Shown here: positions 1 to 64,000 of the stretch, in pieces
How the letters are laid out: each line of letters begins with the position of its first letter
Position numbering within the stretch: position 1 is the first letter of the stretch
IMG/VR virus record: IMGVR_UViG_3300018080_000111
DNA from: a virus
Taxonomy: Duplodnaviria; Heunggongvirae; Uroviricota; Caudoviricetes
DNA: 64,000 nt
Direction: 5' to 3' (one strand)
Position numbers and translations under genes: made by a program
Notes under the pieces: model-generated
Told to the model about the DNA's origin: nothing
The model's database searches: none
Seen by the model: the letters and a program-made list of their open reading frames with translations, nothing else

Positions 1-356
1 GATTCAAGTAGTTGTTTATATAGATTTTTATCTGCCGATCCATTAGTTGATAGCGCCACCCTTTTAATACTTTCTTTTTTGGTTGTATGGCTAACCAATT
101 CTACTAGATCAGACCAGATTGTAGGTTCTCCCCCCGAAAATCTGATATTTTTTAGTCCCTGATCTGCCCAGAAGTCAACTACCTTCTTAGCCTTTTCCAA
201 GTCAATATCTGGAGTATTTCTTTTTCTGCAGTAGGTGCAATTAAAGTTACATTTAGAGGTTAGGAGAAGTTCACATCGATGAAGGGGTGAAAATTCTGAT
301 GTGTTACGTGCTCGGGCATCCTCCATTGTGTAAAAACCAATACTTTCAAGTTTCAT
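1..356 (-). CDS. Radical SAM protein, MoaA-like (partial; runs off the window start)
   Basis: Manual translation from ATG at 356: MKLESIGFYTMEDAR...CNFNCTYC...IRFSGGEPT...VALSTNGS. Has the CxxxCxxC motif and GGEP; ATGA overlap with the upstream gene's stop. Confidence 0.85.
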   Translation of the reverse strand, partial: MKLESIGFYTMEDARARNTSEFSPLHRCELLLTSKCNFNCTYCRKRNTPDIDLEKAKKVVDFWADQGLKNIRFSGGEPTIWSDLVELVSHTTKKESIKRVALSTNGSADKNLYKQLLE

Positions 357-898
357 ATTCTAAATCCTATTAATTTAGTTTTTATACTATCTCGCACAAT
401 TCTTTCCTCTTCTGGAAGCATGGACATATGCTCTCGGACTACTTTCCTAATAGATTTTCGATTTGCATCCATTTCATCCCTCATTTGTTCCGGTGGGGAT
501 AACAAAAGTTGGATATACTCCATTTCTCTTCCTCTCAGATTCTTTTTAAGATGAATGAGAAGATCGAGTTCTCTAATTGTATCTCGGACCACATTACGTG
601 AATGAAGAGACTCTGAAATTTCACTACCCAGAATCGGATCCTCCCGGTAGGATTTTTTCACCAGATCTCCAAAATGGTATATTACTGATCTGATGAGATA
701 TGTAGAGATTTTTCCTTTGGTTTCATCAATTCGACCCTTCTTTCGTATATGATGAATTATCACCCATTGGGCCTCACTCTCTAGATCCTGAAGGGTATAG
801 GTCGATGGTTGTTTCATCTTTGGTAGAAACATATACGCCAATTTTTTAATGTTTGGCCGGATCTCCTCAATTACTTTCTGTATTCCTCTGTCGGTCAT
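353..898 (-). CDS. Sigma-70-like RNA polymerase factor (region 2-like)
   Basis: IKKLAY...QDLESEAQWVII...KISTYLIRSVIYHFGDL resembles sigma region 2. Confidence 0.55.
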   Translation of the reverse strand: MTDRGIQKVIEEIRPNIKKLAYMFLPKMKQPSTYTLQDLESEAQWVIIHHIRKKGRIDETKGKISTYLIRSVIYHFGDLVKKSYREDPILGSEISESLHSRNVVRDTIRELDLLIHLKKNLRGREMEYIQLLLSPPEQMRDEMDANRKSIRKVVREHMSMLPEEERIVRDSIKTKLIGFRI

Positions 899-1025
899 GG
901 TTGATCTCCTTTTGTACTACTTTTACTAGGGACATACAGGCCCTGGTTCCTTGTACAACAATTTTTCGGGGTCCAATATACATTACTAGACACCCTAGAA
1001 TAAAACCAATTAGGTATTTTCCCAT
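867..1025 (-). CDS. Small hypothetical membrane protein
   Basis: MGKYLIGFILGCLVMYIG hydrophobic N-terminus; tightly packed between neighbours. Confidence 0.55.
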   Translation of the reverse strand: MGKYLIGFILGCLVMYIGPRKIVVQGTRACMSLVKVVQKEINHDRQRNTESN

Positions 1026-1411
1026 TATCTCCACCTTTTGAATGTGTCCTCGAAAGCTTTCCACACAAGAGTTCGATTTTCCTTGGTTGAAAATAAACCT
1101 GCCCATGTTCGAGTCCTCTTTTCTTTGCCATCGAGAATGACATCAGAGAAATTCCCCTTTAGCAATCTTTGGAGAGCAATCTTTTTTCCGACTCTCTTGT
1201 TGTATGTATCTAAGGGGTTCAAAATTGACTCCGCCTCAGCCAGAGTATTTTTCATCCCATTAGGACTTAATTCATACAGAATGCAGAGAGTGTCAATCAA
1301 TTCTCTTGGTTCCCGGCCCCTTTTTGATGGAATCTCTCTTTTCCTTTTGTGAAAATCAATTTGAAGTCGGATCGGATTTCCCGACGCTGGATCTTTTATC
1401 GTACATCTCAT
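1025..1411 (-). CDS. Hypothetical phage protein
   Basis: 128-aa ORF in operon; contains LNPLDTYNKRVGKKIALQR, a pattern common in small phage proteins. Confidence 0.6.
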   Translation of the reverse strand: MRCTIKDPASGNPIRLQIDFHKRKREIPSKRGREPRELIDTLCILYELSPNGMKNTLAEAESILNPLDTYNKRVGKKIALQRLLKGNFSDVILDGKEKRTRTWAGLFSTKENRTLVWKAFEDTFKRWR

Positions 1412-1412
1412 T

Positions 1413-1814
1413 TTAATTTCCTTTCATTTCAGTTTCTTCGATTTTCTTGGGGCTTAGTTCATCCAACCACTCATTCGCTAGACCAACGACTTTGTTTGGC
1501 AACTCTTGAACCTTCTCATCATTTACTATCATTGGAATTAACTTTATTGCAGCCATTTCTTTGGTGCTCGGAGTCAGTGCTGCTCCCATAATTATTAGAA
1601 GGGATGGAAGAATACCAAATGCGGATAGAAAAATCCATTTATTGTATCTCTTTTTCTCCTCCTCATCGAATTCGTCACGTCTTGAAGCGAGTAGGACAAC
1701 AAGAATAATTCCCAATACTACAAGGAAGGATATCCCAATAGCCCACCCTAGTCCGCAAATGTAATCCATTCTGGTTAACCAATATATTTGACTTTCGGTT
1801 ACAATTGAATTCAT
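1413..1814 (-). CDS. Hypothetical membrane protein (2 TM)
   Basis: Two hydrophobic segments in a 133-aa ORF. Confidence 0.7.
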   Translation of the reverse strand: MNSIVTESQIYWLTRMDYICGLGWAIGISFLVVLGIILVVLLASRRDEFDEEEKKRYNKWIFLSAFGILPSLLIIMGAALTPSTKEMAAIKLIPMIVNDEKVQELPNKVVGLANEWLDELSPKKIEETEMKGN

Positions 1815-1962
1815 TTTAATTTCCTTTCGATTTATATTTTCTTTAGTCTTTTTTCAATCATCCTGAGTGCTTTTGCATCATTCTGTTCAATGGGTCTTTT
1901 CCATTTGTTTTTATACTTCCACCATTCTACTGCCTCCCAAACTGATTTTTCATCCTTATTGC

Positions 1963-2268
1963 TCATAGTTCCTCATCAAAAATGGGTGGAATCCGTCCAT
2001 ATACGTTGTTCTGTTCCTTCCAATCGTTGTATAATTCCATTGGAGTCTGTGGAATATCCTTTTTAAATAGCTCTGGTGGTTTCTTAATTTCAGGATCAAA
2101 ACATATTCGAACATAATCGAATCCGCCGTCAATGGATACTTTTCCACAAAAGCAGGTTCTGAGATCATGACAAGCCCGGCTAAAAATGGTATATCCACAA
2201 ATAGGGCAAGTTATGGCATTTACTGTCGTCACAAGATTCCCCTTAAAGCTTGCTTGAAATTTCATCAA
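1963..2268 (-). CDS. Zn-binding phage protein (DUF7695-like)
   Basis: CPICG...HDLRTCFCGKVSIDGG motif. Confidence 0.65.
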   Translation of the reverse strand: MMKFQASFKGNLVTTVNAITCPICGYTIFSRACHDLRTCFCGKVSIDGGFDYVRICFDPEIKKPPELFKKDIPQTPMELYNDWKEQNNVYGRIPPIFDEEL

Positions 2269-3316
2269 TGATTGAATTCAAATCTTCGACATTCTCTTCG
2301 GTGTGATTAATCACCCAATATCTGTCCAACGCAAGAATGATGGCCTGATCCTTTGGAATGTTTAACCGGTCGGATAAAAGGTCAACGTATTGGACAAAGG
2401 CGTCCACGAACTCAGTTCTATTTACTATGGGGTCTTTTGAAAGACTTAAAACAATTCCTCTTAATTGAGAACAAAGTTCGCAAGGAAAAATTTCCGTGGG
2501 GGAAGCTAATCCACTTGTCATATAGATTTGAAGCTTTTTGGGATCTCCTCCTACTTCCCCAATCAACCATTTTACTAATGCGGGACACCCGGACTTATCT
2601 AAGTCAAAAATGGTGGGAATTCGAGATTCGGACTGAAGGCCCGGAATAAATATATGACCCGGAGGATTCGGTTTGGGTTCTGGTTCAGGCTCTGGTTCAG
2701 TGTCCGGTTGGGGCTCTGGACAACAAGGGGGCTTGGGTCTGGGGGCACAGGATGCCGCGATCGGCCTATCGATGGCCTGGGAAAAATTATCTCCTGCAGC
2801 AAGTACTAATCCTGATTGTACGGTTCCTAAAATCTGAACCTGTCCCGTTCCTTCGCCAAGATTTAAATGATCCAATCCCTTTTGGACAACCTGATTAAAA
2901 TTCTGGTCGGTAATCCCTTGGCCGGATACCATCAGTTGGGGGACATTAATTACAGAGCTTCCTGAAAAGATAATTCCCGCAGGATTAACAACAAAGACTC
3001 TTCCATTAGCAGTAAGGGCACCATTAAAAATGGTTGGAATACTCCCCGAGGTAATTCGGTTAAGGACGGCCGAGGAGCTGTTCTTCTTTCCATCCAAGTA
3101 TTGCTCAAAAGTTACGGACTGTTTTGAGCTTGTATTGAAATTACTCCAATTAATCACCGAACCATTTTGTGTCTCAATAATTGTATGGTCTCCCCATTGA
3201 GTTGGGGTAGCTCCCGAAGAGGAGATCATATCGCCCGGAGTAAGGGCGTATGTTTGGGTGGAGATCAAACTTACAATGAGTAATAGAATGATAGTTAGCA
3301 TGGTTTTTAATTTCAT
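2243..3316 (-). CDS. Secreted protein with filamentous haemagglutinin N-terminal (TPS) domain
   Basis: Signal peptide; INWSNFN...VLNRITSG...NGRVFVVNPAGIIF (Haemagg_act motifs); PE/PK-rich linker; Cys-containing C-terminal domain. Confidence 0.85.
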   Translation of the reverse strand: MKLKTMLTIILLLIVSLISTQTYALTPGDMISSSGATPTQWGDHTIIETQNGSVINWSNFNTSSKQSVTFEQYLDGKKNSSSAVLNRITSGSIPTIFNGALTANGRVFVVNPAGIIFSGSSVINVPQLMVSGQGITDQNFNQVVQKGLDHLNLGEGTGQVQILGTVQSGLVLAAGDNFSQAIDRPIAASCAPRPKPPCCPEPQPDTEPEPEPEPKPNPPGHIFIPGLQSESRIPTIFDLDKSGCPALVKWLIGEVGGDPKKLQIYMTSGLASPTEIFPCELCSQLRGIVLSLSKDPIVNRTEFVDAFVQYVDLLSDRLNIPKDQAIILALDRYWVINHTEENVEDLNSIIDEISSKL

Positions 3317-3361
3317 TTTGTTTTCCTTTCTAAAAATTACTATTTTCTGGTTATCAATAAA

Positions 3362-3829
3362 CTATCTTTTCTTTCTTTGTAATCTTCGAGCTGAGCCAAC
3401 TAAACATACTCCCATACTTCCAAGAAGAACGGCTCCCGGAGCAGGAATGGGTCGAACTGGTTCATTCTCGGGGTTCTGGAACATTTTTCCCAGATCCTCC
3501 CAGGTTCCCCAATCTTTTTCCTCGATAAAATTCTGGCAGATTGGAAAAGATGTCACCTTGGTACGAATCTTTTCAATACTCCCCTTCAGGCATGTGTCTT
3601 CGGTCCAGAGGAAATATTTCTTTGTTCCCCAATCAATACCGAAGACATGTTCACAGATCCAAAAATACCATTTGTTGATTAAGGAATCGTCATCTTTGTG
3701 CTTATTTTGAATGTGTAGTTTCCAGTATCCATCTGGATTTGGTTTTGGATAACATAGACCCGCCTTGGCGCTTACACAAACACCGAAAAGTAATACGAAT
3801 ACGACACAGTACAGCACAAACTTCTTCAT
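3362..3829 (-). CDS. PEP-CTERM-like sorting-signal protein (IPAPGA variant)
   Basis: N-terminal signal peptide; C-terminal IPAPGAVLLGSMGVCLVGSARRLQRKKR = motif + TM helix + basic tail. Confidence 0.8.
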   Translation of the reverse strand: MKKFVLYCVVFVLLFGVCVSAKAGLCYPKPNPDGYWKLHIQNKHKDDDSLINKWYFWICEHVFGIDWGTKKYFLWTEDTCLKGSIEKIRTKVTSFPICQNFIEEKDWGTWEDLGKMFQNPENEPVRPIPAPGAVLLGSMGVCLVGSARRLQRKKR

Positions 3830-3862
3830 CTCTCTTCTCCTAAAAAGGAATTAAAATGGATA

Positions 3863-4264
3863 TTAGGGTACATCGACCCAACGAACAAAAGTTACTTTGT
3901 AGATATCTTGACCCATCCGATTGTGATGGTTCTTTGCATCTTCATCCCTCCCTTTCCAACCATTTATCTCGAAGCACGAAATACAGTCTCGTATGTCCTT
4001 ATCGGTTTTGTTCGGGAGAAACATAATATTTTCTGTTTTCACCTCTCTCTTCTTTCCAGCGAGATCGAATCTTCCAAGAGTATATTCTATATCTTGTGAT
4101 GAAAGTCCAGTAACCGCATTGCCGAAGGCCTCATACGATATCTTGATTTCTAGAAGGTTGATACCGGATAATTCATCTTCAATTCGGATTCCGATATAGT
4201 TTTCCTCCACGTTTGATGTCACTCGACCGATCGATATATTACCTTTCAGGTATTCACGATTCAT
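3863..4264 (-). CDS. Hypothetical protein
   Basis: ORF in operon; start moved to MNREYLKG after GGAG. Confidence 0.6.
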   Translation of the reverse strand: MNREYLKGNISIGRVTSNVEENYIGIRIEDELSGINLLEIKISYEAFGNAVTGLSSQDIEYTLGRFDLAGKKREVKTENIMFLPNKTDKDIRDCISCFEINGWKGRDEDAKNHHNRMGQDIYKVTFVRWVDVP

Positions 4265-4463
4265 TTTTATTCTCCTTTTGGATATCTTCATCTAATCGAT
4301 CAAGAAGACTTTGGATATATTCTTTTCTTCGTTCCGGATCAGGAAAGGCTTGGGAAATTAGAAAATCCAAAATCTCCAGTTCTCTCTTTTGTTTCTTCGG
4401 GAGGATCTCCTCCCGATTTACCTTCCGTCTTTTCTTAAACTTTGGACCTCTCTTCTTGCTCAT
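4254..4463 (-). CDS. Hypothetical protein
   Basis: 69-aa ORF overlapping both neighbours. Confidence 0.5.
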   Translation of the reverse strand: MSKKRGPKFKKRRKVNREEILPKKQKRELEILDFLISQAFPDPERRKEYIQSLLDRLDEDIQKENKNES

Positions 4464-4759
4464 AAATTCTCCTCTGCAGCAATCGCGTCAACTGCATCCT
4501 TTGCTGTTTTTAAGTCCACCAGGCACTCATCTCGATATAGTTTGATCGCCTGGAATTTCCTATTCTGTCTGAGAAGACCAATTATTTGATCCTTTAAAGT
4601 GGGGTGGAGTTTCCGATATGTGGATACCAGAGTTCCCGGATTCTCTTGAGCCAGACTGAGAAGAAAGGATACACTGTCAAATTTGTCCGGATTAAATCGG
4701 ACCTTAGAAATGATTTGAATTGCCTCTTGAAAACTTTGAGCATCTTTGGATAGTTTCAT
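4460..4759 (-). CDS. Protein with ribosomal L7/L12 C-terminal-like domain
   Basis: KFQAIKLYRDECLVDLKTAKDAVDAI matches the AIKxxRxxxGxxLKEAKxxVD pattern. Confidence 0.6.
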   Translation of the reverse strand: MKLSKDAQSFQEAIQIISKVRFNPDKFDSVSFLLSLAQENPGTLVSTYRKLHPTLKDQIIGLLRQNRKFQAIKLYRDECLVDLKTAKDAVDAIAAEENL

Positions 4760-4792
4760 TTTAAGTTCCTTAAATAGTTTCTCTTCTTATAT

Positions 4793-5053
4793 TTAAATTA
4801 TAACATACTTTTCTCCATCGGCAAACAAATTAGGTCGGTTTTCTAGATATTCAAGAACTTTTTGCAAGGCCTTTATGGCCAGTTCCTCGACGGGATTCTT
4901 CCTTTCATGTTTGACCTTTCCTATAATTTTTGGGCCATAATGTATGTTATACTCGCACTCGCCTTCAAAGTCCTGGGTTACTCCTGGACTAATATTATGA
5001 GCGCCAATAACTTTGATAGTTCGGTGATTTACTTTTAGTTGTATGACTAACAT
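4793..5053 (-). CDS. Hypothetical protein
   Basis: 86-aa ORF preceded by AGGAG. Confidence 0.55.
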   Translation of the reverse strand: MLVIQLKVNHRTIKVIGAHNISPGVTQDFEGECEYNIHYGPKIIGKVKHERKNPVEELAIKALQKVLEYLENRPNLFADGEKYVII

Positions 5054-5072
5054 CTTATCTCCTAAAATTAAA

Positions 5073-5157
5073 CGGAGCGAGGAGGATTCAAACCCCCAGT
5101 GCTTTTACACACTGTGGTTTTCAAGACCGCCGCCATAAGCCATTCGGCCATCGCTCC
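5073..5157 (-). tRNA. tRNA-Ser(UGA)
   Basis: Acceptor stem GGAGCGA/TCGCTCC, anticodon loop CTTGAAA, long variable arm, T-arm GGGGG-TTTGAAT-CCTCC, discriminator G, no encoded CCA. Confidence 0.92.
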
Positions 5158-5576
5158 TAGATTATTTATTGTACCATTTCGATTTTGAAATGTGTCCAGA
5201 GATCTCCAACCCTGCCAACAATTCTGAAGTCCAACTTATGCCCATTAGTCCCACAAGGAATATGTTTGCCGGAAGTCTCCTAGTTCTTTTCCGCTGATGG
5301 TTTCAGATTTTGCGTATATTCTATCTTCTTTCCTTCCTCCCCTAAAGAAGGTCTCATGAAGGTTTTGGCATTGGATTCCTCAATCTAGTACCAGTTTCTT
5401 TTCTAGTTCCCCGATCAAATGTTTTGTCTGTTCATTTGTTAGCATTGTAGTCTCCTATTCTACCACAATGCAATGTTGACCGCCACAAACAAGGCCCACC
5501 ATTGCGGATGGTAAAAATCCCAAATTGGTAGGGTATCAAATATTTCAACTATTTTGGTTTTGAACTTGCGCATATC

Positions 5577-5789
5577 TCACTTTATTATTTCATGCCACCA
5601 AAGAAAGAAGTAAATTTCATCCCATATCCATTCCAAAAATGCCCAGACAAATCCTAGTATAAGAAGGAAAAGGGCAAAGAATACTGGAATAAGAACAGAA
5701 GACCATTCCCAATTTATGACATGAAGAACTTTTAGGGTTGGGAGGAAGCCCAGAATGGTTATTGCCCTAACTATTTTTAATAGAATCAT
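5577..5789 (-). CDS. Small membrane protein
   Basis: Two hydrophobic stretches. Confidence 0.55.
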   Translation of the reverse strand: MILLKIVRAITILGFLPTLKVLHVINWEWSSVLIPVFFALFLLILGFVWAFLEWIWDEIYFFLWWHEIIK

Positions 5790-5790
5790 C

Positions 5791-6087
5791 TTACTTTCTC
5801 CACAAAGGATGACGTTCGAGATCTAATTGTTTCATAATATCTTCCCAGGTTCCGTCATTACATCCGGCCCAGGATCGAGAATTAAAACTATCCGGTTTCT
5901 GTCCTTCCGGATATGTATAATACCAGAAATCAGATGACACGGATTTTAGAATATACCGTCCGCAAAAGGTTTCTATGACGGCTATCTTTCCAGATTGGAG
6001 AGCCTCGTTTACAGCCACCATCTCGAGTTGAATTGCCTCAGAAATGGCTCGTAATCTCTCTTTTCCTTCTTTGGTACTTTGTCTCAT
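5791..6087 (-). CDS. Hypothetical protein
   Basis: 98-aa ORF with upstream GGAG. Confidence 0.55.
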   Translation of the reverse strand: MRQSTKEGKERLRAISEAIQLEMVAVNEALQSGKIAVIETFCGRYILKSVSSDFWYYTYPEGQKPDSFNSRSWAGCNDGTWEDIMKQLDLERHPLWRK

Positions 6088-6204
6088 TTTCTACTCCATT
6101 GCCACATATTGATACTCATCCGGTTGGATCTTGGATGGGCAGTGTTTATCTGTTCTTTTGGTTGTCATCTTTTTCCTTCCTAATTTAACTCTTCTTACAT
6201 TTAA

Positions 6205-6232
6205 ATTATAACCCATTTTAAAGGAAAAACAA
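6205..6232 (-). promoter_or_regulatory. Sigma70-like promoter (leftward)
   Basis: TTGTTT-N16-TATAAT followed by TTAAATGTAAGAAGAG; a near-identical downstream motif occurs at 4781-4802. Confidence 0.55.
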
Positions 6233-6433
6233 ACAAAAAATCAAGAAAAATTAAATTTTTTCTGTATCCAATAATATCCCTGTTTTTGGATCAAAAATAA
6301 GGGTAAACTATTTGAAACCCTGCCAATATAATGGATAGGTTGATCACCTCTTAAAATCGAGCCTGGAGAGGATCCAGGTAAACTGGCTGTATGATATATT
6401 TGGGTCCAGTCCCAAAATTTTCTAATTTTCCCC

Positions 6434-6462
6434 TTGGCTTTCTTGAAATATGCGTTATAATT
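6434..6462 (+). promoter_or_regulatory. Sigma70-like promoter (rightward, drives the plus-strand island)
   Basis: TTGGCT-N17-TATAAT followed by TTATATGTA. Confidence 0.65.
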
Positions 6463-6564
6463 TATATGTACAGAAATGGAACAATTTTGGAGATCAAGAA
6501 AGATGACGGAAAGTCAGATGCAGTTGATCGCAAATTATATCCTAAAAGGAAAGAGAGGACTAGA

Positions 6565-6774
6565 ATGACAAAATTAACTAAACCAGTTACGATTGATAAA
6601 AGACAGGAATTTGGTCTAGTTGACGGTTTCGAATATGTAATCTGTGCTGCGAATGGCCATACTATAGCTACAGTTGATCAGAAGGGTGAATCAGGTAGAA
6701 AGATGGCGAGGTACATCGCAGATTCTATCAATGAGAGAATTATGAAAGAGGTGAAAAATGACGACAGAAATTAA
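6565..6774 (+). CDS. Hypothetical protein
   Basis: ATG at 6565 after GAGAGGA (MTKLTKP...). Confidence 0.6.
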   Translation: MTKLTKPVTIDKRQEFGLVDGFEYVICAANGHTIATVDQKGESGRKMARYIADSINERIMKEVKNDDRN

Positions 6775-7069
6775 GGAAGACAAAAGAAGTTTGCATCGTC
6801 CGGGTTGGGATCATTTTGGTGTGGTTCGGGTTCCCGGAGAAAATGATTTTGAAATTGGTTCCGAGCTGGAAGGGAAATTTGCCCAGATAAAGACTAATAA
6901 TGGGATCTATACCAGAGCAAGAATTAGTCGTGTCGGGCGGGAAACCCTCTCGGTCCATTACGTAAGAAAGGTTACACGGGACAGAAAAACCAAGGAGCTC
7001 GTCCCGGAATGGAAATCAGACGTCATCAAGAAAAGGGATGTCCAGAACATTCGAATATACCGAGATTAG
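6758..7069 (+). CDS. Hypothetical protein
   Basis: GAGGTG SD; overlaps the previous stop. Confidence 0.65.
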   Translation: MTTEIKEDKRSLHRPGWDHFGVVRVPGENDFEIGSELEGKFAQIKTNNGIYTRARISRVGRETLSVHYVRKVTRDRKTKELVPEWKSDVIKKRDVQNIRIYRD

Positions 7070-7078
7070 GAGATTGAT

Positions 7079-7378
7079 ATGTGGCTTATTATTGATGATG
7101 AGAGAAATCTGGGTTGCGATGTTATTGCCCGGACTGCCGAGGCGGGTGCGAAGGTGCTTCATGCCATGTCTGGTTGTTTTGAGTGCCTCTGCATCGATCA
7201 TGATTTGGGGCCTGGAAAGTCCGGGTACGATGTAATAAGATCGTCTCTAAATAAGGGTTGTTTACCAAAGCAGGTGCAAATTGTATCTCAGAATCCGGTA
7301 GGTGCCCAGAATATTCGGAATCTATTAATGGATTCAGGATATACCTCTTCGGATAATATTAACTTCTTTCGATCCTAA
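7079..7378 (+). CDS. Cyclic-phosphate processing receiver-like domain protein
   Basis: WLIIDDER...CLCIDHDLGPGKSGYDVI...IVSQNPVG, the (L/I)DHDLG receiver variant. Confidence 0.75.
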   Translation: MWLIIDDERNLGCDVIARTAEAGAKVLHAMSGCFECLCIDHDLGPGKSGYDVIRSSLNKGCLPKQVQIVSQNPVGAQNIRNLLMDSGYTSSDNINFFRS

Positions 7379-7389
7379 AGGAGAATAAT

Positions 7390-7785
7390 ATGAGAATGTG
7401 GTTAGTGAAACCGTCAGTTCTTTGTCAGAAGCATTTAGGGGGAGAACATGTCGAGTGCCATATGTTCTTGGGGACGATTCGGAAAAGAAAGAGTGTTCAA
7501 GGGTATTTAGACAATGGTCTGTTCGAACCTCTTAAGTTGCAAGAAAGGCATAATCAGCTTGCCGAGGAGTTAGTCCGAAGAAAGAAGTTAAAGTTCCGAG
7601 AAATAGGAAAGCCCTCAGAAAGTATTCTTCATAAATCTGAGTTGGCTTTGTCTCCAGATGATTGGGAATATCTTCAATACGTGGAAGGACTCCCCCGGAA
7701 AAGGATCGTCGAACTGGATTCTTTACTGGAACTGATGAGGAGATGTCCGGAATGTCGAAAACGAATTTTGTTGAATAAGAATTAA
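7390..7785 (+). CDS. Pyrimidine-dimer DNA glycosylase (endonuclease V-like)
   Basis: MRMWLVKPSVLCQKHLGGEHVECH matches the DenV-family N-terminus; HNQLAEELVRR. Confidence 0.75.
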   Translation: MRMWLVKPSVLCQKHLGGEHVECHMFLGTIRKRKSVQGYLDNGLFEPLKLQERHNQLAEELVRRKKLKFREIGKPSESILHKSELALSPDDWEYLQYVEGLPRKRIVELDSLLELMRRCPECRKRILLNKN

Positions 7786-8084
7786 ACTGGAATGATATAG
7801 ACGGGCTTTCCTGCTTTTAGGGTCAAATCGATGGTGTGTTTCGTCCCCTTAGACTGTTGATCCCAGAAAGCAACTATCATATGGGAGTAATCTACGATCT
7901 CCTTGTTCCGGATAAGACCTGCTGATTTTCCATGTTTATCCCAGTCCGGAAGAAATATCTTTGTGGGGATCCTACAGATATGGGCAAACCTCTCTGCAAT
8001 GCTATCAGGGCCTTTGGCTCCTCCTGAAACTATTTCTACGTTATACTTATCAGTTTCATTTGAAATCAACCTCAGTAACTTCAA
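7782..8084 (-). CDS. SLOG family (YspA/DUF2493-like) protein
   Basis: IVSGGAKGPD...DWDKHGKSAGLIRN...VAFWDQQSKGTKHTI. Confidence 0.85.
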   Translation of the reverse strand: MKLLRLISNETDKYNVEIVSGGAKGPDSIAERFAHICRIPTKIFLPDWDKHGKSAGLIRNKEIVDYSHMIVAFWDQQSKGTKHTIDLTLKAGKPVYIIPV

Positions 8085-8514
8085 TACCAGCTTCAGAAAA
8101 AAGACCTTTACCCATTTCTATGTCCTTTCCCCATCTTTCTAATTTATCAGAAGGGCAGATAGGACCTACTGATCTTTTAATTTTCTTTTCGATAAAATGG
8201 ATAGCACATTTAGTACAAGGAAGATATGGCCAAGTGTATAGGGTGTATCCTCTTATGTCTTCCGTTGTATGAAGAAGGGCGTTCATTTCACAATGGAGGA
8301 CCAATTTATATTTCAACTCTCGATTGTTATATCTTTCTTCTGTGTCTTTTATCTTACTAGGAAAACCGTTGTAACCTACGGACACAACTGTATTGTCAGG
8401 ACGGACTATAACGGCTCCCGTTTGGGTGCTGGGATCCTTTGACCAGGAGGAAACGAATTTACATAATTCTAAGAAACGTAGATCCCATTTATTTACTTTT
8501 GAATCTTTTACCAT
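8056..8514 (-). CDS. dCMP deaminase
   Basis: SKDPSTQTGAVI...GYNGFP...HCEMNAL...PCTKC. Confidence 0.92.
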   Translation of the reverse strand: MVKDSKVNKWDLRFLELCKFVSSWSKDPSTQTGAVIVRPDNTVVSVGYNGFPSKIKDTEERYNNRELKYKLVLHCEMNALLHTTEDIRGYTLYTWPYLPCTKCAIHFIEKKIKRSVGPICPSDKLERWGKDIEMGKGLFSEAGIEVTEVDFK

Positions 8515-8535
8515 AAGACCAACTCCCAGTATCTT

Positions 8536-10023
8536 TTATAATATACATTGATCTCCATCACATTTCTTTCTCATAACTCCGGCCTTACATCCATCTCTAA
8601 ATACTGTAACTCCTTTACATCCCATTTTCCAAGCTTTGTAGTAAGTATTTCTTACATCTTCAACCGAAGCAGTAGAGGGAAGATTGACAGTTTTTGACAC
8701 ACCTGAGTCCACATGCTCTTGAATTTTTGCTTGTATTTTTAAATGCCAGTCAGGACTAATTTCATGCGATGTGCGACAATATTTAGACCTGTAAAGGTCC
8801 CGAACCTCCTCAATAACACCTACAGTTAAGTGCCTTTCATAACTCCTTTCAAATATAGGTTCAATGCCTTGACTACAATCGGCCAGTATTGAAAGACTAC
8901 CCGTAGGTTGTTGACTCCTCTTGTAGAAACTTCCTTTTGCCACCTTTTCTGTTATTTCCTTGTAAGGAACTGATATTTCATCTAAAAAGTCTAATGTTTC
9001 TTTACTATCATATCTAATACCTAGCATAATGAGAGCATCAGCGAGTCCCATAAAACCTAATCCACAGGGATCTAATTTCTTCATTTGTGCTGTCATTTCA
9101 GGAAATGGATACCAACCAGTAGCATTAATATTTTTCAAAGTTCGTATTCCGATTTCAACTACTTCTGAAAATCTTTTGAAATTGAAATTTCCAGACTTCG
9201 TTACAAACTTTGCTAAGTTGATGGCCCCTAAATTGCAACACGTCCAGGGTGGTAGTGGAACTTCCCCACATGGATTTGCCGCGTCTATGACTACTTTGGG
9301 TTGTAAAGGATTGCCCTTATTTATTCTATCAAAGAAAAGAAGTCCAGGATCTCCAGAACACCAAGCAGAAAAAACAATTTGATCAAAAAGATCTTTAGCT
9401 TTTATTGTTTCCCATACTGCTCCTTTAAATTCCAAGTCAACTCTTTCATCTGTATCCACTTTCCCCATAAACTCATCATTAACTAATACTGAAATATTAA
9501 AATTGGTTAACTTTCCTGTCAATTTACTGATGATAAAAGAGGTGATTTCCGGATGATTGTGATTAAGAACACTGAGTAAAGCTCCCCTTCTAAATCCCCC
9601 TTGCTTGACGACTTCTGTAAGGTAATCGAAGATACCCAGAAAACTAACTATACCACTTGATTCACCTCCTGTTGATAGAGGAGTTCCGCTGGGTCTTAGA
9701 GGTGAAATGTTAAACCCTACCCCACCGCCATAATGGAAAATTCTGGCAGAGTTAGCTAAACATTTCATAATAGAATCGATACTATCCCCGATGGGTAAAA
9801 CATGACAGGGGTGAAGCAGACTTTTCCTTACTCCAGAATTTCTTAATGTAGGAGATGCGGGTAGGAAGATACCTCTTTTCATGATACTTTCTAATTTTTT
9901 ACCAAATTTGTCATCCCCTAAACTTAAAGCTTCACCTACCCTACTAAACAATTGATTAGGTGTCTCATCAGGATGGCAGTATCTTTCTTTTAATAAAAAT
10001 AATGCATTTTTACTTAGTGCCAT
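8536..10023 (-). CDS. nrdJ: Class II (B12-dependent) ribonucleotide reductase, compact form
   Basis: FLPASPTL, GGGVG, NPCGE catalytic motif, PTGSLS, GVSKTVNLP, KGVTVFRDG, C-terminal Cys pair; no nrdB in the window. Confidence 0.88.
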   Translation of the reverse strand: MALSKNALFLLKERYCHPDETPNQLFSRVGEALSLGDDKFGKKLESIMKRGIFLPASPTLRNSGVRKSLLHPCHVLPIGDSIDSIMKCLANSARIFHYGGGVGFNISPLRPSGTPLSTGGESSGIVSFLGIFDYLTEVVKQGGFRRGALLSVLNHNHPEITSFIISKLTGKLTNFNISVLVNDEFMGKVDTDERVDLEFKGAVWETIKAKDLFDQIVFSAWCSGDPGLLFFDRINKGNPLQPKVVIDAANPCGEVPLPPWTCCNLGAINLAKFVTKSGNFNFKRFSEVVEIGIRTLKNINATGWYPFPEMTAQMKKLDPCGLGFMGLADALIMLGIRYDSKETLDFLDEISVPYKEITEKVAKGSFYKRSQQPTGSLSILADCSQGIEPIFERSYERHLTVGVIEEVRDLYRSKYCRTSHEISPDWHLKIQAKIQEHVDSGVSKTVNLPSTASVEDVRNTYYKAWKMGCKGVTVFRDGCKAGVMRKKCDGDQCIL

Positions 10024-10492
10024 TCCGGTTCCTCTCTTTGCTGAAGTTTATAGTTCGCCGGACAAAATTCTGTATTCTACCAAGATCACATTCCCAAATC
10101 TCTTTTGTTCCTGGTATCATTAGAGAGGGATACTGTAAGGTTTCTAATTTCTTCTTTTCTTCTAAAACTCCTCTAGAAGGTTGCCATAAATGCAGTAAAC
10201 CACCATGGCAGCGTCTTTCTATAACTACATAATCTAAATCCATAACTTGTTTGGGAAGTAATAAATTTAATTGACGAGCAGTTTGAATTGGTATTTCAAC
10301 TTCTCCTGGACAGTACCATCTTACTTGAGGAAAAGCATTTCTTAACCATTGGACATTTCTGACTGCTATTTTACAATTTTCATTTTCGTACTCATAATCC
10401 ACAGAAAGTTTTTGGTACTCTTCATGGCTTTTGGCATCAACCCCTTTTTTTCCTGCAATAGGATGGCTGTAGTATATCATTGGTTCTTTCAT
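10010..10492 (-). CDS. Hypothetical protein
   Basis: 160-aa ORF coupled to nrdJ; begins IYYSHPI. Confidence 0.6.
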   Translation of the reverse strand: MKEPMIYYSHPIAGKKGVDAKSHEEYQKLSVDYEYENENCKIAVRNVQWLRNAFPQVRWYCPGEVEIPIQTARQLNLLLPKQVMDLDYVVIERRCHGGLLHLWQPSRGVLEEKKKLETLQYPSLMIPGTKEIWECDLGRIQNFVRRTINFSKERNRNGTK

Positions 10493-11217
10493 TTCAACAT
10501 TCTCCCAAGATCGAAGGACATATTGGACACCGCTTCTATTTCAGATTGCCATTTAAAGCATTTAATAAATTCCTCGTCGACCCACCTTTTGGTGTCCTCT
10601 AAACTCTTTTCCCTATTGTCATAGATGAGATTGAAATACCTTCCTGGTTCTTTCGAGAAAATAAGTGTATTGAATTCATCTATTTGATGGGATATATTAG
10701 GACCTTTTCTGGTAGATTCCAAACTTTTTCCCTCAAATTCATCTAAGGCCGTTTCACTTTCGTGTTGGTCCTGATCACCAAAAGGAGCACGAAGAAGTCG
10801 GATCACGCTTCCTCCCATTTCTTGGATGGACTTAAGCTCATTTGGAAATCGGACGTCTGGGGTAAAGACTACGGTGGGCTCATTTCTACTAGTGTATGAT
10901 CCTAAATCAAATATTTTCTTTTTATATGAATTAACCCAACAATCTTCCCAGGTATGTCGGAACCAATCAGTTCCTATCAATTGAAGAAGTTCTCGGATCG
11001 TCTTTCCACAAGGCAAAGTCTTATTTTTGACCTCATCTAAATCCAAATCATCTGGACATTTAATTGACCATTCTCGTGGAATAAAGCAATCGATTATTAT
11101 TTTCTTTAGGGAGTCCGCAAATCGAACTACACTACTTTGTGGAATTTTTTCTAGTAGATAATCTACAAGGGTAGATTTCCCACCTAGTTTTTTGGCGGAA
11201 ATTCCGATAATGATCAT
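10489..11217 (-). CDS. Deoxynucleoside monophosphate kinase
   Basis: IIGISAKKLGGKST...RFADSLK...RELLQLIGTDWFR...PDVRFPNE. Confidence 0.88.
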   Translation of the reverse strand: MIIIGISAKKLGGKSTLVDYLLEKIPQSSVVRFADSLKKIIIDCFIPREWSIKCPDDLDLDEVKNKTLPCGKTIRELLQLIGTDWFRHTWEDCWVNSYKKKIFDLGSYTSRNEPTVVFTPDVRFPNELKSIQEMGGSVIRLLRAPFGDQDQHESETALDEFEGKSLESTRKGPNISHQIDEFNTLIFSKEPGRYFNLIYDNREKSLEDTKRWVDEEFIKCFKWQSEIEAVSNMSFDLGRMLK

Positions 11218-11642
11218 ATTTCCCCTCCTCCTTCTTCAATTTCAGATTCCATTGCTTTTTGTTCGCCTTCCTTATCTTTATTTATGGCTGATTCTATGGT
11301 AAATCCATTGGGACTTCTTGTTCGTAATTTTACCATATTGAGCCTCATTAGATCCTCAAAGGAGACGTTTAGGGCGTTCATTCCCATAATAAGATAGTGT
11401 AGCTGATCTGCCATCTCATCTAGAAATTTAATTCTAGGAATTTTGACTCCATAGAATTTGATCTTCTTCATCAAATCAGAAAGTTCTCCAGATTCTGTGA
11501 CCATACCGGTTATGGCATGATCTAACCTAAGCCGGATTTCTTCCTCTTTAGTGCATTCCCTGTTGAGTACGAATCTTCGATACTCCTGAATTTTAGGATC
11601 GTTTTCTTGGGGGAAAGTTTCGCTCATTTTGTTTCTCCTCAT
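11214..11642 (-). CDS. MazG-like nucleotide pyrophosphohydrolase
   Basis: HAITGMVTESGEL...DEMADQLHYL...NMVKLRTR. Confidence 0.85.
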   Translation of the reverse strand: MRRNKMSETFPQENDPKIQEYRRFVLNRECTKEEEIRLRLDHAITGMVTESGELSDLMKKIKFYGVKIPRIKFLDEMADQLHYLIMGMNALNVSFEDLMRLNMVKLRTRSPNGFTIESAINKDKEGEQKAMESEIEEGGGEI

Positions 11643-11899
11643 TCTCTATATAGCTTCGAAAGGGACAGACCGAACAAATTTTTGCCTCTACCTCTTTCGA
11701 CTTCCTTCATTTTTGGATAATCACGACAAAATTTATTAAACTCTTCTTCCGTCAGATTAAGTTTCCTTTTCATATGGTTCCGAACCCTTTCCACCATCTC
11801 CATCGTTACTAGATTCTCTTTCGGTGTTAGTGTCTTCTTTATTCTTTTTCTTCCAATCCTCGAGAGCAGATTTTTTCCTCTTCTCCATAACTTCATCAC
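11639..11899 (-). CDS. Hypothetical protein
   Basis: ATGA overlap with neighbour; partly overlaps an alternative ORF 11757-11972. Confidence 0.4.
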   Translation of the reverse strand: MMKLWRRGKNLLSRIGRKRIKKTLTPKENLVTMEMVERVRNHMKRKLNLTEEEFNKFCRDYPKMKEVERGRGKNLFGLSLSKLYRE

Positions 11900-11982
11900 A
11901 TAGTTCCTTAATAGAGTTCCTAAGTTGTTGGGCCTTCCAATCTATTGTTCGTTGTTGTTTTTTAGTGGGCATTGAACACCTC

Positions 11983-12876
11983 TCAGTAATTACTTGTCAC
12001 AGTAAGATGAAATGGATCTTTACATTTCTTCCGATTCAGCCAAAGGAAGGAATCAACGTCATTGCTGGAACACCCACACTTATCTGATATCATCTTACAG
12101 GCTAAAACAGAAACTGCACGAATTTCAATTTCTTCCCGACAATTTTCTGGAAGTAAAGTTCTTGATAAAATCTTCTTTTCTAGATCTTCTTTATATTGAA
12201 TACAACCAAAAAATCTCAGCATCTTTGGAATTTGATAATCTGCTGCGATGGGGAATTCTTGGATATCTTCTTCATACAGACCCAACCTTCTATTTAATTG
12301 GAGGATAAGAAGTATGGCCCTCTTCAAGAATAGGTCCTGGGAATATCCAGAAAGATGCTGAACTATACAATTAAGAAGCAAAGAAGAATCCTTAGGAACG
12401 TTTTCTACCATCTCTCCAATGAAACAGGTATTTGATATCTCATTGAGATGTTGAATTCTATGGGAAAGCAGAGGAAACCGCTCTGAAATGAGTTTACTCT
12501 TAAAGGAATCCACAATAATTCGTACTTCATGCTGGGGGTGGTATTGTCCAGTTTTCCTTAGTTTAATCATTTCTTGGAAACTCTGGGTTAGAAGATCACA
12601 CATCTTTGTGGATTGAGCTCCACCAGGCCGAAGAGTATCATCTCCAAACCAGTAACAATAGTTTACCGAATTTGCAATCAATTCATACAGAACGATATCG
12701 GAATCCAATGTGATTCCTTCCGGCTTTGGCCAGGGAACAGATTTTTCTGTTTTGGCCAACCATTGAGAAATCTCCTCGGATAGCTTAGAGATCCCATCTT
12801 TATTAATTTCAATATGCCGAAGATCGCTGCAAACTTCCCCGGATAAGTCCCAAACGGATTCAATTAGTTTGTTCAT
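11983..12876 (-). CDS. Queuosine salvage family protein (Q_salvage/DUF2419, QNG1-like)
   Basis: ANSVNYCYW, FLKRAIL, FPIAADYQIPKMLRFFGCIQY, EIEIRAVS, VDSFLW, PFHLTVTSNY C-terminus. Confidence 0.82.
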   Translation of the reverse strand: MNKLIESVWDLSGEVCSDLRHIEINKDGISKLSEEISQWLAKTEKSVPWPKPEGITLDSDIVLYELIANSVNYCYWFGDDTLRPGGAQSTKMCDLLTQSFQEMIKLRKTGQYHPQHEVRIIVDSFKSKLISERFPLLSHRIQHLNEISNTCFIGEMVENVPKDSSLLLNCIVQHLSGYSQDLFLKRAILLILQLNRRLGLYEEDIQEFPIAADYQIPKMLRFFGCIQYKEDLEKKILSRTLLPENCREEIEIRAVSVLACKMISDKCGCSSNDVDSFLWLNRKKCKDPFHLTVTSNY

Positions 12877-12907
12877 TCTATTTCTCCGATTTGATTCACG
12901 CCTTATA

Positions 12908-13528
12908 TTATACTTCTCCCAATCCTTTTCGTGTAAATTCTCTTTTTAGTATTCTTGAAACCCGTTCAATTTTTCTTTCCAGGATACTCCGATTTTTACC
13001 CCATCGATTTCCAAAAGTCCTGAGTATTTTATTTATGCTCATATTTCGGATATGCACAACCTCCATAAGGTGATATTCTTCTTTACTGATCCTATCAGCC
13101 TTAATAAGGTCATGAATAATTTTTTGAATCTCTTCGCACATTAAACGGGTTTCAGTATCATCCTCTTCTACATAGTCTGGATGCTCATATAGATATCTTT
13201 CTACATCAAAGTTTTTTACTTTATACATTCGAAAGAGTTCATTTCGGACACAGAGAAGGATCCATCTTGGGATCGCTTTGGAATGAACCTCAGGATCATA
13301 TCTTTTAATTGTAATTCCCAAACCCACTATTGCCGTCTGATAAGCATCCTGTAATAATTGAGGCATAGGTTCCTCAAAGTAGTATATGCGGGAAAACTGG
13401 ACAATCAGTTCCGAAATTAGTGGGTCTACCCTTTCCAATATCTTTGTAAATACTTCTTGGGTAGGATTCTTTTTTTGTTGGCAAAACAACTCCTTTAAAA
13501 TCTCAAGTTGATCCTCATGGAAGTGCAT
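12908..13528 (-). CDS. Sigma-70-like RNA polymerase factor
   Basis: LLQDAYQTAIVGL...RYDPE...WILLCVRNEL (region 2) plus C-terminal HTH-like region. Confidence 0.65.
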   Translation of the reverse strand: MHFHEDQLEILKELFCQQKKNPTQEVFTKILERVDPLISELIVQFSRIYYFEEPMPQLLQDAYQTAIVGLGITIKRYDPEVHSKAIPRWILLCVRNELFRMYKVKNFDVERYLYEHPDYVEEDDTETRLMCEEIQKIIHDLIKADRISKEEYHLMEVVHIRNMSINKILRTFGNRWGKNRSILERKIERVSRILKREFTRKGLGEV

Positions 13529-13639
13529 TCTCCTTCTCCTCTACATAGTTACTACTTTCCTTTGAATTAAAACAAAAAACCCTTCCCCACTTTCATTTCT
13601 GAAAGAAACAACAAATGTTGCCAAAGGGTAATAATTGAC

Positions 13640-13727
13640 TCCTCCCTTGGATATGGCTGGGAGTAACAAAACATAATTTAACTTAACTAAACTTAACGAA
13701 ATGCAACAGAACTCAACTTAGTTCGAT
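13640..13727 (-). ncRNA. Pentamer array B (11 perfect RTT-NN units plus 2 degenerate) with 3' hairpin; putative gapped guide RNA
   Basis: Plus-strand units from 13663: gtaac aaaac ataat ttaac ttaac taaac ttaac gaaat gcaac agaac tcaac; 27 bp (13640-13666) identical to 27698-27724. Confidence 0.8.
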
Positions 13728-13730
13728 GAA

Positions 13731-15695
13731 TTATTTCTGGGATTTTCGGAAAATGGATTTATACTTACTCGCCAAATCATTTCTTAAGGCCTCTTCCTTC
13801 TTTTCTTCAATTTTTTTCTTTCCACCCTTAATCGATCCTTCATCTACCCACCATAACCCCGAGAGAGGTTCTTCCTTCTTCTTTTCAAAGGCCTTTTTCA
13901 TTATATCTATATTTGGTGGGACTTTACATTCTTTCCGGGCCATCTCAACAGATACCACCACAGAGTCAGAACAGTCTTTGGATCCTTCTAAAACCAGTTC
14001 ATCCAGGCTTCCATCCTCTTTGGTAATAGATATGACCGCTTCCTTTGGATGATCTATCTTATTTGTATTGGGATCTTCTTCTAAGTGGGATAATTCAAAA
14101 TGCAGATAACCATGTCGATGACAAACCCAGCGACCATCTTTAACAAGATCATCCCTAAAACTTCGGTAATACTGGGGATTCTTATCAATAGATTCGTATT
14201 TACATTTAATTCCTGCTTTTTCAAGAATCTGGGTTGTGTCGGTACTTGCTAATTTGAGGTCAAAAGTGGCCAATGCTATATTAAACCCATAACTCTTCTT
14301 TAAAAGAATAAGAAATCTCCGTACTTTGGTTAAATCAATTTCATCATCTTCCGGGGCTTTAATTCTCATTACAAAATCTGTTTCTATGACTGGAACTTTA
14401 TCAACCCCAATACTTCCATCCTCCAAAGTTCTATTATTTTCCTTCCATCCAGAAACGCAGGACATTGCCAGTCCATATGCATCATGAGAAAAGGCGATGT
14501 CTCCATGAACATATCTTGGGATGTGCCGAGGAACCCTAATCTTATCCACATTTAGGAAATGAATTAATTCTTTTTCTTCCTCTTTCATCCCCAGATAAAT
14601 AGTGTTCATACTTACTGGATCTTCCTTTTTTGGGTCATAACAGTCCAATAGATATTTTTCGGATTTGAATAGTCGACTTTTCCTTAGGTAGCTGGCACTG
14701 ATACCTGCCAGGTCTCTTAACGCACCCGTGATGTCTTCTTGGAATGCTCTTCGAAAAACCTCGGGAACCTGTATAACTGTGAATCCGTTCGTAGTAGCTT
14801 CCTTTATCTCCTCTTTGGTTTCTATTATTTTAGACGGAGAATATATGTCGCCAATTCTGACTGGAAATTTGGAACAGCCCTCAAATTCCTTATCGTCAGC
14901 TTCCCATTTAGGAATATCAACAATATGGACGGCTTTATGTCCCTTTTTCTTTGCGATGAAAGCATTTACAAAGGATAGGTTTTCCTGCTTTGATGCGACA
15001 ATAAAGAATTTTCCTAAGGATTGTTCATTGATTACAAATCTATCCTCAAATCTACGAAGGGCAGACTCAACCGATTTAATTACTTTCTCCCTTTGTTTTA
15101 TTCCTGCCTTGGGGGAATCAACCTCATCCATAAGGGCTGCAATTACATCCTGGCCTAATTCTGCCTGTGAATAAGGGGAGGCAAGAATGTAATCAAATAG
15201 ATCAAAATGTATCTGAGGTTCCAAATTTCCTGAAATTCTTCCTTTGTTCCTAAACCACTCAGAGGATAGCAGATGGTTCTGGAGAACCCGGAATCCTTTA
15301 CTATCCCCTAGGGTTTTATTTAGGTTAAAAAAGACAATGGCCATTTTTCCGCCTGCCTGTTTGCGATAATATGCAAAAGGGTTACGTAAACAAAGGTGTA
15401 AATACATCACGAATGCTATCCCCAGAATAGCTGCACGGGATTTTCCTATTCCAATGGCACCAGTAAGGACGGGGAGGTATTTGGTGGGTTCACCCATTAG
15501 AAAGGATAGTTCTCTTCTCCACACAGGAAAGATGGCCTTTCCAGGAATCCCATCCTCATTCTTGGTAATTTTTCCTAAGAATTCCTCTCTTCGTAGAAAT
15601 TCCAAAAAGGAGACGGGGGTTTCCTTGTAATGTATTTTTGTGGTTGCTGACGTGAAGGTCGTTAACCAGCGTTGATCAGGATTCTTCTGGTTCAT
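13731..15695 (-). CDS. terL: Terminase large subunit
   Basis: Walker A VLTGAIGIGKS, Walker B ALMDEVD, RNase H-like HGDIAFSHDAYG and KDCSDSV. Confidence 0.85.
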   Translation of the reverse strand: MNQKNPDQRWLTTFTSATTKIHYKETPVSFLEFLRREEFLGKITKNEDGIPGKAIFPVWRRELSFLMGEPTKYLPVLTGAIGIGKSRAAILGIAFVMYLHLCLRNPFAYYRKQAGGKMAIVFFNLNKTLGDSKGFRVLQNHLLSSEWFRNKGRISGNLEPQIHFDLFDYILASPYSQAELGQDVIAALMDEVDSPKAGIKQREKVIKSVESALRRFEDRFVINEQSLGKFFIVASKQENLSFVNAFIAKKKGHKAVHIVDIPKWEADDKEFEGCSKFPVRIGDIYSPSKIIETKEEIKEATTNGFTVIQVPEVFRRAFQEDITGALRDLAGISASYLRKSRLFKSEKYLLDCYDPKKEDPVSMNTIYLGMKEEEKELIHFLNVDKIRVPRHIPRYVHGDIAFSHDAYGLAMSCVSGWKENNRTLEDGSIGVDKVPVIETDFVMRIKAPEDDEIDLTKVRRFLILLKKSYGFNIALATFDLKLASTDTTQILEKAGIKCKYESIDKNPQYYRSFRDDLVKDGRWVCHRHGYLHFELSHLEEDPNTNKIDHPKEAVISITKEDGSLDELVLEGSKDCSDSVVVSVEMARKECKVPPNIDIMKKAFEKKKEEPLSGLWWVDEGSIKGGKKKIEEKKEEALRNDLASKYKSIFRKSQK

Positions 15696-16359
15696 CGGTT
15701 GCTCGGTTTACTTCAGATTCGATTAATCTACGGATTCGGTTAATTTCGGAAGGATCTAATTGGCTCAATTTTTCCATAAGTTTTTGTTCTGCTGGGGGAA
15801 GAACCTCTGAGGATTCTACTTGTATAGTATCCTGGGTAGATCTCTCTTCCTGGGTAGATTGGAGTTGTCCAGGGGTTTCTGGGGAATTTAGAATGAGTCC
15901 CATGGCGGCCAAGAACTTTCCAACATATTCATCTTCTCTCCGCATCCTGTCAATAATTTTGATTACGGTATTGTCATTAACTTTGTCGGCCTTGAGAATT
16001 TCGCAATTCTTCCCACATTTCTTGCATTTATACCAGGTTGATCCTTCGTACGTATTTTCAGAAACCGGCCCTGAGCAGCAGACTGATATCAGTTCCTTTT
16101 TGCTTAGTACTTCTTTTAGGCGGTCTTCTAGGATGGTTAACCGTTGTTCCCTGCCTAAAAGGATCGCTTCTGTAATGTGGCAGGCTATCTGAAAGGAGGC
16201 ATCATGCTTAAATCCTTTGCGGATTCTATTAGTAACCTTTCGGACGTAGTTTTCCTCTAATCCGGTTTCTTCAATGACGGCGGAAACATTACCTCGATGT
16301 TTGAAGTATAGTCTTCGGATCTTTTCTTCGGTTTGAAATTTAGTAATTTGGGTAGTCAT
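15676..16359 (-). CDS. HTH and Zn-ribbon protein, candidate terminase small subunit
   Basis: N-terminal HTH-like GNVSAVIEETGL, CC..CxxC; directly upstream of and overlapping terL. Confidence 0.45.
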   Translation of the reverse strand: MTTQITKFQTEEKIRRLYFKHRGNVSAVIEETGLEENYVRKVTNRIRKGFKHDASFQIACHITEAILLGREQRLTILEDRLKEVLSKKELISVCCSGPVSENTYEGSTWYKCKKCGKNCEILKADKVNDNTVIKIIDRMRREDEYVGKFLAAMGLILNSPETPGQLQSTQEERSTQDTIQVESSEVLPPAEQKLMEKLSQLDPSEINRIRRLIESEVNRATDEPEES

Positions 16360-16364
16360 AACAA

Positions 16365-16727
16365 CTATTCGTCCACTACTCCTAAAATATCTGCCTCAAC
16401 ACAAATGAAAATCTTATATTCTTTCCCATCCAATCCTAGAACATTTAAGGACCAAGGAACACTATTGTCAAAGAAGACCTTCACCCCAGGTTTCAATTTG
16501 GGGTCAATTCGATTCCACTTATTCTTTTTGTCATAGTATCCTGGACCAATGGACATTAGGATTCCCGTCTTGTCCTGATAATATTCTTGGAACTCTTGTG
16601 GTATAGAAATCATTTCTTCCTCTCCTAAGGTTTCAGGGGGAGGACAGGGAAAGATAAATGCCTTACTTTCCAACGCTCTGAAAGGAAATTGTAGTTGTCC
16701 TTTTTCATTGTGGAAGGGGGTCTTCAT
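16365..16727 (-). CDS. groES: Co-chaperonin GroES-like
   Basis: FRALESKAFI...GILMSIGPG...LKPGVKVFF...EADILGVVDE. Confidence 0.75.
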   Translation of the reverse strand: MKTPFHNEKGQLQFPFRALESKAFIFPCPPPETLGEEEMISIPQEFQEYYQDKTGILMSIGPGYYDKKNKWNRIDPKLKPGVKVFFDNSVPWSLNVLGLDGKEYKIFICVEADILGVVDE

Positions 16728-17250
16728 TGGAAAATTCTCCAGTAACGAATCGTTCTATCACTTTAAGATTGTTCTTAACTATATCTGAATTTGTCCTCTT
16801 CTTTATGATCCAAAATCGAAAGGTTTCCGCGGAATTCTCCCAATGATTCGTTAGAGCATACATATTTGGAGCGCCCTTTGCCGGAATCCAATGTAGGGGA
16901 ATAACAAAACAAAGGAAGTTTAACGGAATGTCATATTTTACATCCTGATATTCAGAAAGGAATTTCTCATACTCCTTTGGAGATTTTCTAAGTCGATTTA
17001 CTTCAAAACTATGCATACATTCATGGAAAAATGCCTCTTTTGTGGTAAAAGGACATAAATGGATAATCTCATCGTCCTCAACCCAGGAAACAGAAAAAAT
17101 ACAACGGAGGGAAATTTCAGATTGTATTGGCCCTAGATTTTTCTGCATGTACCGAGGAAGTTCCGACTTCCATGAATCAACTATTTCAGGATTCATGGAG
17201 CATCCTGAGATCACAAGTAGTAGTAAAAAGGGTAGAATTATTCGGAGCAT
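16705..17250 (-). CDS. Lipoprotein with HEXXH metallopeptidase-like motif
   Basis: Lipobox LVISGC; FFHECMH; ENSAETF. Confidence 0.6.
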   Translation of the reverse strand: MLRIILPFLLLLVISGCSMNPEIVDSWKSELPRYMQKNLGPIQSEISLRCIFSVSWVEDDEIIHLCPFTTKEAFFHECMHSFEVNRLRKSPKEYEKFLSEYQDVKYDIPLNFLCFVIPLHWIPAKGAPNMYALTNHWENSAETFRFWIIKKRTNSDIVKNNLKVIERFVTGEFSNEDPLPQ

Positions 17251-17621
17251 TAAATAATGTCCTTAATATATGTGGCCTTGTTCGTGGGTGTTTCCCATAA
17301 GTCTACCCTGTAGCAATGAGGTACCTTATGACAAATCCATCTTGCCAAATTTTCCGCGGTTGGGTTGTCAAAAGGAAATAGTTCCTCTCCGGATAATTCA
17401 TTAAAATTCTGATGGTCCAATACACCATGCACCATCCTTTTTATGATAGAGAAATCTATCAACATTCCTCGGTTCTCATCTATGATGGAGTCTTCTCCTC
17501 TACAGTAAATCTTTACTTTCCAGGAGTGTCCGTGAATTTTGTTGCACGGACTATTGTAAGGAAGATTTAAGTGATGAGCACCATTTATCTCTATATCTTT
17601 TTCGATTTCAAACATTTTCAA
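17250..17621 (-). CDS. queD: 6-carboxy-5,6,7,8-tetrahydropterin synthase
   Basis: GAHHL...CNKIHGHSW...LIDFS...LDHQNFN...PTAENLA...WETP. Confidence 0.92.
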   Translation of the reverse strand: MKMFEIEKDIEINGAHHLNLPYNSPCNKIHGHSWKVKIYCRGEDSIIDENRGMLIDFSIIKRMVHGVLDHQNFNELSGEELFPFDNPTAENLARWICHKVPHCYRVDLWETPTNKATYIKDII

Positions 17622-18174
17622 TTTCTCCTTCTTCTAATTCATAAATACTATCCAGGCATCGATATTTTTCACCCAATCCCATACCACAGCCCACTAGAAA
17701 ACCATTTCCTTCATATTCTAATCCAACCACATCTGGAAGCTCCTCTTCTGATTTCCACATCTGGATTTTTGGATTCACCTTTCTTACCAGGACCGCTGAA
17801 TGAATGGATTTAAATTGAGCCTCTTGTTTTATTATACTGATTGCTCTTACTAATGTTAGGCCGGAATCATAGACATCGTCAATAATCCAGCATTTTTTCC
17901 CTCGAGTCAATTTGGGATCAAGATCCAAAGGATAGGTGATTTTCACCTTTTCGGTGGTCTCGGTTCCATCCTCGTATGAGGATAATCCTAAAAATCCTTG
18001 AAAGATTCTGGATTTATTCTCCTCTCTAATGATATTTAACAGAGACTGGGTTGTAAAAACTCCCCCCTTTAATATACACACGAAGCAAGAATTTTCTAAC
18101 CCAATCCTTTTTATCTGTTCTACCATAGAAGATAGGATACGAGAAATATGTAAATTACCTGCAACTTTTATCAT
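17608..18174 (-). CDS. Purine phosphoribosyltransferase (HPRT-like)
   Basis: VCILKGG...LSSY...WIIDDVYDSGLTL (PRPP loop)...FLVGCGM. Confidence 0.85.
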   Translation of the reverse strand: MIKVAGNLHISRILSSMVEQIKRIGLENSCFVCILKGGVFTTQSLLNIIREENKSRIFQGFLGLSSYEDGTETTEKVKITYPLDLDPKLTRGKKCWIIDDVYDSGLTLVRAISIIKQEAQFKSIHSAVLVRKVNPKIQMWKSEEELPDVVGLEYEGNGFLVGCGMGLGEKYRCLDSIYELEEGEIENV

Positions 18175-18809
18175 AAGAGTCTCTCCACCCTACTGATGTC
18201 GCCTATTTTGGAAACAAGAAAGGACCGATCTAAACCTTCCCTATCAGATGCTTCCGCCAACTCTTTTTCATGAGTAATATAGATTATCTGAATTCCTAAC
18301 TCATCTGAAATATCCTTCATTAGTTGAGCCAGATAGATTAAGGTTTCCTTTCGGAGACACCGGAAGGGCTCATCCAGGAGGATAACCTTTTGAATATTCT
18401 TTTCTGAACTTTGGATTGCCAAAGAGACTATTCGGGAGGCAAATGAGATAACATCAACAATAGATCCTCCCTTCTCATCCTTGGGAGAGTACCGAACACC
18501 ATTCTCAACCACAAACATCTCCATTTCAGGCTGATTTCGGAAAACTCTACTTTCTAATTCAAAGGAGTATTCTTCACCAAAAATTACCTGCAAAGATTGA
18601 GTAATGAGTTCCTCAAAAATTTCCTTGGTTGCATCTTGAGCAATAACCGCTGCGACACTTACTATCTCTCTGGCCTCGGAAAGATCTTGTATCTTTGATT
18701 CCAATTCTTGAATATTCGAGAGGATCTTTTTTTGATCCTTCTCTAAAACCTTTTTTGAAGCCTTTATGTCGGACAGGAAGTCTTTATACTTTATCAGGCC
18801 ATTCGGCAT
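18171..18809 (-). CDS. Rad50/SbcC-like ATPase, C-terminal half
   Basis: Coiled coil, degenerate signature KGGSIVD, Walker B ILLDEPF, H-loop YITHE. Confidence 0.8.
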   Translation of the reverse strand: MPNGLIKYKDFLSDIKASKKVLEKDQKKILSNIQELESKIQDLSEAREIVSVAAVIAQDATKEIFEELITQSLQVIFGEEYSFELESRVFRNQPEMEMFVVENGVRYSPKDEKGGSIVDVISFASRIVSLAIQSSEKNIQKVILLDEPFRCLRKETLIYLAQLMKDISDELGIQIIYITHEKELAEASDREGLDRSFLVSKIGDISRVERLL

Positions 18810-18997
18810 AAAAATTCTCCCAGGTTTCAATTGCAAGAGCTATTACTTGTCTACTTCTCAATTTTCCACCAACCTTCTCAATCTTTTGATTAATACTGGA
18901 AAGAAAACTTTCCAGATCTGGGAGATCATCAAGATCCTGATCCCGGGTCTTTAGTCTTTAGTAGAATACTATTAGCTATCTGTTTCCAATGAATCAT
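18784..18997 (-). pseudogene. Small gene apparently broken by a 1-bp insertion
   Basis: MIHWKQIANSILLKTKDP then frameshift at CCGGGAT into QDLDDLPDLESFL...WPDKV; removing one G joins the frames. Confidence 0.35.
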
Positions 18998-19320
18998 TTA
19001 GATCCCTTCTATTTTTCAAGTAATTTTAATACGGGATTTGTTTTTTGTTCGCATAAATCCATATAAGGGATAATTCACCTCTATAGTGGACTCTGGATCA
19101 ATTTCCTCATATGACGTAAAATCTTCAATGGCCATATTATCTTCTCTCATATACGTCTATTCTAGTTCCTTCTTGATGAGTATTAGTATGAAAGACTATT
19201 GGCTCGTTTGGATTCAATATAACCCCATCTTCATCCATCGTTCCGTCGTCTTTTACTCCAAAGGTATGCCAGCATCGTGCACTACTTAATTTATCCTTTA
19301 CCAGAACAGCATATCCCGTT

Positions 19321-19584
19321 CTATTCAGCTGTCCGGGTTGTTTCTGCGGAGGATATGATTTTTTGGAGTTCCTGATCAATCTTTTCAAGTTCTTGAGTAT
19401 TCTCATGATTTATTGCCTCAAGTTCCTCTAAGTATGTTTTTGCTTCTTCTAGAGAGTCCACATCGTGGGTTTCTTTTAATTGTTTAAGTAATTGGTCTCT
19501 CTTCCCTGATCTACGCTCTTCCTCCTTCTGAATTTCCCGAATTTTCTTTTGTTTTTCTTTTACTTGTCGAATCAGATCACTCAT
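19321..19584 (-). CDS. Small coiled-coil protein in the Mre11/Rad50 cluster
   Basis: Charged heptad pattern; ATGA-type overlaps. Confidence 0.6.
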   Translation of the reverse strand: MSDLIRQVKEKQKKIREIQKEEERRSGKRDQLLKQLKETHDVDSLEEAKTYLEELEAINHENTQELEKIDQELQKIISSAETTRTAE

Positions 19585-19768
19585 TATTCAACTCCTCCTG
19601 AATACGACGAACTGGAATTAAATCAGATGTTGAAATACTACCATCTTCTTCTATTCCGGACATTCGTTGGGTTAGAGTCCACTCTAAAGCGGCTTTCCAT
19701 ACTTCATGTGCAGATAATTTCCCACTCTGCTCTAATCTATTAGTAAACCACGCTTGAAATGCTTTCAT
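19577..19768 (-). CDS. Hypothetical protein
   Basis: Coupled to both neighbours. Confidence 0.5.
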   Translation of the reverse strand: MKAFQAWFTNRLEQSGKLSAHEVWKAALEWTLTQRMSGIEEDGSISTSDLIPVRRIQEELNNE

Positions 19769-20718
19769 TTTTCAATTCCTTGGATCTCTTCCAGAACATC
19801 ATCAATTTCGTTTCGAACATCCTCGGAAGCTTCCTTTTCTTTAATTACCTCAAGGAGAATGTCAAAGCCCGTCTTTCCTCCATTTTTCCTAGAACCGATT
19901 CTACTTTTTAGCGCATCAATAAGTTTCTGACTGTTAATCTTATCTATCTTTTGGTCCCGGCAAAGATCAAAAACCCCTTCTATTGGATCACAGGTCAGTT
20001 CAAAAAATTCTACTTTTCCTGTTTCTGTATCAAAAGTAGCAACGGAAGGACGATGTTCCAAATCCCACTTTGAGATGGTCTTTCTTACTAAACATCCCGC
20101 ATTGATAATAGTCCTTCCTTGATACTCACTGCTGAAACGATAATGGTAGTCGCCACAAATCACTAAGTTATACTTCGGATTATTCCTCAAAAATTGATTT
20201 GGTTTTTGAAGTTCCTGTCCAGGAAAGAGGTCTCGATCACCTATCATTTTATGTATCACCAGGATATTATACTCATCTTCTTGTTCTGGATTAGGGATGG
20301 GCTCTCCATAACTCGCTCCATACAGGTTAACTTTCGTTTCATCGGTTATGGAATAAATTGGATGGGGATCACTGAGTAGAAGGGTTCCCACCCCGGATGC
20401 TTTTAGTACGGCCAAAGGACTATTTTTTAGGGTGTGCAAACTATGTCCACTAATGTCATGTTGTCCGGAGACAAAGAAAACCCCTTCTTCATACCAAAGT
20501 TCCTTACGTAAGAATCTAATGATCTCAGCTTTGATTTTGTTTGAAGAAGTATGGGTATCAAAGAAATCCCCAGGTTGAATGATGTAGTCACATTTCTCCT
20601 CCTTAAAGATAGAGAATGCTTCCCGAAATTTTCTCATTTGAGTCTCAAAGAAGTTGTCCTTCCTTCGACTTGGTCCACGAGAAGTAAAATGTAAATCTCC
20701 GAATATTCCTAATTTCAT
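19765..20718 (-). CDS. Mre11/SbcD-like nuclease
   Basis: GDLHF, PGDFFD, SGQHD, ICGDYH, INAGCL metallophosphoesterase motifs. Confidence 0.88.
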   Translation of the reverse strand: MKLGIFGDLHFTSRGPSRRKDNFFETQMRKFREAFSIFKEEKCDYIIQPGDFFDTHTSSNKIKAEIIRFLRKELWYEEGVFFVSGQHDISGHSLHTLKNSPLAVLKASGVGTLLLSDPHPIYSITDETKVNLYGASYGEPIPNPEQEDEYNILVIHKMIGDRDLFPGQELQKPNQFLRNNPKYNLVICGDYHYRFSSEYQGRTIINAGCLVRKTISKWDLEHRPSVATFDTETGKVEFFELTCDPIEGVFDLCRDQKIDKINSQKLIDALKSRIGSRKNGGKTGFDILLEVIKEKEASEDVRNEIDDVLEEIQGIEK

Positions 20719-20772
20719 CTGATTTTATTCTTCCACCATTTCGTTATTGATTGCTTTTTTAACATCTTCCCA

Positions 20773-20873
20773 CTCGAATTACATCGAATTTCCGGACTGC
20801 CCCAACGAACCGAATTGGAAGAGGAGGCTGTGTACTTCCTCGAATTACATCGAATTTCCGGACTGCCCCAACG
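20773..20873. repeat. Two exact 35-bp direct repeats separated by 31 bp
   Basis: CTCGAATTACATCGAATTTCCGGACTGCCCCAACG at 20773-20807 and 20839-20873. Confidence 0.9.
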
Positions 20874-20906
20874 GGAAGAACTGAGATAACTCTATTTAAT
20901 CTTTTC

Positions 20907-21416
20907 TTATTCATTCTTAAGTTCTTTTAACTTTTGATTCCCAAAGTAATTAACAACATCGTCCCAGGAGTAAGGATAAAAATTATTAGTATCTACTCCA
21001 ACATCTAGCTGGTCTTTGAATGGTCCCTTCCTTCCATGGGAATGGCCGAATAACTGCCAAGCCCCGTAATGGGATCTTTCCCATGTTCTCATACAGTAGT
21101 GGCAAACCACTACGAATTGTTGTTCTATACGTTTTCTCCACATAAATTTGGTCGAGTTCGGTAACCAATGGTCGTGTGATCCTTTTAAGAAGATATGATT
21201 TCCATTCAATTTGGATATATACTTTTTATGGGCTTCTCTTTCCTTTTTGCACCAGCAGAAGTCTCCGGCATGAACGGTAAGATCATTTTTACCAACTACC
21301 TCATTAAATCTGCGGATAAGTTCTTTATCCATCTCTTCTACTGATTCGAAGGGGCGATTACAGTATTTAATAATATTAGAATGTCCGTAATGCTCGTCTA
21401 CAGTAAAGAAAATCAT
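20907..21416 (-). CDS. Calcineurin-like metallophosphoesterase
   Basis: DEHYGH, HAGDF, KGSHD, CHY, FGHSH, DVGVD. Confidence 0.88.
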   Translation of the reverse strand: MIFFTVDEHYGHSNIIKYCNRPFESVEEMDKELIRRFNEVVGKNDLTVHAGDFCWCKKEREAHKKYISKLNGNHIFLKGSHDHWLPNSTKFMWRKRIEQQFVVVCHYCMRTWERSHYGAWQLFGHSHGRKGPFKDQLDVGVDTNNFYPYSWDDVVNYFGNQKLKELKNE

Positions 21417-21418
21417 AT

Positions 21419-21634
21419 TTATTTCTCGGTGTACTCAAATTGAATAACATCATCTGCTAAGTGTGCCATAAAATTGGGGGCATCGATGATAGCGTTGTCA
21501 CATTGTGTAATACATTCCCCGCTAAATTGCTCTTGTTCCGTAAACCAATCGATTACGGCTTCGAACACTTTGTTTTTCATCTCTTCGGAATCATCAAAAG
21601 AAAAAATACAATCTTCAAATTCTATTGTCCTCAT
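21419..21634 (-). CDS. Hypothetical protein
   Basis: Acidic 71-aa ORF coupled to neighbours. Confidence 0.55.
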   Translation of the reverse strand: MRTIEFEDCIFSFDDSEEMKNKVFEAVIDWFTEQEQFSGECITQCDNAIIDAPNFMAHLADDVIQFEYTEK

Positions 21635-22854
21635 TTATAGTTCTCCAATATTTTTCTCTTCTTTTCTTTTGAAAGATTCACGCTTTCACATAGCGGACAA
21701 ACTTCGATCTTATCCAGAAGATTAAAGAGTTCTTCTTGATTCTTTTCAATAAGCGGCTGAACTGGTTTTAAATCCTCTCTACCCAACTCAGAAATCAAAT
21801 TTCTTATTGATCGAATCTCCCCATCTGTATTATTATACTCAGATATCAATGTATCCGTTTCAATAATAAGATTTTCTGTTTTTTCCGGGAGTTCTAAAAT
21901 ATCCTTTAATATGGAAAGCTCCTGGATTAGGTTGGCTAAATTCTCTCTTTTTTGGTTCGATTTTGAAATAGAGTCTATTAAATCACCACATCTGGAAGAG
22001 GTTTTCTCGAAACCTTGGAATAGATCTTTTGGAAGAAGCTCTACTTCAAGTTCTGAAAGTTCGCCAATCTGAGTTCTCAATTCTCGGGTTATTGAAAACC
22101 CTTGAGTACATTTTTCACATTTTTCAACTGTAGAATCTAACATCTTCTCCAGATTTTCAGGAAGAACAATCCGATCTTTTTCTAATTGTTCCAGTTCCAT
22201 TATCATGGGTCGGATATTAGATATCATTCGGGAAACTTCATCTTTCTCCTTCTGGATGGATTCCATAGACTGAATTAGTTTTTCAATTTTATTGACATCT
22301 ATTTTTTGGAGTTTTGAAAGATTTTCCTCTACTTCTGATAGTCTTTTTCTCTCAGAAGACAATTCTGAATTTTTACTTGTAATCTTTCCTTTTAGAGCAG
22401 AGACGGCCTTGTCTAGAATATCCAGCCCAGAAATGCTTCGTATATGTTGTGCGACTTGTCCCGGAGGAGAAAGGACCAGGAAGGGCTGCTCCAACTGGGA
22501 TTGTATATTGACATCCTCTAAATTTAAGGCCTCTAATATGTCAGAGGGTGGATTAGCTCCAAAGGAGTCAAAAGGTTCTTCTATACCAGAAATCCGGTAC
22601 TCATTGGTTTTCTTTCCTCTTATTCTAGATATGGAATCGTTGTCCGACTCAATTTCAACAATAGCATCCCCATCCTGATTTTTTCGTATGAAGGAAGTGC
22701 CTAAAGGTCTATTATCTTTTACCCAGGTTACAGATCGAAAGATGGAGGTCTTTCCTGAATCATTCTCGCCGGTAATAGTATTGATTCCAGGACCAAAATC
22801 AAGAACGCTATCCTTATGTCCTTGGAAGTTTTTAAGTCGTAATTTTCGTATCAT
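21631..22854 (-). CDS. Rad50/SbcC-like ATPase, N-terminal half ending in Zn hook
   Basis: LRLKNFQGH, Walker A GENDSGKT, Q-loop IQSQLE, coiled coil, terminal CPLC. Confidence 0.85.
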   Translation of the reverse strand: MIRKLRLKNFQGHKDSVLDFGPGINTITGENDSGKTSIFRSVTWVKDNRPLGTSFIRKNQDGDAIVEIESDNDSISRIRGKKTNEYRISGIEEPFDSFGANPPSDILEALNLEDVNIQSQLEQPFLVLSPPGQVAQHIRSISGLDILDKAVSALKGKITSKNSELSSERKRLSEVEENLSKLQKIDVNKIEKLIQSMESIQKEKDEVSRMISNIRPMIMELEQLEKDRIVLPENLEKMLDSTVEKCEKCTQGFSITRELRTQIGELSELEVELLPKDLFQGFEKTSSRCGDLIDSISKSNQKRENLANLIQELSILKDILELPEKTENLIIETDTLISEYNNTDGEIRSIRNLISELGREDLKPVQPLIEKNQEELFNLLDKIEVCPLCESVNLSKEKKRKILENYK

Positions 22855-23092
22855 CTTCGGATTCTTTCAGAATATCCAAGACTTCTTCCATTGGAAGCGG
22901 ACAAGGAAGGACCATTCCGTTTGCTAAAAATAAACCAGTGCCGGTTTTCACTATGGGAGTTTCCCCATCACCACCTTTGAGGCCCGTATCTATGGGAATC
23001 TTGTCGAGCATAACAATATGATCCATATTGATTGGATTGTTCTTTGTATTCCCTTCCTTGGTCATTATGGGTAGTTTTTCAGTTAAGTTCAT
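22832..23092 (-). CDS. Hypothetical protein
   Basis: 86-aa ORF in operon. Confidence 0.55.
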   Translation of the reverse strand: MNLTEKLPIMTKEGNTKNNPINMDHIVMLDKIPIDTGLKGGDGETPIVKTGTGLFLANGMVLPCPLPMEEVLDILKESEDDTKITT

Positions 23093-23970
23093 TTTGATCC
23101 TTTCGTGAAAGGGAGAGTTTCAGAATAAAATCCAGAAGCCTTAGCATGGCCGCCACCACCGTATTTTCTCGCTATTTCAGCTACATCAACTCTTCCATCA
23201 GATCGAAGAGAAAATTTCCACATCTCACCATTAAAAACTGATGAAATGCACATATCATATTCGTTTATCCTATCACCAAACATTTCTGCTCCACATCCGG
23301 GGAAGATAAAATTGACAACAAAGCATTTATATCCCTCAAATTCTACTTCGTATCCATATTGTTCAAGTTGATCTTTACAGAGGTTGTCCCGGTAAGTTAA
23401 ACAAGTATGCCCCTGGTCTATAATAGTAGCTGTATCCGCGGCTTGTATTGTTGAGTTTGAATTGAGTAATGCATCCCAGATATCATTCTCCGGACCATGT
23501 TCATATAGTTTCAGTCCTTCATTAAAGGAAGCAGTATTATCTCCATAGACCCACTTCCAAGCGTCCCTATCCCCAATTAATTTTATTGCTGCAGGCATCT
23601 CCTGAGCCGGATATAGGGAGTTCCAAACAAGTTCACATCCAGAATATTTGCTTCCAGGCTCAAGGATGCAGACAACGTTAGGTGGATAATTTTTGGATAC
23701 CTCTGGAGTCGTTTTGTGGTGATCGTAAACGAAGACCCGGGTAGTCCGTGCACAAATTAGTTCCATAATTTCAGGTTTAAAATGGAAGTCAACTATGTAT
23801 ACTACTTCATTGGGTTCAATGGAATCTATCTCTTCCTGTAAGGAATCCTGTATATCGTAGTCCACTTCTACGAATCTTCGTTTTGTGGAAGGGAAGTTTT
23901 CTTTAATGTATTTAGCTACGATGGCCGCGGCGGATCTACCATCCGCATCATTGTGATGAAAACAGAGCAT
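23089..23970 (-). CDS. DHH/DHHA1 phosphoesterase
   Basis: HNDADG, IVDF, YDHH, GGGGHAKASGF. Confidence 0.88.
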   Translation of the reverse strand: MLCFHHNDADGRSAAAIVAKYIKENFPSTKRRFVEVDYDIQDSLQEEIDSIEPNEVVYIVDFHFKPEIMELICARTTRVFVYDHHKTTPEVSKNYPPNVVCILEPGSKYSGCELVWNSLYPAQEMPAAIKLIGDRDAWKWVYGDNTASFNEGLKLYEHGPENDIWDALLNSNSTIQAADTATIIDQGHTCLTYRDNLCKDQLEQYGYEVEFEGYKCFVVNFIFPGCGAEMFGDRINEYDMCISSVFNGEMWKFSLRSDGRVDVAEIARKYGGGGHAKASGFYSETLPFTKGSK

Positions 23971-23973
23971 TTT

Positions 23974-24222
23974 TTATCCTTTCATAGAGCAATCATTTTC
24001 TGGAACATTTAAATCGGACTTCCATTTTATAAAAATAAGTGCCGATGTTTTATCATCTTCTCCACCTAAGGCCTCCTTGGCCACCTCTTCAATATTCTTA
24101 AATCTCCTTTTGTAGGACTTCATATCCTTTTCATATTCATTGGCACACACGAAGAAGCCAACAAGAAGCCCAAAGATTGCACAACAAAAGGAACACGCGA
24201 TTAATTCAGCTGACATCTTCAT
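23974..24222 (-). CDS. Small membrane protein
   Basis: N-terminal TM segment. Confidence 0.5.
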   Translation of the reverse strand: MKMSAELIACSFCCAIFGLLVGFFVCANEYEKDMKSYKRRFKNIEEVAKEALGGEDDKTSALIFIKWKSDLNVPENDCSMKG

Positions 24223-24449
24223 TCTCCAACAGAATTGTTTGTTGTACCCTTTTCAACGATGACATCTTCTACTTCTTCGAATACATCTTTTCCCTTGTTT
24301 GTTCCTGTCTTTTGTAAATTTAATTTATTTACTTGTTCAGAAGTCAAATCTATGGTCACCGTTCTTTTTCTAATAGGAATGGTTTGACCCGTATATTGGG
24401 CATGAAGTATTGGTCCCCAGGTATCTGCTATGATGAATGTTAATTTCAT
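24219..24449 (-). CDS. Hypothetical protein
   Basis: 76-aa ORF after GGAG. Confidence 0.55.
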   Translation of the reverse strand: MKLTFIIADTWGPILHAQYTGQTIPIRKRTVTIDLTSEQVNKLNLQKTGTNKGKDVFEEVEDVIVEKGTTNNSVGE

Positions 24450-24450
24450 T

Positions 24451-24837
24451 TTATCTCTCCAGTAGCAAAGTGGGGAGTTCTTCTCCAGATAAAACTCTCA
24501 AATAAGATAGAAATTCTCTGGTTGGGTCAGACCCCAAAAATAGTTGGAGGAATATCCTCTCAATATCTTCTAGAGTACCTTTTCGATCCTCTAAAGTAAC
24601 CTAAATATGGTAGTGAGGGTGTCCTGATTGGGATTGTTTAATTTCAAAATCTATCGGAAGAAATTGGTTTAAATACTCTGCTCTTTCCTCAAAGAGCTGC
24701 ATTTGTTCTTCCGTGTCAATATCCAAAAGGAGTTCAGTATCCTTAGGATAGACGACTTTTAATCCTTTTTCTTCGGCCTCTTTAATTGCGGACATGCGAT
24801 CAATATCATAATTAATCGTCTCTTTGTTTAGTTTCAT
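24451..24837 (-). pseudogene. Phage gene interrupted by one in-frame TAG at 24601-24603
   Basis: Frame continues after the stop: HYHI*VTLEDRKGTLEDIERIFLQLFLGSDPTREFLSYLRVLSGEELPTLLLER, ending 2 bp before the next start. Confidence 0.7.
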
Positions 24838-25355
24838 GCCATTTGCCCTAAACTGGATCTTCTGATCCATTCGGCAATTAATAGGGCATCACTTCTTCCA
24901 TCCTTCTTCCCTCCTCTAGGTCCCCTTAATTCTGCGGAGGGGAATAATCTTTCGGCGATCATTAGACTCTGTGCCTTCTTATCCCCTTTCGATTTTGTAA
25001 TTTGAAATTCCTTTTGCCAAGTTTTTGGAATGACTAACTCATATGGTATATTCAATCCTACCAGGAGGCCCTCAAAAATACCCTGACATAATCCTAGACC
25101 AAAGGTGGCCTGTATCCGGATTCCCGGGGGTAGGCTCTGCATTTTTTCGAGTGCGACGGTAACTTTTGTGGGTCCTATATCAGAAAAGTTCATAAGAATA
25201 TTTCTAATTGCCGGGATATCGTATTCTCGTTTCTTTTTCTTCCCTTTTGTAAATTCTATAATGGGAGTGTCGTATATCCATATATGTTTTCCTTGTTCAT
25301 CGACAACTCCGATTGCTCCCTGAAGTCCTGGATCAATTCCAATGTATAGACTCAT
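24834..25355 (-). CDS. ruvC: RuvC-like Holliday junction resolvase
   Basis: YIGIDPG, VALEK, FGLG, WQK, DGRSDALLIA. Confidence 0.85.
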   Translation of the reverse strand: MSLYIGIDPGLQGAIGVVDEQGKHIWIYDTPIIEFTKGKKKKREYDIPAIRNILMNFSDIGPTKVTVALEKMQSLPPGIRIQATFGLGLCQGIFEGLLVGLNIPYELVIPKTWQKEFQITKSKGDKKAQSLMIAERLFPSAELRGPRGGKKDGRSDALLIAEWIRRSSLGQMA

Positions 25356-25624
25356 TCTAGTCCATTCCTCTCTTCCAGCAACTTCCTCAGATATGAATTC
25401 TCTCGACGAGTCGCCTCAAGGTCGAAGAGTTGATACTTAATACATACCCTCAGATGATCCAGGGAATCCTGTAGACTGCTGATACTCTTTTCAAGCTTTG
25501 CTCTATTGGCTTTTGCCTGTTTGGCAAGTTGAACTAATTTCTTGTGTTGTGGATCAGTAGATCCTGAGGATTCTTCAATTAATTTGTCCAGTTGTTCTTT
25601 AAGATCGTTTTCATTCATTACCAT
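25352..25624 (-). CDS. Coiled-coil hypothetical protein
   Basis: Coupled to recA and ruvC. Confidence 0.6.
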   Translation of the reverse strand: MVMNENDLKEQLDKLIEESSGSTDPQHKKLVQLAKQAKANRAKLEKSISSLQDSLDHLRVCIKYQLFDLEATRRENSYLRKLLEERNGLE

Positions 25625-26685
25625 ACCCTCGCTTTTCTCTTCTCAGTTTTATGAAGTTCTTGCCAGGTTTTCCAGATTTCTTCACGAAGTTCTTTCTCCT
25701 TATTATTTTCTTCAATATATTGAATCCACTCTACTCGAGTTTTTTCTTCATCAAATATTTTTATTGTGGTTGTTTTATTCTTTGCTTTTTGATCTCCATT
25801 TTGGAGAATATTAAGAAATTGGATATTTGTGGAGATGTCATCTAGGCCATAGGAGAATAAGATTCGGAATCTTCCTTCTTTGAATGGGGGGGCAACCTTG
25901 TTCTTCGTAATCTTGAATTTTACCCAGATTCCAATTGGGCTTCCTTCCTTGTTTTTAATCCCTGAAAGGTGCTTAAGATGTATTTGAATTGAACTATAAA
26001 ATTCCAGAGCTCTTCCACCGGAGGTAACCTCTTTGTTCGCCGAAAAAGGTCCTGCTCCGATATTATCGCGAGTTTGATCTATACAAAATAGAGTTGTATT
26101 GCTTTCCGCAAGAGCAAATAAATACTTTCGGAATCCTTTGGACATCTGTTTGGCTCTGGAGGTTCCGTACGTCCCGTCCATCATACTTTCTTCCAATTCG
26201 ACCTGGGTGGGCAACGCGCTGACACTGTCAACTACTACTATTTTCGATTCTCTGTTTAGAGGATCCTTCTTTTTGATTTGTCCAGTAGGAGTCTTATTAT
26301 AGATGATATCTGAAAGATATACATCAAAAAACTCCTCTAGGGTGGAAGGATGTCCAACAATCACTTTATCACAATCTAGTCCATATAAGGATGCAAAATG
26401 AGGATCCAAAGTATGTTCTATATCAGCATAATATGCTTTTTTTCCAGAACGTTGGGCATATCCACAAACCATTGTTGCTAAGACGGATTTAGAAGTACTT
26501 CCTCCCCCAAAGACGTGGACTATTCTACCAACCGGAATACCACCCGGATATTGGTTTGCAAGAGCTATATCTAGAGTCGTACATCCGGTAGAAAAGAAAT
26601 TGCGGACTCCCGGAAGTCCAATAATATCTGAGGATTGTTTTGCAGTCTCTTTAATCGTATCTTCTATTTTTTCATTTTTAGACAT
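25618..26685 (-). CDS. recA: RecA/UvsX-like recombinase
   Basis: STGCTTLDIAL, GIPVGRIVHVFGGGSTSKS, VVVDSVSAL, SGGRALEFYSS, KNKVAPPF; start set at MSKNEK. Confidence 0.92.
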   Translation of the reverse strand: MSKNEKIEDTIKETAKQSSDIIGLPGVRNFFSTGCTTLDIALANQYPGGIPVGRIVHVFGGGSTSKSVLATMVCGYAQRSGKKAYYADIEHTLDPHFASLYGLDCDKVIVGHPSTLEEFFDVYLSDIIYNKTPTGQIKKKDPLNRESKIVVVDSVSALPTQVELEESMMDGTYGTSRAKQMSKGFRKYLFALAESNTTLFCIDQTRDNIGAGPFSANKEVTSGGRALEFYSSIQIHLKHLSGIKNKEGSPIGIWVKFKITKNKVAPPFKEGRFRILFSYGLDDISTNIQFLNILQNGDQKAKNKTTTIKIFDEEKTRVEWIQYIEENNKEKELREEIWKTWQELHKTEKRKARVW

Positions 26686-27262
26686 TTTTATCCACCATCC
26701 TCTCAACTGAAAATCTTCCAAAAGTTCCACAGGAAGGTGCACCTGGCCTCCAATGACCTATTCCAATAAATTCACCAGCAACCTGCAAATGTTCCAAAAC
26801 AATTTGTTCATTTAGGGCCCCAGCAATTGTAGGATAAACCACTGTAAGAGTTCCTTCCCATTTAGGGATCTTTGGGTATCTTCTTGAAATCCTTCCTCCA
26901 TCTGGTTTTCCATTAGAGGAGACAAAAGATTTTCTTCCTTGAATTGTATCTTTGGTAAGTTCGGTAACTATATCTCCCTCAATTTGTATCAATCTAATAT
27001 AATGGACTAAACCTTTTCCTCTTTTTCCTCCTCCTACTCTTTTTCCTAAAAGTTTGGCAGCAGGCTCCAGAGTTCTCTTTAGAAGAAAACCTGGGATGAT
27101 TACCTTTCCATCCTCATTGTAATGGGCTCTTTCCTTCCAATACCTCTCTTCAAATTGTTGAGGGGTTTCACCCTCTTCTTTTTCCTGATCGATGTATTGA
27201 TCAAACAGAACAGGACTGATACTTTTAAACTTTATTTTGATTCGTTTAACTAATTCATCCAT
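26678..27262 (-). CDS. Stand-alone RAMP/Cas7-like protein (Vipr-like), putative guide-binding filament subunit
   Basis: N-terminal IKFKSISPVLF, IIPGFLLKRTL (cf. iPGSslKG of Csm3/Cas7 RAMPs), C-terminal Gly-rich loop GEFIGIGHWRP...GTFGRFSVE; no other cas genes in the window. Confidence 0.72.
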   Translation of the reverse strand: MDELVKRIKIKFKSISPVLFDQYIDQEKEEGETPQQFEERYWKERAHYNEDGKVIIPGFLLKRTLEPAAKLLGKRVGGGKRGKGLVHYIRLIQIEGDIVTELTKDTIQGRKSFVSSNGKPDGGRISRRYPKIPKWEGTLTVVYPTIAGALNEQIVLEHLQVAGEFIGIGHWRPGAPSCGTFGRFSVERMVDKNV

Positions 27263-27698
27263 CTTTCTTCTCACTGTAAAAGGCAAATTTCAATAACTTC
27301 TTGAATTCTTTATCTTCTTTCTCTTTCAAACAACTATTCATTAAAGGAAGGAAACTAACCCCATTCTCTTTACAAATAAAGGACTTCTTCTTATCCCTTG
27401 CCATTTGTTTCCTATCCGTAAGATGCTGGAATCCTCCTGGCTCTATTGCACATACTAACTTTCCGTGTCGGAATACTGAAATGTCAATATGTGCATTTTT
27501 GTTCTTCCAGAAACTCTTGTATTTAGATGGCTCAGGAAAGAGTTCATATAGAGGCTGTTTTACAACAAAAGCCAGTTTTGGAAAACTTCGTTGTAGCCAA
27601 CAAACGAACTCCTCAATTGTTTTATTATCCGAATACATAAAGTAAAACCCCGACCAAGCATAATAATATGCAAGCACAATCGCTATCGGAAAATACAT
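27255..27698 (-). CDS. PD-(D/E)XK-like endonuclease (DUF559/DUF2726-like)
   Basis: HIDISV...AIEPGGFQH...QMARDKKKSFICKENGV; the SD is the 3' arm of the array hairpin; the stop overlaps the RAMP gene start. Confidence 0.55.
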   Translation of the reverse strand: MYFPIAIVLAYYYAWSGFYFMYSDNKTIEEFVCWLQRSFPKLAFVVKQPLYELFPEPSKYKSFWKNKNAHIDISVFRHGKLVCAIEPGGFQHLTDRKQMARDKKKSFICKENGVSFLPLMNSCLKEKEDKEFKKLLKFAFYSEKKDG

Positions 27699-27800
27699 CC
27701 TCCCTTGGATATGGCTGGGAGTAATAAAATGGAACGGAACGCAACACAACTTAACTTAATTTAAAACAATGCAACTTAACAAAACTTAATTCAACATAAT
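27698..27800 (-). ncRNA. Pentamer array A (16 RTT-NN units) with 3' hairpin; putative gapped guide RNA
   Basis: 27721-27800 parses exactly into 16 NN-AAY units on the plus strand (one unit ttaaa), followed on the minus strand by the CTCCC-N12-GGGAG hairpin shared with array B. Confidence 0.85.
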
Positions 27801-28324
27801 TAGAAATCATTTTCCAGATTCCTTTCCTCTTCTACTTCTCTTTCAAAGGACTTATCGAGTTCTCTTTCCTCCCCTAATAAACTCTGGTTCCCGTAATATT
27901 TATGAACAAACAAAGATACTAAACTTTGCAGCATACTCTTTCTTTGTCCCATACTATCTACTAGGATGGAGAAACCATCAGCTACTTTTGAAACCTCAAT
28001 AAGATCCCTTTTAGCCTCCTGATACGATTCTTGAATTGTTAAGGTTTCATTCACCGCGTCATTCGTTACTTTTCCCATAAGCCCAAATTCTTCTGGATTC
28101 CTTCGGATTCTTGATTTGAGATCAGCCTCCAAAAAATCTAGAGTATCTTTTGCCCTTTTTGCCAAGGATTTAGCAAGAGTGGATAACTCCCCAATTTCAT
28201 GATAAAGTTGCGGTTGTCTTCGACAAGCCTCATCAAGTTCATGAGCATTAATAGGAAGATTGGCTTTACACTCCTGTAAGGACTCTTGTAAATCATTTAA
28301 TTCGGATTCAAGTTCTTGATTCAT
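27800..28324 (-). CDS. UvsY-like recombination mediator
   Basis: Helical protein (INAHELDEACRRQPQLY...KVTNDAVNE) lying between SSB and recA. Confidence 0.6.
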   Translation of the reverse strand: MNQELESELNDLQESLQECKANLPINAHELDEACRRQPQLYHEIGELSTLAKSLAKRAKDTLDFLEADLKSRIRRNPEEFGLMGKVTNDAVNETLTIQESYQEAKRDLIEVSKVADGFSILVDSMGQRKSMLQSLVSLFVHKYYGNQSLLGEERELDKSFEREVEEERNLENDF

Positions 28325-28339
28325 ATTAATTCTCCAAAG

Positions 28340-28771
28340 TCAAAGGATACAAATCACAAATGCTATAAAAGCAATGAGCGTTAGAAGTACTCCCCCGATA
28401 CAAAATAGGCCGACTTCCGATTTTAAGAATTCATGAACCATGGATCTTTCCAGAGTATCCAATTTTTCCATCATTGGAAATCTTTCAAGATCCTCGGAAA
28501 CCGCATCTTCTACCATGGAATCCCATTCCATTTCTTCTGGAGTTTTTCCTCTCAAAAATTCTCCTGGAAAGAATCCTTCATCTAAATCCGCATCGGTTCT
28601 ACTCATTGCTTCGTAACATTCTTCGTGCATGTAGTCCGCATTAAAATCACCATCAAACGTATATACCCGATAGCGTGCTTTGGTTCCACTTTCAATCTTT
28701 TCGTCGCACCAAATACATTGATGATCCTTCCTTGTCTTAACCCACTTACTTTGGATTTCTTCAAAGGACAT
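28340..28771 (-). CDS. Hypothetical Zn-binding protein with C-terminal TM segment
   Basis: KTRKDHQCIWC...HEEC; hydrophobic tail. Confidence 0.55.
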   Translation of the reverse strand: MSFEEIQSKWVKTRKDHQCIWCDEKIESGTKARYRVYTFDGDFNADYMHEECYEAMSRTDADLDEGFFPGEFLRGKTPEEMEWDSMVEDAVSEDLERFPMMEKLDTLERSMVHEFLKSEVGLFCIGGVLLTLIAFIAFVICIL

Positions 28772-29730
28772 TACTCTTCCCCCGCTTTCGCTCTTTTTGC
28801 CTGTTCCAAACGCTGTTGTACCTTCTCCTTTATGCTACTTGATCTGGCAGTTCCAGCACTTCTGGTAGTCTCCGTTCTCTTGGGTTCCTTTTTCACCTCT
28901 TCTGCTGGTGGTGCTTCTTCTTCAACAACTTCTTCTTGTTCTTTAGCTGCTGATCTTCTCCGGGGCGGTTCCTCTTCCACTACTTCATCTGGAGTATCGT
29001 CAGTTGAATCATCGGTTGAATCTTCCTCTGGGGTATTTTCACCACATAAAGCTTCCCTGATCTCCTCTTCGGGGGACATCTTTAAAATATCCTCAAACTC
29101 TGGAAGATCCTCATACCACTCGTCTGGACAGGGATCCGAAGTATGTAAATCCACACCCACGTACTCGTATTTCTTTCCTTCTTTGGTTTGCTCAAAGGAA
29201 ATATCTCGACCGTCCTTTGGATGACTTATGTCGATCCATTTCTTATGATCTGCCCCATCCTCAGATCCTCCTCTTCTTTTATTCTTAGATCTGGAGCGAA
29301 TTTCATTAAACAACTTAACAGGACAATCAAACCAACGAACCCCCTTTGCCATTTCAGCATCACTAGAAACATCAACAACAAAGAATAAATACCTTCTTGA
29401 AGCGTAAAGGGCTGCCGCTCTCTTATCTTGAGGATCCTCTTTTCGGAAAGCATCTGCTTGATCACAAATCAGGCAGGGTTGATCAAACATTCTTTTGTAG
29501 CATAGGAAGGCTTTCCGGTTGACCCCAACATTACTATGCCTAAAGATTTCCAGGCCGTAAAACCCTTCCCTAGTAGGAGGAAAGACGATCCGAATCATAT
29601 TCTCTCCAATGCTGGGCTTATACCGGGTTATCCCTAAACGTTCCAATTTGGCAGTATCCACATAGTTAAAGTAGTTTCCTCCACCACTCTTTGAGAATTC
29701 TTTCTCCATTGCTGAACTTCTATCTACCAT
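28771..29730 (-). CDS. Single-stranded DNA-binding protein (gp32-like)
   Basis: GENMIRIVFPP, H..C..CLIC Zn ligands, RRYLFFVVD, long acidic tail. Confidence 0.75.
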   Translation of the reverse strand: MVDRSSAMEKEFSKSGGGNYFNYVDTAKLERLGITRYKPSIGENMIRIVFPPTREGFYGLEIFRHSNVGVNRKAFLCYKRMFDQPCLICDQADAFRKEDPQDKRAAALYASRRYLFFVVDVSSDAEMAKGVRWFDCPVKLFNEIRSRSKNKRRGGSEDGADHKKWIDISHPKDGRDISFEQTKEGKKYEYVGVDLHTSDPCPDEWYEDLPEFEDILKMSPEEEIREALCGENTPEEDSTDDSTDDTPDEVVEEEPPRRRSAAKEQEEVVEEEAPPAEEVKKEPKRTETTRSAGTARSSSIKEKVQQRLEQAKRAKAGEE

Positions 29731-29794
29731 AATTCACCTCGATCAAAATAGAGTTATTTGTCTTCATCATATTATACTGGAAATTTACTTGTTT

Positions 29795-30751
29795 TTAATC
29801 AAAAAGACAGATTTTTGTAATTAGAGCAACTAGTGAGTTCTTTTTCCCGTAAAAGGTATTAGTCGATCCCAGAATATCTAAAATCCGAGAAAGGTCCTTT
29901 GCATATTCGATATCCGTCGGATCTATTTTTAAGAGTTGTTTTCTCATGAAGGACATAATCCCCACGCGGACGGCTTCCGGTTCCTGTTCCAATTTCTCCA
30001 CCTCTATTACTGCCTTCTTCCAATTCTTCTTCCTCTTCTCCGGGGTCGTAATGAGTAATTGGCATAAGGTAAAGAAATCCCCATCCTCCTGCAATTGGAT
30101 CTCTGAAGCAATGATATCTGCTAATTCGTCCGGATCTTCTATATCCTGAATCTTCTCAAGTAAAATTAATGCGCTTCTGGGAGTTCTATCACAGTTCGAT
30201 GCAATTAGTTCCAGTATTTCCCCATCAATTTCCATTTCCTGTAGCTTACAAGCTCTTTTTAATATTTCAACGATATCGGCGGATTTTAATTTTTCTACTT
30301 TATATTCTGTTGCTCGGTTCTTTAGCGGTGCATGAATCTTCTCTGGGTTCGTAGTTGTCAGAATAAAGTACACGTGAAGTGGGGTGTTCTCTGTATCCTC
30401 GAGAAACGCTCTTTGTGCATCCAAAGTCATTCCATGGCATTCGTCCAAAATATAAGTTATGCATCCCCCACCTAAAGGAGAAAATTTCATCTCTTCAATC
30501 ACTTCTCGAACAGTTTCTATCCCTCTAGTGTTGGCAGCATTAAGAATTTGGATATTAGAATCCTTTGTTCCGAATTCCGTGGCAAGAATTCTTGCAAGAG
30601 TAGATTTACCACATCCCTTCGGGCCACTAAGTAGAATAGTATGTGGACGATCCTTGGGATCTCTTTTCACTACAGATCTCAGACCACATACCGTGGATCT
30701 ATTACCCACCACTTCTGAGAATGACTTTGGACGCACATTTTGATATAGCAT
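29795..30751 (-). CDS. dnaX: Clamp loader, DnaX (gamma/tau)-like
   Basis: LYQNVRPKSFSEVVGN, GPKGCGKST, NAANTRGIE, ILDECH, FILTTT. Confidence 0.9.
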   Translation of the reverse strand: MLYQNVRPKSFSEVVGNRSTVCGLRSVVKRDPKDRPHTILLSGPKGCGKSTLARILATEFGTKDSNIQILNAANTRGIETVREVIEEMKFSPLGGGCITYILDECHGMTLDAQRAFLEDTENTPLHVYFILTTTNPEKIHAPLKNRATEYKVEKLKSADIVEILKRACKLQEMEIDGEILELIASNCDRTPRSALILLEKIQDIEDPDELADIIASEIQLQEDGDFFTLCQLLITTPEKRKKNWKKAVIEVEKLEQEPEAVRVGIMSFMRKQLLKIDPTDIEYAKDLSRILDILGSTNTFYGKKNSLVALITKICLFD

Positions 30752-30863
30752 TTCAATACCCTCCCTTTATGGTTAAGTTATTGAATGTTTGGATCTGCCG
30801 GAGTTTGAATCAAAACAGCCGCGACTATAATGGTAAATATAATCTTTTTCATTTTTAACCTTT

Positions 30864-31886
30864 CTAATTCAAAACTCGATGACATTGAGAACAAAGCTCA
30901 TGATTCTTTGTTACATGACCAGCTACATTTTGCAGTCTACTTGAAGCCATAGGGGACAAAGTCTCATTATGCGTAGCGACCCTTGTTATACAATTCCATA
31001 AATCGTACATCGTCTGAACATTAGATGAGGTAGCCTGATCTTGGACTACCTCAATAATTTTCTTAGATATATGATGATCTCGCCGAATTCCCTCCAAAAC
31101 CTCAGGGATATGCCCTCTTACAGAAATTGAAGTTAAATGGGAAATTCTTTCGAATTCTCTATCCAATTTACTGTCCGCATCTCCAATAATCTCATGGAAC
31201 CAATCATCCAAACCATCTCCACGTTTCTTTCTGGTGAAAGTCCCCAACCTTTCAGAGGAAATCGCCCCGTTCGAGCACCACTGCCGAAAGATGTAAGGAG
31301 ACACTTCTACCACGTCTTTCCCTAAAATACTATTTTGAATTTGAATTCCTCCGTAAAGTATATCTGTGGGTTCCGAATTTAAGGGAGTAAAACTTTTATC
31401 CGTTACTATCCCCATTCTACTGTACCCTAAATTCGTGCTAACCTGGTGGAATCCCAATATTCTGTCTCCTAGATTGGCTTCGGCTGCTCTTAATAATCTC
31501 TCATTGGAAATCACTTGGGTTTTTACCCGATCTTTTGTCATACCAATTAGTTGATCTCCTTGAGAAATTGCTCGAATTGGTGCGGACATCCCTTCTCCAA
31601 AGAAATAGTCAAGGTGAGGAAAGAGTAGATTTGCTGGACATTTACCAGTATACTTTCGAGTCAATCCAACACATTTTGCTACGTCAAGAAAAGCAGAAGG
31701 AATTATTTGTAAATCCCTTCCCCCCAAATCCACAACGGGCTCGTCCTTGGAACCATGAAAACGAACTTCCAGATTATCCCCGGGCTTCAGATCTGTAAAT
31801 TCCAAATTTTCCGTGGGGGCCAAAGTTGCCGTAACTTCATCTCTATTCAGAAGTTTAAGATCACTTGGTTTTGTTTTCTCACTCAT
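30864..31886 (-). CDS. DUF932-like protein
   Basis: GGIQIQNS...FRQWCSNGAI...TMYDLWNCIT. Confidence 0.6.
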   Translation of the reverse strand: MSEKTKPSDLKLLNRDEVTATLAPTENLEFTDLKPGDNLEVRFHGSKDEPVVDLGGRDLQIIPSAFLDVAKCVGLTRKYTGKCPANLLFPHLDYFFGEGMSAPIRAISQGDQLIGMTKDRVKTQVISNERLLRAAEANLGDRILGFHQVSTNLGYSRMGIVTDKSFTPLNSEPTDILYGGIQIQNSILGKDVVEVSPYIFRQWCSNGAISSERLGTFTRKKRGDGLDDWFHEIIGDADSKLDREFERISHLTSISVRGHIPEVLEGIRRDHHISKKIIEVVQDQATSSNVQTMYDLWNCITRVATHNETLSPMASSRLQNVAGHVTKNHELCSQCHRVLN

Positions 31887-32064
31887 TTTATTCTTCCTTT
31901 ATTGTAGTTTATTTTCTTCCTGTATTATTATACTGTTTTGATCCTTTTGGTTTCAAAATTATCTTATCTGGCTGGATACTATATTTTCATTAGGATAAGT
32001 CCAACAATAGAATCCACATCTTCTCCATCGATTAGTATTACTAAATCAAGTTTGGTTAGCTTTT

Positions 32065-34689
32065 TCATACTGCCATCAACTCCTTAAAAGTTTTTGAGGA
32101 CAACTCATACCAATTAGTACAACTGGCTTCCCACTCGACTGCTAATGGAACACATTGCCAATCGAAACGTTTCGCTAAGAGTATCTCATTGGATAATTGA
32201 ACCAGATCTTCGAATTCCTCAGGAACCACATCAAAATCAATTGAATCGTGGGTTTCCAAAAAAGCTTGAGATTCCATTCCTCTTTGAACCATCTCATCAT
32301 CAATTCTTTGTAAGGCATCTAAGAGTAGATGAAAAGCCAATCCTTGAATATTATTATTGAATAATTGATAATAACTTAGAGGACCCGGACGTTTACATCC
32401 AAGAGGACTCACATAACAACCATTCTCATTATAGTACTTTATTTGATCATTCTGCCATTCTCGAACATCTGGATATTCCTTCCAAAAGTCAGCAAAAACT
32501 TTAGCAATATGTTCCTGAGATACTCTTCCTCGGAACCCCTCATACCGTACCATCGCCTTAGGTTGAGATCCATAGAAGGAGGGAAAAATAAACCCGTTCT
32601 TAGAGTAGTATCTATCATCTTTAGTAATTTCTTCCAGAGCCTTGGAGTATAGTAGGACAGCCCATCTTCTGTGGGTATCCCACGGATTTATTTTATTAGG
32701 ATGTTCCAGATCCCACTGCCGCATTTTATGGAGTTGATTTACCAGTTCTGAATCCTTGGACATCATTGCAATGCCACACACTTCCATTCCGGAATAATCT
32801 ACCTGCAATAATAAATTTCCCGGTCTGGGAATGATAATCTTACGGAAAACCTGAAGCTCTTCGTCATGTTTATATATGTTTTGTACGGATGGATCATTCG
32901 CTGAACTCCGGTATGTAGCGGCAATATTCATATTGAAGGTAGGATGGATTCGGGAATTTGGGTCAAGGAACTTCTTATATGTTTTTACTCTTTTAGGTAT
33001 GCTACCACACTTTCGATACCGAAGAATGTTAGAGATGAATCTTCGGACGTTATCATTCTTGGTTTTTCCGGACACCTCTACTAATGCGGGTTCGTCCGTT
33101 TTTCCTTTCTTCGTCTTTTCTGTTTCCTGAAGGATGGGTTCCTTCCATAAATCATATATAATCTTTCCTATCTGAGGACCAGAATTTGGATTAAATTTCT
33201 TGGTTTTTCCTTTACTATCCTCAATGGATTCGAACTCTTTGACCTTATCTGTATTCCTAATTTTTTCTAGTAGTTCTTCACCCTCTTCAGTAAATTGATC
33301 ATAAAGCTCCATCATCATCTTCTGATCAATTAATATTCCACGATGCTTTAGATTTGCGAGACACGGAAGACAAGAGGTTAACCAATTATTAAATCTACTT
33401 CTTTCCGGGTCAATAGAAAGTCTTCTTTGTTGGTCATAGTAAGAATTTAAAGTGTGCCTGGTATCCCAATTATTATAGTTTGAAGTATCCTCTAAGGTCT
33501 CCTTTTGTAGGTCAACCACGTCAACCATTTTCTTGTAATCATGTCCGGTTAACTGATATGCCTGAAATCCCAGACCAGTAGTTCCCCTTTGACAATTTAG
33601 AACATGGGCGGTAACCATTGTATCGTGGATAAAATTATTCATGGATGTGCCAAAGAAAACTCTTCCCCAAAGTTCCTCCATATAATAATTTTGGACTACT
33701 TTTGGTGCATCGCTTTTAAGGAACCGAGAAAATGCCCCCGTTATTTTAGATAACTGATCATCAGAAAAGATCCTTTTTCCATCCTGAAGGAAATTAATGG
33801 GAATACAAGCAGCAGAGTCCACCTCATTGGTAATAGATACGGTTAAGATTTTGGACTCTTTTTCGTAAGGAGAAAGAATATTTGTTTCAAAGTCATGACA
33901 AACCGGGGATTCGGATGCCGACATATATTCTAAGATATCTATGGCCTCTTGATAATCGGTTATTAACTCGTTTCCTTCTTCGGTAAACGGTTTCGGCAGT
34001 GGCTCGTCAAGGAAAGAGATTATATCAGCCATGTCATTGATGAAGACTATGTCATCATTTTTTAGGCCTTTGTCTTTCTTTTGCCTGCAGAAGAAGGAAG
34101 GATGATATGAACACCCCACCCAAGAATTGTACTTTTGGATTGGGAAGACCAATCCATGGGTTCCAGATGCAGTGAAGGAAGATAGTCCTTTCGTATTCAC
34201 AAGGGATTGAATTGCTTTAGTCCCAAGAGAAATAATCAGTTTGGGTTTTACTTCTTCAATATCCTTCTGAAGATTGGATGAACAACACAAAATCTGATCA
34301 TTTGTAGGAGCTACGTCCCTTCCTTTTTTGTCCAGTCCAGGAAAGCATTGAACTATATTAGTTCTGATACAATCCTTGTCCATATCTATTCCTACGTAGG
34401 ACAAGGCTCTTCGCAGGAACTTTCCGGAAGCACCAACAAAGGGGATACCATACCTATCCTCCGATCTTCCAGGGCAAAGACCGACAATAAGAATGCCCTT
34501 TCCTCCCTTTCCATATCTTTGCATTTTAGGGGACTTACATTTGGATTTTAATCCACAAGAGTCACAGTTGTAGATCTTCTCCTTTCTTGGTTTAGAGGAA
34601 GTAGACCTTTTCTTCTTCTCGAAAAGTTCGGGATGCTCTTGCTGATATATTTCAAGGGGAGATAGAAAGAATGCTTTTTGTTTTGCCAT
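32065..34689 (-). CDS. polA: Family A DNA polymerase with N-terminal family-4 UDG-like domain (SPO1-type architecture)
   Basis: UDG: ILIVGLCPG..ED..GIPFVGASG, YHPS; exonuclease DFET; pol motifs DYSGME, KNGFIFPSFYG, ETHDS; start set at MAKQKAFF. Confidence 0.92.
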   Translation of the reverse strand: MAKQKAFFLSPLEIYQQEHPELFEKKKRSTSSKPRKEKIYNCDSCGLKSKCKSPKMQRYGKGGKGILIVGLCPGRSEDRYGIPFVGASGKFLRRALSYVGIDMDKDCIRTNIVQCFPGLDKKGRDVAPTNDQILCCSSNLQKDIEEVKPKLIISLGTKAIQSLVNTKGLSSFTASGTHGLVFPIQKYNSWVGCSYHPSFFCRQKKDKGLKNDDIVFINDMADIISFLDEPLPKPFTEEGNELITDYQEAIDILEYMSASESPVCHDFETNILSPYEKESKILTVSITNEVDSAACIPINFLQDGKRIFSDDQLSKITGAFSRFLKSDAPKVVQNYYMEELWGRVFFGTSMNNFIHDTMVTAHVLNCQRGTTGLGFQAYQLTGHDYKKMVDVVDLQKETLEDTSNYNNWDTRHTLNSYYDQQRRLSIDPERSRFNNWLTSCLPCLANLKHRGILIDQKMMMELYDQFTEEGEELLEKIRNTDKVKEFESIEDSKGKTKKFNPNSGPQIGKIIYDLWKEPILQETEKTKKGKTDEPALVEVSGKTKNDNVRRFISNILRYRKCGSIPKRVKTYKKFLDPNSRIHPTFNMNIAATYRSSANDPSVQNIYKHDEELQVFRKIIIPRPGNLLLQVDYSGMEVCGIAMMSKDSELVNQLHKMRQWDLEHPNKINPWDTHRRWAVLLYSKALEEITKDDRYYSKNGFIFPSFYGSQPKAMVRYEGFRGRVSQEHIAKVFADFWKEYPDVREWQNDQIKYYNENGCYVSPLGCKRPGPLSYYQLFNNNIQGLAFHLLLDALQRIDDEMVQRGMESQAFLETHDSIDFDVVPEEFEDLVQLSNEILLAKRFDWQCVPLAVEWEASCTNWYELSSKTFKELMAV

Positions 34690-34693
34690 AAGA

Positions 34694-34933
34694 TTATTGA
34701 TATCTTCGTTTTGTACCGGACTCTTTTTCTGAGATGAATCCAAATACTTCCAACTGGAGTTGTTCTGGCCATTCCTCCTGGGTATGCCAAGCACCACAAG
34801 AACAAGGACCACTTAACATATCATATTCACTTCCTCCGTTAAAGAAATGCCCCATATATTCTGCAGGCATATTTGCGAATCCATTTTTTGGATTAAAACA
34901 ATCCGAGTGTCTATTTATCTGAAATTCATCCAT
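34694..34933 (-). CDS. Small Cys/His-containing protein
   Basis: RHSDC...SGPCSCGAWH. Confidence 0.5.
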   Translation of the reverse strand: MDEFQINRHSDCFNPKNGFANMPAEYMGHFFNGGSEYDMLSGPCSCGAWHTQEEWPEQLQLEVFGFISEKESGTKRRYQ

Positions 34934-35100
34934 AATATACCCACGAGTTGTAGCACAAAACTGCGGCCAAAGCAGCTAATACCGAAATTCCACCAAGAAG
35001 CCAATAGAACATAGGTTCTTTTACTTTCAAAAGGACATCAAAGATAAGCCCCCCAAAGGAAAAAAGTAGCAATAAAAGTATAATTGAAAAATAAACCATT

Positions 35101-36135
35101 CTACACCTTCGTCTGAATTAATACTTGTAGTTTGTCAGAATCCAAAAGGATAATTCTTTCCTCTGGATGATACAGAAACTTTCCTTTTCCATACTGAAGA
35201 ACCTCAAATACGAGGGAGGGATTCACAACGAATTTATGTTCTCCAATATCCGATTCTAATCCGACGGACTCAACCAGATTTCCACTTCCTTTGCTTTCAG
35301 AAAACAAAGTACAAGAACTATCCAAGATCTCGAACCGAGTCTCCTTATCAAAGAAATCCACTCCTCCTAAAAAGCTCTTTAAGTGTCTTTCTAGAACTCC
35401 TCCTAAATCAGATTCAAAAACCAGATCTGAAAAACTTTCCTTATCTATTTGTTCGAAATACTCCTCAAGATTTGGAAAATCATCCAGGTAGATTGAGCTT
35501 TGTATCATCGATCCATCTTCTAGGATAACATAGAAAAGATTTTCCAGGAGACCATACCTATGAATCCTCTCCCGATTCTTTAATACTATATCAACAAATT
35601 TGGCGGGGATGGTAAACGGATCTATTCCAGAAGAAATTCCTAGAGTATACCTATGTATACGGAATCGATCGGTTGAATATATTTTAGACCCCTCAACTCG
35701 TATGCCTCCAATTGATCCGGAAGTCTTTTCCTTACAAACCCCAAATCGGCAAAGGCGGAGACCTTCCAATAGATCCGGACAAATGCTAAGATTTTTAGCA
35801 CCTTCAGTATTAGGAAGTTCAACCTCTCTTGGTTTTTCTACCCGAAATTTCCCTTGAACCTTATTTGTCTTTACAACCAGATTGGTGTCCTTCATTACTA
35901 AGGTAACTTCTTCCGAAGAAATATTTCTCAGAAGATTAAGAAAAGAGTCCGCCTTAATCGAGAAGGATTCTTCTGGAATTGGGTTCTGGGTAAAGGAGGT
36001 TGTCTGCCCATCCGTAGCGAAGAGGGTATCTCCATTAAAATGGAAGTTCTGATGATCGAGAACAAAAGAACCTCTACCTACCGCGGGAAGGACAAATTCT
36101 AATTTTTCTATAAGTTCGTTTCTATTTATTTTCAT
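35101..36135 (-). CDS. dnaN: Sliding clamp (DNA pol III beta-like)
   Basis: INRNELIEKLEFV, LFATDG, IYSTDRFRI, FTIPAKF, FPN; 344 aa. Confidence 0.75.
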   Translation of the reverse strand: MKINRNELIEKLEFVLPAVGRGSFVLDHQNFHFNGDTLFATDGQTTSFTQNPIPEESFSIKADSFLNLLRNISSEEVTLVMKDTNLVVKTNKVQGKFRVEKPREVELPNTEGAKNLSICPDLLEGLRLCRFGVCKEKTSGSIGGIRVEGSKIYSTDRFRIHRYTLGISSGIDPFTIPAKFVDIVLKNRERIHRYGLLENLFYVILEDGSMIQSSIYLDDFPNLEEYFEQIDKESFSDLVFESDLGGVLERHLKSFLGGVDFFDKETRFEILDSSCTLFSESKGSGNLVESVGLESDIGEHKFVVNPSLVFEVLQYGKGKFLYHPEERIILLDSDKLQVLIQTKV

Positions 36136-36144
36136 TTTAGTCCT

Positions 36145-37203
36145 CTAGAAAAATCTCTTCTGTATTTTTATTCTTCTTGGGGGGGTATTCCGTATATAGT
36201 CGCTCGAGTCCTCAAAGTAGACAATATTGGCACGGACCCTTTCCTCCCAATCTTCTCCTAATTTTTCTTCTGTCCAACCTTTAGATTCGAAGTAGTCGTA
36301 AATTATTGTCACTTCTTCTGGAGATAAATCCTGGGTAAAATGGGGCCTTTGCTTGTCCCCAAATCTGGATTGATTTGAAACCGAAATAACATACGGGGTT
36401 TTGCTATAGTCCGGTGTCTTTCTGTCCTTTTTAAATCGAGGAACCAGAATAGCTCCATATGCTGCATGCTTGACCCACGTGGTTGAATCAACGGAAAAAA
36501 ATCGGTACCTTAACATTAAATCCAAAGAGGTGATTGCAAATCCATGAGTCTTAAATTCCTGCTTGGACTCTTCAAGGAGAGAAAATATTGGATCACCATG
36601 ATGGAGAACAAATCTATTCTTTGTGACATCCTGTCCTAATCCACCAATTCCAATATACTCATATTCATCCATATACTTCTTCAACCATTTGATATCCTCA
36701 CCAAAGTGGTAGACTGGCATAGGTCGGATACCCATAGACTCCAGATACTTCTGGTTCTCCCAGGTTCTCTCTGGATTAAAAATCACATCAATGTTTACAT
36801 ATATATCGAGCTGGTCCTTATATTTGTTCACAAACTCGACATATCTTTCCATGAAGTCCTTTACTTCTTTCGTATCAAAGTAAGAGAAATCTGCTATTGA
36901 TCGGGCATCTCCTTTTCGTTGAACTGAGCCACTTTGCTTCTTGTCCGACTCTTGAATCTTTCCTTCTTCCTCAAGTTTACTCATTCCTAACTTAATAGCG
37001 TTACTGATAAGGGAGTATGCTCCGGAATCTAGTAGGACATGAACTTCTGGATGATCAGTGAGGAGGTTTCCTACTATTCGGTCCTTATAGAAAGTTTCAA
37101 GGGTGAATACTCCTTTTCTTTCCAGGAAAGGGAATCTACCTTGAATACCTTTCTTTGATCCAGTCGTCATTAAGTTTGCTAAGTGGATTCGTTCAACGCT
37201 CAT
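36145..37203 (-). CDS. dpdA: TGT-fold DNA 7-deazaguanine transglycosylase, DpdA-like
   Basis: LLDSGAYS, NIDVI, PVYHFGE, YIGIGG, HGFA, SVDSTTW. Confidence 0.72.
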   Translation of the reverse strand: MSVERIHLANLMTTGSKKGIQGRFPFLERKGVFTLETFYKDRIVGNLLTDHPEVHVLLDSGAYSLISNAIKLGMSKLEEEGKIQESDKKQSGSVQRKGDARSIADFSYFDTKEVKDFMERYVEFVNKYKDQLDIYVNIDVIFNPERTWENQKYLESMGIRPMPVYHFGEDIKWLKKYMDEYEYIGIGGLGQDVTKNRFVLHHGDPIFSLLEESKQEFKTHGFAITSLDLMLRYRFFSVDSTTWVKHAAYGAILVPRFKKDRKTPDYSKTPYVISVSNQSRFGDKQRPHFTQDLSPEEVTIIYDYFESKGWTEEKLGEDWEERVRANIVYFEDSSDYIRNTPPRRIKIQKRFF

Positions 37204-37211
37204 TATCTTAT

Positions 37212-37511
37212 TCAATCCAAATAGGGTCTATCAATTGTTTTCTTTAATTCTTCAACTGAAAGTTTGTTGTTGGAACAATCAAAGTGTCCGCCTACTTCCT
37301 TGAATTTAACGGGTAATTTAGTTAAACCCCTTTCGGATAGATCTACATCTCCACTGGCACTCCAAGTGCCATCTGGATTTTGAGTGCAGACGGACTTGAT
37401 GTAGTCTATCAATCTGGACTTAAGTTCTTCCGGAGAAGCAGGTTGAAAGAGATCTTCAAATTCAGATTTACTGATCTCAGTAAGAATATTTTCGTGATGT
37501 TCAACGCTCAT
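37212..37511 (-). CDS. Short protein with one LRR-like phage repeat
   Basis: GDVDLSERGLTKLP..F..VGGHFDCSNNKL. Confidence 0.55.
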   Translation of the reverse strand: MSVEHHENILTEISKSEFEDLFQPASPEELKSRLIDYIKSVCTQNPDGTWSASGDVDLSERGLTKLPVKFKEVGGHFDCSNNKLSVEELKKTIDRPYLD

Positions 37512-38051
37512 TTATTCCGTTCCATTTAAAGCATTAATAAGATCGGTTGCTTCCGCCTGAATACTTCCCAATTCCGAAATTATTGCCGTCGATTGAGAAA
37601 TTTCTAAATCCGAATTTCTTCTAACCAAAGGAATTGTAGTAGTAATAAATCTTTTTAATAGATCCAAAGTTCTGATGTGCATGATCCTTGTATTTCTTCT
37701 TTCTTGTTCATAAAACGATTCTTCGGTTCTATCGGTTCTATTTGTGCCCAAAGAAAAACTTTTCTGTATTAAAACAGATTGGGGATGGTTTTCACGTATC
37801 TGAACTAAATCTTCTGAAAAATAGTTTATGGGAACCTCTTCTCCTCGTAAGGTATAATGTTTTCGAAGAGTTTTTGCTGATCTTTTATCCCCTGGGGATA
37901 GTCCAGTGATAAAACGATCTAAAAGCTCAAATTTCAGTTTATAAGAACCATCAGATTGTTTTTGTTTCTTATAGCGACGAACCTCAGCTTTTCCATCACT
38001 CCCTTTATGATATCGGAAAGCCGGAGAGGCAGTAATTACTTTTTGATACAA
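37512..38051 (-). CDS. Hypothetical protein (start uncertain)
   Basis: 179-aa ORF; frame is open further upstream. Confidence 0.45.
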   Translation of the reverse strand: MYQKVITASPAFRYHKGSDGKAEVRRYKKQKQSDGSYKLKFELLDRFITGLSPGDKRSAKTLRKHYTLRGEEVPINYFSEDLVQIRENHPQSVLIQKSFSLGTNRTDRTEESFYEQERRNTRIMHIRTLDLLKRFITTTIPLVRRNSDLEISQSTAIISELGSIQAEATDLINALNGTE

Positions 38052-38323
38052 TTCTTCCCCATCAAGATAAATAAGGTATTTTTCCTCATCTCTTCCTTTT
38101 GGGATTAAAATCGGACTTGCACATAACGTTATCTGTGATCAGACCCAAAATATTCTCAATGAGTTCGGGGGTTCCCTCCACATGAAAGGAAACTGAAATT
38201 GGTTTTCCTTCTTTATTGAATTTGTCGAATTCTACTTTTAGATTATTCATTTTTCTTTTCCTATCACAACCATGAAAGATTTAATATAGATTCGTTTTAT
38301 CAATTTGAATTTGTATTCTATTC

Positions 38324-38905
38324 TTATCCAAAACGGAGGAGGGTAGAAGTGGATTTATATTTGCCTTCTCTCTGAATTAATAGAAAGTCGGGAGATAGCC
38401 TCATTTCGATATGGCTCATATTTATCCTTTTTGTCCCTTTAGGATCTTCTTCAGAAGAAATTTCCACCCACCCTTCCCCTAGATTGCATCTTCTAATTAA
38501 ATAACAGTTGTATAGTTTCTCCTCAAAATATTCTCCCGCAGAAAAGAAATCCTCGGTGGGCATCCCCATAATTCTATTGCTTCCCACAATAATGTAGTAT
38601 GGGGACTCGCCGATATTTTCTGCATCCATTCCCATACCGCTATAGCAGAACCACCACTTTTTCCTTTGATTGGGAAGAGCAAATTGGATATTATTACTCT
38701 CTTGCCAGGTGGTTGAAAATAATTTTTCCTTTAATTGTTCCTCAGATAAAGATTCGAAATCAATTTCTTCTGTCTGATCGAAATCTGAGGAGTACTTAAT
38801 AATACCTTTTTCGGACTGGATATCTGCTTCTGCTCCCCTCCCAAGTATTGGTGATATTCCTAAGCCTACCAGAGCAGTCTTTATTAAAGTTCTTCTATTA
38901 ATCAT
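38324..38905 (-). CDS. Protein with twin-arginine (Tat) signal peptide
   Basis: MINRRTLIKTALVGLGISPILGRGAEA. Confidence 0.65.
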   Translation of the reverse strand: MINRRTLIKTALVGLGISPILGRGAEADIQSEKGIIKYSSDFDQTEEIDFESLSEEQLKEKLFSTTWQESNNIQFALPNQRKKWWFCYSGMGMDAENIGESPYYIIVGSNRIMGMPTEDFFSAGEYFEEKLYNCYLIRRCNLGEGWVEISSEEDPKGTKRINMSHIEMRLSPDFLLIQREGKYKSTSTLLRFG

Positions 38906-39263
38906 TTTTCTTCTCCATTTTTATTTTATAGATTTTAGCACATCTCTTCTTCAAATCCTCATTATAGTCTTCTATTGCTTTCTTTGTATCTTCTGGAATA
39001 CAATCAGGACAGAGACTTTCTATCCACATGAAAGGAGTCTGAAATTGGTTTTCCTTCCTCATCTAAAAGTTCCGGACTCGAACAACTCATTAGCCCTTTC
39101 ATTTTCTCTTTTGTTTTTTCTTTTTAACTCTTCTATGTCCTTTAGGATTGTTTGGGCCCCAAATCGGATTTTTCTTGATTCCGCAAGAAGCTTCCGACCT
39201 TCCTCGTTTAATTTTCTTCCTTTTTCATATAATTCTTTAGATTTCTTTTCATTCTCTGTCATC

Positions 39264-39911
39264 TTATTCCCCTTCGGATAATTTCTGAAATATTCGGTCC
39301 TTTTCCAGGCAATTGGAACAACGACCACATTCGTCTCGTCCTCCCTGAAAACAACTCCAAGTATCCTTATACAGAATATTATACTGTAGAAGCTCTTTAT
39401 ATACCTCTTCTTTTGTCATTGTTTCTTTTCGGCCTTCGGCCAGGATAGGAACAACTTGAACTCTCCTTTTGTTCTCTGAGGCGTAATACCAGATGGATTC
39501 CATCATCTTAGCAAAGGGAATGGTGCTATCATAGTAGCTATGTTCTTCAGATAGGATCTTTGAATGGCCCTTGCTTCCAGTAACTACAATATCGGCTTCA
39601 ATTGATTCGGCGTAAGCTATTGTGCAACTTAGGAGGGCCAGATTTCGGACGGGGGTATAGACATCATTATCTTCGCTCTCACCATCAATCATACCACCCC
39701 CAGACCAGATCTTACCAAGAGTAATCATGTGAAGCCCAAGGAAGTCCAGTTTTCTGGCCAGATCAAAGGCGGTTTTCTTTTCCTGATCTGCACAGATTTG
39801 GCCATAGTCGATAAAGACGGGGTAGTATTCTGCGTCTGGCCATCTTTCTTTCATTTTTAAGGCGGCCAAGGTGCTATCTGCTCCACCGCTAAGAGTTATG
39901 ACAATTTTCAT
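39264..39911 (-). CDS. queC: 7-cyano-7-deazaguanine synthase
   Basis: LSGGADST, DYGQ, YTPVRNL, TWSCFQG..ECGRCSNC. Confidence 0.9.
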   Translation of the reverse strand: MKIVITLSGGADSTLAALKMKERWPDAEYYPVFIDYGQICADQEKKTAFDLARKLDFLGLHMITLGKIWSGGGMIDGESEDNDVYTPVRNLALLSCTIAYAESIEADIVVTGSKGHSKILSEEHSYYDSTIPFAKMMESIWYYASENKRRVQVVPILAEGRKETMTKEEVYKELLQYNILYKDTWSCFQGGRDECGRCSNCLEKDRIFQKLSEGE

Positions 39912-39914
39912 TTT

Positions 39915-40403
39915 CTACCCCACTAACTCAAAATGCTCATCTAAACATGTCTGGCAAATATCCACGAATTCCATGAGATCATTATCAATAAATAAGTAGT
40001 ACTTCTTCCCTTGGGAATATCTATCATCCTCCCCGGCGAACCCAATAGTCCGAATTTCCCCAAATGAAATTTCCTTTCCAGGGATATTGAGCTCTTTAAT
40101 GCAGCGATACTTCTTGGAGGAATTAATAGCATTCTCATACTGTTCCGCCTCGGAAGCTTCTCTTGCTTCTTCCTGCATAATATGTATGGAAACCTCTCTA
40201 TAGCGAATCATCGCCTCTTGGAAAATACCTAAGGCCTCATAATGGCTTCCAGATCCCCAAACAACCGTTTCGAAGATAAGATCTTCTGCCGTAACAGATT
40301 TCAGATCATCTGGAACCTGTTCAAAGAAGTCCTTAATCCTCTGTATTTCTGATTGGATTTCTTCTGGAGTCAAAGATTTTTTAAATTCTGGCTCAATATT
40401 CAT
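39915..40403 (-). CDS. Hypothetical protein
   Basis: 162-aa ORF coupled to neighbour. Confidence 0.55.
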   Translation of the reverse strand: MNIEPEFKKSLTPEEIQSEIQRIKDFFEQVPDDLKSVTAEDLIFETVVWGSGSHYEALGIFQEAMIRYREVSIHIMQEEAREASEAEQYENAINSSKKYRCIKELNIPGKEISFGEIRTIGFAGEDDRYSQGKKYYLFIDNDLMEFVDICQTCLDEHFELVG

Positions 40404-41353
40404 GATACTTTTCCTTCCAGCACTTCTCGTACGAAGTGATAATACTTCGGGTCTCGGTAATTAAAGGCACTAACCTGGAAATGATCCGTCATATATGCTG
40501 GGTTCCAATACACTTCTGCATTAAACTTTCGGAATTTTTGAACCCAGTAATCCGGATCCTTAACTTGGATAGTAAGGACTGGACAGACCGTTTCACCAAT
40601 AAATTGGATCTTATCTGAATGGACGGCCCGGCAATTTTCCTCTATTTGTTCTCTACTAATGACATTATTTAGAGCGGAGTTCAGACTCCATAGTTGGGGG
40701 ATTAAAGAGGTGTGGGGAGTTTCATTCTTCTTTGCATATTTGATATATTTAAGAATATTCAAATAGTCTCCGTGATCCTCAAATCGTGACAGAGCCTCTT
40801 TGTCGTATAAGATGATACCCATTGCCGGAAGTCCACCTAGAATTTTGGAGGAGGACGCAATAATCACATTTGCTGAGTCTGGAAGAGGATAGAAACCAAA
40901 TCCACTGACACAATCCACAATGAGAAGATTACCAGGATACTCCTTTTTGATCTCTTCATCGATTCTAAATTCCGGGCTATAATATCTACTTTCAGAGGTT
41001 TCAAATTGGGTATAGTAATGATAACCTCTATTTGTTCCCGGTTTCCCACCGTAGAATTTGGACATCTCAATAGATCTTTGGGTAAAGGTTCCCGTAGAAT
41101 GCCATCTGGGGAAACCTTTTACACAACTAAGTATAGTTTCTATTGCGCTAGTCCCGCTCCCTTGTGTAAATATGATTTCGTACTTGTCCGGGATTTTGAA
41201 TTTGTCCCTCAATTTTTTTATTGTACCTGAATACAGATTCCTAAATTCAGGACTTCGATGACTGAAATCTATATTCAATTCAATATGTTGAGGAATGGGC
41301 CCAGGACTATATAACTTCGAAGCCTGTAAAATGTCCTTTGGGATCGTTGTCAT
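40400..41353 (-). CDS. PLP-dependent aminotransferase, class V
   Basis: YSPGP, SHRSPEF, GSGTSAIE, LIVDCVSG, SSSK (PLP lysine), PHTS. Confidence 0.82.
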   Translation of the reverse strand: MTTIPKDILQASKLYSPGPIPQHIELNIDFSHRSPEFRNLYSGTIKKLRDKFKIPDKYEIIFTQGSGTSAIETILSCVKGFPRWHSTGTFTQRSIEMSKFYGGKPGTNRGYHYYTQFETSESRYYSPEFRIDEEIKKEYPGNLLIVDCVSGFGFYPLPDSANVIIASSSKILGGLPAMGIILYDKEALSRFEDHGDYLNILKYIKYAKKNETPHTSLIPQLWSLNSALNNVISREQIEENCRAVHSDKIQFIGETVCPVLTIQVKDPDYWVQKFRKFNAEVYWNPAYMTDHFQVSAFNYRDPKYYHFVREVLEGKVS

Positions 41354-41365
41354 TAGGCCTCCTAT

Positions 41366-43258
41366 TTACTGCAAAAGATTAATTATACTATCTTTGCTTA
41401 AACCATTCGGTGAAAGATCAATATCAACTTTTCCATCCTCCGGGGGAACATCAACTACAATGGCACCTGCTTGAATTAATGTACTTTTCAGATCCAATCT
41501 GGATAGTAGATCGTTCTTTAGATATTCTGTCATTTTTCCAGATGATTCTCCTGAGCCAGAAACATTTGAAGTCCCATACGAAATATTGGAAAAATAGAAA
41601 CGATTGTATCCATCCATATTTGTAATCAATCCCAAAACAGATTGTGACTGGCTCATTTCTATATTTGCTGAAAGAAGAATATTATTGGGATCTACCATGT
41701 AGTTATGTTCAAAATTTCTCCTTGTGGCTCTTTCTTTTGCTACCAATATTTTTGTGGGAACGGGATCACCATTAGTAAAAGTATAATTATAATAGTTTAC
41801 TAACATCAAAACGGGCTCTGAAATATCCTTCTTCAGGTAAAATAATTCGGAAGCTCCATTTGGTTTTGGTGCATCTGCCATATCTCCAGAGAAGAGCACA
41901 TTACCCATTTCATTTCGATAATTAGAATTCCACCCGATTTTCCCCATTCCTGCAGAGATTATGGAAAGATCTAAATCAATTCGATGTCCTTTAGTATTGA
42001 ACCAATGAATTCCTACAATCATATCCTCATCTACTGATATACTACTTCCAGTAGGAAGAAATCCGGTGAATTGTTTTTCAGTTGCCGGGAGTGTATAATG
42101 AATTCCCTTGGGAATAAGAATGGTCTTTCCTTCCACATTCTTTTTAATATCCTGAACAATTGATCGAATTACTATATTAAGTACTCCTTGGGTTTCTTCT
42201 CTTTTATCCTCCGGCCAATTAAAATCGTCAATCCATCCTCTACCATTCCGGATCCGGTAAACTATTGATTTACTTCCTTGTAATCGGAATTTTAGAGCCT
42301 GTGCCAACCGTATCTTTCTGAAAATAGTGGCTCTTTGAAGCTTCCGGAATAAAGGTTGATCCTTTGCCAATTGATCCCTTTTAATGGATGCGGTTATATT
42401 ATTTAAGTAATCCGGAAGGAGAGGACGATGGATCTTCCTTGCACTCCTTCGTAGCCGGTTGAAGAATCTCTTATTTCCTGAAATTGATTTCATGGCCAGA
42501 AAAGGTGGTTTATATCTATAGAAAATTGATGCCAGATTCCAAGGAACTAAAGTTAATAGATTGTCCAGATGGTAACCGTCAGATTGTTTGATCTTTTCAA
42601 TCAGACTTTCGTTCTTAATTACTAAAGATTCTCCAGTCAATTTGTGAATTAGATATCTCAAATACTCTTCCGGATCAGTGGGAGCAATATGGTAGTAATC
42701 ATATAGCCTTATCTTCAATTCTCGATTTTTGATTCTGTGGACAAAAGCAGAACCAAATTCATTAAATCGGATAATTTCCATAATATCCGTTAGGGTATTT
42801 TCATGCAGGGCTATCCCTTGGCCGAGTTGAGTGATCCTATTAAGGATCTCCTTTCGGGATATTCCTTTAATTACTACCAGAGGTAGATCTTCGTTCATAT
42901 TGGGAAGATCAAGTTCCTCCCTTGGAATATAGACTATCTCTTCTTGATAAATTCCTAACCGTTCGAACCCGTAGGTGGTCAAATAATGTATTGCGGCTTG
43001 TATCCAAAGAGCTTCTTGGGGGGTATCCCGGATAACCCTCCAGGATTTGTGAAAAGAGGAATTGGCCTTTTCCCCGGATATTCCAACAATTCCCTCAATT
43101 TCGTCCAGAAGATCTTCGGTTACCTTAATATGTGGATCGACGACATATCCATTTTGAAGCATCCTTCCGTAGAACTTTTCGTGGTCCCCATTCTCTGAGA
43201 TCCTTTCTCCTACCTGAATTGCATTAAAAAGACGTAGAGTTGCTTGGTTCGCATTCAT
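41366..43258 (-). CDS. Large protein with TROVE-like helical region and C-terminal TerD-like domain
   Basis: SFHKSW...IHYLTTYG; LASIFYRYKP; C-terminal GIHW...IDLDLS...KIGWNS...FSGDM.DAP..GASE; start set at MNANQ after GGAG. Confidence 0.65.
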   Translation of the reverse strand: MNANQATLRLFNAIQVGERISENGDHEKFYGRMLQNGYVVDPHIKVTEDLLDEIEGIVGISGEKANSSFHKSWRVIRDTPQEALWIQAAIHYLTTYGFERLGIYQEEIVYIPREELDLPNMNEDLPLVVIKGISRKEILNRITQLGQGIALHENTLTDIMEIIRFNEFGSAFVHRIKNRELKIRLYDYYHIAPTDPEEYLRYLIHKLTGESLVIKNESLIEKIKQSDGYHLDNLLTLVPWNLASIFYRYKPPFLAMKSISGNKRFFNRLRRSARKIHRPLLPDYLNNITASIKRDQLAKDQPLFRKLQRATIFRKIRLAQALKFRLQGSKSIVYRIRNGRGWIDDFNWPEDKREETQGVLNIVIRSIVQDIKKNVEGKTILIPKGIHYTLPATEKQFTGFLPTGSSISVDEDMIVGIHWFNTKGHRIDLDLSIISAGMGKIGWNSNYRNEMGNVLFSGDMADAPKPNGASELFYLKKDISEPVLMLVNYYNYTFTNGDPVPTKILVAKERATRRNFEHNYMVDPNNILLSANIEMSQSQSVLGLITNMDGYNRFYFSNISYGTSNVSGSGESSGKMTEYLKNDLLSRLDLKSTLIQAGAIVVDVPPEDGKVDIDLSPNGLSKDSIINLLQ

Positions 43259-43274
43259 CTTTTGCTCCAAAAAG

Positions 43275-43410
43275 GGGCGGAAGGTAATTCATCCAATATG
43301 ATTTGTAAGGAACCTTCTTTGCCCGTTTATATTTAATTAGGCGGGAAGTATATTTGGCAAGAGCCGTTTCCGGCTCTCAAGTAGTCATTTGTAAGGAACC
43401 TCCTATGCCC
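43275..43410 (-). ncRNA. Two tandem stem-loop units upstream of the TROVE/TerD gene
   Basis: Both read GGGC-AWA-GRAGGT-TCCTTACAAAT...ACYTYC-C-GCCY with covarying stem pairs; one unit has an extra GAGAGCCG-GAAA-CGGCTCTT hairpin. Confidence 0.55.
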
Positions 43411-43442
43411 AGTAATCAAATCCTATTTCCGCTGGCTTGCAC

Positions 43443-44108
43443 TTACTCAACCACTTCTGCCGTCTGATCTTGTTCGGTTTCTACTGCTTCGGTTTCCGCC
43501 TCTTCTACCGTCTCTGCAGGATTGGAACCTTCCTGTGTCATCTCAGTTCCTTCCGCCGTCTCTGCGGAGGTTTCTTTCTTCTCCTCCACTCTTTCCGGTG
43601 TCTCTGTCGTCTCCACCTTCTTGTTCTTCCTGGACTTCTTGATACCCTCATCCACAGACAGGTTCATCTTCTTCAGAACAGACACAAGGACTACACGTGC
43701 CCGACTCTTTGAATACTTCTCATCCTTTCCCAAATCCTTGTAGCTTTGAATAAGGGAATCCAGAACTTCCTGTTGAGTCTTTCCGGACTCTAACATCTCC
43801 TTTGCAACTTTACGAATGTTTCCGGCCTTTTTTGCCATTTTTGATCCTCCCGTGTCCACTTTTATGGACGTCACTTCTGTTTTTTGTTTTTGTTCATATG
43901 CTGCTGAAAATTCTACCTCGTCCGATATATTATACTGCACATCAAGGAGTTGTGCTATCCTTTTTCCGGAAAAAATTGCCTCTGTTGCAGAAGAAAATGG
44001 AAAAGCCAGGTAATCATTTCCACTACTGACCAGATATACTCCAAATTCATCCGAAATTGTTTTCTTGACTTTTATTCCGTCTAAGGGATCACCAGTATAA
44101 ATATTCAT
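43443..44108 (-). CDS. Hypothetical protein with acidic Glu/Thr-rich tail
   Basis: 221-aa ORF. Confidence 0.55.
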   Translation of the reverse strand: MNIYTGDPLDGIKVKKTISDEFGVYLVSSGNDYLAFPFSSATEAIFSGKRIAQLLDVQYNISDEVEFSAAYEQKQKTEVTSIKVDTGGSKMAKKAGNIRKVAKEMLESGKTQQEVLDSLIQSYKDLGKDEKYSKSRARVVLVSVLKKMNLSVDEGIKKSRKNKKVETTETPERVEEKKETSAETAEGTEMTQEGSNPAETVEEAETEAVETEQDQTAEVVE

Positions 44109-44111
44109 AGT

Positions 44112-44429
44112 TTACCTCTTTGTTCGGGTTTTTAATTTTCTCCACTCTCTTTGGCTTCCCGAGTTCGGGATGGGACGGGGAATTAATGGACCACCCTCTT
44201 GGTCCTTCATATATTCGAAACGGCAACCATATCCAGAGTAGGTCAACATTTGTTGGATTCTGTCAGAACCCCACCCAATATCGGAAAGTTTTTTGATGAA
44301 AGATCGGACCTCTTCCTGATATCCATCATCACCCAAAAGATCGGAGACATTATGTAGGTCCCGAAAATGTTGGATGACACTTCTTTCATCCGTCAAATCG
44401 GGTGTACATGCATCGGAAACCGCTTTCAT
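44112..44429 (-). CDS. Hypothetical protein
   Basis: GGAGGTG SD. Confidence 0.55.
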   Translation of the reverse strand: MKAVSDACTPDLTDERSVIQHFRDLHNVSDLLGDDGYQEEVRSFIKKLSDIGWGSDRIQQMLTYSGYGCRFEYMKDQEGGPLIPRPIPNSGSQREWRKLKTRTKR

Positions 44430-44442
44430 CTGATTACACCTC

Positions 44443-44742
44443 CTATTTCTTTTTAAGTGTTTTCTGGCACCTTATACAAATTTGGATATCCTTTTTCCCA
44501 TTCCAAAAGGGGTATAATTTCGTGGTATATATGCCACATGTCATACATTTCTTGTCCCGAACCTCACAAGGAAGTCCTAGAATCTTTCCCAGATCTTTTG
44601 CTTTTTGAGTCACCTCCTCCAAATCTGGATCAATGAGTAGTGGACCAATTGGGATACCTTCCTCATTTACTCTCCAGATTCCCCAGGTTCCCTCTTCAAG
44701 AGGGCGGACTAACATCCTGGTTGTTCCTATTGGCTTTGACAT
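44443..44742 (-). CDS. Hypothetical Zn-finger protein
   Basis: CMTC...CIRC; GGAGG SD. Confidence 0.55.
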   Translation of the reverse strand: MSKPIGTTRMLVRPLEEGTWGIWRVNEEGIPIGPLLIDPDLEEVTQKAKDLGKILGLPCEVRDKKCMTCGIYTTKLYPFWNGKKDIQICIRCQKTLKKK

Positions 44743-44773
44743 TTAATCCTCCACCGGATCGATGGTCTAAAAG

Positions 44774-44923
44774 TTAATCTTTGACGATATTCTTTGCGCC
44801 GCACACTGGGCAGCAATCTACTTCGTCCCATCCCAGAAAACCACTGCCGCAGTTGCCACAGACATAATCCTCATCTATATGCCCTGTATTATCAATTTTT
44901 ACAACATCTACTGTTTTTAACAT
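44774..44923 (-). CDS. Small Zn-ribbon protein (49 aa, absent from the ORF track)
   Basis: MLKTVDVVKIDNTGHIDEDYVCGNCGSGFLGWDEVDCCPVCGAKNIVKD. Confidence 0.6.
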   Translation of the reverse strand: MLKTVDVVKIDNTGHIDEDYVCGNCGSGFLGWDEVDCCPVCGAKNIVKD

Positions 44924-44970
44924 TTTCAACCCCGTAAAATATTAACTTTTGAACCTTACCTTATATATAA

Positions 44971-44998
44971 ATTATAGGATATTTTAGGGAAAAGGCAA
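44971..44998 (-). promoter_or_regulatory. Sigma70-like promoter
   Basis: TTGCCT-N16-TATAAT followed by TTATATATAAG, the same class as at 6.2 and 6.4 kb. Confidence 0.6.
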
Positions 44999-45074
44999 GA
45001 AGAAAATTAGAAAATTTTGATATTTTAGGGCCTATAATATACTTGATTTTGATGTGAAATAAACGGAATTGGTA

Positions 45075-45794
45075 CTATTTTTCTTCAGTGGTCCCTGGCC
45101 ACATAATTTTATGATTTTGTAACGAGAAGGAATTGACATACCCATCTTGCATTGTCCGGTCCAATAACTTTCTGGGCCATTCCAAATCAACGGCTGGAAG
45201 AATACCAACATACTCTTCTTCGGATTCAACAGTTGGATGTATAATCTGTATAGCTGGGCTAACTGCTGTCTTTGCTTTCCATTGAGGATTAGATTGTACA
45301 AGTTCAACCATTTGATCATAGTCGTCCCAATCGGAAACCACAAATTTGATCACATCTTCTTCTCTCAAGGAATCAAAGGCAGCGGGATTCATCTTATCCG
45401 ACATACCGGACGAATGCAACTTGAAGTCCACTATATATCGTACTCTTGTCCAAAAAAGAGAAGGAACCATTGATCCATTCGTTTCGACAGAAATAGTATA
45501 TTCAATTCCTTTTGAAAATAGAAGTTGGATGATAAGTGCTTCCAGTCCTTTTTGTTGTTCTAAGGGTTCTCCCCCAGTAATTGTTATTTTAGGGAATCGA
45601 ACTTCATTAATTATTTCTTGGATTGTCATCCAATTATAGGGTTGGAATTCTTGGGAATATTCTGTGTCGCAATATGCACATTGCAAATTACATCCTTTCA
45701 GACGTATAAAAGTTGAGAATTGTCCCGCCCCAAGAAAACCATTAATCTCCCCGTCTATACTATGGAAGATAGATTGTACGTTTAGTTTAGTCAT
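45075..45794 (-). CDS. queE: 7-carboxy-7-deazaguanine synthase (radical SAM)
   Basis: IFHSIDGE, FIRLKGCNLQCAYCDT, TGGEPL, ETNGS, VDFKL, LQNHK. Confidence 0.9.
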   Translation of the reverse strand: MTKLNVQSIFHSIDGEINGFLGAGQFSTFIRLKGCNLQCAYCDTEYSQEFQPYNWMTIQEIINEVRFPKITITGGEPLEQQKGLEALIIQLLFSKGIEYTISVETNGSMVPSLFWTRVRYIVDFKLHSSGMSDKMNPAAFDSLREEDVIKFVVSDWDDYDQMVELVQSNPQWKAKTAVSPAIQIIHPTVESEEEYVGILPAVDLEWPRKLLDRTMQDGYVNSFSLQNHKIMWPGTTEEK

Positions 45795-46108
45795 TACTCA
45801 TCCTCCACAAAATCCAATTCACTAACTGGACCATTTTCGGATCTCTTCCTATCCTCATATGGGGCAATCACAGTTCGGTAGAGTTCTTGTTTGATACATT
45901 CTAGGACCCCAATAACATCGTTGCAAGTATGGTAGCGAAGGCCTCTTTTCTTAATTACTTCATGACACAATCTGGAAATGATGTAGTTAAGATGCCCTTT
46001 CCAATCATTTCTATCGAATTCAGAAATCCCAAACAAAAAAATCTGATCTATAATATTCTCGATTAGATTATCATAGAATTCTCGTTCTTCTGGTTTTATA
46101 TATGGCAT
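45794..46108 (-). CDS. Conserved small phage protein (DUF6899-like)
   Basis: MPYIK...GHLNY.IS...GVLECIKQELYR...PYED.K...NG. Confidence 0.65.
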   Translation of the reverse strand: MPYIKPEEREFYDNLIENIIDQIFLFGISEFDRNDWKGHLNYIISRLCHEVIKKRGLRYHTCNDVIGVLECIKQELYRTVIAPYEDRKRSENGPVSELDFVEDE

Positions 46109-46338
46109 TATCTTCCTCCTCTGTAAGCTTTATATAAATCTTCTTTCCCCAACTCCTTAAAATAATCTTTTAGGGTCTTTCCTTCCCGAATTTTTCTAAA
46201 CATCCCAACTTTTGTGTCATCAAAATCTGCTATTGCTGCATCCTCAAGATACGAAATCCATTCCCACAATCTACGTTCTTCAAGTGTCATTTTACCAACC
46301 CTTTTGTCAATTGTTGGATTTTTACCAAATTTTTCCAT
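46108..46338 (-). CDS. Hypothetical protein
   Basis: Coupled ORF. Confidence 0.45.
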   Translation of the reverse strand: MEKFGKNPTIDKRVGKMTLEERRLWEWISYLEDAAIADFDDTKVGMFRKIREGKTLKDYFKELGKEDLYKAYRGGR

Positions 46339-46565
46339 ATAGAATTATCGGGCCCCATCCCCAAAGTTTTGAGGGTATCTTTTAATTCTTTAAGGGATTC
46401 TTCCGGCGCTAACGTTTCCACCAGTAGTGTCGTTGTCCAATCTTTTGCTGTTTTTTCAGTTACATAACTTCCGTAACAGTCTGGGCATTGAGGAAAATCT
46501 TCATATTCCTTCTCCGTCATAATGTAACCACACTTATTACACATTATAAATTTCTTCTTTTCATT
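46287..46565 (-). CDS. Zn-ribbon protein
   Basis: CNKCG...CPDC. Confidence 0.5.
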   Translation of the reverse strand, partial: NEKKKFIMCNKCGYIMTEKEYEDFPQCPDCYGSYVTEKTAKDWTTTLLVETLAPEESLKELKDTLKTLGMGPDNSIWKNLVKIQQLTKGLVK

Positions 46566-46567
46566 CA

Positions 46568-47110
46568 TTAGTCCCACCATCCTCTCGAATGTTTTTGAAT
46601 TAGTTTACAGAGTAATTCCAAATCTTGATCTGCAAGGTATACTTCATGTTCATGTGCAGGAAGTATCCACCTACTGTCCGGCTCGTCTAGTTTATAGTGT
46701 CGGACGATAACTATACAACCTTTTTCATCCAGCTCTCTGTGCATTGCTTCCTGCAATTTTTTTCTAAACCATTCAGTATGTGGACGATTCCTTTTTTCAT
46801 ATGGATTCGTATAGTCATCATCTGCAAGCCTTTTACATAAATTCTTACAAATCATTGTGGTATGGGCATTTCTGTCGGAACTGACCAGATGTCCATACTT
46901 TCGGAATAATTTTTCCATTCGGGAGAATTTGTACTCCAACATGGTGAACAAGTAAGCGTGGTCAAAGTCTCTATCCCTCCAGATGATAGGAAACCAGACA
47001 ATCAGATTTCTTATACCGTATTTTGTTCGGTAGTACAAGGTACTTGGTGTGAGATTCCGATAGTAGAATCCTCGAAGGGAAAAGTAAATATTCTTTACCT
47101 TATTGATCAT
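46568..47110 (-). CDS. Conserved phage hypothetical protein
   Basis: WFPIIWRDRDFDHAYL...C-terminal GWWD. Confidence 0.65.
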   Translation of the reverse strand: MINKVKNIYFSLRGFYYRNLTPSTLYYRTKYGIRNLIVWFPIIWRDRDFDHAYLFTMLEYKFSRMEKLFRKYGHLVSSDRNAHTTMICKNLCKRLADDDYTNPYEKRNRPHTEWFRKKLQEAMHRELDEKGCIVIVRHYKLDEPDSRWILPAHEHEVYLADQDLELLCKLIQKHSRGWWD

Positions 47111-47285
47111 TTATCTTCTCCGATTGATTTTTCCTTCTTTAATCATTTCGAGAATCCTCTTATTAAAGGTGACTCTTGAAATTTTCCCTTCCGCTAACTG
47201 CCAACGCAGTTCTTCTTCTTCCCTGCTGATTAGTCTAGGTCTTCTTTTGCTACCTTTTCCTGCCATAGTATTATACTCCTTTTAT

Positions 47286-47747
47286 CTAATTGCTGATCTT
47301 TTCCTTTCCGGTTAAAATCCAGTAGCACACAATAGTATCAACTGTTCTTGAATCCTCAACTCGATTAACACAGGATAGAATACTTCTGACTTCTGTGTGG
47401 AATTCCTGAGATATTTTAGCTCTTAATAGTCCCAACAATCTCCCTTGGGTCTCGGACCAGAATTCTTCTCTTAATGAATCTGGACGAGTTAATAAGCATT
47501 TTCTGTACCATTTTGTTACCTCTATCCATTTTTCCTTTTCATTTTTATGATATAGTTTGGTGCTTCCTTCTGTTTCTTCTTCGCAACACAAAGAAGCTCC
47601 AATTTGTTGGAATAAATCTAATAGTGTTTTCGTCCGTATGTATTCTACTCCCATACCTTCTGGCCCCCTATCTGGGCTTCTCTTCCCAAATTTCTTTTCC
47701 AAAGTGGTCCCAAGGCAACCGAAAATCGTCCTCTTTACTTTCTTCAA
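47286..47747 (-). CDS. Hypothetical protein
   Basis: 153-aa ORF. Confidence 0.4.
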   Translation of the reverse strand: MKKVKRTIFGCLGTTLEKKFGKRSPDRGPEGMGVEYIRTKTLLDLFQQIGASLCCEEETEGSTKLYHKNEKEKWIEVTKWYRKCLLTRPDSLREEFWSETQGRLLGLLRAKISQEFHTEVRSILSCVNRVEDSRTVDTIVCYWILTGKEKISN

Positions 47748-48177
47748 GAGTATAAGTTGAATAAAACTGGATTACAGCATCATCTGTTAGGGTTTTAAAT
47801 CCATTGTAATACCCCGCGGATATATGAAGTAGGGAAGGTTTGAAAGAGGATAGGACAAAAGATGTCATGCATTTTTCATTATCCTTTTTCCACGCCAATA
47901 GCTTATTATGGTGTTCCGCAAGTCCTTCCTGGTGGGAATATGTTGGAGAATCCAGAACCATATCAAATGAAATTATTTTTACCTCAACTATTCCTCGGGG
48001 AACCCAAACATACTTTTCCTCTTTTTTATGCCCATGGAAAGCCCGAATCATTCCAGCTCTTAGATTTTCTACCTGATACATCCGCCGTATGTCGGGCGGG
48101 AAATCATTAATGAATCTGATAACCCCACGATCGTCTACAAATAAACCACCCTCTTGGTTTTTCTTTTTAATTTCCAT
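47668..48177 (-). CDS. RmlC/FdtA-like cupin (dTDP-sugar 3,5-epimerase/isomerase-like)
   Basis: FVDDRG, IRAFHGHKKE, AGYYNGFKTL, DDFRLPWD. Confidence 0.8.
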   Translation of the reverse strand: MEIKKKNQEGGLFVDDRGVIRFINDFPPDIRRMYQVENLRAGMIRAFHGHKKEEKYVWVPRGIVEVKIISFDMVLDSPTYSHQEGLAEHHNKLLAWKKDNEKCMTSFVLSSFKPSLLHISAGYYNGFKTLTDDAVIQFYSTYTLEESKEDDFRLPWDHFGKEIWEEKPR

Positions 48178-48186
48178 TTTCTTCTC

Positions 48187-48609
48187 CTAATGAATACAAG
48201 GTCCGGAAACCCATCTTCCCTTCTTGTCTCTTGGCCAATTTTTAGAGTCTTCCGACAAATATTGTTTATCCTTTTCTGTTAATTTTGGGAATCGAGTAGG
48301 TAGTTCTTTAATCTCCTCTAAAGGAGCTAATTTCATATCTCCTTCATGCACTTCAACTGCTTTGTTCATCAGACCGAATCTAACGAGCCAAAATATATGA
48401 GTTTTCTTGGGAACAAAATAAGGAGGATCCTCATAATTGAAATAAACACTCCCAATATGGCCATCATACCGAGTACACAAACCCACAACTTGTCCCAATC
48501 TATTTTCAACTAATGGAAGAATTTTCCAGTTTACTTTATTTCCTTGTCTATCCCGAACTCTTATTTTTGAAACAATAACATAGTCACCAATAGTGTATTT
48601 CTTATTCAT
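48187..48609 (-). CDS. Hypothetical protein
   Basis: GGGGAG SD; 140 aa. Confidence 0.6.
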   Translation of the reverse strand: MNKKYTIGDYVIVSKIRVRDRQGNKVNWKILPLVENRLGQVVGLCTRYDGHIGSVYFNYEDPPYFVPKKTHIFWLVRFGLMNKAVEVHEGDMKLAPLEEIKELPTRFPKLTEKDKQYLSEDSKNWPRDKKGRWVSGPCIH

Positions 48610-48614
48610 CGTAG

Positions 48615-48835
48615 TCTCCCCAACCTAATTTGACTTTTTCAAGTTGTTCCCTCGAATTACCTTTCTGTTTGTGAGTGGGAACCCCACGCTCTTGTTCTCT
48701 CGTTTTACGAGCCCCTTCTCAGCCTTTGGGACGTTCGAGTCGCCCACCTAACTAACAATTAGTTCTTCACTAATTCGGCGTGTTTACGCCGTAGGGTAGT
48801 AGGCTATTTTTAATTGTCTGAGAGCTTTCCTTAGT
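48615..48835 (-). ncRNA. Candidate structured RNA or long leader
   Basis: About 220 nt non-coding, downstream of AGTATAATA, with at least five short hairpins. Confidence 0.4.
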
Positions 48836-48867
48836 TATTATACTATTTGTAATTAACTTGTCTACAT

Positions 48868-49791
48868 TTAAAAAACGGGGTCTTCATCCTGTGAGAATAT
48901 TTGTTCTTCAATTAATGACCAAATCTTATCCGTCCCTAAACTATCAGGATCCTCCTCAAAGTCCATGCGTATTACGGATACATGATCAACAAAGGGCTCA
49001 AAGAAACCAGACTCATCTCGAGCGTGCCAGTAAGCATCTCCATCTAAACAGAAAATCAGATTCTTTGGTTGTTTCCGGAGGATTAAACTCTTTTGGAAGT
49101 CCGTCAAATATGAACCTAACATAGCCATTACATTATCTTGGATTCTCCAGGCGTCCAGTATTCCTTCAGTAATTATAATCGTATTTCCTTCCACATCATC
49201 ATATCCATAAAGGTACTTGATGATATCTCCAGGCATATCATACTTTAGTTTTGCGGTTCCGGTTAGGTCTGCAGCAACAAAGGAAACTTGTTCTCCCTCA
49301 AAGTAAATGGGTATAATCATTCGATTCATATAATGTCCGACTCTACATATTCCACAACCCTTCTTAATTACCTGATCAATTGATATTTTTCTTCTCTTTA
49401 GATATTTAAACAGCAGAGCAAATTTAATCCTTTCATCAATTTTTTCAAAGTATTCCGGAAGAGGAGTAATCGATTCCTTAGGGGGTTTTTCCTCTATTGT
49501 ATCTTCAGATAATCCTAAAAGGATCTTTTCCTCTTCAATTTCTGCCTGACACTCTGAGTCCGTCATTTTTGTTAAAATCTTTAGGAGGAAGGAGAAGTGG
49601 CCCTTTCGACCACATTTCCAACAATTAAAGAAGAGGGAGTCCGTAAAAATACCCATGTGGTTACTATGGTCTCCACAGGAGTAGAAAGGGCATTGAATAT
49701 TGATAGAGTCCTCAGAAACATTTTTTCCTTCGGACCAGTAGGATATGTTGTATCGATCTAGGATGTTAGTTATCAACCTCTCATAGTTCAT
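48868..49791 (-). CDS. DNA primase (Zn-binding + Toprim)
   Basis: CPFYSCGDH...CWKCG; IIITEGILDA; FCLDGDA. Confidence 0.85.
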   Translation of the reverse strand: MNYERLITNILDRYNISYWSEGKNVSEDSINIQCPFYSCGDHSNHMGIFTDSLFFNCWKCGRKGHFSFLLKILTKMTDSECQAEIEEEKILLGLSEDTIEEKPPKESITPLPEYFEKIDERIKFALLFKYLKRRKISIDQVIKKGCGICRVGHYMNRMIIPIYFEGEQVSFVAADLTGTAKLKYDMPGDIIKYLYGYDDVEGNTIIITEGILDAWRIQDNVMAMLGSYLTDFQKSLILRKQPKNLIFCLDGDAYWHARDESGFFEPFVDHVSVIRMDFEEDPDSLGTDKIWSLIEEQIFSQDEDPVF

Positions 49792-50045
49792 TTTAAATAA
49801 AGTCCTACCTTTCCATCGAATTCTTTGATATAGATCTCAGAACAAGCCAAAGAGAACACATCTAAATTTCTGTCGTACGGAATTACAAATTGCTTAATTT
49901 GAACCATATCATTCGGAACTACTTCTTCACTAATTCTAATAGGAATAGCACAAGCATACTCTACTGTATACCCATGAACTAAATCATAGGAATTCACTTC
50001 CTTTTTCCGATAAAATTGTCCATTAATACGAATTTCTTTTTTCAT
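49788..50045 (-). CDS. Hypothetical protein
   Basis: Coupled ORF. Confidence 0.5.
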   Translation of the reverse strand: MKKEIRINGQFYRKKEVNSYDLVHGYTVEYACAIPIRISEEVVPNDMVQIKQFVIPYDRNLDVFSLACSEIYIKEFDGKVGLYLK

Positions 50046-50605
50046 TATAAGTCCATAAACTCCTGTCTCATCATTTTATCCGTTCTCATTTTACCCAGAA
50101 GGCAGCTAGTAACCATTTTACTTCCTACCTTTTTAACACCTCTATCGCACATGCAGGAATGGGAAGCTTCAAGAACAACTCCTACCCCCAAAGGATCTAA
50201 ATACTTCATAATAGTTTCTGCAACCTGATTTGTGAGTCTTTCTTGGACTTGAAGTCTGCAAGCAAAAACATCTAGAACTCGTCCAAGTTTTGAAAGTCCA
50301 ACAACCTTTTTATTCGGGACATATCCAATCTTGCCAATTCCAGAGAATTTTACTATATGATGCGAACAATGAGAAGTAAAAGGAATGTCTTTTACCACAA
50401 CCATCTCATCACAGTCTTCAGCAAAATCAACCGATAAAATATTTTGTATGTCCTCTTCAGTAAAAAAATAACCTTTACCAAATTCTTGGGTCCAAGCTTT
50501 GACAACTCTTTCTGGGGTTCGAAGGAGATGTTGATCATTTAAATCTAATCCCATTCCTTCTAGAAAAAGCTCAATTCCCTTTTTCATTTGATCTTTATTC
50601 ATCAT
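50045..50605 (-). CDS. folE: GTP cyclohydrolase I
   Basis: TPERVVK, SHCSHH, GLSKLGR, RLQVQERLT, HSCMCDRGV. Confidence 0.93.
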   Translation of the reverse strand: MMNKDQMKKGIELFLEGMGLDLNDQHLLRTPERVVKAWTQEFGKGYFFTEEDIQNILSVDFAEDCDEMVVVKDIPFTSHCSHHIVKFSGIGKIGYVPNKKVVGLSKLGRVLDVFACRLQVQERLTNQVAETIMKYLDPLGVGVVLEASHSCMCDRGVKKVGSKMVTSCLLGKMRTDKMMRQEFMDL

Positions 50606-51254
50606 TTACTCCTCTTTTTCCTTTTCTAAGTTCTTTCAACCACTCTTCCTCATTAGAAAAACATATTCTTTCTCTCCCATCATATTGATTAAGAAGTTTT
50701 GCGTAATGGGATTGTAATTTGACAGATTTATCTAAAGCCTCTTTTACTTCCAACATCTCTAAAACCAGATTGGACACGGCCTTATGCCCTTGTTCTATCT
50801 TCAACCAAGGCTCCCCATGACGATCGACTCGGACTCTCCAATCTCCTTCTTCAAGGATAAAAGTGTATTTACCCCCAGAACAAGACACAATCGTATTGTC
50901 AGTTCCCATCATCTTTTCTTCCTTCTCCTCTGGCAGCTCCTCAGAAACCTCTTCCTCCTTTAAATTTCCCGAGAAATAATCATAGATCTTTTTCATCTCC
51001 TCTCCGGGAATGAATAACTTATCCCACTGGTTGGGGGTTCCTGCACAAGCTAACCAACCATTCCGGTCTGCCAGAGTAGCAGGTATAAGATCAAACCTCA
51101 TACTCTCGAACCCAGTAACTCCCCCTTCTTCAATGCTGATCCAATGAGAATTTAGGTAGTCATTGTACTTTTTGACAACTACCAACTCCACATCAATCAC
51201 TACATTGGTGAGACAGTTGGTCCTTTGGGCCTTTACTTTTATCATATCTTTCAT
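50595..51254 (-). CDS. Hypothetical protein
   Basis: 219-aa ORF. Confidence 0.55.
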   Translation of the reverse strand: MKDMIKVKAQRTNCLTNVVIDVELVVVKKYNDYLNSHWISIEEGGVTGFESMRFDLIPATLADRNGWLACAGTPNQWDKLFIPGEEMKKIYDYFSGNLKEEEVSEELPEEKEEKMMGTDNTIVSCSGGKYTFILEEGDWRVRVDRHGEPWLKIEQGHKAVSNLVLEMLEVKEALDKSVKLQSHYAKLLNQYDGRERICFSNEEEWLKELRKGKRGVNDE

Positions 51255-51279
51255 AATTGTTCCTTGATTATTATACTGT

Positions 51280-52266
51280 TCACAGATCTATTCGATACAT
51301 CTTTTTCCAGGTTTCAAATTCCTCTCTTTCCTTATCATCTTTACAACCTAAATAGTAATGCTTGGTGAACTGACCACAAGAACTACCAATGTTTGAACCC
51401 GGAGGAGAATAGGCAGATACTTTGGCTTCATACTCCTTCTTTAGTTCTTTGATCCACAATTCCTCTTTAGGACTTCTTTTTAAATTACCGATTGGGTTAA
51501 ATTTTAAAAATTTTAATGGGATGTGGAACTTTTGCCCCAACTCTTTCAGTAGAAAATATTCATCTTCTGAATCATTTATCCCATCAATTAGAGTGTAGTG
51601 AATCTCTGAACAAAGTTCTCGAAAGCAATCCCCATCATGGAAAATTGAAAGATTCTTTTTAACCTCATTAGAGCACAAAGTTGCGTAATCATATAATCGT
51701 AGCAGTGCAGGATCTATTTTTATCCATGATTTTGGAAGAAGGTTTCTTCGGGAACTTAAATCAGGAGAATGCAAAGAAAAATGTATTTTAGTTGGAACTT
51801 TTTCTTGTAAAATTGTATGTATCGCCGCACCCAGGATTCTTTGTTCTGGTACTATAGTGGAGAGGGCAATGGAAAACATTTTCTTCTTTTCATCATCATT
51901 AAGCATTTTATAAATGCCTAAAATAAGATGTGGATTGAAAAGAGGTTCTCCAACTCCCATGAAGGAAAGGAGACATTTTTCGTTTGTAAGATATCGAGAA
52001 TTGATCCATTGAATTATGGGATATAGATCCAAGACACTTATCGATCCCATATTATTTATTCTATCGTTTGATTGGGTTAGATGACAAAATTTACATCCTA
52101 GTGTACAATAGTAGTGGGTGGGGAGACATAGAACGTCTATCCCAAGTTTATTTTTTATCCAGGCAACTTCAATAATCCCTTTGTCCTCTACTTCAAAAAC
52201 AAATTTTTCGGTTCCATCTTCATCTTGGAATCTTCCTAAACATGTAATGGGTTCATTGATTTTCAT
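51280..52266 (-). CDS. RlmN/Cfr-like radical SAM methyltransferase
   Basis: CLPTHYYCTLGCKFC, SFMGVGEP, FSLHS, YTLIDGINDS, IGSSCGQ. Confidence 0.78.
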   Translation of the reverse strand: MKINEPITCLGRFQDEDGTEKFVFEVEDKGIIEVAWIKNKLGIDVLCLPTHYYCTLGCKFCHLTQSNDRINNMGSISVLDLYPIIQWINSRYLTNEKCLLSFMGVGEPLFNPHLILGIYKMLNDDEKKKMFSIALSTIVPEQRILGAAIHTILQEKVPTKIHFSLHSPDLSSRRNLLPKSWIKIDPALLRLYDYATLCSNEVKKNLSIFHDGDCFRELCSEIHYTLIDGINDSEDEYFLLKELGQKFHIPLKFLKFNPIGNLKRSPKEELWIKELKKEYEAKVSAYSPPGSNIGSSCGQFTKHYYLGCKDDKEREEFETWKKMYRIDL

Positions 52267-53747
52267 TTTTCTACTCCCCCATACTCTTGAATATAGGCCA
52301 TAACTTCTGTCACGAAGTCAAACCTCTCAGATCGGTTCTTTAAAGTTCTAGGTTCCACCGAGCTCTTCATAATCAAATCCACAACCAGACAGGTATTTTT
52401 TTGTCCTTTTCGATGGATTCGTCCCGTAGTTTGCTTCCGGGACAATGGAGAAGGAGTCGGACTAAAATTAAGTATAGTGCTTGATGCGGTTCCATCCCAT
52501 CCTTCCGCCCCGGCCCCCCGTTGGACTAAGATACATTTTACTTTCTCTTCTTGAGTAAATCTTTTTACGCTTTCGGTTCGTTCCTTTAAATCTTGCCCTC
52601 CATAGATTCTTGAATACAAATATTTTTCTTTTTCCAAGGCCCTTTGGATCATATTAACTTCCTCCTTGAAGTAATAGAATATTATAACTTTCCCCGAAAT
52701 ATCCTCCAGGAAGTCTATTAAGGATTCTATCTTTGGGTTTTGTTTTAGGTAATATGTTTGAGTCGGTCCATCCTCTGTCTTGTAATATAGAAAGCCTAAA
52801 GGTAGTTGCCTAAGAAGTCGGGACTTAAGTTTTTTAAACTTATCTTCATCCTCATTCAATTCTGTAGGTTCCAATTTTACAATGGTTCCGTTTAGGGTAA
52901 TAGATGGTTGAGTTATTATCGCGTCTTGTAGTTTCAGATACCCTTTTGATGGATTTACCTCCCGGACTATTTCCTGAATCTCTGGAAGATCAAAGCATTC
53001 TTCTCTGTCGAAGCTGATGGATGTTTTTGAAATTTGTTCCAGGATTTTTTCTTTGGCTCCCTTTTTAAGTTTCCAGTCAAATACCACGGGGTAAAAATAC
53101 CTATTCCTATAAGCAAAGAAACTGGTCCCCAGGGTTCTTCCGAGATCAATCACTCTATAGATATTAAAGGCTTCGAGAAGAGAATTGTCAATTGGTGTTC
53201 CGGTAAGTCCTATTACATTCTTTGATAGCTTGGATAACTGATGACAGATAATACTTTGAAGGGATTTGTAACTTTTGCATTTATGAATCTCATCCAGTAT
53301 TATACAATCAAATTTGTGGATGAAGGAGGAGTAATTGATCTTCCAACCTTTTCCTTTCATCAATTTACAATATACTGTTTTTAATCCTTCATAATTGATT
53401 ATAAAAATATCCCTTTTCTTTTTTAATAGAGACCGACGATGTTTTCCTGATCCTAAAAGGAATTCATGAGAGTAGTCAGTATACTTGGAGATATCCCTTT
53501 CCCAGGCACTAAAAGCAGAGGAGGGACAAACTACCAGAATTTTCTTATTTTCCCACAGTTGAGTTGTCCAGAGAGCCGTGAGGGTTTTCCCTGTACCAAC
53601 ACCATGCAAAAATGCACAACGGGAGGAGGCCGCTGCGAAGGCCATGGAAATAAGTTGATGTCTCATCGGGGATAGTTTAAATGGGAAATCCCCAAAGATA
53701 TCATCTAACTCTTCCTTTATCAGTTTTTTATAGTCGAAGGTTCTCAT
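52263..53747 (-). CDS. SNF2-like superfamily 2 helicase
   Basis: HGVGTGKT, INYEGL, ILDEIH, LTGTP, QTTGRIHRKGQ. Confidence 0.88.
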   Translation of the reverse strand: MRTFDYKKLIKEELDDIFGDFPFKLSPMRHQLISMAFAAASSRCAFLHGVGTGKTLTALWTTQLWENKKILVVCPSSAFSAWERDISKYTDYSHEFLLGSGKHRRSLLKKKRDIFIINYEGLKTVYCKLMKGKGWKINYSSFIHKFDCIILDEIHKCKSYKSLQSIICHQLSKLSKNVIGLTGTPIDNSLLEAFNIYRVIDLGRTLGTSFFAYRNRYFYPVVFDWKLKKGAKEKILEQISKTSISFDREECFDLPEIQEIVREVNPSKGYLKLQDAIITQPSITLNGTIVKLEPTELNEDEDKFKKLKSRLLRQLPLGFLYYKTEDGPTQTYYLKQNPKIESLIDFLEDISGKVIIFYYFKEEVNMIQRALEKEKYLYSRIYGGQDLKERTESVKRFTQEEKVKCILVQRGAGAEGWDGTASSTILNFSPTPSPLSRKQTTGRIHRKGQKNTCLVVDLIMKSSVEPRTLKNRSERFDFVTEVMAYIQEYGGVEK

Positions 53748-53766
53748 TATCTTTTACTACAAATAG

Positions 53767-53829
53767 AATTTGTGGACGAAGGAGGAGAATTTGGTCTTCC
53801 AACCTTTTCCTTTCATCAATTTACAATAT
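53767..53829 (-). repeat. 63-bp near-copy (59/63) of helicase segment 53311-53373 at the TnpB guide position
   Basis: The 35 TnpB-proximal bp (53795-53829) are identical to 53339-53373; 4 mismatches lie distal. Confidence 0.9.
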
Positions 53830-53861
53830 TCGGATCTTTTCTTTTCAACAGGCTCCGAATG

Positions 53862-54920
53862 TTATTCTATTCCTGTAAGGAACCGATTCAAGATATTCAA
53901 AGACGCGTTGTAATCTGCATCCGATGTGTATCCACACTCCATACACTTAAATACCTCACCTTTACGATTCTCTTTATGGATACTTCCGCAACGATTACAT
54001 TTCTGACTCGTATAGGCTGGATTTACTTTATGACATTGGACGCCAACTACCTCACAAGCTTGTTCCAGTCTTCTTAGGAAGTACGGGTAAGTCCATCTCT
54101 GTAATTTGTTCATCACCTTCCTGGCCACTTTTTCTTTAGTCCTTTTCTTTATGCCCTTCAGATTTTCAACCACTATCCCCTTTAGATCTGAAAGCTTAAT
54201 CTTTTTAACTTCCCTATTGATATATTCATCTCGCTCTTTTAGAGCACGATAGAAAGCCTTACTTCCTTGCTTCTTCCTTGATATCTTTTCAATCTTTTGT
54301 ACAAGTTCCTCCCCAACCATCTGTCCTGTGGACAATACGGCCAACTTCTTGTATCCACAATCTAGGCCGATCATCTCTCCTTCCTCTTTTGGTTCCGGAG
54401 CAGCCTTCTCAAAGAAGAGGTCTCCAAATAGGTCAGACCCCTTTCTCCTAATTCTAATGGACTTCTTTAATTTCCAATCTTCTTGAATAAACTTATTGAA
54501 ATGCTTGTGCTTTTTGGTTGGAATTTTTACAAAACACTGCTTCCCAGATCTCCTACCCATTCCTTTAATAGTAATCCATAGATCAAAAGAGTTCTTTCCT
54601 TCTTGAATCACAACGAATCGTTGATCAAGTTCAAAACTTTTTCCACTAAAAGTGGGTTTCGTTTTCTTCTTTCTCTGCCTTTGAGATTTTACTATATGGA
54701 GAGCAGAGCATGCTGCTCCCTGTCTTGCGGTAAATGATAGGGGCGAATCCACCTGATCCAGGACCTCTCGTTCCACGAACGAACCGGTAAATCTTTTTAT
54801 TTCCCATAGAGTATCTATATATTGATTAACTGCTTCAGTGTATCTATCTAGGAAATCAAGAACCTTGTTCTTCTTTCCTATATTACAATAATTTAGATTT
54901 ATTGTAGATTTTCTGATCAT
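53862..54920 (-). CDS. tnpB: TnpB/Cas12f-like RNA-guided nuclease with no tnpA
   Basis: RuvC-I IGLDCG, RuvC-II VVENL, Zn finger CNRC..CMEC, RuvC-III DADYNAS; all three acidic catalytic residues present. Confidence 0.9.
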   Translation of the reverse strand: MIRKSTINLNYCNIGKKNKVLDFLDRYTEAVNQYIDTLWEIKRFTGSFVEREVLDQVDSPLSFTARQGAACSALHIVKSQRQRKKKTKPTFSGKSFELDQRFVVIQEGKNSFDLWITIKGMGRRSGKQCFVKIPTKKHKHFNKFIQEDWKLKKSIRIRRKGSDLFGDLFFEKAAPEPKEEGEMIGLDCGYKKLAVLSTGQMVGEELVQKIEKISRKKQGSKAFYRALKERDEYINREVKKIKLSDLKGIVVENLKGIKKRTKEKVARKVMNKLQRWTYPYFLRRLEQACEVVGVQCHKVNPAYTSQKCNRCGSIHKENRKGEVFKCMECGYTSDADYNASLNILNRFLTGIE

Positions 54921-54928
54921 TCTTCTTC

Positions 54929-55450
54929 CTATAATTTTTTAAAGCGCAGTAAGTGCTCATTATCCTTTTCTAAGAATCGAATCTCATTAAATCCTTCTTT
55001 AATGGTAGGAGTATCATATTGTTCGTTAAATTTATCCCAGACTCTCTCCCAAATCTTTCTGTCTCGGATATCATGTGGAATTTTCATTCTCCTATCCACA
55101 GAGGTCTTTTTTAAGAGACGTGGCATAATCAAAGCAATATTATAATACTGATACTTCTTTCCTAAATCAATAAAATCCTTTCTAAGATCAACGGATATAT
55201 TTGTTTCATCCAGAACAATATCAATACCAGTTCTCATAAAACCATTTAGTAAGTCCAAAGTACCTTGAATGACAAGTGGCTCCAACTCTGGATCAAAATT
55301 ATACTTACCTGCTCCAAACATATATCGGAGGGAGTCTCTACTGACATAAATGATTTTCTTCCCCTTCTTTCTTTTTTCTTCAATGAAATTTTGAGCAAAG
55401 GTGGATTTACCAGACCCAATATTCCCAACTAAAATATACAGTTTATTCAT
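54929..55450 (-). CDS. AAA_33 / polynucleotide kinase-like P-loop protein
   Basis: ILVGNIGSGKST, VSRDSLR, VLDETN. Confidence 0.82.
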   Translation of the reverse strand: MNKLYILVGNIGSGKSTFAQNFIEEKRKKGKKIIYVSRDSLRYMFGAGKYNFDPELEPLVIQGTLDLLNGFMRTGIDIVLDETNISVDLRKDFIDLGKKYQYYNIALIMPRLLKKTSVDRRMKIPHDIRDRKIWERVWDKFNEQYDTPTIKEGFNEIRFLEKDNEHLLRFKKL

Positions 55451-55461
55451 TTTATCTTCCT

Positions 55462-56283
55462 TTAAACACACCAAGTATTGGATATTTTCCCATTGGGAAA
55501 TAAGGTCAGTTTTTCTCCTAACTTATATCTAAGTTTAGAATCTTCTAAAAGTATTCTTATCCTCTTTCCTTGTTTGTTTTGTTCATTTGAATAATCCACC
55601 ATTTTATTCAATTCATTATGATCAGGAATCAGAGATGTATCAACCACATCTGAATGGTGGTCCCGGATAGGCCATGCTGAAATATTAGATACTCCCAGCT
55701 GGAAAAGAAATTCTACAACTTCTTTGAATCTACTAAATGTTGAAATATTCAATCGACCCAAAATTAAATTGGCCCGAGAATTCAATTCCGTCTGGTGTAT
55801 TCTACTGAAAACCTCTTTAAGTGGTGGGTAAGAAGGCACATTAAAAATTTTAGCGTTTTCCTTTTCATTAGTGTGATGAACAGTAACATATACGGTGGAC
55901 AGACCTCGGGATTTCCAAAGAGTCAAGTACTTCTCACAAAAGGGAAGATCTTGCCCTATCCTAATACCATTAGAATAAAGATTAATCGATTGAAATTTAT
56001 AACCGATTTCAGATAAATAAAATAGTAGATTCATAAGTTTGGTTAAGGAAACCGGAGATAGGGTGGGTTCCCCACTACCACTAATTGTCAAATTTCTTGC
56101 TCCTTTATTATGGCAAGAAATTACCAACTTCTTAATTAAATCAAGATCAATTTCTCCATCTTTTATTGGAGAATATTTTCTCAAGGGCATTCCCGCACAA
56201 TGGGAACAAGTAGCATTGCAGATTCCCATACCCACAAAGATGGAAAGACTCTTTACCCGATCGGATATTTTTACTTCATACAT
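55462..56283 (-). CDS. Radical SAM protein
   Basis: CNATCSHC, SGSGEP, LYSNG. Confidence 0.85.
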   Translation of the reverse strand: MYEVKISDRVKSLSIFVGMGICNATCSHCAGMPLRKYSPIKDGEIDLDLIKKLVISCHNKGARNLTISGSGEPTLSPVSLTKLMNLLFYLSEIGYKFQSINLYSNGIRIGQDLPFCEKYLTLWKSRGLSTVYVTVHHTNEKENAKIFNVPSYPPLKEVFSRIHQTELNSRANLILGRLNISTFSRFKEVVEFLFQLGVSNISAWPIRDHHSDVVDTSLIPDHNELNKMVDYSNEQNKQGKRIRILLEDSKLRYKLGEKLTLFPNGKISNTWCV

Positions 56284-57143
56284 AGGGCCCCCTCCCTTAT
56301 CCAGGAGTAGGCTACCGTCCCATCCTGAAATACCACTAATTGTCTAACAAAATCCTTTCTCCTATTATGTTTTGTTACGTAGTCTGTGTATCTTAAGATC
56401 GCCCCATTGTAGTCAAATACACCACCTCCCCAAGCGTGACCATGACACATTTTTGCATTTTTTCTCAACCACCTTCGTATGGAAAATAGTCCCCATCGAG
56501 AAGGAGTAAATTCATTTCTTGAGTTATCCGGATTCCCCACAGGCCAGGAGGTTATATTGTTAAATCCCTTTTCAAGTAATCTACTTACAGCTACTGCATA
56601 GGTATATGAAGAATCTACTATTCCTTTATGAAGAAGTAGAGTAAGTCGGACACCAACTCCATGTTTTTCAATATTGCGTTTTATATCCACAAGATTAGGA
56701 TAAGAGTCTATATTGTATGCTTCTGCTTGTCCAGTTTCCTCTACATCATGAATTGATATAGCGACATTAGTTAAACCAAGTTTTCTCCATAAAGGAAGAT
56801 ACGTATTACAGTATTCCCCATCACCAAACAATATTCCATTGGTAAATAGGTTTACATTTGGAAAATAGGCTCCTTGCTTAGCACAAGCAGAATAATGCTC
56901 CAATGCTTCAGTTACACACTCCGGTTCAACCGATGGTTCTCCACTTCCTGTCAAAGATAATGACCATCCCCCATATCTTGCTGACAATCTTAACGCAGTA
57001 TCAAAATTTCTAAAATATAAATCCTTGGATACTACACCAACCTCTTTGCGTAGATCAGTTGCTGCACAAAATTTGCATTTTCCATTACATTTTCCAGTTC
57101 CTATAAGTGCGGAAACACTATAAATCTTTTCGATACATCCCAT
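56271..57143 (-). CDS. Radical SAM protein (paralog of neighbour)
   Basis: CNGKCKFC, TGSGEP, LFTNG. Confidence 0.85.
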   Translation of the reverse strand: MGCIEKIYSVSALIGTGKCNGKCKFCAATDLRKEVGVVSKDLYFRNFDTALRLSARYGGWSLSLTGSGEPSVEPECVTEALEHYSACAKQGAYFPNVNLFTNGILFGDGEYCNTYLPLWRKLGLTNVAISIHDVEETGQAEAYNIDSYPNLVDIKRNIEKHGVGVRLTLLLHKGIVDSSYTYAVAVSRLLEKGFNNITSWPVGNPDNSRNEFTPSRWGLFSIRRWLRKNAKMCHGHAWGGGVFDYNGAILRYTDYVTKHNRRKDFVRQLVVFQDGTVAYSWIREGALCMK

Positions 57144-57144
57144 T

Positions 57145-57963
57145 TTACTTCCCCCCCACTATTTTATGAATTTCCTTACATTGGACAATCAGATCTTCCA
57201 ACCATTCAATAGGCATAATGGTGGCAGTATCTGATTTAGATTTTTCAATATGGGTATGAACCTCAGTAAATATCCCATTAGCTCCTGCGGCAACTGCTGC
57301 TTTAGCTAAGATCGGAGCGTATGCTCTTTCTCCACCACTTTGTGCCCCCAAAGCACCAGGTCTTTGCACACTATGAGTAGCATCAAAAACAACCGACCAT
57401 CCATGTCTTTGAATACGAGAAATTGATGTCATGTCATTAATCAGTTGGTTATATCCAAAACAGGTTCCCCTTTCGGTTATGAGAATCTTTTTGTTTCCAA
57501 CATATTTAATCTTTTCAACAACATTCTTCATATCCCAAGGAGAAAGAAATTGTCCTTTCTTTATATTAATAGGTTTTCCGGTTTTTGCACATGCTACAAT
57601 TAAATCTGTCTGCCTACAAAGAAAGGCAGGAATCTGTAAACAATCAACAATCTGGGAAACCGGACCTACCTGGTCTACTTCATGAACATCTGTCAGTATG
57701 GGTAGTTTGGTTTCCTCCTTCACTTTTTGGAGTACTTTTATCCCCTCTGCCTTTCCTATCCCTCGGAAACCATATATGCTTGATCTGTTAGCTTTATCGA
57801 AGCTGGCCTTGAATATAATCTTGACTTTAGTTCTTTTGGATATTTCAACTAATCTTCTTGCAATGTCCAAACAGATCTTCTTACTTTCAATAACACAAGG
57901 TCCAGCTATGATGAAGAATGGGGAATCTAAACCAATTGGTATATTTCCAATTTTAAACGCTAT
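57145..57963 (-). CDS. kdsA: KDO-8-phosphate synthase; full length requires an ATA start
   Basis: AGPCVIES lies upstream of the ORF-track start; KASFDKANRSS, TDVHE, QIPAFLCRQT, KKGQF, ERG, FDATHSVQRP. Confidence 0.88.
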   Translation of the reverse strand: MAFKIGNIPIGLDSPFFIIAGPCVIESKKICLDIARRLVEISKRTKVKIIFKASFDKANRSSIYGFRGIGKAEGIKVLQKVKEETKLPILTDVHEVDQVGPVSQIVDCLQIPAFLCRQTDLIVACAKTGKPINIKKGQFLSPWDMKNVVEKIKYVGNKKILITERGTCFGYNQLINDMTSISRIQRHGWSVVFDATHSVQRPGALGAQSGGERAYAPILAKAAVAAGANGIFTEVHTHIEKSKSDTATIMPIEWLEDLIVQCKEIHKIVGGK

Positions 57964-59180
57964 AAGTTATCCTCCACATCTCCTTCTTCTTTTTCATATT
58001 TCTTATCCTGATCCATTAGGAACTCTTCGCTTTTATGCTTCAAACAGGACCAATTTCCGTCCTTATCTTGAAACCAGACAACTACTCCTTCCCTTAAAGT
58101 TCCGGCATCTAGAGAAGATTTACCTTTATAATATTTCAGAACCTCACTTGTTCCAATTCCATAATCCGGATGGTTTCTTTCCAATGGATCTAAGGGGGCC
58201 CAAAAACTGTTTCCAAAAACTTTAGGTTTTTCTAATCCCAATTCCTCTGCCCGTTTATAAACCTGCTTTCGGTTTAAATCAATGGAGAAACCATCTTCAT
58301 TTACAAAACAGACTCGGTAAAGCATACATTTAAATTCACCAGGTCTGCAATCATAAGGGAATCCATTTTGAATCATTGAACCATTTATGTCGTATCCATA
58401 AATTTCATAATAGATGGTCTCCCCTTTCCTTAGATGGGGAGCAACCTTTCTTTCAATCTCTTCCCGCACTTTCGGAATATGGAAATTGATATTGTCAACT
58501 CTTCTGGTTCCACTAATTACTTTCCATTCCTGTTTAGGTTTCCAAAACTTCCACCAAGGTCGATTGGTGGAACAAAGGACTCTCCCGGTTCTACCAGAAG
58601 TTCCATGAATTTTTTCCTCAATATAGCAAGTAGCCCCCTCAGGAATACTTTTCAATTCCCTCATTAGCTGCTTAGTGTCCCAGTGTCGATGAAACATTGC
58701 AGACTTGATCCGAGTTATTTTATTTCTTGGGGTATATCCTCCACGACCAACTGGTGCAACATACTTGGAACAAATTTCAATTCCATTGATATGGGTAAAC
58801 TCAGTTCCTTCCTCAAATAGATTTTCTCCCACTCCTGGAATATTTGTTAGGATCCAAAGATCTGCAACAAATCCATTGCTCACCTCTCCTCTAAATTTTT
58901 GAGATCGGACTCTACCATTCTTCCCGAAGTATCCTTTCATTGTGTTGTCAGAATTCATTTCCTTCCTTGAGTAGAGATTGTTGTGGTGGAGATATTTATG
59001 GGACAATCGAAGATTGCTGTCGAAGTAAACCACCAAATCATCCTCTTTCGAATCCAGTCCGACTACGACTTGGGTTCCTAAAACGGTTGCTAATTTTAAT
59101 CGATCAGCATTAGGATGAGATCGAACATTCTTAAGACGGGTAACAATCGCATTATTTGTTTCGGACTTTGTTAGATCCAC
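57960..59180 (-). CDS. RNA ligase (Rnl2/DRB0094-like) with N-terminal OB-fold
   Basis: HPNADRL, EEKIHGTS, YYEIYG, REGVVV, LKHKS. Confidence 0.85.
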   Translation of the reverse strand: MDLTKSETNNAIVTRLKNVRSHPNADRLKLATVLGTQVVVGLDSKEDDLVVYFDSNLRLSHKYLHHNNLYSRKEMNSDNTMKGYFGKNGRVRSQKFRGEVSNGFVADLWILTNIPGVGENLFEEGTEFTHINGIEICSKYVAPVGRGGYTPRNKITRIKSAMFHRHWDTKQLMRELKSIPEGATCYIEEKIHGTSGRTGRVLCSTNRPWWKFWKPKQEWKVISGTRRVDNINFHIPKVREEIERKVAPHLRKGETIYYEIYGYDINGSMIQNGFPYDCRPGEFKCMLYRVCFVNEDGFSIDLNRKQVYKRAEELGLEKPKVFGNSFWAPLDPLERNHPDYGIGTSEVLKYYKGKSSLDAGTLREGVVVWFQDKDGNWSCLKHKSEEFLMDQDKKYEKEEGDVEDNL

Positions 59181-59595
59181 TCTTCTTCTCCCGTATATCT
59201 AATTCATCTTGTCTAATATCCTTACAGGTATCCAAACAACGATTATAGTCTTTTTCATATTGATCTGCTATCCATTTTACTGTCTCGGCCCGGATCTTGT
59301 TCTTTTTTATCTCCACAGCAAAAATTTTTGCCAGTCTGTATCTAACATTTCCTGGATCTATTAGAGGGGTTGATTTATCTTCCTCGGGATTTTTTCTTCG
59401 GTAATTTCTAATTGCACTTATTGAAGTGATGATTCCCATGCAACATAAGAAGTACATCTGATTATGTAGTTGAGTGATGATAAAAAAGATTGATCCGGAT
59501 AGGTACACCAGCCACCAGTTCCGATGTTTAGTAGCGTTAAAGATACCTAAAGTAATAAGTATACTGGATAATATATCAAAAATCCTAATCCACAT
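59152..59595 (-). CDS. Membrane protein with PnuC-like N-terminal half
   Basis: Three TM segments with a WWLV motif, then a soluble tail. Confidence 0.45.
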   Translation of the reverse strand: MWIRIFDILSSILITLGIFNATKHRNWWLVYLSGSIFFIITQLHNQMYFLCCMGIITSISAIRNYRRKNPEEDKSTPLIDPGNVRYRLAKIFAVEIKKNKIRAETVKWIADQYEKDYNRCLDTCKDIRQDELDIREKKSGSNKVRNK

Positions 59596-59606
59596 TCAGA
59601 TCTCCT

Positions 59607-60464
59607 TTAGGTCAATAAAGAGTCGAAGCCTAATTCCTCGAAGATTGGATCTAATTTGTCCCATTTTAAGGGTTTCCTTTTCATACCATCAAAATCGATC
59701 TTCATATCGATATCATCTTTTAGGGTGGCCAAAGAACGGCTGAGAACAAAGTCATCATACCCTTTTAGGATTTTCAGTTCGGCGTTACTGAGATTCTTTT
59801 GCTCACATAAATTTTCAAATATCTTATCCCCAGTTTTATGTTTGTTCAAAAATTTGACCGCAGTTTTTGGCCCCACTCCTTTTATGCCTGGTATATTATC
59901 AGAACTGTCACCAATCAACCCTAAGTAATCCACAAACTGGGACGCCTCAATATTATACTTCTTTTTTACTTCTTCTACATACATTCTGGTATTCTTGTAT
60001 GGATCCAAAATATTGATTCTGTTTCCCTCGTCAGTTAATTGAAGTAAGTCTTTATCCTTGGTACAAATCGTAATCAGAAAAGAGGGATCAGCTCTTTTCA
60101 CAATTGTTGCTATCACATCATCGGCTTCAAATCCTGGAGCATAGTAGATGGGGAATCCCATAGCTTCCAAAATTTGTTTCATCCGATCTACTTGAACAAA
60201 GAGATCCTGGGGCTTCTCCTTCTTTCGGTTATTCTTATACTCTGGATACATTTTCTTTCGGAAGGTTTTATCCGGACCATCAACCGCACAACAGATCATG
60301 TCTGGAAGATATGTGTCTAAAATTCTAAGTATGGTCTTTGTAAAGATAAAAGTGCCATATGTTGGTTCCCCAGAAGGGGAAGTCAATCCGGTATATCCCC
60401 CAGCAAAGAAGGAAGTGTACATCAGAGAATAGCTGTCAAGAATATATAAGTCCATCATTCGCAC
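59607..60464 (-). CDS. 5'-3' exonuclease / flap endonuclease
   Basis: ILDSYS, YPEYKNNR, FEADDVIAT, DKDLLQL, GDSSDNIPGIKGVGPKTA. Confidence 0.92.
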   Translation of the reverse strand: MRMMDLYILDSYSLMYTSFFAGGYTGLTSPSGEPTYGTFIFTKTILRILDTYLPDMICCAVDGPDKTFRKKMYPEYKNNRKKEKPQDLFVQVDRMKQILEAMGFPIYYAPGFEADDVIATIVKRADPSFLITICTKDKDLLQLTDEGNRINILDPYKNTRMYVEEVKKKYNIEASQFVDYLGLIGDSSDNIPGIKGVGPKTAVKFLNKHKTGDKIFENLCEQKNLSNAELKILKGYDDFVLSRSLATLKDDIDMKIDFDGMKRKPLKWDKLDPIFEELGFDSLLT

Positions 60465-60889
60465 CTGAGAAAATCTCGAACTTCCATCAAAATTATCCCT
60501 AAAACATTCTGTCCTTCAATCTTCTTGCACTTTGGGCAGTAACAGTTGCCCCAGAAATTGTCATGCCAGTAGTTTCCTTCTTCAAGGTACTCATACTGTA
60601 ATTCTAGTAGTTTCTCTGTTAAATCCCTGTTCTGGGTAAATTTGAGAAGAACCAGGTCGGTCATTACATCAACTTTAATCTCTTCCCAGTCTTTTCGAAG
60701 ATCTAATCTTCTCCCAACTGCCTTCGCGTCCTTTGGAAAAGGAAGATTCCGAATGTATTCATCAAAGGAAAGATCTTTGGCCTTTGTCGCTTGAAAAGCA
60801 TGCTCTACCGTTGGCCAGAAAGTTCCTCGATACAATATTCTGGAAGGATAAAAGTTACTAAGAAATTTCAATTCGTCTTTGAAAATCAT
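60455..60889 (-). CDS. NADAR (YbiA-like) family protein
   Basis: FLSNFY, PTVEHAFQA, KFTQN, FWG, GQNVLG.ILM.VR. Confidence 0.9.
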   Translation of the reverse strand: MIFKDELKFLSNFYPSRILYRGTFWPTVEHAFQATKAKDLSFDEYIRNLPFPKDAKAVGRRLDLRKDWEEIKVDVMTDLVLLKFTQNRDLTEKLLELQYEYLEEGNYWHDNFWGNCYCPKCKKIEGQNVLGIILMEVRDFLRCE

Positions 60890-61356
60890 TAGTCTTTCCT
60901 CCTAAGGAGATCCCAAAGGACCCAAATGTATGGAAAGATTGAAATAATAAAGACAAAACAAAGATAAACCCTTTCAGGAGTTGAAATATATTCACCCGGA
61001 CATCTTAAAACAAAAACCGTAATTAGACAAAGAAATCCCAATGATATAATAGAGGCCCCAAATGCTAAGATATCAATCAAAAGTTCTAATATTGTAAGAA
61101 AAATGGGATATTTTATTTTCATTTTTACTTCTCCTATTTCTACAAATCCTTGCCTAAGCATCCTAATTTGTAAATCTTTTCGGTCAAGTACCAATCGAAC
61201 CAATTCTGCTGGTGGAGTACCTAAAGGACCATGTTTTTCAATCATAATATCAGAAAGCTCAAGTTCATTTATAACATCTTCGAGCATATTTTTAAGCTGT
61301 TCTTTGTTCCAGCAACTCATCTCTATCCCCAATTTTCTCTTCTCAAAGGCCAACAA
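60889..61356 (-). CDS. Hypothetical protein with C-terminal TM segments (may be two genes)
   Basis: Internal MKIKYP preceded by GGAGAAG. Confidence 0.4.
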   Translation of the reverse strand: MLAFEKRKLGIEMSCWNKEQLKNMLEDVINELELSDIMIEKHGPLGTPPAELVRLVLDRKDLQIRMLRQGFVEIGEVKMKIKYPIFLTILELLIDILAFGASIISLGFLCLITVFVLRCPGEYISTPERVYLCFVFIISIFPYIWVLWDLLRRKD

Positions 61357-62696
61357 TCCATGATCAATTGGCCTACATTCAAGTTATAGTTAAAGGAACA
61401 ACCAAAGAATTCGCCGCCTCGGTGCCTATTCGCCAATACCCAAGCCTGCATTACATTACTCTGATGCTGCTTCTTACTTTGAGATATAGCCAGCATTAAA
61501 TCAACATTCCCCACTTTCCGGATATCCTCCGCCGTGTCACTCTGGTCCATAACCGCTTTGGATAGAGCCTGGCGGTTGACCTGGCTTGCGGTAACCATAA
61601 GAAGCTTTCTCTCGTCGGCAATCGCTTTGGACTCGATATACATATCATTGATTGCATCATTTCTTTTTTCTCCTGGGGGGATGTGCATCTTCTCAATATA
61701 GTCGTTAATGACCACATCTGGAAGGAACCCTTTGTAGGTTTCCAACCAATCTAAGTATCTGTTGATCTCACCCATGGAACAACGGCCCATATCATACTTC
61801 TTAATCTTTAGTTGTCCACCCATTCGAGCCAAAGCATTTCTACTTTCAACTACTTTCTTTAGATTGTAAATAGTATCTACTTCCTCTTCCCAGGTTTCAA
61901 TTCTGGACCCTTCCTGATCATAATTTTCAAAGGCGATCCTTTCTATCCCATCCCGATCAGTTAGCTCCCCAATGTTCATATAGTATCTTGCGGCAGTATC
62001 CTCTTCCGATAACTCATGGGTAATATGCAGGACTTTAAGTCCATGCTCTAAGGCCACGACCCCCATATTAATACATCCCCAGGATTTCTTTCCTTTAAAT
62101 CCTCCGACAATACAAACAAAATCGGTTCTCCGAAGTCCTCGAGTTAATCTATCATCGATGAGGGGTATGCCAATGGGCATGAGATATTCGTTCTTCTTCT
62201 CCGGGAGTAGATGAACAGGATAGTCCTTTAGGAGATCAAAACCATCGTCTTCCCCTTGAATCCCAACTCTTAAGGCCTTCTGCATTATTTGTCGGGCTTT
62301 TTCAAAATCCCCATTCTTGGCCGTGTCAATGAAACGAACAGCAGCATTTTCAAACTCTACTGCCTGGATAAACTTGTGAATCCTGGAAAGGATGTAGTCC
62401 TTGTTCGGGGGATCCATCTCCTGTATCTTTGTAAGATAGGTGATATAGAATTCCTTTTCCTCCTTGTCCCGACCATCCAGAAATTTGGTTAATTCGTCGT
62501 GAAGATGATCCTCAGGGGCTTGTCCGACTACATCAAAGAAGTTGTAGCACAGGCGGATGGAGTTCCGGACAATCTCAGACTTCTTAAAGGCTCGCTCCGA
62601 AACAACTCCCCGGACAGTCTTTAGAAACTTACTGTCCGTGATGCACAGGAAGACAAAGGAATCGATAATGCGTTGTGATACGACGGAGTCTTTCAT
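61323..62696 (-). CDS. Replicative helicase, DnaB/SF4-like
   Basis: IVGGFKGKKS, HITHELS, VINDYIE, TASQVNR, AEDIRK. Confidence 0.85.
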   Translation of the reverse strand: MKDSVVSQRIIDSFVFLCITDSKFLKTVRGVVSERAFKKSEIVRNSIRLCYNFFDVVGQAPEDHLHDELTKFLDGRDKEEKEFYITYLTKIQEMDPPNKDYILSRIHKFIQAVEFENAAVRFIDTAKNGDFEKARQIMQKALRVGIQGEDDGFDLLKDYPVHLLPEKKNEYLMPIGIPLIDDRLTRGLRRTDFVCIVGGFKGKKSWGCINMGVVALEHGLKVLHITHELSEEDTAARYYMNIGELTDRDGIERIAFENYDQEGSRIETWEEEVDTIYNLKKVVESRNALARMGGQLKIKKYDMGRCSMGEINRYLDWLETYKGFLPDVVINDYIEKMHIPPGEKRNDAINDMYIESKAIADERKLLMVTASQVNRQALSKAVMDQSDTAEDIRKVGNVDLMLAISQSKKQHQSNVMQAWVLANRHRGGEFFGCSFNYNLNVGQLIMDCWPLRRENWG

Positions 62697-62707
62697 TTTG
62701 TCCCGAT

Positions 62708-63208
62708 CTATATTTCACTAAGTTTCAAGTCCAATTTATTATACTTTATCAAGGGAACTTCTGTTTCAGAATATTCTTGATATTGTTGTTCAATTTTCTT
62801 TTGTAGATCCTTAGCCCTCCTTTTCCGTTCTTTAACCATTTGTTGAAGTTCTTCTCTGTTTAGTACTTTTTCTCCATTAGTTCCTTCCCGACGAACCCAG
62901 GAGTCAGGAGTCTTCTCCAAATAGTCTGGGAGCCATTTATTCCAGAGAATTGAGGAAACAAAAATATTTTCCTTTATAACTTTCCCCTCATTCTGGTGAA
63001 AGAGCAAGCATTCGAATACGCAGTTCAACTTTGCCTGCTCACTTAAGTCCAATCCCCAATTGAAATTCATAAAGTATTCTGCACCTTTTAGGAAGAATCC
63101 TGCTGCTTGATTAGTATAAGCATATTCTTTGAGATTTATTTCTCTAAGCTGTAAGAATCCCTTTTTTATTCTTTTTGCCAAGTCTTGATATCTAAGATCT
63201 TTTTTCAT
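62708..63208 (-). CDS. Hypothetical replication-associated protein
   Basis: Lies between the initiator-like gene and the helicase. Confidence 0.55.
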   Translation of the reverse strand: MKKDLRYQDLAKRIKKGFLQLREINLKEYAYTNQAAGFFLKGAEYFMNFNWGLDLSEQAKLNCVFECLLFHQNEGKVIKENIFVSSILWNKWLPDYLEKTPDSWVRREGTNGEKVLNREELQQMVKERKRRAKDLQKKIEQQYQEYSETEVPLIKYNKLDLKLSEI

Positions 63209-63221
63209 TTTACTTCTCTTC

Positions 63222-64000
63222 CTAAATTAAATCTCGTAAGTCCACATCTTTCTCCTGCCTTTGTTTTTCCGCAACCAGTCGGTCCCAGTATTTTTGAAGA
63301 TCTTTTACACAAACAATCTTTCCAGAAAACCAGGAATCTTCCCTACAGAAATCAATAACTTCTTCAATTGTTTCAAAGGAAGTGCCTCTTTCCAGAAGCT
63401 CGTGGGCATCCTTTGCCCAAGATTGTAGTAGTATTCTATTACTCCTCTCATGTTTATGAGCCTCCTGAAATTGAGGAATATTGTTACATAAGGAATCAAA
63501 AAGTTTCTTTGCGAGTAGATATTCTTGAGAATCCTTTTCGTAGGAATCAACCTCAATTTTGATGTCATCCTCCCACCGTCTTTTTTCAATCCATCTATGG
63601 GGATGAGGAATATATTTCATTTTCTTTGTTTCTACTTCTTGTCTCCAAGAAGGGGTACGAAGATAGAGTTTGAGTCCCAACATTATTTTTTCATATTCTT
63701 CATCATTTGGGTTAAGTGTACAGAACTTTGTAAGGGCTACTTTCTTTTCCACCTTTTTAGGATACAAATCCCAAAAGGAATTAAATAATTTTTCCAGTCG
63801 TTCCTTTTCTTCTTTTGTTAGTTTTTGTTTCTTTTCTTCTTGTTCGATTGTAATTGGAACATTCCCATATAATTCTGGATTTTCTTCTTGATAATTTACT
63901 AATGTATCCCTTCTGAGGTAGTGATTAATCTTTACATACGCTTTTGATTGAGAACCCGCTGCCGGTACATCCTCAATAAGTTCTAGTTGACGAAGAATCA
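63222..64000 (-). CDS. Replication initiator / replisome-organizer-like protein (partial; start beyond the window)
   Basis: Frame open to the window end; FWDLYPKKVEKK..A..KF, YIPHP..W....RWED, and CREDSWFSGKI motifs. Confidence 0.7.
   Translation of the reverse strand, partial: ILRQLELIEDVPAAGSQSKAYVKINHYLRRDTLVNYQEENPELYGNVPITIEQEEKKQKLTKEEKERLEKLFNSFWDLYPKKVEKKVALTKFCTLNPNDEEYEKIMLGLKLYLRTPSWRQEVETKKMKYIPHPHRWIEKRRWEDDIKIEVDSYEKDSQEYLLAKKLFDSLCNNIPQFQEAHKHERSNRILLQSWAKDAHELLERGTSFETIEEVIDFCREDSWFSGKIVCVKDLQKYWDRLVAEKQRQEKDVDLRDLI

What the first reader, a model, noticed from the sequence alone, without database searches (positions are those of the whole stretch)
25618..27800. Putative RNA-guided system: RAMP-like protein + nuclease + pentamer guide array read through a gapped NN-skip code (VIPR-like)
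Seen in the sequence (minus strand): 16 RTT-NN pentamers, then a conserved hairpin, a PD-(D/E)XK-like gene, a 194-aa protein with RAMP/Cas7 hallmarks (KSISP, IPGxxLK, C-terminal Gly loop GIGHWRP...GRF), then recA; the three genes are translationally coupled. No CRISPR array or other cas genes are present. Known: RAMPs polymerise along guide RNAs at a fixed nucleotide step. From memory, recently reported phage VIPR systems pair a single RAMP with RNAs of alternating constant trinucleotide and variable dinucleotide, reported as GGY-NN; here the constant unit is RTT. Inference: each subunit grips RUU and displays NN for pairing, so this is a variant clade with a possible dedicated nuclease.
Basis: partly seen in the sequence, partly recalled or inferred. 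Interest (0 to 1): 0.95.

Follow-up and report, generated by a model that had tools for sequence, protein, structure and literature searches.

The report
Phage VIPR system with RUU repeats
This phage carries a variant of the recently described VIPR RNA-guided system whose guide RNAs use RUU instead of GGY as the fixed part of each five-base repeat, and the guides read, two bases in every three, as essential genes of rival phages and possibly the host's recA.

Summary
On the minus strand, 27800..27721 is 16 pentamers (15 RTT-NN, one TTT-NN). They run straight into a 23-nt hairpin tail, then a Vsr-like nuclease gene, a 194-aa RAMP gene and recA, with 8-nt start/stop overlaps.

All seven loci fetched for clade homologues (47-80% identical proteins) carry RTT-NN arrays on the gene strand, with variable NN and hairpins whose stems change in a compensating way.

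Read by the published rule (NN, skip one base):
- Guide 2 matches the 3' end of the probable terminase gene of two related phages, 21/22. The phage's own copy is synonymously recoded (15/22).
- Guide 1 matches recA: own copy 24/32, rival phages 26-27/32, Opitutae chromosomal recA 28/32 with 14 perfect consecutive units.

VIPR is published, and non-GGY repeats have been reported in general. This is therefore a new variant of a known kind, not a new kind.

The parts
27721..27800 (-). vrRNA guide 1 (W_1): 16 pentamers RUU-NN. NN string: AT GA AA TT AA GC GT AA AA AA GT GC CC CC TT AC.
   Evidence: The first base is the last base of the stop codon of the upstream gene.
27699..27721 (-). Invariant 3' tail of guide 1. 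The hairpin CUCCC-12 nt-GGGAG begins at the final C of the last unit (RUUAC) and is followed by G.
   Evidence: The stem covaries across loci.
27645..27690 (-). Conserved structured spacer between the tail and the vap start. It is shared with locus L002 only, and its role is unknown.
27255..27638 (-). vap-like accessory gene, 127 aa. It has a Vsr/DUF559-like PD-(D/E)XK nuclease fold. Invariant residues are H51, E67, H73, D83 and K86; D53 is nearly invariant.
   Evidence: A homologous gene of about 125 aa precedes vipr in L001, L002, L004, L005 and L006.
26678..27262 (-). vipr homologue, 194 aa. It is a single-RRM RAMP with the G-loop GIGHWRPGAPSCGTFGRF.
25618..26685 (-). The phage's own recA/UvsX-like gene. 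It overlaps the vipr stop by 8 nt.
25880..25926 (-). Site in the phage's own recA that corresponds to guide 1 (KFKITKNKVAPPFK). It matches 24/32 guide bases, with mismatches in units 1, 2, 6, 7 and 16.
13663..13717 (-). vrRNA guide 2 (W_2): 11 pentamers RUU-NN. NN string: GA CT GC TC AA TA AA AA AT TT AC. It is a solo guide about 14 kb from vipr.
13641..13663 (-). Invariant 3' tail of guide 2, identical to that of guide 1.
13747..13778 (-). Site in the phage's own probable terminase gene that corresponds to guide 2 (DLASKYKSIFR). It matches 15/22 guide bases. Leu and Ser are recoded synonymously relative to the rival phages.
13731..15695 (-). Probable terminase large subunit, 654 aa. Guide 2 begins about 10 nt after its stop codon.
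   Evidence: a language-model look-alike only. No Pfam or PHROG match.
27800..28324 (-). Conserved upstream gene of unknown function (phrog_1069/2058). In relatives it directly precedes recA, which marks the VIPR cassette as an insertion.

Best explanation
The region is a working-looking VIPR (Viral Interference Programmable Repeat) system in a large freshwater phage. Its guide RNAs use RUU, not GGY, as the fixed trinucleotide.

**Proposed mechanism, by homology with SUSP1 VIPR.** One Vipr protomer binds each pentamer. Adjacent protomers sequester R-U-U and present the two variable bases. The filament pairs those dinucleotides with double-stranded DNA, skipping every third target base, so the guide reads codon positions 1 and 2 and ignores the wobble base. 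The 3' hairpin caps the filament.

**Targets.** Guide 2 is aimed at the 3' end of the probable terminase gene of closely related phages. Guide 1 is aimed at recA of related phages and/or the host. The phage's own copies of both genes lie next to the guides and are mismatched, so they escape.

**Outcome at the target.** It is either a transcription block, as in SUSP1, or cutting by the Vsr-like Vap. I lean slightly towards cutting because the nuclease residues are conserved, but this step is inferred.

**Shown here.**
- Homology of the protein to Vipr.
- The layout of the arrays.
- Co-occurrence of arrays and gene across loci.
- Covariation of the hairpin stem.
- The target matches.

**Inferred.**
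- Transcription and processing of the arrays.
- RNA binding.
- DNA binding.
- Vap activity.
- The biological outcome.
For: **Homology to Vipr.**
- A profile of 27 clade members hits PDB 36pp_D, 'SUSP1 Vipr protein', at E 7.9e-7 over residues 26-188.
- hhalign against SUSP1 Vipr gives 96.6% probability, E 6.4e-10.
- Both proteins match phrog_4652 (3.5e-11; 1.4e-96).

**Fold.**
- The AF2 model has pLDDT 88.6.
- Foldseek's top hits are type VII Cas7 and Csm3, E 5e-9.

**Arrays.**
- All loci fetched for clade homologues (L001-L007) carry RTT-NN arrays on the gene strand. Each ends in RTTAC followed by a hairpin.
- The logo over 180 units is G65/A32, T98, T100, N, N.
- Hairpin stems: UCCC/GGGA, CCAC/GUGG, UGCC/GGCA, UCUC/GAGA, UCCU/AGGA, CGCC/GGCG, UUCU/AGAA. 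Four of five pairs change on both sides. Several loops are UUCG on the gene strand.

**Guide 2 target.**
- The 10-unit one-skip pattern finds two related phages in IMG/VR, 21/22, in frame at '...DLASKYKNIFKRSQM*'.
- The zero-skip and two-skip versions find nothing.
- The phage's own copy scores 15/22, with Leu CTC to TTG and Ser TCA to AGT.

**Guide 1 target.**
- The best one-skip hit in the window is the phage's own recA, 24/32. The next best is 20, and other skip rules reach at most 20.
- Relatives' recA score 22-27/32.
- Exact 26-base search: all 14 hits are a single recA type, namely 8 Verrucomicrobiota/Opitutae genomes (by record title) and 6 metagenome contigs. In every hit units 3-16 match 28/28 while the wobble bases vary.
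- 85 of 401 Verrucomicrobiota genomes match with at most 2 mismatches. The backwards control pattern matches 0.

**Further support.**
- A guide from L006 matches the clamp-loader 3' end of L007 at 27/34, with 11 contiguous units. Its own copy scores 21/34.
- Across 14 guides and 265 kb, outliers appear only under the one-skip rule.
- Synteny shows the cassette is an insertion between a conserved gene and recA.
Against: - There are no expression data, and no sigma-70-like promoter was found upstream of either array. The arrays begin at or just after upstream stop codons, so transcription and processing are assumed.
- Only 3 of 14 guides have an identified target. Two other guides gave no exact match in IMG/VR.
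- The guide 1 match rests partly on the very conserved RecA motif KNKVAPPF, which inflates scores for any recA.
- Loci L009-L026 were fetched with one-skip patterns, so they are not an unbiased sample for the skip rule. The window itself and L027-L038 are unbiased.
- The SUSP1 residues that read the two guanines are not conserved. D177 is H here, R138 is Y/F, and H17 lies in a segment this clade lacks. The binding mode for RUU is therefore extrapolated.
- A more distant relative with RTT-NN repeats has A, not H, at the D177 position. No single residue explains the switch.
- Vap is below the Pfam cut-offs (DUF2726, 20.5 bits against 24.7).
Confidence: 0.82

Rival explanations
1. Guide 1 is aimed at the host's chromosomal recA, not at rival phages. 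The phage would shut down or cut host recA (SOS response, prophage induction, RecA-dependent defences). It would replace the function with its own guide-resistant recA, encoded in the same overlapping gene string.
For: - The best match anywhere is bacterial. Units 3-16 match 28/28 in recA of 8 Opitutae/Verrucomicrobiota genomes and 6 metagenome contigs, one of them 1 Mb long. The last unit, AC (Thr), matches although it was not part of the search pattern.
- No other phylum among 185,579 species gave an exact hit.
- The phage's own recA has 8 mismatched bases, including a Val to Thr change at unit 7 that is unique among 13 relatives.
Against: - The host is unknown. The phage is 38.5% GC, and the matching genomes are 51-61%.
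- The other two guides with known targets hit related phages, not hosts.
- Rival phage recA already reach 81-84% NN match, above the 80% cut-off used in the VIPR paper.
- The final AC unit is fixed in every guide, so its match may be coincidence.
- With 185,579 species and a largely invariant motif, some lineage matching the few variable units is not very improbable.
- Guide 2 has no match in 301 Opitutales genomes.
- The phage tRNA-Ser gives no host signal.
Confidence: 0.3
2. The system only silences transcription, as SUSP1 VIPR does. On this reading Vap is a DNA-binding helper without nuclease activity.
For: - In SUSP1 the system represses transcription, and Vap1 is a predicted DNA-binding protein needed for protection (10.64898/2026.04.26.720920; 10.64898/2026.10.15.759431).
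- That paper reports predicted nucleases only in the host-encoded types III and V, not in phage-encoded ones.
Against: - Vap here has a Vsr/DUF559-like fold, with E67 and H73 invariant and D53 nearly invariant across 11 homologues.
- Both phage targets lie at the 3' ends of genes, a poor place to block transcription of that gene.
Confidence: 0.4
3. The pentamer tracts act as DNA rather than as guide RNAs. They could be protein-binding iterons, bent DNA, or recombination or packaging signals, and their nearness to the RAMP gene would be incidental.
For: No transcript evidence exists, and no promoter was predicted.
Against: - Arrays accompany the gene in every clade locus fetched, always on the gene strand.
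- The trinucleotide is conserved and the dinucleotides are free.
- The abutting hairpin keeps pairing through changes on both sides, and UUCG loops occur on one strand only.
- The NN strings match coding sequences under the one-skip rule only.
- The protein is homologous to a solved RNA-binding Vipr.
Confidence: 0.03
4. The cassette is a decaying relic that no longer functions.
For: Relatives show decay. L007 has vipr cut to residues 88-192. L027 and L028 keep only an array and a 107-aa vap remnant.
Against: - In the window both genes are full length and keep all residues that are invariant in the clade.
- The two tails are identical over 23 nt.
- The phage's own target sites are recoded, which implies recent selection.
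Confidence: 0.05

Closest known systems
SUSP1 / Pseudomonas fulva type II VIPR (bioRxiv 10.64898/2026.04.26.720920, 10.64898/2026.04.26.720927; PDB 36pp)
   Same: - A homologous single-RRM RAMP of about 195 aa, in the same PHROG.
- Guides of 9-16 five-base units with three fixed and two variable bases, followed by an invariant 3' tail.
- A two-gene vipr plus vap locus in a phage.
- Targets fit the one-base-skip rule, with the skip base on the codon wobble position and on either strand.
- Targets lie in competing phage elements, and there is no self-match of 80% or more.
   Different: - The fixed unit is RUU, not GGY.
- The tail is a plain 5-6 bp hairpin abutting the last unit, not a pseudoknot.
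- The G-loop carries H in place of D177 and a 6-residue insert (GAPSCG).
- R138 is Y/F, and the segment holding H17 is absent.
- Gene order is vap then vipr, and Vap is a Vsr-like nuclease fold rather than a winged-helix or HTH DNA binder (phrog_5926 in SUSP1).
- Protein identity is only about 26%.
Non-canonical VIPR arrays found by entropy periodicity (bioRxiv 10.64898/2026.10.21.760802)
   Same: Five-base repeats whose fixed trinucleotide is not GGY, lying next to Vipr-like folds. The text names GAC, CAC, WGT and TGH as examples among 21 clusters.
   Different: RTT/NN is not named in the text I could read. The full list is in a figure (S10A) that is not held, so I cannot tell whether this motif is already there. 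That paper gives no targets for these systems.
Solo vrRNAs of SUSP1-like phages and satellites (bioRxiv 10.64898/2026.10.15.759431)
   Same: - Guide 2 stands alone, 14 kb from vipr.
- Relatives L027, L028 and L007 keep guides without an intact vipr.
- Guides are aimed at relatives' genes.
   Different: The targets here are replication and packaging genes (probable terminase, clamp loader, recA). Each guide lies beside the carrier's own mismatched copy of its target.
Cas7/Csm3 backbone subunits of class 1 CRISPR-Cas (types III and VII)
   Different: There is no CRISPR array and no other cas genes. The step is 5 nt with 2 pairing bases, not 6 nt with 5 pairing bases. There is a single RRM.

Membership tests
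VIPR system | Protein homologous to a characterised Vipr | tested here: met
   PDB 36pp_D SUSP1 Vipr, E 7.9e-7. hhalign 96.6%. Shared phrog_4652.
VIPR system | Tandem five-base repeats (three conserved and two hypervariable bases, about 9-16 units) beside vipr | tested here: met
   Arrays of 16 and 11 units in the window, and 11-19 units in the loci fetched for clade homologues (L001-L007).
VIPR system | Conserved trinucleotide is GGY, or one of the published variants NNNGG, YNNNG, NNNNG | tested here: not met
   Over 180 units the unit is R-T-T: G65/A32, T98, T100. This places it outside the discovery paper's repeat definitions. It lies within the wider 'non-canonical' class later reported.
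VIPR system | Invariant structured 3' tail after the repeats | tested here: met
   An identical 23-nt tail on both guides. The hairpin sits at the same position in 10 of 11 arrays, with compensating stem changes. It is a hairpin, not a pseudoknot.
VIPR system | Minimal locus (vipr plus one accessory gene) in a virus, without CRISPR array or cas genes | tested here: met
   Phage context: gp32-like SSB, UvsX-like recA, clamp loader, resolvase.
VIPR system | NN dinucleotides specify DNA targets with one skipped base per unit | tested here: met
   This is computational only. Outlier matches appear only under the one-skip rule. For guide 2, skip-1 gives 2 hits, and skip-0 and skip-2 give 0. Skip bases fall on wobble positions.
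VIPR system | vrRNA is expressed and co-purifies with Vipr; the complex binds DNA | not testable with these tools
   Needs small-RNA sequencing, pull-down and binding assays.
VIPR system | SUSP1 residues that hold GGY (H17, D177, R138, W178, R179) | tested here: not met
   W178 and R179 are kept (W171, R172). D177 is H170. R138 is Y129. H17 lies in a segment absent here. This is expected if the bound trinucleotide differs.
Class 1 CRISPR-Cas effector (Cas7) | CRISPR array and partner cas genes (Cas5, large subunit and others) | tested here: not met
   No repeat-spacer array, and none of the neighbouring ORFs scanned against Pfam matched a cas family.
Vsr / DUF559-like PD-(D/E)XK nucleases (for Vap) | Restriction-endonuclease-like fold with conserved acidic and His residues | tested here: met
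Vsr / DUF559-like PD-(D/E)XK nucleases (for Vap) | Match to a curated family model above its cut-off | tested here: inconclusive
   DUF2726 at 20.5 bits against a 24.7 cut-off. MTES_1575 at 16.4 bits against 38.2.

The most novel reading that the evidence does not exclude
A phage uses a VIPR guide against a host housekeeping gene. Guide 1 is programmed to the chromosomal recA of its verrucomicrobial (Opitutae) host, with 14 of 16 units perfect. The same overlapping gene string supplies a guide-resistant phage recA. This would be RNA-guided replacement of a host function.

More generally, every guide with a known target sits beside the carrier's own mismatched copy of that gene. Guide and immune allele would then behave as a linked poison-antidote pair that recombination between co-infecting relatives cannot separate.
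Probability: 0.3. Interest if true: 0.85.

Novelty: new variant of a known kind. Interest (0 to 1): 0.62.

Why it matters
- **Natural contrast to the solved SUSP1 complex.** VIPR was described only in 2026, and its structural rules come from GGY systems. A natural system that holds RUU has both guanine-reading residues replaced and a longer glycine loop. It offers a direct way to learn how Vipr chooses its fixed trinucleotide, and whether orthogonal Vipr/vrRNA pairs can work side by side.
- **Concrete, testable targets.** The predicted targets are a rival's probable terminase gene, a clamp-loader gene and recA.
- **Self-immunity.** The carrier's own copies show synonymous recoding, including codon-family switches for Ser, Leu and Arg.
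- **Linkage.** Each guide lies tightly linked to the carrier's own mismatched copy of its target gene. This was not noted in the VIPR papers I read.
- **A nuclease in a phage system.** A Vsr-like nuclease partner in a phage-encoded system would widen what phage VIPRs are thought to do.
- **Host recA.** If the host recA reading holds, VIPR would also be a host-takeover tool.

Tried and rejected
- Tandem Repeats Finder does not report the arrays because the NN positions are too variable. A phase-aware scan was needed.
- No whole genome is held for the window.
- Rfam has no family at either array. The only hit in the window is one tRNA-Ser.
- The sigma-70 and terminator scans gave nothing useful at either array.
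- tblastn of the protein against GenBank phages found only weak partial hits in mycobacteriophages. The clade is absent from cultured phages there.
- IMG/VR holds only one clade member, a truncated one.
- Guide 2 has no match in five Opitutae genomes with up to 3 mismatches. It has none in 301 Opitutales genomes with up to 2 mismatches.
- Guides L004c and L001b have no exact match in IMG/VR.
- The phage tRNA-Ser matches Opitutae genomes only generically, 86% over 35 nt, so it gives no host signal.
- MAFFT could not align the 3' halves of the hairpins because loop lengths differ. Stem covariation was therefore read from the sequences and from the single-sequence folds.
- Single-sequence folding energies of the short hairpins are not significant on their own.
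- Foldseek alone gave only weak rows for Vap, best E 4e-3. The structural aligner was needed.
- A profile of Vap has no sequence match in the PDB.
- Complex prediction for Vipr with Vap gave weak support only. The score was 0.35 and the best of 3 controls 0.00. That mark was reached by 58 of 80 solved complexes and 2 of 110 mismatched pairs, but at 0.60 or under by only 7 of those 80 solved complexes and by both mismatches that passed. The runs agree in at least 90% of contacts, and the partner's pLDDT is at least 83. My own alignments were used, so the counts hold only roughly. I do not count this as evidence either way.
- I first read an upstream TTG at 27749 as the vap start. I rejected it because the homologous stretch in L002 contains a stop codon.
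- I had hoped that His at the D177 position explains RUU binding. I dropped this as a sole explanation because a distant RTT-type relative has Ala there.
Full report
**1. What is there**

On the minus strand, 27800..27721 consists of 16 five-base units. Fifteen are RTT-NN and one is TTT-NN. A phase-aware scan reaches 10 of 10 units. Thirty Markov shuffles of the window never exceed 6 of 10, and only two places in the 64 kb stand out.

It is 11 RTT-NN units at 13717..13663. Both arrays run without a gap into the same 23 bases, CTCCCAGCCATATCCAAGGGAGG. That sequence has 2 exact matches in the window and 0 in 100 shuffles. It folds as a 5-bp stem that starts at the last C of the final unit.

Three genes follow array 1, with 8-nt start/stop overlaps:
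- a 127-aa gene (27638..27255);
- a 194-aa gene (27262..26678);
- a recA/UvsX-like gene (26685..25618; Pfam RecA 4.8e-47).

The window has no CRISPR-like repeat array. The surroundings are those of a phage: gp32-like single-strand binding protein, clamp loader, Holliday junction resolvase, SbcC-like ATPase. GC content is 38.5%. No whole genome is held for the window.

**2. The 194-aa protein is a Vipr**

Pfam has nothing for it, but PHROGs places it in phrog_4652 (3.5e-11).

A search of 5.8 billion proteins found 27 close relatives, 47-100% identical, all from metagenomes. A profile of these hits 1,270 cluster representatives in a 1.84-billion-protein library. The score drops steeply after the protein's own clade.

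The same profile finds one significant entry in the Protein Data Bank: 36pp_D, 'SUSP1 Vipr protein', E 7.9e-7, aligned over nearly the whole length including GxGxWRP...FGRFSVE.

I fetched phage SUSP1 (KT454805.2) and checked three things:
- its vipr gene lies beside YNNGG arrays;
- it belongs to phrog_4652 (1.4e-96);
- it aligns to the clade profile with 96.6% probability.

**3. The arrays belong to the protein**

I fetched seven loci for clade homologues from different metagenomes. Every one carries one to three RTT-NN arrays of 11-19 units on the gene strand. The arrays lie upstream, downstream or on both sides of the gene.

Over 180 units the logo is G 65% / A 32%, T 98%, T 100%, then two free positions.

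Every array ends in RTTAC. In 10 of 11 cases a hairpin begins at that final C. The stems differ between loci but always pair: UCCC/GGGA, CCAC/GUGG, UGCC/GGCA, UCUC/GAGA, UCCU/AGGA, CGCC/GGCG, UUCU/AGAA. Four of the five pairs therefore change on both sides. Several loops are UUCG on the gene strand, which argues that this strand is the RNA.

The repeat tracts are no more structured than shuffles (z 0.5 and -0.4), as expected for a guide held single-stranded.

A homologous gene of about 125 aa precedes vipr in five of the loci.

**4. What the guides read**

The VIPR paper established that the NN pairs bind DNA with one skipped base per unit, usually the codon wobble base (10.64898/2026.04.26.720920). 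I applied that rule here.

*Guide 2.* It reads [DE]LAS[KN]Y[KN][KN][IM][FL]T.
- Its 10-unit pattern has two exact matches in IMG/VR. Both are in related phages, whose RecA is 74% identical to the window's. Both are in frame at the end of the homologue of the 654-aa gene that lies just upstream of guide 2: '...QDLASKYKNIFKRSQM*', 21 of 22 bases.
- The same bases arranged with zero or two skipped positions find nothing.
- The window's own gene encodes DLASKYKSIF but matches only 15 of 22. Leu is TTG instead of CTC, Ser is AGT instead of TCA, and Asn has become Ser.
- The gene is probably the large terminase, on a language-model look-alike only. No HMM supports that name.

*Guide from locus L006.* It matches the 3' end of the clamp-loader gene of L007 at 27 of 34 bases, with 11 perfect consecutive units, on the antisense strand and again with skips on wobble bases. 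L006's own clamp-loader gene ends one base before that guide. It matches only 21 of 34, with Arg CGA instead of AGA.

*Guide 1.* It reads ..K[FL]KAVKNKVAPPFT, the conserved RecA motif.
- In the window its best one-skip match is the phage's own recA, 24 of 32. The next best is 20, and other skip rules reach at most 20.
- The twelve relatives' recA genes, fetched by protein similarity, score 22-27.
- An exact search for units 3-15 (26 fixed bases) found 8 genomes among 185,579 species. All are Verrucomicrobiota, mostly Opitutae. It also found 6 metagenome contigs. All 14 hits are the same chromosomal recA type. In all of them units 3-16 match 28 of 28 while the wobble bases vary.
- With up to 2 mismatches, 85 of 401 Verrucomicrobiota genomes match once each. 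A backwards control pattern matches none.

*All guides together.* Across 14 guides and 265 kb of phage sequence, outliers appear only under the one-skip rule.

**5. Reading of the targets**

Two guides clearly point at essential genes of related phages. That fits the published role of VIPR in conflict between viral elements.

For guide 1, two readings stay open:
- rival phage recA (81-84% NN match, above the paper's 80% cut-off, while the phage's own copy at 75% falls below it);
- host recA (87.5%, with all mismatches in the two 5' units).

I weight the rival-phage reading somewhat higher, for four reasons:
- the other guides with known targets hit phages;
- the last AC unit is fixed in every guide;
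- most of the motif is invariant in all recA genes;
- the host is unknown and the GC gap is large.

Guide 2 has no match in Opitutales genomes.

One regularity stands out. All three guides with known targets lie within 2 kb of the carrier's own mismatched copy of the target, and two of them within about 50 nt. My inference is that tight linkage keeps recombination between co-infecting relatives from producing a genome that carries the guide together with a sensitive allele.

Synteny supports mobility and turnover of the cassette:
- relatives have the upstream gene directly followed by recA;
- the window has guide 1, vap and vipr inserted between them;
- L007 has a truncated vipr at the same site;
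- L027 and L028 keep only a guide and a vap remnant.

**6. How RUU might be held**

In the SUSP1 structure, G1 is read by H17 and D177. G2 is held by R138 and W178. The pyrimidine sits in a pocket with R179 (10.64898/2026.04.26.720927).

In this clade:
- W and R are kept (W171, R172);
- D177 is an invariant His;
- R138 is Tyr or Phe;
- the segment with H17 is missing;
- the glycine loop is six residues longer.

That is what one would expect if the two guanines were replaced while a pyrimidine stayed at position 3.

No single residue explains the switch. A 32%-identical relative with RTT-NN repeats has Ala at the D177 position. A 34%-identical relative with Arg there uses GAT-NN.

**7. The accessory protein**

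Pfam gives only sub-threshold hits (DUF2726, MTES_1575). The model is confident (pLDDT 89.2).

H51, E67, H73, D83 and K86 are invariant in 11 homologues, and D53 is nearly invariant.

The VIPR paper reports predicted nucleases only in host-encoded types. A phage-encoded one is therefore notable. Its activity is untested.

**8. Comparison with what is known, and novelty**

VIPR is published, with seven types. The repeat variants listed in its methods are NNNGG, YNNNG and NNNNG.

A later preprint reports 21 clusters with other fixed trinucleotides and names GAC, CAC, WGT and TGH (10.64898/2026.10.21.760802). RTT is not named in the text I could read, but the full list is in a figure that is not held.

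All 27 clade members come from metagenome sources and none from NCBI. The clade was therefore probably outside the NCBI-based census of the discovery paper; this is inference.

I file the finding as a new variant of a known kind. The system meets every testable defining feature of VIPR except the identity of the fixed trinucleotide and the residues that hold it.

**9. Limits**

- Nothing here shows transcription, processing, RNA binding, DNA binding or nuclease activity.
- No promoter was predicted. The arrays start at upstream stop codons, which suggests read-through transcription and trimming.
- Eleven of 14 guides have no identified target.
- The host is unknown.

Noticed in passing
window 27645-27690 (minus); L002 3478-3530: A structured element of about 50 nt lies between the guide tail and the vap start. 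Its sequence is CCGAUAGCRAUURUGCUUGCAUA-NNNN-UAUGCUUGGUCGG. It is shared by the window and L002 and is absent from L004 and L006. In L002 it contains a stop codon, so it is non-coding. The L002 fold has z -2.8. Its role is unknown.
   Followed up: partly
L025 162-3425; L026 4217-7480: In the two rival phages targeted by guide 2, the probable terminase gene is split. Residues 1-82 and 84-653 lie about 1.3 kb apart, as if an intron, intein or homing element were inserted.
   Followed up: no
L007 3914-4315; L027 4812-5271; L028 2744-3203: These are decayed cassettes in relatives. In L007 the guide tail is fused directly to vipr residue 88. L027 and L028 keep a guide plus a 107-aa vap remnant, with no vipr within the stretch held. 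The L027 and L028 guides differ by one NN base.
   Followed up: partly
L040 116-1546; L041 3117-3156: More distant Vipr relatives use other units. L040 (34% identical, G-loop GIGRWRP) is flanked by six GAT-NN arrays. L041 (32% identical, G-loop GLLAWRP, in a RecT/SSB module) is followed by an RTT-NN array that runs off the contig end.
   Followed up: partly
window 13663-13778 and 25880-27800; L006 9275-9410: Each guide with an identified target lies next to the carrier's own mismatched copy of that target. Two are within about 50 nt and one within 1.9 kb. The mismatches include synonymous codon-family switches: Ser TCA to AGT, Leu CTC to TTG, Arg AGA to CGA.
   Followed up: partly
window 5073-5157 (minus): A single tRNA-Ser (anticodon TGA) is the only Rfam or ARAGORN hit in the window. 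It gave no usable host signal.
   Followed up: partly
window 13540-13640 (minus): Downstream of the guide 2 tail there is a long-range pairing (ACCCUU...AAGGGU) followed by a run of U. It looks like a terminator, but the simple scan did not call it.
   Followed up: no
L004 9476-9615: One 19-unit array contains an internal GTTAC. It is followed by two successive hairpins before the next array, so it may encode two guides or a staggered arrangement.
   Followed up: no

What the first reader, a model, noticed from the sequence alone, without database searches (positions are those of the whole stretch)
27721..27800. Array A decodes to the RecA motif KFKxxKNKVAPPF, with mismatches to the phage's own recA
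The variable dinucleotides read 5'-3' are AT GA AA TT AA GC GT AA AA AA GT GC CC CC TT AC. Treated as codon positions 1-2 they give [IM][DE][KN][FL][KN]-A-V-[KN][KN][KN]-V-A-P-P-[FL]-T. The resident recA at 25882-25926 has codons TGG GTA AAA TTC AAG ATT ACG AAG AAC AAG GTT GCC CCC CCA TTC. That matches 11 of 15 units, including 8 in a row. Eight consecutive units fix 16 bases, about 3e-5 expected across both strands at uniform composition (somewhat more given the AT bias). The skipped base falls on the wobble position, and the self gene differs at two central units (I-T versus A-V). Inference: the guide targets a recA/uvsX allele of a competing relative, tolerates its synonymous escape, and spares self. 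Its sense matches the mRNA, which points to the DNA template strand as target.
Basis: partly seen in the sequence, partly recalled or inferred. Interest (0 to 1): 0.93.

Follow-up and report, generated by a model that had tools for sequence, protein, structure and literature searches.

The report
Phage VIPR guide aimed at recA
A large uncultured phage carries a variant of the recently described VIPR RNA-guided system, and one guide spells a conserved recA motif: it fits rival phages' recA and one bacterial clade's recA better than the phage's own copy.

Summary
On the minus strand, 27725-27799 holds 15 five-base units (U-U-N-N-R). A constant TTACT unit and a hairpin follow. Read with one skipped base, the variable dinucleotides match the phage's own recA at 25882-25926, in frame, in 11 of 15 units with 8 in a row. 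The next best site in the window has 7, and 0 of 1000 unit permutations reach 11.

It is a VIPR guide RNA (2026 preprints; SUSP1 phage). The 194-aa gene two genes downstream is a homologue of SUSP1 Vipr. Fourteen arrays in related loci share constant UU..R, free NN and a covarying tail hairpin. The constant triplet is RUU, not the published GGY. This scan has already noted GTT-NN guides on another genome.

The target is only partly settled. No phage recA with a perfect match was found. Sibling phages differ by 1-2 bases in units 3-15, and the phage's own gene by 4. The only perfect matches (13/13 units) are bacterial recA genes of Opitutia (Verrucomicrobiota), but a control shows such matches are not rare. 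Two other guides of this family match rival phages' copies of the gene next to the array better than the carrier's own copy.

Most likely target: rival phages' recA (about 55%); host recA about 25%.

The parts
27725..27799 (-). Array A: 15 variable guide units (UU-NN-R) of a vrRNA-like RNA. NN = AT GA AA TT AA GC GT AA AA AA GT GC CC CC TT.
   Evidence: family logo
27700..27724 (-). Constant terminal unit TTACT plus the 3' tail hairpin (5-bp stem CTCCC/GGGAG, 12-nt loop). Its 3' arm GGGAGG also sits as a Shine-Dalgarno sequence before the ATG at 27698-27696.
   Evidence: An identical 22-mer follows array B. The stem covaries in 13 of 14 family tails.
27255..27698 (-). vap-like accessory gene (127-147 aa depending on the start codon). 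Restriction-endonuclease-like (PD-(D/E)XK) fold; conserved HxD...IEPGG.QH...D.KK motif.
   Evidence: Not related to SUSP1 vap1.
26678..27262 (-). vipr-like gene: 194-aa minimal Cas7-like RAMP with the C-terminal glycine loop GIGHWRPGAPSxGxYGRF.
25618..26742 (-). The phage's own recA/UvsX-type recombinase gene.
   Evidence: Pfam RecA 5.8e-47 and PHROG 97
25882..25926 (-). Own recA site matched by array A: 11 of 15 units, in frame. Units 6-7 (ATT ACG = I-T) differ from the guide (GC GT = A-V) at all four bases.
13667..13716 (-). Array B: 10 variable guide units of a second, orphan vrRNA-like RNA.
13642..13666 (-). Terminal TTACT unit and tail hairpin of array B, identical to the tail of array A.
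13749..13778 (-). Own C-terminal codons (DLASKYKSIF) of the 654-aa gene 13731-15695, just upstream of array B. They match array B in 7 of 10 units. The same site in two related IMG/VR phage contigs matches 10 of 10.

Best explanation
Array A is the guide part of a VIPR RNA (vrRNA). It is transcribed from the minus strand, probably with the upstream gene or the vap-vipr operon. Copies of the 194-aa Vipr protein bind it, one per 5-base unit. The constant R-U-U bases are held by the protein, and each NN dinucleotide is presented for pairing with two bases of double-stranded DNA, skipping every third base. This mechanism is taken from the SUSP1 system and is inferred here, not shown.

The 15 NN pairs spell codon positions 1-2 of the RecA motif K-F/L-K-A-V-K-N-K-V-A-P-P-F. 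The guide has mRNA sense, so it would pair with the template strand of recA.

The most likely natural targets are the recA genes of co-infecting sibling phages. Their alleles (VV, AT and IV at the two variable residues) lie 1-2 bases from the guide. The carrier's linked recA (IT) differs at all four bases of two adjacent central units, so it probably escapes. The nuclease-like vap suggests the outcome may be cleavage rather than only silencing.

The guide sits next to the resistant allele, which makes a linked weapon-plus-immunity module.
For: 1. VIPR membership.
- The family profile matches the SUSP1 Vipr: hhalign 97.5%, E 7e-12. SUSP1 Vipr is the only PDB sequence hit (36pp, E 7e-10).
- The fold matches Cas7/Csm3 RAMPs (E 3e-9).
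- Fourteen arrays in 10 related loci (the window included) show T .99, T .99, N, N, R .97 with all 16 dinucleotides used.
- The tail hairpin has 8 compensatory stem variants.

2. The code.
- Only the 1-base skip gives outlier matches, for three independent arrays. Reversed guides give none.
- The recA match beats all 1000 permutations.

3. Rival-phage targets in this family.
- Array B matches 10/10 units at the C-terminal codons of the orthologue of its neighbouring gene in two IMG/VR phage contigs. The phage's own copy matches 7/10, differing by Leu TTG vs CTC, Ser AGT vs TCA, and Ser (TCC) in place of Asn.
- Array L029a matches 12/14 in a relative (L031) against 9/14 in its own adjacent gene.

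4. The recA alleles.
- L034 (RecA 89% identical) and L035 (74%) match 12/13 of units 3-15.
- Four IMG/VR contigs (RecA 70% identical, VV allele) differ by a single base.
- The phage's own gene differs by 4 bases.
- By the published bioinformatic criterion of at least 80% NN match over the 15 units, L034 and L035 reach 83% and the VV contigs 87% by my count. The phage's own gene, at 77%, does not pass.

5. Relatives L034 and L035 lack vap and vipr upstream of recA, so the module is an insertion next to recA.

6. Published cryo-EM has pairing advance towards the 5' edge of the vrRNA. This fits a perfect 3' block with mismatched 5' units 1-2.
Against: - No phage recA with a perfect match (KFKAV...) was found in IMG/VR, in JGI metagenomes or among the 120 nearest RecA proteins. 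Published natural VIPR targets are mostly perfect matches.
- The only perfect natural matches are bacterial.
- The phage's own gene, at 4 base mismatches, sits at the median of 69 phage-type RecA homologues, so it is not unusually distant.
- If units 1-2 are not part of the mature guide, the own site reaches 22/26 = 85% and would pass the 80% rule.
- Nothing here shows expression, RNP formation, DNA binding or mismatch tolerance for this RUU family.
Confidence: 0.55

Rival explanations
1. The guide is aimed at the host's chromosomal recA. The phage silences or cuts host recA, which would block the SOS response, prophage induction or RecA-dependent defence, and it supplies its own guide-resistant RecA from the gene next to the module. 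The host would then be an Opitutia (Verrucomicrobiota) bacterium whose recA encodes KLKAVKNKVAPPFT.
For: - The pattern of units 3-15 (26 fixed bases) hit 6 JGI metagenome contigs and 8 of 185,579 species genomes. All are bacterial recA of Opitutia/Opitutaceae, all in frame, and all 13/13 units despite different wobble bases.
- These are the only perfect natural matches found, and published VIPR targets are mostly perfect.
- The phage RecA is only 34% identical to these RecAs, so the match is not inherited from a recent gene transfer.
- The perfect allele is rare within its own class: in 401 genomes sampled only the seed genome had it, and the usual allele is K[IVL]KVV.
- Another note of this scan (e1-5345848, unchecked) reports a VIPR guide spelling bacterial restriction-gene motifs.
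Against: - Look-elsewhere control: in the same 401 genomes a pseudo-guide with VV instead of AV would be perfect in 4 species. A phage-type recA code often finds some perfect bacterial match by motif conservation alone.
- There is no independent host link. The first 40 kb of the window share no DNA beyond a 35-base tRNA piece with 5 of the perfect-match genomes.
- Host-like genes in the window (PEP-CTERM-like, TPS) point nowhere specific.
- Phage GC is 38.5% against 51-61% in the loci carrying these recA genes.
- The two other decoded guides of this family target phages, not hosts.
- Array B has no match in 5 of these genomes.
Confidence: 0.25
2. The guide regulates the phage's own recA. Partial pairing (the 8 tail-proximal units plus 3 more) lets the RNP dock weakly on the neighbouring recA gene and tune its transcription during infection.
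For: - The best match in the window is the phage's own recA, 1.8 kb downstream in the same gene string.
- Over units 3-15 the own site reaches 22/26 bases, counted.
- Arrays B and L029a also sit beside the gene they resemble.
Against: - In all three cases foreign alleles match better than the carrier's own allele.
- In array B the own gene differs by synonymous codon-family switches, which looks like avoidance rather than maintenance of pairing.
- In the published systems no self hit passes the 80% criterion.
- recA adjacency is not conserved among loci with this Vipr family; radical SAM, ThyA or DnaB genes follow instead.
Confidence: 0.08
3. The array is not a guide. It could be a protein-binding RNA operator (TRAP- or gp32-like) or a DNA iteron array, and the recA resemblance would be chance.
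For: - A period-5 array lies directly upstream of a ribosome-binding site.
- There are no RNA data.
Against: - A Vipr homologue is encoded two genes downstream.
- 0 of 1000 permutations reach the recA match.
- Three arrays decode in frame to orthologous genes under one skip rule only.
- Array B has no downstream gene start.
Confidence: 0.03

Closest known systems
Type II VIPR of Escherichia phage SUSP1 (Vipr + vap1 + four vrRNAs; bioRxiv 10.64898/2026.04.26.720920, 10.64898/2026.04.26.720927, 10.64898/2026.10.15.759431; PDB 36pp)
   Same: - Homologous ~195-aa Vipr RAMP with the same C-terminal G.G.WRP...GRFSVE motif.
- Small two-gene locus in a phage, flanked by non-coding arrays.
- 10-18 five-base units with a constant triplet and hypervariable NN.
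- A constant structured 3' tail.
- Targets read by the 1-base-skip rule in coding sequence, with the skip on the wobble base.
- Targets in rival mobile elements, and no strong self hit.
   Different: - The constant triplet is R-U-U instead of G-G-Y. The text of the preprint names only the variants NNNGG, YNNNG and NNNNG.
- The tail is a bare 5-bp hairpin that starts inside a constant UUAC[UC] unit, not a pseudoknot.
- The accessory protein is a restriction-endonuclease-like fold unrelated to vap1.
- All decoded targets are in mRNA sense.
- The guides lie next to the carrier's own, mismatched copy of the target gene.
- One orphan array lies 14 kb from vipr.
VIPR types III-V (nuclease or helicase vap genes; same preprint)
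   Same: The accessory gene is predicted to be a DNA-cutting enzyme, which implies target destruction rather than repression alone.
   Different: Those types are described as enriched in cellular defence islands and as acting against viruses. This locus is in a lytic-type T4-like phage. Its place in the seven-type tree could not be tested here.
Class 1 CRISPR Cas7 backbones (type III Csm3/Cmr4, type VII Cas7)
   Same: Best structural matches of the 194-aa protein. Both use one RAMP subunit per fixed guide increment, with a thumb that flips out bases.
   Different: - There is no CRISPR array and there are no other cas genes.
- The increment is 5 nt on the guide and 3 nt on the target, against 6/6 in CRISPR.
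- Guides are hard-wired pentamer arrays, not acquired spacers.
   Same: The same constant GTT/RTT triplet, and guides spelling conserved motifs of sibling phages' genes.
   Different: It is on another genome. It is an AI note that I did not re-test.

Membership tests
VIPR system | Vipr protein: a minimal RAMP homologous to the characterised SUSP1 Vipr | tested here: met
   hhalign of A1 against the SUSP1 195-aa protein gives 97.5%, E 7e-12. The A1 profile hits only 'SUSP1 Vipr protein' 36pp in PDB sequences, E 7e-10. The AF2 model (pLDDT 88) matches Cas7/Csm3.
VIPR system | vrRNA made of about 9-16 tandem 5-nt units with a constant triplet and hypervariable NN | tested here: met
   Arrays A (15 units) and B (10 units), plus 12 more arrays of 7-18 units in related loci. 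NN information is about 0.1 bit against 1.9 bits for the UU positions.
VIPR system | The constant triplet is GGY, or one of the published variants that keep the 3' G (NNNGG, YNNNG, NNNNG) | tested here: not met
   In the published register the unit here is U-N-N-R-U. The last position is U in 99% of 186 units (the preprint's wording is). The preprint's fig. S17 could not be viewed.
VIPR system | An invariant, structured 3' tail after the repeat tract | tested here: met
   The two window arrays have identical 22-nt tails. A 5-bp stem is present in 13 of 14 tails, with 8 different compensatory sequences. It is a hairpin, not the SUSP1 pseudoknot.
VIPR system | Targets obey the 1-nt skip rule, mostly in coding sequence with the skip on the wobble base | tested here: met
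   Arrays A, B and L029a give outlier in-frame matches only at skip 1.
VIPR system | An adjacent accessory (vap) gene with a DNA-related function | tested here: met
   A conserved ~125-aa gene lies next to vipr in 6 loci. It has weak DUF2726/REase_MTES_1575 hits and restriction-endonuclease-like fold hits. Nuclease activity is inferred.
VIPR system | The vrRNA is expressed, co-purifies with Vipr, and the RNP binds and silences dsDNA targets | not testable with these tools
   No RNA run holds the locus. This needs bench work.
CRISPR-Cas class 1 | A CRISPR repeat-spacer array and further cas genes (Cas5, Cas6, large subunit, adaptation genes) | tested here: not met
   No CRISPR-like repeats appear in the tandem or direct repeat scans of the window. 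The neighbours are vap, recA, gp32-like and clamp-loader genes.
TRAP-like or gp32-like RNA operator | Phased short RNA motifs bound by an oligomeric regulator to control the downstream cistron | tested here: not met
   Array B has no downstream start codon. The NN positions carry target information.

The most novel reading that the evidence does not exclude
The phage uses a hard-wired RNA guide to shut down or cut its host's chromosomal recA, at the most conserved RecA motif and blind to wobble changes, while running on its own guide-resistant RecA encoded beside the guide. The perfect 13-unit match would then also name the host: a narrow Opitutia clade. This would be a VIPR system turned against a housekeeping host gene, with a built-in replacement for it.
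Probability: 0.22. Interest if true: 0.85.

Novelty: new variant of a known kind. Interest (0 to 1): 0.62.

Why it matters
VIPR was described only in 2026, and its published guides use GGY as the constant triplet. This locus shows a well-populated sister family (31 Vipr homologues, 14 arrays) that uses RUU, has a minimal hairpin tail and carries a nuclease-like partner. The Vipr scaffold can therefore read quite different constant triplets, which bears on how the code is enforced and on engineering.

The window also suggests a rule not spelled out in the preprint sections I read. In three cases the guide sits beside the carrier's own mismatched copy of the gene it targets in relatives. Twice, that own copy differs by synonymous Leu/Ser codon-family switches, the only silent escape from a code that ignores wobble bases. 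This looks like a linked weapon-plus-immunity module among sibling phages. It predicts diversifying selection at guide footprints such as the two variable residues of the RecA motif.

If the host-recA reading were right instead, it would be a new way for a phage to take over host DNA repair and a sequence-only route to host assignment.

Tried and rejected
- TRAP/gp32-like operator or iteron reading (my first idea): dropped once the identical tails, the Vipr homologue and the in-frame decodes appeared.
- Rfam gathering scan of the window: only a tRNA.
- blastn of 25000-29000 and tblastn of the Vipr protein against cultured-phage records: no match.
- Exact search for the 26-nt tail in IMG/VR: none.
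- No whole genome is held for the window.
- Array B against the window alone: 7/11 units at two places, which is not significant (320 of 1000 permutations). Its meaning comes only from the 10/10 hits in relatives.
- Other family arrays (L023, L025a/b, L026, L029b/c, L030, L032a-c, L027) against all held DNA: nothing above permutation maxima.
- Host link:
  - BLAST of window 1-40000 against 5 perfect-match Opitutia genomes gave only a 35-nt tRNA piece. Window 40001-64000 was not searched.
  - Laying the contigs of the source sediment run and two related runs on an Opitutia recA gave only short conserved pieces under 100 nt from many organisms, and no long contig. Co-occurrence is therefore neither shown nor excluded.
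  - Atlas look-ups of two host-like genes gave mixed phyla.
- No RNA holder is listed for the locus.
- Promoter and terminator scans around both arrays: nothing above shuffles.
- DNA for P0035's contig could not be fetched.

Full report
**What is in the sequence**

On the minus strand, 27799 down to 27720 reads as 16 consecutive five-base units that all start with TT. A second run of 11 such units lies at 13716-13662. The window has no other run longer than 5 units.

Both runs end with TTACT and are followed by the same 22 bases, which occur nowhere else in the window. Those bases fold into a 5-bp hairpin, CTCCC/GGGAG. Array A fills the whole gap between the stop codon of ORF 27800-28324 and the ribosome-binding site of the next gene. 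The 3' arm of the hairpin doubles as that site.

**Is the recA match real?**

I read the NN pairs with 0, 1, 2 or 3 skipped bases and scanned both strands of the window.

| Rule | Best match for array A |
|---|---|
| 1-base skip | 11 of 16 units (8 in a row) at 25880-25926, minus strand; next best anywhere, 7 |
| 0, 2 or 3 bases skipped | 7-8 units, apart from the array matching itself |

The 1-skip site lies inside the phage's recA/UvsX-type gene, in frame, with the skipped base on codon position 3. None of 1000 permutations of the units reaches 11; the maximum is 10, seen 3 times.

The same test on array B gives 7 of 11 units at two places, which is not significant on its own.

**What kind of thing it is**

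VIPR systems consist of:
- a minimal Cas7-like RAMP protein (Vipr);
- a small accessory gene (vap);
- vrRNAs made of 9-16 units with a constant GGY triplet and hypervariable NN, capped by a constant structured 3' tail.

The NN pairs recognise double-stranded DNA with one target base skipped per unit. That base usually falls on the wobble position of a coding target. Natural targets are mostly rival mobile elements.

I tested each defining feature here.
- **Vipr protein.** The ORF 26678-27262 (194 aa) has 31 homologues of about 190 aa. Its AlphaFold model (pLDDT 88) matches type VII Cas7 and Csm3 (E 3e-9). Its family profile aligns to the SUSP1 Vipr protein with 97.5% probability, E 7e-12. The alignment includes the shared C-terminal G.G.WRP...GRFSVE loop. 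SUSP1 Vipr (PDB 36pp) is the only hit of the profile among all PDB sequences.
- **Arrays in relatives.** The homologues' loci carry the same small partner gene and 12 further TTNNR arrays of 7-18 units.
- **Repeat logo.** Over 186 units the logo is T .99, T .99, N, N, R .97, and all 16 dinucleotides are used.
- **Tail.** In 13 of 14 tails a perfect 5-bp stem begins at the fourth base of the terminal TTAC[TC] unit. There are eight different compensatory stem sequences.

So this is a VIPR system, but its constant triplet is R-U-U rather than G-G-Y. That differs from the variants named in the preprint's text. The tail is a simple hairpin rather than a pseudoknot.

One consequence matters for the finding. 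The 16th 'unit' (AC) is constant and partly base-paired in the hairpin, so it is not a guide unit. The guide has 15 units.

**The partner gene**

The gene between the array and vipr (127-147 aa) is conserved. It is unrelated to SUSP1 vap1. It gives weak DUF2726 and REase_MTES_1575 hits. Its confident model (pLDDT 88) gives weak restriction-endonuclease-like fold hits: BstEII at 2.8e-3, the I-Bth0305I catalytic domain and Hjc. A nuclease role is an inference.

**Does the 1-skip code hold in this family?**

Three arrays decode independently.
- **Array A**, as above.
- **Array B.** Units 1-10 match exactly two IMG/VR phage contigs, L027 and L028, in frame. The site is the last codons (DLASKYKNIF) of the orthologue of the 654-aa gene that ends 15 bases upstream of array B in this window. 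The window's own copy encodes DLASKYKSIF but uses TTG for Leu and AGT for Ser where the guide needs CT and TC. It also has Ser (TCC) in place of Asn. It therefore matches only 7 of 10 units.
- **Array L029a.** It lies 2 bases after the stop codon of a 430-aa gene. It matches 12 of 14 units at the C-terminal codons of the orthologous gene in another phage contig (L031), but only 9 of 14 in its own neighbour.

For all three arrays, only skip 1 gives outliers, and reversed guides give none.

All three decodes are in mRNA sense. The pooled NN composition is G/A-rich first and A/T-rich second, with TA almost absent. To my eye this resembles codon positions 1-2, though I ran no comparison against a codon table.

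**What does array A target?**

| Collection | Pattern | Result |
|---|---|---|
| IMG/VR | units 3-12 | no hit |
| IMG/VR | 10-unit core AVKNKVAPPF | 7 contigs, none above 12 of 16 units |
| JGI metagenome contigs | units 3-15 | 6 records |
| 185,579 species genomes | units 3-15 | 8 records |

All 14 metagenome and genome records are ordinary bacterial recA genes of Opitutia/Opitutaceae (Verrucomicrobiota) encoding RTKLKAVKNKVAPPFT. All match 13 of 13 units despite differing wobble bases. The phage RecA is only 34% identical to them.

This is the only perfect natural match I found, but a control weakens it. In 401 sampled genomes of the same class, 145 carry a recA site within 3 bases of the guide. 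A pseudo-guide with VV instead of AV would be perfect in four species. So a phage-type recA code will often find some perfect bacterial match simply because the motif is so conserved.

I found no independent host link.
- The first 40 kb of the window share no DNA with five of the perfect-match genomes beyond a tRNA fragment.
- The source sediment run shows only short conserved recA pieces when laid on an Opitutia recA.
- Host-like genes in the window point to no single phylum.

**The sibling phages**

Among the 120 closest RecA proteins the motif is W-V-K-F-K-x-x-K-N-K-V-A-P-P-F, and the two x residues vary even between close relatives.

| recA allele | RecA identity to this phage | x-x residues | Base mismatches in units 3-15 (26 bases) | NN match over 15 units (30 bases) |
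|---|---|---|---|---|
| Own gene | - | IT | 4 (all four bases of adjacent units 6-7) | 23/30 = 77% |
| L034 | 89% | AT | 2 | 25/30 = 83% |
| L035 | 74% | IV | 2 | 25/30 = 83% |
| L037-L040 (four IMG/VR contigs) | 70% | VV | 1 | 26/30 = 87% |
| Opitutia bacterial recA | 34% | AV | 0 | 26/30 = 87% |

The last column is my own count from the codons printed.

Of the 69 homologues with a recognisable motif, 6 differ from the guide by 1 base, 10 by 2, and none by 0. By the preprint's bioinformatic threshold of at least 80% NN match, with no self hits passing, every allele in the table passes except the phage's own. If units 1-2 are not part of the mature RNA, the own site would reach 85%. Self-sparing is therefore plausible but not shown.

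Relatives L034 and L035 have no vap or vipr between the preceding gene and recA. The module is thus an insertion right beside recA.

**Weighing the readings**

Three points favour rival phages' recA as the target, about 55%:
- the family precedent of two other guides aimed at siblings' copies of the neighbouring gene;
- the near-perfect sibling alleles;
- the linkage of the guide to a mismatched own allele.

Pairing in the solved SUSP1 complexes advances towards the 5' edge of the vrRNA. That fits a perfect tail-proximal block with mismatches at units 1-2.

The host-recA reading keeps about 25%. It rests on the only perfect match, and published natural targets are usually perfect. Autoregulation of the phage's own recA and a non-guide reading are unlikely.

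**Novelty**

VIPR itself is in print as preprints. This scan has already noted GTT-NN guides on another genome (e1-5384696). What this window adds is:
- a tested link of the RUU family to SUSP1 Vipr;
- the covarying hairpin tail, and the correction of the last unit;
- a nuclease-like partner gene;
- recA as a target;
- the guide-beside-resistant-allele arrangement, with synonymous codon-family escape.

I class it as a new variant of a known kind.

Noticed in passing
window 13642-13778 (-); L027:175-203, L028:4230-4258: Orphan array B, 14 kb from vipr, matches 10/10 units at the last codons of the orthologue of its neighbouring 654-aa gene in two IMG/VR phage contigs. The window's own copy keeps Leu and Ser but switches codon family (TTG for CTC, AGT for TCA) and so escapes, matching 7/10.
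   Followed up: yes
L029:2342-2469 and L031:1954-1995: A third case of the same layout. A 14-unit array lies 2 bases after the stop codon of a 430-aa gene. It matches 12/14 units in the orthologue's C-terminal codons in another phage, but only 9/14 in its own neighbour.
   Followed up: yes
window 26678-27799 compared with L034:242-778 and L035:2783-3501: The closest relatives have recA directly after the ~176-aa gene (a 188-bp gap in L035), with no vap or vipr. The array-vap-vipr module looks like an insertion beside recA.
   Followed up: partly
L035:5340-5400 (the same contig as L027): The sibling phage that array B targets carries its own TTNNR array, with a tail hairpin like this window's, about 800 bp downstream of its recA. 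No vipr gene is visible in the stretches held. Its target was not found.
   Followed up: partly
L032:2770-2990: Three TTNNR arrays in tandem, each with its own TTAC[CT] unit and hairpin tail, upstream of the vipr homologue. This is a multi-guide array like the SUSP1 downstream array.
   Followed up: no
14 arrays, 186 units (window and loci L023-L032): The pooled NN composition (first base G .37, A .33; second base A .34, T .32; TA almost absent) looks like codon positions 1-2 in sense orientation. This suggests the family's guides are generally written in mRNA sense.
   Followed up: partly
window 27696-27705 and L023 tail: The 3' arm of the tail hairpin (GGGAGG) lies directly before the ATG of the vap-like gene. 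Folding of the tail could therefore occlude the vap ribosome-binding site.
   Followed up: no
Its identity is open.
   Followed up: partly
window 5073-5157 (-): A tRNA-Ser (anticodon UGA) gene. A 35-nt piece of it is the only DNA the first 40 kb of the window share with the Opitutia genomes searched.
   Followed up: no
RecA homologues P0032-P0151: The two residues before KNKVAPPF vary even between close sibling phages (IT, AT, IV, VV, ID, IA and others), exactly under the centre of the guide footprint. This could be diversifying selection by VIPR guides, but it was not tested.
   Followed up: partly

Follow-up and report, generated by a model that had tools for sequence, protein, structure and literature searches.

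TnpB restores its own transposon after excision. The TnpB proteins of IS607 and IS200-IS605 elements, among them ISDra2 TnpB (PMC8612924), are small RuvC nucleases with a zinc ribbon; their RNA scaffold, which terminates in a pseudoknot, extends into the 3′ end of the gene, the DNA directly 3′ of the element templates the guide, and the target is preceded on its 5′ side by a short motif. A homing role has been described for TnpB (bioRxiv 10.1101/2023.03.14.532601), and TnpB homing between phages is theoretical only, according to a 2026 review (PMC13565253). Intronless homing (Belle et al. 2002, as cited in PMC13565253) is known from free-standing homing endonucleases of T-even phages. The genes for SegF, SegG, and MobE are wedged between conserved replication genes, a conserved stretch of the adjoining gene holds the target, a small sequence difference separates self from non-self, and co-infection leads to co-conversion and marker exclusion. 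In fungal mitochondria, insertion of mobile-ORF “gene hybrid” elements (as in Allomyces atp6) duplicates part of the host gene, so that the gene stays whole. Phage relatives of TnpB have also been tamed as nuclease-dead repressors, the TldR proteins, as described in a preprint (bioRxiv 10.1101/2023.11.30.569447).

Here we describe a TnpB cassette in a 64-kb window (the whole stretch of DNA that was analyzed) from an uncultured large T4-like phage of ~145 kb. The cassette is a transposase-less and left-end-less TnpB/omega-RNA unit that is related to IS607-type elements. It shares the protein, scaffold, and guide features of IS607 and IS200-IS605 TnpB, with a predicted motif 5′ of the target, and differs in having neither TnpA nor a left end, so that no excision is possible and restorative homing would have nothing to restore. 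It differs further in that the guide has a match beyond the immediate flank, at a distance of 456 bp, within an essential gene that belongs to the same genome and is intact. The position of the gene and of its presumed target resembles that of SegF, SegG, and MobE; a small difference between self and non-self is predicted here too, and co-conversion with marker exclusion would be expected upon co-infection. Those enzymes use protein recognition, whereas the cassette would use an RNA guide and a short motif, for which the target must also be present as a DNA copy beside the scaffold. As in the Allomyces atp6 hybrids, the gene is kept whole and a displaced, decaying piece is left behind; unlike in those hybrids, duplication affects the 5′ junction together with a segment from inside the gene, and this inner piece also serves to template the RNA guide. 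We found no comparable case in the literature searched.

The cassette and its neighbors

The cassette lies at the junction of two genes on the minus strand: an AAA_33/polynucleotide-kinase-like gene (54929 to 55474; Pfam AAA_33, PHROG polynucleotide kinase) and a whole SNF2-family helicase gene (52263 to 53747, 494 amino acids; Pfam SNF2-rel_dom, Helicase_C, and ResIII, PHROG DNA helicase) for which we collected 155 homologues. A hallmark of free-standing homing endonuclease genes is that they occupy a conserved syntenic interval in some genomes and not in others. This is the pattern seen for tnpB, which is absent from related loci L091 and L092, where the AAA and helicase genes abut directly; in L092, the helicase ATG and the stop codon of the AAA gene overlap. 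No nucleotide match to the window was found among GenBank phages. Three public sequencing runs contain the phage, all of them DNA runs, with no RNA run listed. Logan unitigs break at the repeat described below. Two other runs independently gave low-depth contigs that span 53718 to 53880 with zero differences, and we therefore concluded that the arrangement is not an assembly artifact.

The tnpB gene (53862 to 54920, minus strand) encodes a protein of 352 amino acids that matches Pfam Cas12f1-like_TNB (PF07282; E value, 8.6e-20) and PHROG transposase families, and its RuvC/TNB region has PDB matches to Cas12f and ISDra2 TnpB. In an alignment of 24 sequences (A4), the catalytic triad (GLDCG, D187; VVENL, E252; DADYNAS, D336) occupies invariant columns, and the CxxC...CxxC cysteines of the zinc ribbon are likewise invariant. 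A preliminary description of this DNA had called tnpB intact, and these motifs bear that out. Judged by its full length, invariant D, E, and D motifs, and structural matches, TnpB looks active.

The same description had reported neither tnpA nor a left end, in agreement with our results. The tnpB ATG lies only 8 nt past the stop codon of the AAA gene, a gap with no space for a left end, and no left end with a transposase recognition structure was found there. No TnpA or resolvase was found among the flanking genes or at the loci of relatives L001, L002, L005, L006, L102, L103, L105, and L107. A 5′ leader motif of 45 to 50 nt is common to L001 and L105 and is missing from the window. A relative with 51% identity (L009) adjoins a serine-recombinase TnpA. 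Close relatives of the cassette (63 to 88% identical) occupy differing sites in related phages, never with tnpA. Because these relatives sit at many separate places, we concluded that the cassette moves; the earlier label “domesticated” is unsupported, and the distribution is that of a selfish mobile cassette.

The omega-RNA scaffold overlaps the 3′ end of tnpB and was assigned to 53830 to 54075 (minus strand), with a provisional 5′ limit. It is conserved in an alignment of eight related loci (A6), in which 95.7% of the cells in 67 pairs were paired, compared with 27 to 44% in slid controls, and compensatory changes altered 16 pairs on both sides. The 3′ end forms a pseudoknot in which 53854 to 53858 pair with 53830 to 53834, and four of the five pairs covary. 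A CGGA...TCCG stem had been recognized at this place before; the pairing is real, but it is not a simple stem, being instead this pseudoknot helix that covaries across relatives. These comparisons indicate that the omega-RNA is under structural selection. No Rfam family matched the scaffold, no second omega-RNA was found within the window, and no terminator was predicted between guide and helicase.

A helicase copy at the guide position

The first base past the scaffold end (53830) is also the first base of a copy of helicase sequence. Two sister loci confirmed this boundary: the flank of L103 starts to match its empty allele, L006, at the equivalent position, and that of L001 does so with respect to empty alleles L098, L099, and L101, to within one ambiguous base. 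The copy (53767 to 53829, minus strand) comprises 63 nt corresponding to helicase codons 126 to 146 and is identical at 59 of 63 positions to the self site in the helicase gene (53311 to 53373, minus strand). The repeat finder paired 53306 to 53382 with 53762 to 53838 (77 nt, 87%), with the 59/63 core free of indels. The first 35 nt are identical, and the mismatches fall at positions 36, 40, 42, and 53 from the scaffold end; the presumed guide proper is the first 20 nt, from 53829 down to 53810 (codons 126 to 132 onward). These results agree with what had been proposed for the copy: its length and identity, its place exactly at the guide position, and its perfect proximal match to self. The self site is part of a stretch that is conserved in this replication gene, after the N-terminal helicase motifs and just before the DExH box. 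Homing endonucleases typically target such stretches.

All four differences between copy and gene are nonsynonymous. At each of them, the working gene has a state found in at least some relatives, whereas the copy has states matched by none of the relatives at three sites and by a single relative each at two. Since the changes are nonsynonymous and derived in the copy, we concluded that the copy is decaying. The earlier suggestion that it came from a different allele is therefore unsupported and was rejected, and unconstrained decay fits the changes. On its own, the absence of substitutions from the first 20 nt does not reach significance (p of about 0.22); the observation that all four changes lie beyond position 35 has a p value of 0.034 and is post hoc.

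We examined 24 related loci for guides matching a second site. None matched a second site in another gene (0/24); the second-site matches were only to multi-copy tnpB sequence and to one degenerate tnpB fragment. Hence, the layout in the window is not the usual design of the clade.

A feature that had been overlooked is that the junction of the AAA end and the helicase start is duplicated, with a copy on both sides of the cassette. The left copy (54924 to 54972, minus strand) contains degenerate helicase codons 1 to 14 and aligns to 53710 to 53759. The right copy (53710 to 53766, minus strand) consists of a noncoding remnant of the AAA 3′ end (53748 to 53766) followed by the working helicase start. 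Local alignment of 54924 to 54972 with 53710 to 53759 gave 40/46 identities with four gaps and a score of 36, compared with 15.6 ± 2.6 for shuffled sequences, and none of 2,000 shuffles reached 36. The last ~20 codons of the AAA gene are an extension that runs into the degenerate remnant of the helicase start; AAA homologues are ~159 amino acids long and span just 86 to 88% of the protein in the window. This layout may have arisen by a microhomology-mediated partial tandem duplication from the AAA end through helicase codon 146. The cassette would then have inserted into the upstream copy at codon 125/126, and codons 15 to 125 and the left end would have been lost subsequently.

Bases adjacent to the target

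Just 5′ of the self target, five bases (53374 to 53378, minus strand) read ACAGT, with the G at 53375 being position −2. The bases preceding the targets of three sister cassettes are AAAAT (L103), AAAAA (L001), and ACAAT (the left remnant of L102; p of about 0.014). They suggest a target-adjacent motif (TAM) of roughly A-N-A-A-W, which may differ for the cassette in the window, as the TnpB proteins of the source cassettes are only 65 to 72% identical to its own. An empty allele of L102 was searched for and not found. The left flanks of L005, L002, L105, and L107 gave matches of only 3 to 6 nt and were not counted as motif sources, and the Magnetobacterium copies L108, L110, and L112, which have a different 3′ scaffold, gave no motif.

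The preliminary description had suggested that either a nonpermissive TAM or DNA modification would have to protect the self site and that the 5′ bases should be compared in relatives lacking tnpB. This comparison favors a nonpermissive TAM. The equivalent helicase bases are ACAAT in L092 and ACCAT in L091, both of which lack tnpB, and ACTAT in L007 and L003. The self sequence, ACAGT, differs from that of L092 by a single A-to-G transition (Ile to Val) and by this base falls short of the full motif. Most helicase homologues have Ile at this motif-adjacent residue, and 4 of 40 (about 10%) have Val, which may be ordinary variation.

The nearest helicase, that of L007 (77% amino acid identity), differs from the guide at positions 11 and 16 in addition to reading ACTAT. 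Neither the helicase relatives nor IMG/VR nor the runs that contain the phage yielded a sibling genome carrying a cleavable target. A degenerate pattern of the target peptide had zero matches in IMG/VR, and contigs from the three runs contained no tnpB-less allele, joints, or polymorphism at the target. When the helicase was compared with L007, L092, L091, and L003 in sliding nucleotide windows, no recent conversion tract was detected beside the target. Helicase residues 61 to 125 are 95% identical to P0122 at the amino acid level, yet only 78 to 89% identical at the nucleotide level (45-nt windows).

Possible roles of the cassette

Because the guide copies the helicase and the self motif is one base off, the cassette looks like an RNA-guided homing or anti-sibling weapon. 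The TnpB-RNA complex would cut helicase genes with a 16- to 20-nt target behind A-N-A-A-W, and its victims would be co-infecting sibling phages that retain the ancestral ACA-ATA (Thr-Ile) codons. The carrier would be spared because its own site, ACAGT (Thr-Val), is one transition off the motif. Repair of the break from the cassette-bearing genome would convert the 5′ part of the helicase, and a tract of about 0.5 to 1.5 kb would also copy in the cassette, the net outcome being intronless homing with marker exclusion. Our preferred reading, which we consider close to an even call, is that the cassette is selfish, acts by RNA-guided intronless homing or exclusion, and owes its self-immunity to the motif change. 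We counted against this reading that the C terminus of TnpB is 8 to 12 residues shorter than those of its relatives, that the searches described above gave no cleavable sibling target and the three runs no tnpB-less allele, that the motif comes from cassettes with rather different TnpB proteins, that the Val may be ordinary variation, that the intact first 20 nt are not significant by themselves, and that the layout is atypical of the clade. More specifically, and tentatively, the locus may represent natural retargeting of TnpB, in which a duplicated internal fragment of an essential neighbor gene serves as the guide, the helicase of siblings is struck 0.45 kb from the insertion point, and one transition in the motif beside its own site protects the carrier. 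The cassette would then be an RNA-guided counterpart of the intronless homing and marker exclusion by T4 Seg and Mob proteins.

Alternatively, and as the main rival reading, a TnpB element may once have inserted into a partial tandem duplicate, itself redundant, of the 5′ part of the helicase gene and then have lost its left end, so that the 63 nt would be mere landing flank, the cassette would now have no target and no role, and the Val would be due to chance or to an old escape mutation. A tandem duplication with a 456-nt period and a novel junction at an ATT-Y-GATT microhomology fits the layout, and the missing left end, the 4/4 nonsynonymous changes in the decaying distal copy, the failure to find either a target-bearing sibling or a second-site match to another gene at any related locus, and the compatibility of the intact first 20 nt with neutrality all agree with such an idle scar. 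However, a gene of no use in a compact phage operon would not be expected to keep its ORF, catalytic motifs, and RNA structure intact, and the self site is exactly one base off the inferred motif. In addition, the 63-nt copy has ~6% differences and no indels, compared with ~19% events, including four indels, in the junction duplicate, although their ages or constraint could differ. We regard this explanation as somewhat doubtful.

DNA modification, e.g., with 7-deazaguanine, could instead shield a self site that is cleavable in principle, with TnpB attacking only unmodified target DNA. Genes of the module include one for GTP cyclohydrolase I and several of the radical-SAM type, among them one whose product has a QueE-like Fer4_12 domain, and relatives carry genes for Q_salvage (L006) and GTP cyclohydrolase I (L092). 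No DpdA/TGT-type transglycosylase was identified in the ORFs scanned, however; siblings would carry identical modification genes and be likewise protected, and the motif difference is already a simpler explanation, making this proposal improbable. Slightly less probable still is a TldR-like role, in which a tamed TnpB would bind DNA under RNA guidance and regulate transcription through the helicase gene. Like TldR, the cassette is phage encoded, lacks a transposase, and has a guide aimed at a specific gene, here one in its own operon. Unlike TldR, it retains all three RuvC D-E-D residues, and on this basis we rejected such a role; moreover, the target is intragenic, deep in the coding region and not at a promoter, and the self site seemingly lacks the motif needed for binding.

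If the cassette is indeed an RNA-guided homing or exclusion gene, RNA-guided nucleases would act as free-standing homing and exclusion genes in competition between phages. The guide of such a nuclease could be directed at a site other than the insertion point, and one base in the adjacent motif would suffice for self-immunity. This would help to explain why transposase-less tnpB genes are common in large phages.

The tnpB gene and its setting

Every gene between 48 and 64 kb of the window lies on the minus strand, in a replication and nucleotide-metabolism module that encodes RNA ligase, DAHP-synthase-like, radical-SAM, AAA_33/polynucleotide-kinase-like and TnpB proteins, as well as an SNF2 helicase, further radical-SAM, GTP cyclohydrolase I and primase. 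The window's proteins are recorded on a 144,859-nt contig. The sequence originates from a sediment metagenome, and two other runs also contain the phage at low depth; a search of GenBank phages with the window gave no match. Around the locus there are genes for GTP cyclohydrolase I, a QueE-like radical-SAM protein (Fer4_12 domain) and three more radical-SAM proteins (45075-45794, 50045-50605, 51280-52266, 55462-57143); Q_salvage and QueC-like genes occur in relatives. As a set, these genes suggest a 7-deazaguanine DNA-modification pathway.

The tnpB gene (53862-54920, minus strand) is full length, with its ATG 8 nt past the upstream stop codon. When 24 close homologues are aligned, the three RuvC residues and the cysteines of the zinc ribbon fall in invariant columns and are present in the window protein, whose C terminus is 8 to 12 residues shorter than those of relatives, the shortfall lying in a variable tail. 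PDB matches to the RuvC/TNB region are Cas12f and ISDra2 TnpB. The protein and its RNA both fall within the TnpB family as ordinary members. A relative 51% identical to the window TnpB adjoins a serine-recombinase TnpA, suggesting descent from an IS607-type element. The element itself carries neither a TnpA nor a left end and does not qualify as a transposon.

Two cassettes located at unrelated sites (L001:5700-5815 and L105:480-578) share a 45- to 50-nt leader before the tnpB ATG (ATCGA ... TCGAAAG ... CTAA ... GAAAAAAGAT), which the window lacks and which may be the remnant of a left end. In a Candidatus Magnetobacterium genome, two relatives (L108:3001-4059 and L110:3001-4059), 56 to 58% identical to the window TnpB, share 89% nucleotide identity that begins exactly at the ATG, with the end ~36 nt past the matched region; cassettes without left ends thus occur in a bacterial chromosome too. 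Another locus, L115, has a solo 3′ tnpB fragment. In the window, reading past the tnpB TAA stop (53862-53766) leads, without a change of frame, to the peptide of the helicase copy (YCKLMKGKGWK...), probably a coincidence (1 in 3).

The omega-RNA scaffold and its boundary

For eight loci (the window, L005, L033, L102, L006, L103, L001 and L002), we aligned the ~245 nt that precede the presumed guide. The resulting consensus comprises 67 pairs, including a pseudoknot added by eye, and 95.7% of cells are paired. Both sides have changed in 16 pairs, and the observed values were reached in 0 of 500 shuffles; as a control, sliding the partners by 1 to 3 columns reduced pairing to 27 to 44%. In the pseudoknot, five loop bases of an invariant ACAGG/CCTGT hairpin pair with the final five scaffold bases (53854-53858 with 53830-53834 in the window, minus strand). 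Four of its five pairs covary, with the variants TCGGA/TCCGA, CACAA/TTGTG and TCGAA/TTCGA and a fourth, TCAGA/TCTGA, from L105. The stem noted past the tnpB stop codon in the preliminary description is therefore the terminal pseudoknot of an omega-RNA whose scaffold has its end at 53830. Two loci independently fix this boundary: in L103, the match to the uninterrupted gene of L006 begins at the first post-scaffold base, and in L001, the match to the tnpB-free alleles L098, L099 and L101 begins at the scaffold end, within one ambiguous base. Helicase homology in the window likewise begins at the first post-scaffold base.

At L011:1847-3220, a solo 3′ piece of tnpB (residues 274-348), which has a scaffold end of its own, comes immediately after a full tnpB copy from which 27 nt, corresponding to CEVVGVQYH, are absent; the two scaffolds terminate in identical CCGTAACCTAA and diverge after it, in what looks like two omega-RNA units in tandem. 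Solo or degenerate 3′ pieces also occur at L006:3310-3360, L040:1453-1743 and L073:1593-1808. Those of L006, L073 and L011 start near the same residue (~270-278, NKLQRW motif), and that of L040 starts earlier (~239). The common start could indicate where stand-alone guide-RNA genes begin, or a hot spot at which cassettes insert into one another.

Duplications and proposed history of the locus

A segment made up of the final ~25 nt of AAA and the first ~14 helicase codons is present twice, just upstream of tnpB (54924-54972, minus strand) and just past the 63-nt helicase copy (53710-53759, minus strand). The two junction copies align with 40/46 identities and four gaps, a score reached in 0 of 2,000 shuffles. 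In the relatives L092 and L091, AAA abuts the helicase and tnpB is absent; in L092, the stop codon of AAA and the ATG of the helicase overlap. AAA homologues are ~159 amino acids long and cover 86 to 88% of the window protein, indicating that the window AAA tail reads into the dead helicase start. At 54929-54990, this gene has been extended by ~20 residues at its C terminus, the result of a one-base length difference that shifts out of frame the ancestral TAA, the stop codon seen overlapping the helicase start in L092.

On the minus strand, the order is AAA, dead helicase codons 1-14, tnpB, RNA scaffold, copy (helicase codons 126-146), dead AAA tail and whole helicase, and ATT-Y-GATT microhomology is found where the copy meets the dead AAA tail. 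The simplest history, which we infer from this arrangement, would be a partial tandem duplication of 456 nt, entry of the cassette into codon 125/126 of the upstream, redundant helicase copy, and later loss of codons 15-125 and the left end. Sister cassettes also lie between duplicated junctions (11 nt in L001, ~9 to 13 nt in L102); L103 has instead a ~125-nt deletion on its left side. In L001, L102 and L103, the right junction is the scaffold boundary, whereas the left junction varies. The usual design in the clade is a guide formed by the start of the adjoining gene; the window keeps the junction-duplicating design and adds an internal helicase segment in front. A second-site match of the guide region to another gene was found in 0 of 24 related loci, for the DNA available (many loci are short); the only guide matches were to multicopy tnpB sequence (L011) and a degenerate tnpB fragment (L006). 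The syntenic phages L103 (300-1700) and L006 (1850-2215) have related cassettes one gene apart, in L103 within a 108-amino-acid gene that has lost ~125 nt and in L006 past the intact gene, such that each is the empty allele for the other's neighborhood.

Predicted target motif, proposed self-protection and the fate of the copy

Directly 5′ of the target, the five bases read AAAAT for L103 (empty allele), AAAAA for L001 (three empty alleles) and ACAAT for L102 (next to a left remnant that matches the guide at 8 of 9 positions; P ~ 0.014), giving the predicted consensus A-N-A-A-W. The preliminary description had proposed self-protection by a non-permissive TAM or by DNA modification, and a comparison with relatives lacking tnpB. 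At the helicase site, these have ACAAT (L092) and ACCAT (L091), two other relatives (L007 and L003) have ACTAT, and the window has ACAGT. The carrier's site is thus one A-to-G transition (Ile to Val) from the full motif, which supports the TAM-based form of protection, with the motif drawn from cassettes whose TnpB is 65 to 72% identical to that of the window. Valine occupies the motif-adjacent residue in 4 of 40 helicase homologues, and isoleucine does in nearly all others. A putative motif-reading helix, which we take to have this role from ISDra2 structures, is nearly invariant across the clade.

The analysis confirms the 63-nt duplicate, as 53767-53829 and 53311-53373 are identical at 59/63 positions, without indels. 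Its mismatches, at positions 36, 40, 42 and 53 from the scaffold side, are all nonsynonymous (I to T, N to K, Y to F and I to V). At all four sites, the state of the working gene is common to at least some relatives; that of the copy occurs in no relative at two sites and in one relative each at the others (Thr in L007, Phe in L091). These states show a copy in decay, not an imported functional allele.

All four changes fall past position 35 (P = 0.034, post hoc). The probability that the first 20 nt would escape change by chance is 0.22, a value compatible with neutral evolution of the guide. With 4 changes in 63 nt, the copy has diverged less than the junction duplicate, which has 10 events in 53 columns, a weak comparison because age and constraint may differ between duplicates. 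Neither the helicase relatives, a target-peptide pattern search of IMG/VR nor the public runs that contain the phage yielded a sibling whose target would be cleavable.

The locus may well be a selfish RNA-guided cassette for intronless homing or exclusion, self-immune via a one-base motif change, a reading that we hold tentatively; the preliminary interpretation is partly supported, with its TAM-based protection kept and its different-allele origin dropped. Somewhat less likely is an idle scar left by insertion into a partial duplication. Homing of OMEGA elements between phages is a theoretical possibility according to a 2026 review (PMC13565253), and our full-text searches turned up no paper showing it. 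The window element behaves more like the free-standing Seg/Mob homing genes of T4 than like a transposon.
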